Shown here: in pieces, positions 1-22,356 of the stretch
Numbering within the stretch: position 1 is the first letter of the stretch
How the letters are laid out: the number at the start of each line of letters is the position of its first letter
Origin: Pseudomonadota bacterium
Lineage (GTDB): Bacteria; Bdellovibrionota_B; Oligoflexia; Oligoflexales; CAIYRB01
Assembly: GCA_031416315.1 (NCBI GenBank)
Contig: JANOTL010000006.1
Coordinates: 1 to 22,356, forward strand
Length of the DNA: 22,356 bases
Reading direction: 5' to 3'
Made by a program: the position numbers and the translations under genes
Notes under the pieces: model-generated
Database searches by the model: none
Told to the model about the DNA's origin: nothing
The model's input: only the letters and a program-made list of their open reading frames with translations

Positions 1-1
1 T

Positions 2-451
2 AATGCGCCCGACCGATTCGGCGCTTCCGCCCCTCGGCGCTTCAGCGGTGGTACTGGGCGGACTTTTCATCGCTGAAGCGCCGAGGGGCGGAGGCGCTGA
101 GGGAGTTGTCGGGGGCGGAGGCGGCGTCGCCGGTTTCGCGGCCGGAGCGGCTTTTGCTTGGGGAGCGGTCTTCGCCGCGGGCGCGCCGATTTTCCCGTAG
201 TCGACCACCTCACCTGCCTCGCCGATCACGGCGATGGGTGTGCGCGTTGCGACGGTTTTCCCCGGCTGCACCAGGATCTTCAGCAGGACGCCTTCGGCCG
301 GCGACTCGTACTCCTGCGTCGCCTTGTCCGTCTCGATCTCCGCGAGCGGCTCGCCCTCGCGCACGGCCTCGCCCTCTTTCTTCAACCAGTTGGCGACGCC
401 ACCCTCTTCCATGGTGTCGCTGAGCTTCGGCATCTCGATTACGGTCGCCAT
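2..451 (-). CDS. pdhC: Pyruvate dehydrogenase E2 (dihydrolipoamide acetyltransferase), N-terminal part; runs off the window start
   Basis: Not in the ORF track because it has no stop in the window. Manual translation from ATG at 451 gives MATVIEMPKLSDTMEEGGVANWLKKEGEAVREGEPLAEIETDKATQEYESPAEGVLLKI, a lipoyl domain with the ETDKA lipoyl-lysine motif, followed by an Ala/Pro-rich linker. It lies directly downstream of pdhB. Confidence 0.96.
   Translation of the reverse strand, partial: MATVIEMPKLSDTMEEGGVANWLKKEGEAVREGEPLAEIETDKATQEYESPAEGVLLKILVQPGKTVATRTPIAVIGEAGEVVDYGKIGAPAAKTAPQAKAAPAAKPATPPPPPTTPSAPPPLGASAMKSPPSTTAEAPRGGSAESVGRI
21..97. repeat. Long inverted repeat (30-bp stem, 17-nt loop) inside the pdhC linker
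   Basis: 21-50 GCGCTTCCGCCCCTCGGCGCTTCAGCGGTG pairs with 68-97 CATCGCTGAAGCGCCGAGGGGCGGAGGCGC: 28 Watson-Crick pairs plus two G-T pairs (25/93 and 48/70). Confidence 0.92.
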
Positions 452-470
452 CTTCCAGCACTCCGGTCGG

Positions 471-1448
471 TCAGAGGTACATCACGTCTTTGACGGCTTG
501 GATCACCTTGTCGACGGAAGGCATCACCGCCTGCTCCAAATGCTCGGCGTAAGGCATGAGCACGAAGTCGCAGTGCACACGTTCCACCGGCGCGTCGAGC
601 TCGTCGAAGCAAGACCTGGTGACCCGATCCGCGATCTGGGCCGCGACGCTCGCGAAGCTCCAGGACTCGTCGACGACGACGCAGCGATGCGTCTTGCGAA
701 CGGACTCGAAGATCAACTCTTCGTCCAAAGGCTGCAGCGTGCGCGGGTCTATGACCTCCGCGTCGATCCCCATCTCGGCGAGCTTCTCGGCTGCCTCCAT
801 GCAGAGGTGCAGCATCTTGTTCCACGCGATCAAGGTGACGTCCTTGCCGGCCCGCTTGACGTCGCCCTTGCCGATCGGGATCAAGTACTCCTCGTCGGGG
901 ACCTCGCCCTTTAGGGCGTACATGATCTCGCTCTCGAGGAAGATGATCGGATTGTCGTCGCGGATGGCGCTTTTCAACAGGCCCTTCGCGTCGTACGGCG
1001 TCGACGGCGAGATCACCTTCAAGCCAGGGACGTTGGTGAGCATCGCCTCGTACGCCTGCGAGTGCTGCGCGCCGAGCATGTGCGCGGCGCCGTTCGGGCC
1101 GCGGAAGACGATCGGAATCTTGAACTGACCGGCGGACATGTAGCACATCTTCGCCGCGTGATTGACGATCTGGTCGAAGGCTTGAATACCGAAGTTCCAA
1201 GTCATCATCTCGATGATGGGACGCAGGCCGGCCATCGCCGCGCCGACGCCCAGGCCGGCGAAGCCGCCCTCGCTGATCGGGGAGTCCCAGACCCTTTTCG
1301 GGCCGAACTTGGCGAGCATGCCCTTCGAGACCTTGTAGGCACCGTCGTATTGCGCAACCTCCTCCCCCATCAGGAAGACGTTGGCGTCGCGCTCCATCTC
1401 TTCGATCATCGCTTGGCCCAGGGCCTCGCGCATTTGGATCATCGCCAT
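471..1448 (-). CDS. pdhB: Pyruvate dehydrogenase E1 beta subunit
   Basis: 325 aa with MGEEVAQYDGAYKVSKG, DSPISEGGF, NHAAKMCYMSAGQ, AQHSQ and EVIDPRTL motifs; sits between E1 alpha and E2. Confidence 0.97.
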   Translation of the reverse strand: MAMIQMREALGQAMIEEMERDANVFLMGEEVAQYDGAYKVSKGMLAKFGPKRVWDSPISEGGFAGLGVGAAMAGLRPIIEMMTWNFGIQAFDQIVNHAAKMCYMSAGQFKIPIVFRGPNGAAHMLGAQHSQAYEAMLTNVPGLKVISPSTPYDAKGLLKSAIRDDNPIIFLESEIMYALKGEVPDEEYLIPIGKGDVKRAGKDVTLIAWNKMLHLCMEAAEKLAEMGIDAEVIDPRTLQPLDEELIFESVRKTHRCVVVDESWSFASVAAQIADRVTRSCFDELDAPVERVHCDFVLMPYAEHLEQAVMPSVDKVIQAVKDVMYL

Positions 1449-1449
1449 G

Positions 1450-2421
<972 letters not shown>

Positions 2422-2583
2422 GGGGGACCTTCTCGAAGGAGCGGGGGAAACCACCGGGACTGAGCGGGAATCCTACCTCACGCATCCCGGGGAATCACGC
2501 GGGATCTCTCGGCCAAGGTGCAGGCCGCTGCGATGCCCGTCTCGTCGGCGCTGGCGCCGGAAGGCTCCATGATCGCGCATTTC

Positions 2584-2592
2584 TGGTAGCCT
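2584..2592 (+). promoter_or_regulatory. Putative extended -10 promoter (TGgTAGCCT) just upstream of the SBP start codon
   Basis: TGn-TAnnnT ends 6 nt before ATG 2599, with no strong Shine-Dalgarno in between; consistent with a leaderless transcript. Confidence 0.4.
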
Positions 2593-2598
2593 TAGGCG

Positions 2599-3333
2599 AT
2601 GCGCTTGCGTCTTGCCATCGCCCTTCTCGCGGTCTTCGCCGGGCTCCCCGCCACTGGCGCGGAGCTGCGGATCGCTTACGGGGACACGGGGTTTGCGCCG
2701 TTCTCCTTTCGCGAGGGCGAGGCCAAGCTCGGGATCTACGACCGGCTGATCAAGGCCATCGCCGCGGAGACGGGGGACTCTTTCCGTATCGCCTACCTCC
2801 CGCAAAACCGGAAGTACCGCGCGTTTGAGGAAGGCCGCATCGACATCGAGCCCGGCGTGAACCCGGAGTGGCGGGAGCGCTGGAAGGATGTCTCGGTCTA
2901 TAGCGAGCCGTTCATGGAGGTCGAGGACGTCCTCATCTCGCAGCAGGACGTGCCGCCATTCCGCGCTCCCGAAGAGCTGATCGGGAAGAGCCTCGGCACC
3001 CAGACGGGCTATTCCTATCCGGAGCTCGAGGCGTTCTTCAAAGACGGGCGCATCAGAAGGGACGACGCCGCCGACGAGCAGACGATGATCGCGAAGCTGG
3101 CGAAGAAGCGGATCGACGCCGGGGTCCTCTGGCGCACGATCGCCGAGTGGCACCTGCGCAACGACCCCCAGGGCGCGAGGTTCTCGATCGGCGGGTCAAT
3201 CAACGCGAAGTCGGTGCACTTCCGCTTCCGGGCGGTCCCGGAGCTGAAAGAAGCCTTGGACCGCTTCAATCGCGCCTTAGTCGAGTTCAAGGCCAACGGG
3301 CGCATGAAAGCGATTTTCGACGAGTACCGTTAG
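2599..3333 (+). CDS. Periplasmic substrate-binding protein (SBP_bac_3-like), orphan
   Basis: Signal peptide, then GFAPFSF, GIYDRLIKAI, GTQTGYSYP and a C-terminal FNRALVEFKANGRMKAIFDEY helix typical of family-3 SBPs. No permease or ATPase gene adjacent. Confidence 0.85.
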   Translation: MRLRLAIALLAVFAGLPATGAELRIAYGDTGFAPFSFREGEAKLGIYDRLIKAIAAETGDSFRIAYLPQNRKYRAFEEGRIDIEPGVNPEWRERWKDVSVYSEPFMEVEDVLISQQDVPPFRAPEELIGKSLGTQTGYSYPELEAFFKDGRIRRDDAADEQTMIAKLAKKRIDAGVLWRTIAEWHLRNDPQGARFSIGGSINAKSVHFRFRAVPELKEALDRFNRALVEFKANGRMKAIFDEYR

Positions 3334-3343
3334 CCTTTCGCTC

Positions 3344-4600
3344 CTAGCCTTGGAAGCTTTTCATGATGATCGTGGCGTTCGTGCCGCCGAACCCGAACGA
3401 GTTCGACATCGCATAGCGCAGCTTCCGCTCTTTCGGCACCAGCGGCGTGTAGTCGAGAGCGCACTCCGGATCGGGCGTGCGCAAGCTCGCGGTCGGCGGC
3501 ACGAGCCCGTTGTGCACCGCCAGCGCGGTGTAGACCGCCTCGATGCCGCCGGCGGCGCCGAGGCAGTGGCCGGTCACGCCCTTCGTCGACGAGATCGAGA
3601 TGCCGTCGGCATGGCCGCCGAACACGGTGCGAATCGCTTGGCTCTCGTATTTGTCGTTGAGCTCGGTGGAGGTGCCGTGCGCATTGATGTAGTCGACCGC
3701 GTCAGGGCCGACGCCGGCCGAGCGCAGGGCGGCACGCATGCAGCGTTGCGCGCCTTCGCCCCCGGGCGGCGGCGCGGTGATGTGAAACGCGTCGCTCGAC
3801 ATTCCGTACCCGACGACCTCGGCGTAGATCTTCGCGCCGCGACGGCGGGCGTGCTCGAGCTCTTCCAGGACAAGAACGCCAGAGCCTTCACCCATGACGA
3901 AGCCGTTGCGGTTCAAGTCGAACGGCCTCGACGCTTGTGCTGGATCGTCGTTGGTCGTGCTTAAGGCTTTCAGGGCCGCGAAAGCCGCTATGCCCAGCTT
4001 GGAGACCGCCGACTCCGCCCCGCCGGCAACCATGACGTCGGCCATGCCGTTGCGGATCTGGAGGAGCGCCTCGCCGACGGCGTGCGTGCCGGAAGCACAG
4101 GCGGTCGTCGGACAGATATTTGGGCCGCGGAGTTGGAACGTGCGTGAAACGAGACCAGCCGCCATGTTGGCGATGCAGTAAGGCATGAAGAAGGGTGAGA
4201 TTCTCTTCGGGCCTTGGTTCAGCAGGATGATCGTGTTGTTCTCGATCTCCTCGATGCCGCCGATACCGACGCCGATCGAGGTGCCCCAGAGGTCGCGCTC
4301 GGGGTTACCGGCACCCTCGGCGATGCGGCCGCCGAGTCCCGCGTCGGCCATCGCCTCGCGCGCCGCGGCGACCGCGAACTGCACGAACCGCGTCACGCGC
4401 CGCGCCACTTTCGCGTCGAGGACGTCGCCGACCTCGAAGGTCTCGACCGTGGCCGCGATCTTCACGTTGAGATCGGAGGCGTCGAAATGCGTGATGCGCT
4501 TGACGCCCGAGCGACCCTCGAGCGCTGCGTTCCATGCTTCGCGCACGGAGCTGCCGCAAGCCGTCACCATGCCGAGCCCCGTGACCACCACACGTCTCAT
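3344..4600 (-). CDS. fabF: Beta-ketoacyl-ACP synthase II
   Basis: MRRVVVTGLG start, TTACASG (catalytic Cys), NAHGTST and KGVTGHCLG (catalytic His residues), SNSFGFGGTN. Start at ATG 4600 after GAGGTG; ATG 4615 is an alternative. Confidence 0.96.
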   Translation of the reverse strand: MRRVVVTGLGMVTACGSSVREAWNAALEGRSGVKRITHFDASDLNVKIAATVETFEVGDVLDAKVARRVTRFVQFAVAAAREAMADAGLGGRIAEGAGNPERDLWGTSIGVGIGGIEEIENNTIILLNQGPKRISPFFMPYCIANMAAGLVSRTFQLRGPNICPTTACASGTHAVGEALLQIRNGMADVMVAGGAESAVSKLGIAAFAALKALSTTNDDPAQASRPFDLNRNGFVMGEGSGVLVLEELEHARRRGAKIYAEVVGYGMSSDAFHITAPPPGGEGAQRCMRAALRSAGVGPDAVDYINAHGTSTELNDKYESQAIRTVFGGHADGISISSTKGVTGHCLGAAGGIEAVYTALAVHNGLVPPTASLRTPDPECALDYTPLVPKERKLRYAMSNSFGFGGTNATIIMKSFQG

Positions 4601-4632
4601 GCTCACCTCTTTCATGGTCCTTCCGCCGAGAC

Positions 4633-4662
4633 AATATAGGCGCTTACGTCGTGGCGTCGCAA
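4633..4662 (-). promoter_or_regulatory. Putative sigma70 promoter for fabF
   Basis: Minus strand TTGCGA-18 nt-TATATT, ending about 32 nt upstream of ATG 4600. Confidence 0.5.
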
Positions 4663-4714
4663 GGGAAATGGGCCGCGTTTCGGAAGCACACATTCATGTT
4701 TAGACTCGGTTTAC

Positions 4715-5518
4715 CTAGAACATAAAGCCGACGCGGAGCAGCGTGACGTAGGGGATCGTCTCGGAGGCGATCTTCTTCAGGGCGTCCCGCGTCTTCTCTT
4801 TTTGGTCAAGATAGACTTTCGACTTCTTGACCTCGGCCTCTTCGGCCGCCGTCAGATTCTTGAACGTCACGTCGAGCTCGGTGTGCGACTTCACCGCGAG
4901 CTGCGCGCCGAGCTCGAAGCCGATCGTCAGGCCCATCTCCCAGATCGAGAAGAAGCCCAGGTGCGGCGTCCAGTAAGTCGTCTCCGCCTCGGCTTCGAAC
5001 TCCGTCGGGACCTTCGTCACGGCGCCGCCGACCGTGGTCTTCAAGGTCATGGCGGCGTTCGCCGAGACCTTTTGCGTCCCGTAGGCGGCGCCGAGAAAGA
5101 AGCTCGTCTTGAACGGGAACCAGCGGAGCCGCGCGTCGACGTTCGAGATCTCGGCTGACAGGGGCTTGAAGGTCTCGACCTTGGTCTTGCCGGTCGCGAT
5201 GGCGAAGCCGATCGTGTTCTCCCACAGGACGTCGATGCCGTAGTTGACGAGGTGCGGAAAGCCGAGCGCGAACGTCGGGCCCACGCGCACCGGGCCAAGG
5301 AGGCCGCCGGGCTCTTTGCCTTCGTCCCAGCTCGCATTCTTTTCGGTCGGCTTGTCGGCCGTGGCGTCGGAGGTCGCCGCGGCGGCATCGGCCGGTGCGG
5401 GGGTCGCCATGTTGACCTCGCCGCCCGTGGGTCCAGCGGCCGGCGTTGGGGGGGCGGACTGCGCCAGGGCGCTGCCGGACGCCCAGATGATCAAGCTCAG
5501 AACGGTCCAGCGCCGCAT
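4715..5518 (-). CDS. Hypothetical exported protein, probable outer-membrane beta-barrel
   Basis: Signal peptide ending ALA-Q, Ala/Pro-rich N-terminus, amphipathic strands (LRWFPF, FFLGAAYG, GLTIGFELGAQ) and C-terminal LRVGFMF (Bam-type terminal Phe). RBS GGGAG. Confidence 0.7.
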   Translation of the reverse strand: MRRWTVLSLIIWASGSALAQSAPPTPAAGPTGGEVNMATPAPADAAAATSDATADKPTEKNASWDEGKEPGGLLGPVRVGPTFALGFPHLVNYGIDVLWENTIGFAIATGKTKVETFKPLSAEISNVDARLRWFPFKTSFFLGAAYGTQKVSANAAMTLKTTVGGAVTKVPTEFEAEAETTYWTPHLGFFSIWEMGLTIGFELGAQLAVKSHTELDVTFKNLTAAEEAEVKKSKVYLDQKEKTRDALKKIASETIPYVTLLRVGFMF

Positions 5519-5561
5519 GTGCGTACTCCCGCGTAAGGGTCGGAGTTCGCGCTATCTTCCC

Positions 5562-6782
5562 TTAGGCGCGGTGCCGACGCCAGCCGAAAGCGCGGCCGAT
5601 CAAGGGCAGGTTCGCCGGATCGATGGTGCTCTCCGAAGGCGGTAGCCGATTCTTCTGGAAGACGAGGAAGAGCCCGAGCGTGAAGAGGACCAGGTTCGGC
5701 AGCCATGCGGCTACGGGTACGTCGACGCGCCCATTTTCGGCGAGCCACTTCGTGCCCATCATCAGGACGTAGCCGACGATGATCGTGACGATCACTCCGA
5801 CGTAGGCTCCGCTCTTGCCGCGGCGCGGATCTGAGACCCCGAGCACCATGCCGAAAAAAGCGAAGGTCACCGTGGCAAAGGGCGCCGCGATGCGCTGATG
5901 CAGGAGGTAGCGCGCGCGCCGGTAGAGACTCTCGTCGCGCGCCGGATTGGCCGCGAGCTCGCCGACGAAGCGCCAGAGCTCGGTGGGCGGAATGCTGCGA
6001 AAGTCGTCGTCGGCGGCGTCGGCGCCCAGGATCTGCTCCTGGAAGATCCTGAGGAGGTCGATCTCGGCGTGGTTGAACTTCAAGATCGAGGTCTGCCCGC
6101 CGCCCGGTCCGAAGGCCTGACCGCCATAAGCGACGCCGTAATCGAGGATCATGCGCAGGTCGCCCGTCTCCACGGCGCCGCTGATCGAGCCGGTGGGCGC
6201 GAGGAGCGTGAAGCCGCCGCCGCCCTCCTTCTCGTTCGTCGGCGCGAGGAGCACGTTTTCGAACTTCGAGCGGTCCGCGGAGATCTTCTCGGCGTAAAGG
6301 ACGTAGCCGAGAAAGTCGTCGAGGAAGACCCCCGACTGCAGCTTGTACTTGATCATGTTGTCGAGCTCGGTCTGCGTCTTCCGGTAAAGGAATTGCACCA
6401 TCTCACGACGACCCCAGGCCTCGAGGTTCAAGGCGCAAAACGCGGCAACGCCATACAGCGTCGTCGCGACGAGCATCACGGGCACGGCGGCGCGCGCGAG
6501 CGAGTAGCCGGCAGCCAGGAGCCCCGGATACTCGCCGTCTGCCGACAGGCGCCCGAAGGTCAGCATCACCGAGAACAGATAGGCCATGGGAATGGTGAGC
6601 GAGATGAACGGCAGGATGATGTACAGGAACGGCAAAAACACGTTCTCGAGGGAGAGGCCAAAAGTAACCAGCACCTCTGATAACCGAACGAGCTGCGAGA
6701 CGACGATGATCGAGCAGATGACGATCAGTGCCGACAGAAACTGCGGGATCAGCTCTTTCAGAAGGTACCGGAAGACGAGAAT
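5562..6782 (-). CDS. LptF/LptG-family LPS export ABC permease
   Basis: FRYLLKE start, TIPMAYLFSVMLTFGRLSADGEY, periplasmic domain, HQRIAAPFA and AAWLPN. The start is uncertain: ATT 6782 is proposed, while the ORF track gives 6824/6821. Confidence 0.9.
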   Translation of the reverse strand: MLVFRYLLKELIPQFLSALIVICSIIVVSQLVRLSEVLVTFGLSLENVFLPFLYIILPFISLTIPMAYLFSVMLTFGRLSADGEYPGLLAAGYSLARAAVPVMLVATTLYGVAAFCALNLEAWGRREMVQFLYRKTQTELDNMIKYKLQSGVFLDDFLGYVLYAEKISADRSKFENVLLAPTNEKEGGGGFTLLAPTGSISGAVETGDLRMILDYGVAYGGQAFGPGGGQTSILKFNHAEIDLLRIFQEQILGADAADDDFRSIPPTELWRFVGELAANPARDESLYRRARYLLHQRIAAPFATVTFAFFGMVLGVSDPRRGKSGAYVGVIVTIIVGYVLMMGTKWLAENGRVDVPVAAWLPNLVLFTLGLFLVFQKNRLPPSESTIDPANLPLIGRAFGWRRHRA

Positions 6783-6866
6783 GGCGCCGCCCCCTGTTGT
6801 CGCGCTACAATACCACCACATCAACGTATCGCATCATTCGTTCGCCTCGCCCAGGTTAGTCCTAGC

Positions 6867-8072
6867 GTGACCACCCGCTCGCCTTCACAAACCTTGCTCG
6901 TCGTCTTCGCGGCCCTCGCAGGGATCGCCGTCACTGCGTTTCGGGGCGAGGCCCGCGACGGCACCGTTCCAACAGCCGCGCCAGGCCTTCCGGCCGTGCC
7001 GATGGATATTCCGGCGGCCCGTGCGGACGGCATCATCTATCTGAGCGGTCCAGACGGCCGCGAGCGGCCAACGACGCTCAACCCGTTGATGCAGGCCGAG
7101 TTGACGCGCTTCCTCGCGGACGGCCGCGCCCCGGTGGCAGCCATCGTGATGACCGACGTGCGCACCGGCTCGGTGCTGGCCATGGCCCAGGGGCAAGACC
7201 CCAAAGCGTGGGGCGCCAAGACGCACACGGCACTGCACAAGAGCTTTCCGGCTGCATCCATCTTCAAGACCGTAGTCACGGCAGCGGCGCTGGAGATCGC
7301 GGATTTCGATCCGACCGCCTCGCTCAACCTGAGCGGCGGCTGCGCGCGGGTCCGCGAGTCGGGTGAGTGGCTCACCGACCGGGATTCCGGCAAGGCTTCC
7401 GAAATGAGCCTGCGCCGCGCCTTCGGCAAGTCGTGCAACGGCTACTACGCCAAGATCGCGCTCAGCCATCTGGGTCTAGGCCCCATTCTGACCTTCGCCC
7501 GGCGGTTCGGCTGGGAGAGCGGCATTGGCGCCGACTTCCAGGTCGAGAAGAGCCCGATGCTCCTGCCCACCGCCACGACCTCGAGCGCGCATACGGTCGG
7601 AAGCTTCGCGGCTGGCTTCGGCCTGGTCGGCCTGAGCGCCGTGCACGGGGCTTGGATGATGCAGGCGATCGCCAACGAAGGCCTGGCCAAGCCCTTGCGG
7701 CTCTTCCGCGACACGCCGATTCCGGGGGAAGGCGCGGGCGACCGCGTCGTCACGGTCGACACGGCGCGTAAGCTGCTCCAGCTTATGGATTCCAGCGTTC
7801 GCGGCGGCACGGCCTCTTTCGCCTTCCGCCGCGGCAAGTACAAGAAGCTGCAGCACCTCGTCGGTGGCAAGACGGGCACTCTGACCGGCATGAACCCCAA
7901 GGGGATCACGACCTGGTTTACGGGGCTCGCCCCGCTCGACCGCCCCGAGGTCGCGGTCTCGGCGGTCGTGGTGCTCGAAGATCACTGGCGCGTGAAAGGC
8001 CCCTTGCTTGCGGCCGAGGGTCTGTACCAGTATTTCGAGAATCGGCCGGAGCTCGCCTCCGTGCTGAAATGA
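6867..8072 (+). CDS. Penicillin-binding protein, transpeptidase domain only
   Basis: All three active-site motifs are present: SxxK (ASIFK), SxN (KSCN) and KTG (GKTGT). It has an N-terminal signal/anchor and no transglycosylase or large pedestal domain. Confidence 0.88.
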   Translation: MTTRSPSQTLLVVFAALAGIAVTAFRGEARDGTVPTAAPGLPAVPMDIPAARADGIIYLSGPDGRERPTTLNPLMQAELTRFLADGRAPVAAIVMTDVRTGSVLAMAQGQDPKAWGAKTHTALHKSFPAASIFKTVVTAAALEIADFDPTASLNLSGGCARVRESGEWLTDRDSGKASEMSLRRAFGKSCNGYYAKIALSHLGLGPILTFARRFGWESGIGADFQVEKSPMLLPTATTSSAHTVGSFAAGFGLVGLSAVHGAWMMQAIANEGLAKPLRLFRDTPIPGEGAGDRVVTVDTARKLLQLMDSSVRGGTASFAFRRGKYKKLQHLVGGKTGTLTGMNPKGITTWFTGLAPLDRPEVAVSAVVVLEDHWRVKGPLLAAEGLYQYFENRPELASVLK

Positions 8073-8082
8073 CGTCTGTCAT

Positions 8083-9069
8083 TTGCCGGAGGTTCGCGTG
8101 GCCGCCCAGACCATCCCCGTCGTCAATCTCACGGAATTCGCCGCGGGCGGGGTCCGCCGCGAGCGCTTCATCAAGGCGGTGGGCGACGCGCTCGTCGATA
8201 CGGGCTTTTTCGCGCTCGAAGGCCACGGCGTCGACTCGGCCTTGATCGAGCGCTCCTATGCTTTGGCGGAGACCTTCTTCACGCTGCCCGAAGCGACGAA
8301 ACGCAAGTACGAGGTCCCCGGGCTCGCCGGTCAGCGCGGCTACACCAGCTTCGGAAAAGAGCACGCCAAGGACTCCAAGGCTCCGGATCTGAAGGAGTTT
8401 TGGCACGTCGGGCAGGAGCTCTTCGCGGGTCACCGGCTGGCGAAGGAGTATCCGCCGAACGTCTGGCCGTCAGGTCCTGGCGTCGACGCTTTCAAACGCA
8501 CCTTTCTCGACCTCTTCCAGCGATTGGAGGACTGCTCGCTCAAGCTGCTCGAAGCTTGCGCGATCTACGTCGGCGAGGCGCCCGACCGGTTCTCCAGCAT
8601 CGCGACCGACGGCAACACGATCCTACGCGTGATCCACTACCCGCCCCTGCCGCCGGACGCGCATCCCGCCTCGATCCGCGCGGCGGCTCACGAGGACATC
8701 AACCTCATCACGCTCCTGTGCGAAGCGACCGCCGGCGGGCTCGAGCTTCTGGAGCGCAACGGCACGTGGCGGCCGATCCACGCGCTCAAAGGCCAGATCA
8801 TCGTCGACGCCGGCGACATGCTCCAGAACATCACCAACGGTTTTTACAAGAGCACGACGCATCGGGTCGTGAACCCCGACAACTCGCGCGAGCGTCGCTT
8901 CTCGATGCCGTTCTTTCTGCATCCGCGCTCGGAGGCGAGCCTCGATCCGCTGCCGGGCTGCGTCGCGCGCACGGGCGGGACGAAGACGTATCCGCCGATC
9001 ACGGCCGGCGCGTACCTGGCGCAGCGGCTCGCCGAGATCGGGCTCGTGTCCGGAAAGACACGCCCGTAA
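8083..9069 (+). CDS. 2-oxoglutarate/Fe(II)-dependent oxygenase (IPNS/DIOX family)
   Basis: DIOX_N-like IPVVNL...GFFALEGHGV, HxD (AHED), distal His (TTHRV) and RxS (RFS). TTG start 10 nt after the PBP stop. Confidence 0.92.
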   Translation: MPEVRVAAQTIPVVNLTEFAAGGVRRERFIKAVGDALVDTGFFALEGHGVDSALIERSYALAETFFTLPEATKRKYEVPGLAGQRGYTSFGKEHAKDSKAPDLKEFWHVGQELFAGHRLAKEYPPNVWPSGPGVDAFKRTFLDLFQRLEDCSLKLLEACAIYVGEAPDRFSSIATDGNTILRVIHYPPLPPDAHPASIRAAAHEDINLITLLCEATAGGLELLERNGTWRPIHALKGQIIVDAGDMLQNITNGFYKSTTHRVVNPDNSRERRFSMPFFLHPRSEASLDPLPGCVARTGGTKTYPPITAGAYLAQRLAEIGLVSGKTRP

Positions 9070-9113
9070 GTGACGGGTCGCGTCGCGACCTCCGGATTTC
9101 AGCCGAAGCGGCG

Positions 9114-9122
9114 TGATACAAT
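9114..9122 (+). promoter_or_regulatory. Putative extended -10 promoter (TGaTACAAT)
   Basis: Near-consensus TGn-TATAAT ending 5 nt before ATG 9128, with no Shine-Dalgarno in between. Confidence 0.55.
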
Positions 9123-9127
9123 CCGGT

Positions 9128-9877
9128 ATGCGCCGTTTTTTCCTCCACTCTCTCGCGCTCCTTTTCGTGGCCGGCTCCGCGGACGCGGCGACGTACCGCG
9201 TCGGACTCGCCGAGACGGGCTACGCGCCGTTCAGCTTCGCGAAGGACGACGCGCGCGTCGGCATCTTCCTCGAGATCCTGAACGCCGTCGGCAAGGTGAC
9301 CGGCGACAAGTTCGAGCCGGTGTTCGCGCCGACGGTGCGCTTGAAAGAGATGTTCGAGAAGGGTCGCATCGACATCGAGTGCGGCATCTCGCCCGAGTGG
9401 CGCAAAGACCAGGAGGCGATCTCCGTCTACTCCCGGCAGTTTGCGACGGTCGAGGACGTCATCATCTACCGCGAGGACGAGAAGCCAGGCACCTCGCCGC
9501 TCGCGCCTCTGGTCAAGGGCAAGAAGCCCGAAAAGCAGTACAAAGTCGGCACCGTCCGCGGCTACTTCTATCCGGCGGTCGAAGCGGCCTTCAAAGACCA
9601 GCGGCTCGTGCGCGAGGACGCGGACAACGAGGGCCAGCTCGTCGCGATGATGATGAAAAAGCGCGTCGACATGGTCCTGATCGGACTCTACGTCGCGCGC
9701 TTCTACATGAAGGTGAACAAGGACCACGGGCTCGCGATCGGCGAGGTGATCGGCAGCGCCAAAGTCTCTTTCCGCGTCCGGAAGGAAAAAGCGGACCTGC
9801 TGAAGCGGATGAACCCGGAGCTCGACAAGCTTGATAAGGCCGGCGAGCTGGACCGGATCTTCCGCAAGCAGCAGTAG
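9128..9877 (+). CDS. Periplasmic substrate-binding protein (SBP_bac_3-like), orphan paralog
   Basis: Signal peptide MRRFFLHSLALLFVAGSADA, then GYAPFSF, GRIDIECGISPEWR and GTVRGYFYP; clearly similar to 2599..3333. Confidence 0.85.
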   Translation: MRRFFLHSLALLFVAGSADAATYRVGLAETGYAPFSFAKDDARVGIFLEILNAVGKVTGDKFEPVFAPTVRLKEMFEKGRIDIECGISPEWRKDQEAISVYSRQFATVEDVIIYREDEKPGTSPLAPLVKGKKPEKQYKVGTVRGYFYPAVEAAFKDQRLVREDADNEGQLVAMMMKKRVDMVLIGLYVARFYMKVNKDHGLAIGEVIGSAKVSFRVRKEKADLLKRMNPELDKLDKAGELDRIFRKQQ

Positions 9878-9892
9878 TCCGCCCGGAAGGGC

Positions 9893-10444
9893 TCACTGAT
9901 CTTTGGTGCGGGCGCGGAAGTCCTCGGGACGCTCGTAGTCCGTGAGGGACCAGATGCCACGGTCCGCGTCCTTCGCGGCCTTCTCAGCGTTGCGGTAGGC
10001 TTGCGCCGCGATCTCGCTGTCGGACCAGATGTAGGTCTCGGCGTGGCCGCGCTTCACCATCTCGACGTTGACGAGCATGGTGCCTAGATAAACCTCGCCG
10101 AGGGTGCGGCCGTACGTGTCGGCCTTCACGGCGTGCAGCTTCACGTGCTTGCCCTTGATCAGCTCGTTGAGCGCCTTGCGCGCCTCCTGGCCGAGGGGCT
10201 GGCCATCATTGCCCTCGCCGCCAGAGGTTTCCGGCGCGTCGATGCCGATGAAGCGCACTTTCTGGTCGGAGCCGCCGCCGTCGAGCTCGATGACGCAGGT
10301 GTCGCCGTCGTGGCAAGTCTTGACCGTGCCATAGACGTCGGTGTCGGGGGCTAGAGCTTTGGCGGCACTGGACTCGGGGGGCTTGTGACCGCAGGCACTG
10401 AGGACGACGAGGCTGACGAGGGGGAGAACGTAAGACTTCAACAT
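9893..10444 (-). CDS. Thermonuclease (staphylococcal nuclease family) lipoprotein
   Basis: DGDT, VRFIGIDAPE, DTYGRTLG, NVEMVKRGHA and RGIWS motifs; lipobox LSAC; GGAGG RBS before ATG 10444. Confidence 0.94.
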   Translation of the reverse strand: MLKSYVLPLVSLVVLSACGHKPPESSAAKALAPDTDVYGTVKTCHDGDTCVIELDGGGSDQKVRFIGIDAPETSGGEGNDGQPLGQEARKALNELIKGKHVKLHAVKADTYGRTLGEVYLGTMLVNVEMVKRGHAETYIWSDSEIAAQAYRNAEKAAKDADRGIWSLTDYERPEDFRARTKDQ

Positions 10445-10461
10445 GGGTAACCTCCGCAACA

Positions 10462-10493
10462 ACAGGAACGACAGGAACGACAGGAACGACAGG
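10462..10493. repeat. 9-bp tandem repeat (ACAGGAACG)x3 plus ACAGG in the nuclease leader
   Basis: Directly visible at 10462-10470, 10471-10479, 10480-10488 and partially at 10489-10493. Confidence 0.9.
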
Positions 10494-10500
10494 TCGACGT

Positions 10501-10570
10501 TGTAACGATAACCTATGTTAAAAATATTTTAATCTTGTTTTATATATTTCATTGAAAATTAAGGGATTTT
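10501..10570. promoter_or_regulatory. AT-rich intergenic tract with palindrome TTAAAA-ATA-TTTTAA (10518-10532); probable nuclease promoter/operator region
   Basis: The most AT-rich stretch of the window, directly upstream of the nuclease gene. Confidence 0.45.
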
Positions 10571-10679
10571 ACAGAGCGAAGTGCTGCTCTTTTCAGGGAG
10601 GAGCTTTCGGGATTGACGGCCATCTGACGCGACGAGGTGCTGCAACATTGAGCAAATCGTCGAAACGCCACCTCAGAGC

Positions 10680-10890
10680 CACCTCGAGCTTGTGCCCTCG
10701 GACCGCGTCGCTCTCGCGCGTGCTGGAGAGATCTGGCGTGTGTAACGCAAGAGTGGTGGAACGCGCGCGCGGATGGTGCCCGATTTCCTGATCGGCGCGC
10801 ATGCGGTGGTCCGTGCGGGAGCGCTGCTAACAAGGGCCAAAGGTTTCTATCGCGCGCACTTCAAAAAGCTGTCCATCGTCGAACCGACGG
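10680..10890 (+). pseudogene. PIN-domain (VapC-like) toxin remnant, C-terminal half
   Basis: In-frame LELVPSDRVALARAGEIWRV*RKSGGTRARMVPDFLIGAHAVVRAGALLTRAKGFYRAHFKKLSIVEP matches the PIN subfamily pattern DFLIGAHA...LLTRD..FYR..F..L...P. There is an internal TAA at 10743-10745, the conserved Asp of LTRD is Ala, and no intact N-terminus is visible. Confidence 0.8.
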
Positions 10891-11116
10891 CAGCGAGCAA
10901 AAAAAGCGTCGTCAATGGCGCATCAGGCTCGCGAGCGCGATCCCGACGGCGTTCGAAGCATCCCATTCTCGCAACGATGCTCCTCGGCGAGGACCCGGGG
11001 ATCTGCGCGTATCGCAGCTCACCAGAAGTCTGCGGCGCAGCTGCCGCAGATACCTAGGGACGATGCGTGCGCCGGCGTCGTAATGTCTTGCCATTGCCAC
11101 CCGAAATGGTCCCAAC

Positions 11117-13195
11117 GTGATCGAGACCCAGAAATCGTCGCCGAGCGGAGTCTCGCGCAGTCGAGCCGATGCGACCGCATACCGCGCCGACATCGACGGT
11201 CTTCGCGCCGTTTCGGTTCTCGCGATCATCGTGCACCACCTCGAGCGGTCGGCCCTGCCCGGGGGCTTCGTCGGAGTCGACGTTTTCTTCGTCATCTCCG
11301 GCTTTCTCGTCACGCGCAAGGTCGTCGAAGCGCAACGTCGCGGCGCCTTCTCGTTTTTCGACTTTTACCTCGGCCGGGTCCGGCGCCTCGCGCCGGCCTT
11401 CTTCCTCATGGCTACCACGACGCTCGCGGCGGGCTTCATCCTGCTTTTGCCGGGCGATATGATCCGCCTCGCGGAATCCGCGATCTGGGCGACCTTTTCG
11501 CTCGCGAACGTCTTCGCTTGGGCGCGGACGGATGAGGGATATTTCGCCGCTTCGAGCTCGGAGATGCCCTTGCTCCACACCTGGTCGCTTGGAGTCGAAG
11601 AGCAGTTTTACCTGCTGTGGCCGGCCGCGCTCCTTTTGGCCGGGGCCGCCCGAAAGCCTTGGGCACGTTCCGTCGTGCTGCCGGCGATCGTCGGCGTCGC
11701 ATCGTTCGGCTGTGCCGAGGCGTTCAACATCTCGAGGCAGAGCTTCGCGTATTACATGCTCCCCGCGAGGGCCGGCGAGTTGATGATCGGGGCGATGCTC
11801 ACGTTCGCGAGCGATGCTAGCAAAGTCGACACGCTCGAGCGGCGGCCATTCCTAGTCGATCTCATCGCCGTGGTAGGCTTCACGATGCTCGCGTTTTCGG
11901 CCCTTACTTTCCACGAACGCACCCCGTTCCCCGGTTTGTTGGCGCTTGTGCCCTGCGTCGGCGCCGCTGCCGTGATGTTTGCGGGAGAGTACGGCTCTCG
12001 AATCGTCGCGCGTCTCCTGACGCCGCGTCCTATCGTCTTTCTCGGATTGATCTCGTACGGGCTCTACCTTTGGCATTGGCCAATTCTCGCCTTCATCCGC
12101 TACTTTCATGGGACCATAGAATTCGGACCGGGTGCCCTTGCCGTCGTCGCGATTCTGGCCCTCGCCACCGTGAGTTACCGACTGGTCGAGCGTCCCGCGC
12201 GACGCTGGCGCGTGCAGCCTTCGAAGCAGCTCGGCTATTGTCTCGTCGGTCCATCGGCCGCTCTGATCGTGGCGGCCTTGGGCATCTTCTGGACGCGCGG
12301 CATGGAGAACCACGTTACGTCGCTGCCGCGCTATCGTGAGACCGCCGCCATCGAGGCGGGGAACACGCCGATGTATCGGCAGCGCCAGGCATGCCTAATG
12401 CCTGTGGCTGACGCGCATAGCATGGATGATGACCATTGCGTCATCGGCTCGGAAGAGGGCACGACCGGAAAGGAAGATTCGGGGGTATTGCTGTGGGGCG
12501 ACTCGCACGCGGCGCACTACGTTCCAATCGTTTCGCAGGTCGCGGCCCGAGCGGGACTGCGGGTCCGGACTGCCAGCCATCCGACATGCCCGCCAGTTTT
12601 CGGCGGCGAGTACGGCGCCGGCAAGTATCGCGTCGGCTGCGGCGATTTCAGGTCGCTCGTCGAGAAGGTGATCTCGAGTGGAAGATTCCACACCGTCCTG
12701 ATCGGCGCGAGCTGGGGTAGCTATTATGGCCAACCAAGCTTTCGCACGGACCTGGAGCGGACGCTCCGGGAGCTCAATGAGCTCAAGATTGAGATCTTGA
12801 TCCTGGGGCAAACTCCGTACTTTCCGGATTATCACCGCATGTGTGACTTGCGCGGCCTGCGACTCGGCGGCATCGACTGTCGCGGCCGTCGCGAGTCGAA
12901 GCATCTGCGACGGTCGGATGCAAATAAGTACCTCGAGCAATTGGCGGCGGCGCGGCCATTGAGACATTATTTCGACGTCTGGGGGATCCTTTGCCCAAAC
13001 GGGAAGTGCTCGCCTTACCTCGACGATCAGCCCGTCTACTTTGACGGTGCTCATCTGAGCGAAACGGGAGGGAGGTTGATCGGGCGAAAAATCCTCGACC
13101 TGGCTGACCGCGAGCCAAACCAATTGGTCGCGGTACTGAATCGCGTCGGCAGCCGGCAGAATGCCGCGGACTCGGCCGATCGTAGTCCGCCGTGA
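11117..13195 (+). CDS. Acyltransferase family 3 fused to an SGNH domain (OafA/OafB-like surface-polysaccharide O-acetyltransferase)
   Basis: YRADIDGLRA, GVDVFFVISGFL, LHTWSLGVEEQFY and GLISYGLYLWHWP; C-terminal GDSHA and DxxH (DGAH) SGNH catalytic motifs. Confidence 0.94.
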   Translation: MIETQKSSPSGVSRSRADATAYRADIDGLRAVSVLAIIVHHLERSALPGGFVGVDVFFVISGFLVTRKVVEAQRRGAFSFFDFYLGRVRRLAPAFFLMATTTLAAGFILLLPGDMIRLAESAIWATFSLANVFAWARTDEGYFAASSSEMPLLHTWSLGVEEQFYLLWPAALLLAGAARKPWARSVVLPAIVGVASFGCAEAFNISRQSFAYYMLPARAGELMIGAMLTFASDASKVDTLERRPFLVDLIAVVGFTMLAFSALTFHERTPFPGLLALVPCVGAAAVMFAGEYGSRIVARLLTPRPIVFLGLISYGLYLWHWPILAFIRYFHGTIEFGPGALAVVAILALATVSYRLVERPARRWRVQPSKQLGYCLVGPSAALIVAALGIFWTRGMENHVTSLPRYRETAAIEAGNTPMYRQRQACLMPVADAHSMDDDHCVIGSEEGTTGKEDSGVLLWGDSHAAHYVPIVSQVAARAGLRVRTASHPTCPPVFGGEYGAGKYRVGCGDFRSLVEKVISSGRFHTVLIGASWGSYYGQPSFRTDLERTLRELNELKIEILILGQTPYFPDYHRMCDLRGLRLGGIDCRGRRESKHLRRSDANKYLEQLAAARPLRHYFDVWGILCPNGKCSPYLDDQPVYFDGAHLSETGGRLIGRKILDLADREPNQLVAVLNRVGSRQNAADSADRSPP

Positions 13196-13199
13196 TCAA

Positions 13200-13371
13200 C
13201 CGCGCGCAGATTGCGCACGAGGACTGGAACAGGAGTCAGGAAATGCGTGGGACCCGAACTCTGGTTGCTCGGGTCGGGAAGAAAGCGTACGACGTCTCGC
13301 TTGGCAGCCTCAAGGTCCATAGACCTCGCTCTTTCGATGGCCCATGCGACGAACGATGGCGGCGAAAGCGG
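13200..13371 (-). pseudogene. C-terminal remnant resembling an AbiEii/AbiGii-family nucleotidyltransferase toxin
   Basis: PLSPPSFVAWAIERARSMDLEAAKRDVVRFLPDP, then after a frame change EQPEFGSHAF, resembles the D...AK.DV..F..DP..L..WS..FF tail of that family. Recognised from memory of the family, not from a search. Confidence 0.45.
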
Positions 13372-13454
13372 TTTGTCTTGACGAACGGCTTGAAGTATTG
13401 CGCCTGAATGATGCGCGCCTCGTGCCCGAGTTCCTGGATCCGCCGCGCCCAGTA
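13371..13454 (-). mobile_element. IS110-family transposase fragment (28 codons)
   Basis: YWARRIQELGHEARIIQAQYFKPFVKTN matches the IS110 DEDD-domain segment (H)YWAR.L..LGHEVRLI.AQYVKPFVK.NKND; truncated on both sides. Confidence 0.82.
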
Positions 13455-13476
13455 TCCCGCGATGGTACCAGAAATC

Positions 13477-14832
13477 TCAAGGGCATTTGAAAGCGTCGGC
13501 GAGGCGATCCTCGGCGTAGGCGGGGAAGACGGCTTTCACGACGGCGCACTGCGCCGCGTTCAAGTCCTTGTTCGGCGCGACCGTGAGGAGGGCCTCTTCG
13601 ATCACGGCGTCGAAGTCGAGCGAGGCGTCGCGATCGGCGCGCTGAAGGTCGCCGAGGCGGCGCGACCATGCGAGCAGGTAGGCGGACTGCGAGGAGACGT
13701 CGCCTTCGCCCGAGGCGCCGAACAAGCGGGCGATGCCGTGGGCGATGATGGCGCCGATGGCGTGCTCGTCCTGGAGGTTCGGCTCGTTGCAGGTGGCGCG
13801 CGGCGGGCCTTTGGTCTCGGAGAAGTAGAGACCCAAGACCTCGCGGTCCAGGGCTTTGACGCGGCCGTCGGCGAAGACGGGCGAGCCGACGTCGCGGTTC
13901 TTCTCGAAGCAGTCGAGACCATCTGTCTGGCCGGTTTTGCCGCCTAGGGCGTAATACGCGAAAAGGTCGGCGTAGCCTTCGTTCGCGGCGTCCCAGACGT
14001 CCTCGTCGCCAACGTCGCGGTCGACGAGGGCTAAGCCCAAGTTCTTCGCGTTGCGCGTGAAGCTGACGACGCCGGTATGCGTGCGGAAGACGTGGTGGCC
14101 GTACTCGTGCGCCAGCACCCAGGGGATCTCCCAGAGGTTCAGGCCCTTCCAAAGGCCTTGGCGCACTGCTTCGCGGCTCTTCGGATAGACGACGAAGACG
14201 GGCGAGCCGCCGAATTCGGACACGTAGGCCAAGTTGTCGGAGCTGATCTCGCGTTTGACGACGGCGCCGGAGCGATCCTTCACTTGCTTCTCGATCGAGG
14301 GCAGGACGAGGAGGTAGGCGGCGAGGATCGAGGTCTGTTGGCCCTCGATGCCGCGATAGAAGGCTTCGGCCTGGTTGATGCTGGCCAAGCTCGAGAGCGC
14401 TACGCCTTCGACCGAGACGCGGTCGTAGGCTTTGGCTTGCGTGCAAATCCGCAGCGCTCGCTCGGTGCCGATAGTCTTCGACTCGCCGTCGCAGGTCTCG
14501 AGGTCGCCGTCCACGCAGGTCTTCACCTGGCGGAAATCGTAAAAGGTGGCGCTGACCGCCGAGCTTTTCAGGGTGTCGGTGGCGGAGGTGCCGTCAAAGG
14601 CGAACTTGGTCGAGCGCGAGGCGCCCTCCTGCCATTGGAAGATGGACTGGGAGCCGACGTCCGCCAAGCCGCCTTTCGCCTGACAATCCAGGTCCTGGAC
14701 GAAATAGCGGTCCGCGAGGGCGGCGTCGTTCGGCAGCTGGTCGATGACCTCGACCTTCTTCTCTTCTTGAATGCGAACGCCGCAGCCGGAAGCGATTGCG
14801 GACGCCGCGAGGAACAAGGGTAGGAGCTTCAA
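13477..14832 (-). CDS. Lipoprotein zinc metalloprotease (gluzincin, M4/M36-like)
   Basis: Lipobox ASGC, HEXXH (AHEYGHH), third ligand in NEGYAD and a downstream DEHAIG motif; TTG start after CGAGG. Confidence 0.78.
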   Translation of the reverse strand: MKLLPLFLAASAIASGCGVRIQEEKKVEVIDQLPNDAALADRYFVQDLDCQAKGGLADVGSQSIFQWQEGASRSTKFAFDGTSATDTLKSSAVSATFYDFRQVKTCVDGDLETCDGESKTIGTERALRICTQAKAYDRVSVEGVALSSLASINQAEAFYRGIEGQQTSILAAYLLVLPSIEKQVKDRSGAVVKREISSDNLAYVSEFGGSPVFVVYPKSREAVRQGLWKGLNLWEIPWVLAHEYGHHVFRTHTGVVSFTRNAKNLGLALVDRDVGDEDVWDAANEGYADLFAYYALGGKTGQTDGLDCFEKNRDVGSPVFADGRVKALDREVLGLYFSETKGPPRATCNEPNLQDEHAIGAIIAHGIARLFGASGEGDVSSQSAYLLAWSRRLGDLQRADRDASLDFDAVIEEALLTVAPNKDLNAAQCAVVKAVFPAYAEDRLADAFKCP

Positions 14833-14860
14833 GGGGGCCTCGGCAACAGCAGGAGCGAGA

Positions 14861-14884
14861 GCAGCAGCAGCAGCAGCAGCAGCA
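14861..14884. repeat. Trinucleotide microsatellite (GCA)8, i.e. (CTG)8 on the coding strand
   Basis: Perfect run in the 66-nt gap between the NERD-helicase and the metalloprotease genes. Confidence 0.92.
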
Positions 14885-14898
14885 GGGGGGACTCGGAC

Positions 14899-16881
14899 TT
14901 AGGCGCTGACCAGCACTAGATCACAAGCGATCGTGACTTGACCCTCGGTCCGCGGACGGAACTTGATCTTCGTGCCGACCTTCAGGGCGGCGAGCTCGGC
15001 CCTTTGGACGTCGCTCGGGAAAAACATGATTGAGCCCTGGGTGAAAGACGGATCGTCGACCGCGATCCAACCCACGCGCTCGGGGTTCCAGTGCGCGACG
15101 CGGCCCGAGAACTCGAAGTCGGCCTTGGAGCCTTCCAAGACCATCGTCCCGGTCGTCTTGATCGCGGTGAGCGCTTTCTCGAACGCGGCGAGCTTCGGAT
15201 CGTTCTCTTGCACGAAGACGTAGAGCATATGCTTGGCGCGCGTGCAGGCGACGTAGATCAGGCTGGACATGATCGGATGGTCGACGGGGAGGTTGTACTC
15301 GCTGACGTTGAGTAGGATGCCGACCGGCGTCTCCATGCCCTTGAAGCCGGCGATGGTCGAGATGCCGAGCGTGTCCTTCGGGGCTTTCGCCTCTTTCCAG
15401 GACTTCTTGCCGGTCGAGGAGAGCTTGTGCAGCGGGATCTTCACGATCTCTTCGGTTTGATAGAGCACCGACTCGCGGGCGGCCGGGTTCCGGGCGGAGA
15501 GGAGCGTGATCTCTTCGTTGGAGAGGCCTTCCTCACGCGTCAGCTTGCGGACGAGCTTGCCGAGGATGCGGCGTGCGTCCTCCGCGTCTTTGTAGACGAT
15601 GATCTCAGGGACGTAGCCGAGGCGGCCGCAGTGCGATTGCAAGACGCCGTCGTTGGTGCGGAAGGCGCGGGCGAAGGTCGCGATCTCGCGCGTGGTCCGG
15701 TAGTTGTGGACCAGGGGAAAATACGGCGGCTTGATCGGCAGAGCTTGCGAGGCGTCGAACTTTTGGCCCTCGCCGCCGGAGCCGAAGAGGCCCTGGCTGC
15801 CGTCGAAGAAGATGTAAAAGCGGTCGGCGATCAAGGTCTCGATCGCGTCCCACCAGAAGGGCTGCACGTCCTGCGCTTCGTCGCAGATGACGACGTCGTA
15901 CTTCTTGTTTACGCTCAGGATGGCCTTTTTCAGGCGCTCGGGCGCCTCATATTGCATCCAGTCGTCTTTTGCGCCGGTGAAATCCTGGGGCGCGATGAGA
16001 AGGTTGACGCCGAAGTCCATCGCTAGCTCGGGATAGGTGGCGACGGCGATGCCTTCGCCGAGATCTTTCTGCAGGCAGAGGTTGAGCAGTGAGTTGGAGC
16101 CGAGCACGAGGACGGATTTCCCGGCGTCGCGAAAGTGCTTCGCGAGCATCACGGCGAGCATGGTCTTGCCGGTTCCGGCCTCGCCTTCGATGCCCAAGCG
16201 CTTCGAGGAGGCGATCGGGGTGATTAGGGTCTCGTGGATGGACTCGACGTCCTTGACGCGGTGCTCGTGGCTGTCCAGGTAGTCGCGCAGGTACATCTTG
16301 GTGGTGAAGGTCGAGCCGATCAGCAAGCGGTCGAGCTCGGCGCCGACGTCGTCGAAGCGCAGGTACTGCTCGGGCTGCGATTTATGCACGAGGGTCTTCA
16401 GCGCGCTCTCGAGGTCCTTGATGCGGTTGCGTCCGATGATGATCTCGCGGGCGTGGTTCGCCGTCTCGGGAAACTCCTCCTCGGCCGCGCTCGGGAAGCA
16501 GACGGCGTGGCTGACGGGGACTCTGATGTTGCTCTTGCGCAGGAAACGCAGGAAGCGGCTCTTCCAGACGAGAGCCTGCTGGAAGGGGTCTTTGATCTCG
16601 AAGGTCTCGCCGTGGCGGTTCATCGAGGAGAAGTTGCCGTTCTCGTAGCGGATGCGCCCGCCTTTCACTTCCACGACGACGACGCCGTATTGCGGGTGGT
16701 AGAGGACGAAGTCCATCTCATTGTCTTTGAGGCCGCCGTCTTCCATCTGCGAGAGGGTGCAGGAGAAGAAGACGCGCCAGGCGCTTCCGAGCTGCGTCTT
16801 CGCCGCTTGGTAGAACTGCTCTTCGGCGGCGGAGCCGAAGATCACGCGGGCTTTGTCGCTGTCGGGATGCATGCGGGCCAT
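14899..16881 (-). CDS. NERD nuclease plus superfamily-1 (UvrD-like) helicase plus C-terminal cold-shock/OB-fold domain
   Basis: NERD EMDFVLYHPQYGVVVVEVKGG...DPFQQA; Walker A GEAGTGKT; DEAQD; NYRTT; TIAGFKGME; YVACTRAK. The C-terminal GRVAHWNPERVGWI...IMFFPSDV...LKVGTKIKF...ACDL resembles a CSD. Confidence 0.9.
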   Translation of the reverse strand: MARMHPDSDKARVIFGSAAEEQFYQAAKTQLGSAWRVFFSCTLSQMEDGGLKDNEMDFVLYHPQYGVVVVEVKGGRIRYENGNFSSMNRHGETFEIKDPFQQALVWKSRFLRFLRKSNIRVPVSHAVCFPSAAEEEFPETANHAREIIIGRNRIKDLESALKTLVHKSQPEQYLRFDDVGAELDRLLIGSTFTTKMYLRDYLDSHEHRVKDVESIHETLITPIASSKRLGIEGEAGTGKTMLAVMLAKHFRDAGKSVLVLGSNSLLNLCLQKDLGEGIAVATYPELAMDFGVNLLIAPQDFTGAKDDWMQYEAPERLKKAILSVNKKYDVVICDEAQDVQPFWWDAIETLIADRFYIFFDGSQGLFGSGGEGQKFDASQALPIKPPYFPLVHNYRTTREIATFARAFRTNDGVLQSHCGRLGYVPEIIVYKDAEDARRILGKLVRKLTREEGLSNEEITLLSARNPAARESVLYQTEEIVKIPLHKLSSTGKKSWKEAKAPKDTLGISTIAGFKGMETPVGILLNVSEYNLPVDHPIMSSLIYVACTRAKHMLYVFVQENDPKLAAFEKALTAIKTTGTMVLEGSKADFEFSGRVAHWNPERVGWIAVDDPSFTQGSIMFFPSDVQRAELAALKVGTKIKFRPRTEGQVTIACDLVLVSA

Positions 16882-16884
16882 AGT

Positions 16885-18861
16885 TTATGTCTTTCTCGGT
16901 GAACGGGAGCTGGAGGCAGAAACCATCGTCGTTACTTCTTTTTCCGAAAGATAAGCGCCGTGGACGCGGTGCGTGCCGCCCGAAGCGAGGTAAAGCATGT
17001 CGCCCTTGCCGAGGAGCGTCTCGGCGCCCGAGGCGTCGAGGATCGTCCGCGAGTCGATGCCCGAGAGGACGCGGAAGGAGACGCGGGTCGGGAAGTTGGC
17101 TTTGATGAGGCCGGTGATCACGTCCGCCGAAGGGCGCTGGGTCGCGATGACCATGTGGATGCCGCAAGCGCGAGCTTTCTGCGCCAGGCGGGTGATCGGG
17201 GTCTCGGCGTCTTTGCCGAGGAGCATCATCATGTCGGCCATCTCGTCGACGATCAGCACGATGTAGGGCATGGCGACCCATTTGCCTTCGAACGCCATGA
17301 ACTCGTTCTTCTTGCGGGTCTTCACGATCTCGTTGAAGGAGTCCATGTTGCGGGCGCCGACGGCCCGCATGCGGCGGTAGCGGTCTTCCATCTCGTTGAC
17401 GAGCGCGTTGAGCGCGGCGCGGCCTTCTGTCTGCACGTCGGTGATCACCGGGCAGGCCATATGCGGCAGGTCGTTGTAGGCGGCCATCTCGACCATCTTC
17501 GGGTCGATCATGACGAAGCGCAGGTCCTTCGCCGTGTGGCGGGAGATCAAGGAGCCGATCAGCGTGTTCATGAACACCGACTTGCCCGCGCCGGTCGAGC
17601 CGGCGACGAGAAGGTGCGGCATCTCGACGAGATCCTTGACGATGGCGTTGCCGAAGATGTCGACGCCCATGGCGATCGGGAGCCTGACGCGGGAGTCTTT
17701 GAACTCTTTCGCTTCCACGAGGTCGGCGAAGCCGATGATGGCGCGCTCGACGTTGGGGACCTCGAAGCCGACGGTGTCCTTGCCCGGGATCGGCGCGAGG
17801 ACGCGCAGGGACTGCGCTTTCAGCATACGGGCCAGGTCTTCGCCGAGGGCGGAGATCTTGCTGACTTTCGTGCCGGGAGCCGGCTTGAACTCGAAGGTGG
17901 TGACGACCGGACCCTGGGTCACGGCGACGATCTCGCCCATGATCTTGAACTGGGCCAGCTGCTCGGTGAGGTTGGCGGCGATGACCTTGAAGTCTTCGCT
18001 GCGGTCGGCGCCCTTCTTGGTGCGCGAGAAGATCGAGACGTCGGGCTTGCCGTGCGCGGGGCCTTCATAGACTAGATCCATCTCGGCGACCGGGCCGATC
18101 GGAGCGTGCGAGGCCGCCTTCGGCTCGTGACTGGGTGCGGCCTTCGCTTGACCTTCGGCCGCGGCGTGCGAGGCATCGGCGCGGGCGACGCGGGCCGCCT
18201 TCGCGACCTCTGCCGGGGTCAGCGGCAGCACTTCGTTGAGGATGTACTTCTTCCAGCCGCGGATCGCGAGCTTCTTGAACAGATACCAGAGATTCTGGAC
18301 GTGCTCGGCGGTGCGCGAGACGTGCAGGTTTTCCGTGAGGACCAGCGCCGTGATGGCGAAGAGGAGCATGGCGAGAAAGGCGCCGCCGAAGCCCAGGTTG
18401 GGGACGAACGAGCGCTCGATCATGTGGCCGATGATGCCGCCGAAGCCGAAGCTCGGCTCGGGGAGGCCCGTGCGCGGCAGGAGGAGCTGGAAGAGGCCGG
18501 CGCTGGAGCAGATCGCCGCGAAGAAGCCGAGGAACTTGCGCGGGCGGGGCCAGAGGACGAAGCCCGTCGCCGTCAAGGTGCCCCAAGCGAGGAAGATCAC
18601 CGGCCAGATCATCCCGATCACGCCGAAGCGGCCCAGGATGTGCGCGGCGCAGTAGGCTCCGAAGTTGCCGGCGAGGTTCGAGACGCCTTTGGCGCTCAAG
18701 CCGTGCATCCCGTAGTCGTAAGGGCTGAAAGAGTAGCAGGCCAGCGCCAGGAAGACGCCCATCGCCAAGAGCGTGAAGCCCCAGGCCTCTTTCACCGCCG
18801 ACCGGCTCGGGAGAGATTCTTTGATTTCTTCTTCGAATGCCGTCGAGAACAACATCGACAT
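16885..18861 (-). CDS. ftsK: FtsK/SpoIIIE DNA translocase with N-terminal TM domain, lacking the gamma domain
   Basis: FtsK_4TM-like N-terminus (SFSPYD, NLAGNFGA, GGIIG), alpha domain GPVVTTFEFKPAPGTKVSKI, Walker A GSTGAGKS, IDPKMVE, Walker B IVDEMAD, ATQRPS and GAETLLGKGDMLY. It ends about 20 aa after RVHGAY. Confidence 0.92.
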   Translation of the reverse strand: MSMLFSTAFEEEIKESLPSRSAVKEAWGFTLLAMGVFLALACYSFSPYDYGMHGLSAKGVSNLAGNFGAYCAAHILGRFGVIGMIWPVIFLAWGTLTATGFVLWPRPRKFLGFFAAICSSAGLFQLLLPRTGLPEPSFGFGGIIGHMIERSFVPNLGFGGAFLAMLLFAITALVLTENLHVSRTAEHVQNLWYLFKKLAIRGWKKYILNEVLPLTPAEVAKAARVARADASHAAAEGQAKAAPSHEPKAASHAPIGPVAEMDLVYEGPAHGKPDVSIFSRTKKGADRSEDFKVIAANLTEQLAQFKIMGEIVAVTQGPVVTTFEFKPAPGTKVSKISALGEDLARMLKAQSLRVLAPIPGKDTVGFEVPNVERAIIGFADLVEAKEFKDSRVRLPIAMGVDIFGNAIVKDLVEMPHLLVAGSTGAGKSVFMNTLIGSLISRHTAKDLRFVMIDPKMVEMAAYNDLPHMACPVITDVQTEGRAALNALVNEMEDRYRRMRAVGARNMDSFNEIVKTRKKNEFMAFEGKWVAMPYIVLIVDEMADMMMLLGKDAETPITRLAQKARACGIHMVIATQRPSADVITGLIKANFPTRVSFRVLSGIDSRTILDASGAETLLGKGDMLYLASGGTHRVHGAYLSEKEVTTMVSASSSRSPRKT

Positions 18862-18998
18862 CGCCTTAACCCCACGTCCACATCAATAGGAGGAACAACA
18901 GCAACAGAGAGAGCCGCACACGCTAATACAAGTCTCGCACCAGGTACCGAACCGCGATTTCCCTGAGGAAATCCCGAAAATTACTGTCAGGATCTTGG

Positions 18999-19700
18999 TC
19001 ACTCGTCGCCGAAGATCTCGGTCGCGTACCAGCCGTTACCGACTCTCGCGACGCCGATGCCCATGGCGGCGTAGTCGCCCATCATGTTGGCGTAGTGTCC
19101 GGGGCTGTTCTTCCACATGTCGAAAAATTCGCGAGCGACATCTTGGCCGTAGCCGGTCATCGCGACGTTTTCCGCCGAGATGTCGGCGCGCGCGCCCGAG
19201 AACTCCTCGCTGAACTTGCGCGAGCGCTGGTTGGGGAAACCGTCGTGACCGATGGATCCGCGCCGCGCCTGCACTGCCGACCAGTCGCGTGCCAGCCAGG
19301 AGAGCTTGGGCGCCGCTTTAAGCGGGCCTTTCTTGCGACCAAAAGGTCCGCCCTTGGCGCGCTCTTCGTTGGTGAGGCGAAGGATCTCCGCCTCGATCTT
19401 GCAGATCTCGGCGTCGCCTTTGTAACATTCGTTCGCCGCCGCAGGCGGCGTTGCCTGGGCGTCCTCGTCCACCGCCGCGCCGCCCGGGTTGGCGGCGCCG
19501 CCATTGTCCGGCTGGGGATTCAGGTTCGGCTTGGTCCCGCTCGAGCCGGAGCCCGTGCCCTTGCCGCCTTCGATCTTACCTTCGATCTTCACGCCGGGCG
19601 CCTTGTAGCCGGCGTCGCCTTTGGAGGCTTTGTCGGTCGTGTTGCAGGCGGCGAGGAACGAGGCGCAGAGAGCGATGACAAGGCAATGGATGGTCTTCAT
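18999..19700 (-). CDS. CAP/SCP-domain lipoprotein
   Basis: Lipobox LAAC, Gly/Pro linker, LTNEER, IGHDG, AENVA and WKNSPGHYANM. Start ATG 19700 after GGAG. Confidence 0.92.
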   Translation of the reverse strand: MKTIHCLVIALCASFLAACNTTDKASKGDAGYKAPGVKIEGKIEGGKGTGSGSSGTKPNLNPQPDNGGAANPGGAAVDEDAQATPPAAANECYKGDAEICKIEAEILRLTNEERAKGGPFGRKKGPLKAAPKLSWLARDWSAVQARRGSIGHDGFPNQRSRKFSEEFSGARADISAENVAMTGYGQDVAREFFDMWKNSPGHYANMMGDYAAMGIGVARVGNGWYATEIFGDE

Positions 19701-19736
19701 TTGGGCCAGCTCCGCGAGTGAGGATGGCCTCCTCAT

Positions 19737-19753
19737 TGCAAAAGCCAAGCCGG
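19737..19753 (-). promoter_or_regulatory. Possible sigma54 (-24/-12) promoter for the CAP gene
   Basis: Minus strand CCGGCTTGGCTTTTGCA has GG-N10-GC spacing with TTGCA, about 37 nt upstream of the ATG. The -24 context is imperfect. Confidence 0.3.
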
Positions 19754-19897
19754 TTAAATCGCTTACATTTCAGGGGCCTGTCGACACCAAACTGCCTCGC
19801 TTTACGGCGACCGTCGTTTTTTTCGACAGCACTCAAGCGTTTCGCGGGTTCTTCCGATCTAGATGGAAAGAGACATCGCTAAGAAAAAGGTCAAGCC

Positions 19898-21516
<1,619 letters not shown>

Positions 21517-21520
<4 letters not shown>

Positions 21521-22356
21521 AGTACGTACAAACTTGTTTGGTCATGGTGTCAGTCGCGTCGTTCGGCGCCTGTAAGCAGAAGCAGGTATTCGGCAGCAGT
21601 GGCTCCGCCTCGCAGCTCATGAACTTCGTGTCGTCTGGCCAGACCGCGATTCCGGAGATCAAAGATTCGTACACGGCCGGCAATTGGGCCGAGAAAAACC
21701 GCTATTTCAGGGAGAGCAACGCTCGCGGCCAACCCGGCGACTGCGACAAAATCATACCCTCCGCGGTCCCACTTGGCGCGACATGCGTCATCACTCTGTC
21801 TTACGGGCGTGGCAAGCAGAACGGTGAAGCAACGTCTACCGTCGGTCGCTGTCAAGATCTTGCGCCGGACCTCGATGACTGGTGTCCCGAGGAGAAGTGC
21901 CTCGACGCACCACAAACCACGTCGATGCAGCTCGTTCGCCTGCCAGGTGGCGACAAGGGCTTTAGTCTCGACAAGTGGAACACGGATATGCTGGCCGCCA
22001 TTTTCGCCGCCAATCAGGAAAAGAATGCTCAGGGTCTCCGGCTTGCCGGAGACGAGGTTTTCGACAAGGTCGGCGAGCTTCCGCCGGCCAGCAACTACTA
22101 TCCAAGCACCGTGGGGACCAACGAGACCGTCACGATCCAGGCGGCCGGCCAAGATTTTCCGCTCGATGCCCTGAACACGACGTTCGGTGATAAGGAAGGG
22201 CCAGAGGCCGACTCGACTTTCACGGCGTGGTCGTCGCGAGTCGAAGCTGGCGCCGGTCTGGCGCTGCAGGGCGGCGACCAAGGCGGGGCCGGTAAGATTG
22301 AGGCATTTCAGTTCATCGAAGGCCAGGATGACGATCCGACGGGCGGCGGCGGCGGC
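21517..22356 (+). CDS. Hypothetical lipoprotein, partial (runs off the window end)
   Basis: Not in the ORF track. ATG 21517 overlaps the upstream TGA (ATGA) and the frame is open for 280 codons: [37 protein letters not shown]...DDPTGGGGG. Lipobox FGAC, several Cys. Confidence 0.85.

Follow-up and report, generated by a model that had tools for sequence, protein, structure and literature searches.

A gamma-less FtsK paralogue and its nuclease-helicase neighbour in the order Oligoflexales

The stretch of DNA analysed here (the window, 22,356 nucleotides of contig JANOTL010000006.1) encodes an FtsK without the gamma domain, the part of FtsK that reads DNA direction, followed immediately by a gene for a nuclease-helicase. 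This arrangement raises the question of whether the two proteins form one DNA-processing machine, as proposed in a first-pass annotation of the sequence, or are independent neighbours. The features of the locus are collected in Table 1; its distribution was surveyed in 95 genomes of the order Oligoflexales.

Table 1. Features of the ftsK2-helicase locus (window coordinates)
Feature	Position	Strand	Details and basis
Upstream CAP-domain lipoprotein	18999..19748	-	adjoins helicase directly in genomes without ftsK2
ftsK2, gamma-less FtsK paralogue, 658 aa	16885..18861	-	ORF, Pfam, homologue clusters
FtsK_4TM membrane anchor, aa 23-188	18298..18795	-	four hydrophobic segments; Pfam E 4.6e-26; hydropathy
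FtsK alpha domain, aa 274-370	17752..18042	-	Pfam FtsK_alpha
RecA-fold beta motor, aa ~380-650	16912..17724	-	Walker A K427, Walker B D539/E540, arginine finger R564, loop II R576/K587
DNA-gripping loop I, remodelled	17047..17073	-	
ftsK2/helicase junction	16879..16887	-	TAA at 16887-16885, 3 nt, helicase ATG at 16881; gamma would not fit
NERD nuclease - SF1 helicase - cold-shock-like domain protein, 660 aa	14899..16881	-	
NERD PD-(D/E)XK nuclease, aa 16-130	16492..16836	-	Pfam, alignment
SF1 helicase core, aa ~215-562	15196..16239	-	K239, D334/E335, Q363, R395, R548
Divergent cold-shock (OB-fold) domain, aa ~592-658	14908..15108	-	profile comparisons
Downstream lipoprotein with HEYGH and NEGYAD	13477..14832	-	conserved helicase neighbour

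An FtsK motor without gamma

The window protein, referred to here as FtsK2, matches the membrane anchor profile FtsK_4TM (PF13491) from position 4 to 170 of 171, together with FtsK_alpha (E 3.6e-27) and FtsK_SpoIIIE (E 7.7e-62). FtsK_gamma (PF09397) was not found in it by Pfam at E<=0.05, and the sole match to that profile in the genome falls on C153. The protein ends 21 residues past the RVHGAY motif, in agreement with the first-pass annotation, which had estimated about 20 and had correctly recognised the anchor, the full alpha/beta motor and a helicase start codon too close to the ftsK2 stop for gamma to fit. The 3-nt gap is in itself nothing special. A promoter and terminator scan of the operon gave nothing convincing, and no common upstream motif was seen by eye across 14 FtsK2 loci.

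Evidence that the loss of gamma is old and conserved came from homologues. Gamma is absent from all 91 close FtsK2 protein clusters, which reach down to about 44% identity, and 88 of these end 15-28 residues past RVHGAY, the remaining three not being measurable. Because 91 clusters lack the domain and 88 end at the same place, the gamma-less end is not the product of chance or error. Catalytic residues mapped on PDB 2iuu (Walker A and B, arginine finger, loop II) are intact in 103 of 104 aligned FtsK2 sequences, and motor divergence across seven genomes is 0.44, compared with 0.43 for the gamma-bearing FtsK (FtsK1). Judged from these alignments, FtsK2 is a second, old paralogue of chromosomal FtsK rather than a truncation, and it evolves as slowly as the canonical protein, under purifying selection. 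A frameshift near residue 385 of FtsK2 in one relative (G010) would suit the view that the gene is a recent truncation, a pseudogene or an assembly error, but the shared end point of the 91 gamma-less clusters and the purifying selection refute this origin, to which we give practically no credence. The earlier view that this is not a canonical dimer-resolution FtsK was upheld. A further 83 gamma-less FtsK clusters, three of them labelled Bdellovibrionota, form a clade that is probably the sister of FtsK2. A metagenome scan with a deep FtsK2 alignment returned 80 loci with no short tails and no helicase neighbours, since the search patterns matched all FtsKs.

The motor differs from the Pseudomonas aeruginosa enzyme in loop I, where R597 occupies the Q653 position and G601 the K657 position, with R605 (R661) retained. 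The K657 position is G90/A8/S4/M1 among 104 FtsK2 sequences, is K or R in 50 of 50 gamma-type sequences, and is non-basic in 23 of 76 metagenome FtsKs; the remodelled loop is common to FtsK2 and the 83-cluster clade. Loss of this lysine may have changed the substrate or speed of the motor. A parallel with a suppressor at SpoIIIE P492 was considered as support. At the equivalent site, located via the primer table of PMC4744071, 92 of 103 FtsK2 sequences have A, 2 have T and 9 have P, compared with P in 76 of 77 metagenome FtsKs. The parallel was dropped because 17.9% of gamma-bearing proteins in Table D of that paper also have Ala at this site, because the suppressor residue was Gln, and because the sister clade retains Pro in 83 of 83.

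Set against FtsK/SpoIIIE (P. aeruginosa FtsK motor, PDB 2iuu/6t8b; NCBIfam PRK10263), FtsK2 has the same 4TM, alpha and beta domains and retains loop II, R661 and the complete catalytic set, but lacks gamma, has a short linker, is an extra second copy, and carries G/A/S for K657 and Arg at the Q653 position. The same architecture is found in gamma-less 4TM FtsKs in Pfam, of which 47 served as a comparison set in 2016, and in laboratory SpoIIIE-delta-gamma; in the sections of that paper available to us the 47 proteins are not described as a clade or linked to a lineage, second copy or neighbour, as FtsK2 is (PMC4744071). Gamma-free FtsK motors assemble rings and translocate (PMC7321959).

Canonical FtsK and the Xer system

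FtsK2 was found in 17 of the 95 genomes, and all 17 also encode FtsK1, the second, gamma-containing ftsK that the first-pass annotation had suggested looking for; its proposal that the locus could replace gamma function is not supported by this result. FtsK2 is a protein with a divisome-type 4TM anchor and an intact motor under strong selection, without gamma, that exists alongside a gamma-bearing FtsK. Across the order, 75 of 95 genomes retain gamma, and two small-genome families have lost it independently. Two FtsK-family translocases share septal work in Bacillus subtilis (SpoIIIE and SftA) and Staphylococcus aureus (FtsK and SpoIIIE), but there both copies have gamma and SftA has no anchor, whereas FtsK2 has the anchor and no gamma (PMC5357621).

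Searches for xerC/D and dif, also suggested earlier, were unrewarding. No genome of the 95 reached the XerD cut-off, and a dif search in one genome (G000) gave three loose matches, none convincing. In 19 of 19 aligned sequences, the Xer-like protein conserved in the order is missing its catalytic Arg and Tyr. It looks catalytically dead on that basis, and it is the only integrase-family match in three of five genomes checked. Because the order seems to be without active XerCD, chromosome unlinking could be Xer-independent: FtsK2 would pump septum-trapped DNA, the helicase-nuclease would cut it, and recombination would repair it. While the Xer and dif results are consistent with such a route, FtsK2 is confined to 17 of the 95 genomes and both genes are missing from 31, which means that the pair cannot be a general solution; gamma is mostly retained, and other bacteria lack Xer and have no such gene pair (PMC2731167). 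We regard this route as very improbable.

The nuclease-helicase and its setting

The downstream protein had been annotated as a NERD-SF1 helicase-CSD fusion. Pfam identifies the NERD domain (E 3.3e-9) and SF1 helicase families, and these parts of the annotation stand outright. The cold-shock domain (CSD) was missed by Pfam in the window protein and matched in just one of 42 aligned helicase C-termini; its support comes from profiles. A profile of the 42 C-termini has cold-shock proteins as its top three PDB matches (E 0.0087, 0.058, 0.064), and among 1.84 billion proteins its first matches beyond its own family are CSD proteins. This weak but consistent signal suggests a divergent CSD with aromatic RNP-like positions. 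An ESM Atlas search with the C-terminal domain gave no match, and one with the whole helicase gave generic NERD-helicase clusters. NERD residues E20, E55, D57, E71, K73 and Q102 are unchanged in 57 of 57 sequences, as are the helicase motifs, apart from two C-terminal motifs gapped in one partial sequence.

The genes recurring around the locus are housekeeping and envelope genes, and GC3 is host-like. The downstream lipoprotein, whose HEYGH and NEGYAD motifs we take to be zinc-peptidase-like, adjoins the helicase in at least 25 genomes, 13 of them without FtsK2. Gaps are -1 to 31 nt for CAP-helicase junctions (8 loci) and -4 to 62 nt for FtsK2-helicase junctions (11 loci). An ancestral operon probably had the order CAP, ftsK2, helicase, lipoprotein, with ftsK2 lost several times, and ftsK2 and the helicase are probably co-transcribed.

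Some of these data bear on a role in anti-phage or anti-plasmid defence, in which the helicase-nuclease, with or without FtsK2, would degrade invading DNA or RNA. The best PADLOC profiles for the helicase are RTasNERD-Hel (E 1e-42) and C3a187, NERD domains are over-represented in defence islands (PMC9226505), the helicase is patchily missing (32 of 95 genomes), and it has been transferred twice into Gammaproteobacteria, where it stands alone. However, it is a slowly evolving single-copy gene at a constant place among housekeeping genes, the recurring neighbour clusters include no defence or mobile genes, and plasmids, phages and viral contigs yielded no close copy. The PADLOC check proposed at the outset yielded profile matches and no system call, and such matches do not make a system: required partner genes or defence-island context were not found. 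NERD-SF1 proteins such as RTasNERD-Hel, C3a187 and UG34-associated cluster 485 share the N-terminal NERD and C-terminal UvrD-like helicase over residues 1-560, but the window protein has an extra C-terminal CSD, core-like inheritance and no RT or CRISPR neighbour (PMC9226505). We consider a defence role doubtful. A conjugative FtsK-like pump (TraB, TcpA, coupling proteins) was also rejected: the TraB model scores 57.9 bits against a cut-off of 800, none of 491 plasmid records covers 80% of the query, no transfer genes occur among the recurring clusters, and the setting is not mobile.

Partners or neighbours

Among the 95 genomes, 16 have both genes, 47 the helicase only, 1 FtsK2 only and 31 neither; the strict co-occurrence of motor and nuclease expected of a HerA-NurA-like pair was not found. 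The expectation that the pair would be conserved side by side in relatives was borne out: the genes adjoin in every one of the 16 genomes that have both, across five families. The helicase lies directly downstream of FtsK2 in 16 of 17 genomes, oftener than the CAP gene is kept upstream, an observation that runs counter to the reading preferred below. The helicase occurs without FtsK2 in 47 of the 63 genomes that have it, its active sites unchanged; two such helicase-bearing genomes have no FtsK_alpha match at all. Conversely, FtsK2 is intact and the helicase missing in G021, a 97% complete genome.

These patterns can be read as a facultative, HerA-NurA-like module, in which FtsK2 feeds double-stranded DNA to the helicase-nuclease at the membrane and a second, FtsK2-independent role lets the helicase persist alone. 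The invariant adjacency, with gaps of at most a few tens of bases, and the one-way dependence of FtsK2 on the helicase fit this model, and a proposal for capture systems has HerA/FtsK motors delivering DNA to nucleases (PMC12839542). As in those systems, an FtsK/HerA-superfamily ATPase gene lies beside a nuclease gene, but HerA systems have HerA-type motors in multi-gene defence loci, (PMC12839542, PMC10853773), whereas here a chromosomal-type 4TM FtsK sits among housekeeping genes and the nuclease is mostly found without the motor. At the level of lineages, co-occurrence is 6 of 7 (P=0.16 against a background of 47/78). In seven genomes only, distances correlate with those of the helicase at r 0.79 for FtsK2 and 0.87 for FtsK1, and partial correlations are 0.25 and 0.62, giving no co-evolution signal for FtsK2 and the helicase. 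One helicase position alone tracks FtsK2 presence, and helicase-less G021 keeps all FtsK2-specific residues. The case for a pump-nuclease system is weak, and the facultative module is unlikely. Since the helicase is mostly found without FtsK2, the two probably do not make up a dedicated machine or obligate complex; with FtsK2 alone in G021, equally tight junctions of the helicase with the unrelated CAP gene and no co-evolution signal, the coupled system first proposed was not borne out.

The reading we favour, with some reservation, is that FtsK2 is an accessory membrane pump that moves DNA without regard to sequence and the helicase an independent nuclease-helicase, the two sharing an ancestral operon. 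FtsK2 would be anchored in the inner membrane, with the division septum as its most likely site, and would form a hexamer on double-stranded DNA without reading KOPS. It would pump or clear DNA caught in the closing septum as a back-up for FtsK1, and either the geometry of the membrane or FtsK1 itself would determine its direction. From its motifs, the NERD-SF1-CSD protein would be an ATP-driven enzyme that unwinds and cuts single-stranded nucleic acid; its most likely role would be in DNA repair or fork and R-loop clean-up. The use of a sequence-blind septal pump would not be obvious, because gamma-less SpoIIIE does not rescue vegetative chromosome transport in B. subtilis (PMC4744071). A bolder proposal, which we consider a long shot, is that FtsK2 belongs to an ancient Bdellovibrionota subfamily of FtsK that is tied to the membrane, blind to sequence and equipped with a re-wired DNA-gripping loop, and that the Oligoflexales copy docks the NERD-helicase-CSD nuclease in place of gamma. 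It would then unlink or degrade DNA at the membrane, and a lineage in which the one conserved Xer protein looks catalytically dead could rid the septum of chromosome dimers or foreign DNA by a recombinase-free route.

A new machine formed by the gene pair is the less likely outcome. So far, gamma-less FtsK has been familiar chiefly as a disabled mutant made in the laboratory, and here it is a natural clade under full selection. FtsK2 is a natural test case for how a gamma-less motor picks its direction and for the job of a second pump at the septum. The order, apparently without active XerCD and with gamma mostly kept, is a place to study chromosome unlinking without Xer.

FtsK2, a second, gamma-less FtsK

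Open reading frames and a Pfam scan confirmed the arrangement described in the first-pass annotation, in which an FtsK (FtsK2) with a 4TM anchor and motor lacks gamma and stops 3 nt before the ATG of a NERD-helicase gene. FtsK2 matches FtsK_4TM, FtsK_alpha and FtsK_SpoIIIE, with no gamma domain in the scan, while the second product (the helicase) matches NERD and SF1 helicase families; the junction reads TAA, three bases, ATG. GC3 of the two genes (0.88 and 0.89) is like that of their housekeeping neighbours. The gap 5' of ftsK2 is likely the promoter region of ftsK2 itself; no conservation among relatives was seen by eye.

Features of the window and of contig C109 of the same genome
Feature	Position	Strand	Description
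ftsK2	18861..16885	-	ORF, 658 aa
NERD-SF1 helicase-CSD gene	16881..14899	-	ORF, 660 aa
Gap 5' of ftsK2	18862-18998		137 nt, low GC, short inverted repeat
Lipoprotein	13477-14832	-	HEYGH and NEGYAD motifs, zinc-peptidase-like
Acyltransferase/SGNH-type gene	11117-13195	+	GC3 0.76, lower
Secreted protein	19898-21520	+	540 aa; long Pro-Thr repeat, C-terminal Asp/Gly-rich repeat region
Xer-like protein	C109, L232:1411-2307	-	298 aa; orthologues L249-L266

The second, gamma-containing ftsK that the annotation had proposed seeking was found on contig C153 of the same genome (774 aa, gamma E 9.7e-21, 44% identity to FtsK2 across the motor), and all 17 of 17 FtsK2 genomes have a gamma match elsewhere. 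A protein search with FtsK2 is headed by 91 clusters without gamma (P0121-P0211), after which (507 bits at P0210; one partial row scores 453) the score drops to 424 bits and the first gamma-bearing proteins appear; among the 120 matches listed, 94 lack gamma and 26 carry it. The protein ends 15-28 aa past the last motor strand in 88 of the 91 clusters. In a quick maximum-likelihood tree of 110 motor domains, FtsK2 forms a single clade (48 rows, SH-aLRT 100) and the order's canonical FtsK1 a separate group (32 rows, SH-aLRT 98). Numbered after PDB 2iuu and PMC7321959, the motor residues (Walker A, the Walker B Glu, the arginine finger, loop II and R661) are present in 103 of 104 FtsK2 rows, in which genome loci and clusters overlap; the remaining row is gapped. 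Motor divergence across seven genomes is equally low for FtsK2 (0.44) and FtsK1 (0.43). A broken gene was rejected on the 91 gamma-less clusters, their shared end point and the retained catalytic residues, and the recent truncation among gamma-bearing close homologues that the annotation had allowed for fell likewise, all 91 closest clusters being without gamma. In one genome (G010; L127, contig C184), ftsK2 has a frameshift near aa 385: either the gene is decaying into a pseudogene or the assembly is wrong at this point.

In P. aeruginosa FtsK, loop I lysine K657 contacts DNA (PMC7321959). FtsK2 has G, A, S or M at this position in 103/104 rows, and a basic residue (Arg or Lys) stands four positions before it in 103/104; K or R occupies it in 50/50 gamma-type rows. 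Metagenome FtsKs are non-basic there in 23 of 76 cases, which counts against over-reading the change. Searching with one FtsK2 outlier revealed a second discrete gamma-less 4TM set of 83 clusters (P0225, P0228, P0232, P0281-P0360), with Bdellovibrionales or Bdellovibrionota labels for 3 of 10 clusters looked up; its 80 measurable clusters have lost K657 and carry Lys at the Q653 position. The two sets group together (SH-aLRT 99 in one tree, 90 in another). While a common origin appears likely from these sequences, it is not firm because both trees were quick, midpoint-rooted and without bootstrap, with long stems.

The helicase gene and its neighbourhood

Presence in 95 genomes of the order was scored at E<=1e-112 for FtsK2 and E<=1e-30 for the helicase, absence being read as "not found" because many genomes are incomplete. 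FtsK2 occurs in 17 and the helicase in 63 (both 16, helicase only 47, FtsK2 only 1, neither 31); no FtsK2 was found in 36 additional genomes of the phylum (total 17/131). The pairing of a gamma-less FtsK with a NERD-helicase gene is real and conserved: the survey of relatives bore out the adjacency, on one strand, in 16/16 genomes holding both. The annotation had gone further, to a coupled pump-nuclease system; the two products may form such a machine, but this is not the favoured interpretation, given the 47 helicase-only genomes and the one with FtsK2 only. That genome (G021, 97% complete) has an intact FtsK2 of 678 aa retaining all 33 listed FtsK2-specific residues, and no helicase orthologue was found there, profile search included. 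Helicase catalytic residues are all kept in 14 rows whose genomes have FtsK2, in 30 that lack it or are of unknown FtsK2 status and in 13 gammaproteobacterial rows, and one helicase position tracks FtsK2 presence. The helicase is present in G047 and G066, where FtsK_alpha gave no match, as in all five genomes searched, and is a stand-alone gene in two separate gammaproteobacterial clades; 5/5 genomes reached via these loci have one long, low-identity FtsK match each. Many gammaproteobacterial NERD-helicase-CSD loci (L082-L091, L094, L106, L110, L115) have a long low-complexity C-terminal tail.

A facultative complex of the two proteins would accord with helicase retention in 16/17 FtsK2 genomes, and FtsK2 is accompanied by the helicase more often than by the upstream gene for a CAP-domain lipoprotein (CAP gene), but helicase distances follow FtsK1 (correlation 0.87) above FtsK2 (0.79) in seven genomes, a weak test, and we consider such a complex unlikely. 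Counted by family or genus, FtsK2 is present in seven lineages, six of which also carry the helicase (P=0.16 against a 47/78 background). In the helicase tree, FtsK2-linked sequences occupy five positions interspersed with unlinked sequences, a pattern consistent with a gene pair that was adjacent in the ancestor and lost ftsK2 several times. Stop-to-start gaps range from -4 to 62 nt for FtsK2-helicase (11 loci) and from -1 to 31 nt for direct CAP-helicase junctions (8 loci). The second range is as tight as the first, which makes close spacing a property of the operon.

Adjacency of the helicase and the downstream lipoprotein (13477-14832) recurs in at least 25 genomes, 13 of them without FtsK2, and in the wider block (oxygenase, PBP, lptF, fabF, pdh) the nearest four genes recur in 16-23 of 56 loci. 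The lipoprotein, without a Pfam family, belongs to a family found in 73/95 genomes, often multi-copy. Between it and the conserved block sits the acyltransferase/SGNH-type gene, which we take to be OatA-like; inserted along with a PIN-like fragment near 10.5-11 kb, this gene looks acquired. The secreted protein has no Pfam match.

The C-terminal cold-shock domain (CSD) of the helicase is divergent: Pfam gave no CSD match on the window protein and one among 42 aligned homologues. A 42-row C-terminal profile had cold-shock proteins as the top three of 18 PDB matches at E<=10. Against 1.84 billion representatives it gave 38 matches; the best 26 resemble helicase family members by score, and three tested from the ranks just below are all true CSD proteins.

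The proposed check for a defence system yielded PADLOC profile matches only (helicase: RTasNERD-Hel, E 1e-42, and C3a187, 3.5e-26; FtsK2 motor: SspH), with no partner genes found. Plasmid matches to the helicase have 23-33% identity in the 15 of 16 records listed, 0/491 plasmid records cover 80% of FtsK2, phage records gave one match, at 25%, and viral contigs none. A defence role, to which the profile matches point, is improbable.

Xer and gamma loss in the order

No genome of the order (0/95) reached the XerD cut-off, with a model so strict that 4/14 controls reach it. The Xer-like protein has Lys in place of the box I Arg and lacks the C-terminal Tyr in the window genome and 18/18 orthologues (20 loci taken, two without orthologue); the first catalytic His is also missing from this conserved, single-copy XerD-like protein. 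Its catalytic positions were compared with those of one intact-looking integrase. It adjoins tadA on C109 and in 16/18 orthologues, and is the sole integrase-family match in 3/5 genomes searched. Judged from these residues and the XerD search, the order may be without active chromosomal Xer, retaining a dead DNA-binding homologue. Xer-free chromosome unlinking by FtsK2 and the helicase would be one reading in such an order; we hold it to be very improbable. By contrast, PMC11318664 and PMC2731167 describe xerCD, dif and one reported ftsK in B. bacteriovorus.

Gamma occurs in 0/4 genomes of family f5 and 2/16 of f12, both small-genome families. The nine short FtsKs examined from them (L128-L136) group with FtsK1, so this gamma loss is independent of FtsK2. 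FtsK_alpha was found in 0/5 further f12 genomes (90-94% complete).

Function of FtsK2

Gamma-less 4TM FtsKs are already known as a Pfam class of 47 proteins (PMC4744071), as are NERD-helicases (PMC9226505; PMC12839542; PMC10853773). No published account of the FtsK2 clade or the FtsK2-helicase pair was found in a search of largely open-access literature. It found no paper on Oligoflexales and FtsK together; in PMC8445325, FtsK appears in references only.

FtsK2 combines a membrane anchor and intact motor with no reader domain, as a second copy, and the helicase protein has intact nuclease and helicase sites. Earlier reports state that an alpha-beta FtsK motor without gamma makes rings and translocates (PMC7321959); that SpoIIIE without gamma performs poorly in vivo, single substitutions restoring sporulation but not vegetative transport (PMC4744071); and that B. 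subtilis and S. aureus each use two translocases (PMC5357621). FtsK2 is probably an accessory pump, predicted to work at the septum and to be blind to DNA sequence.
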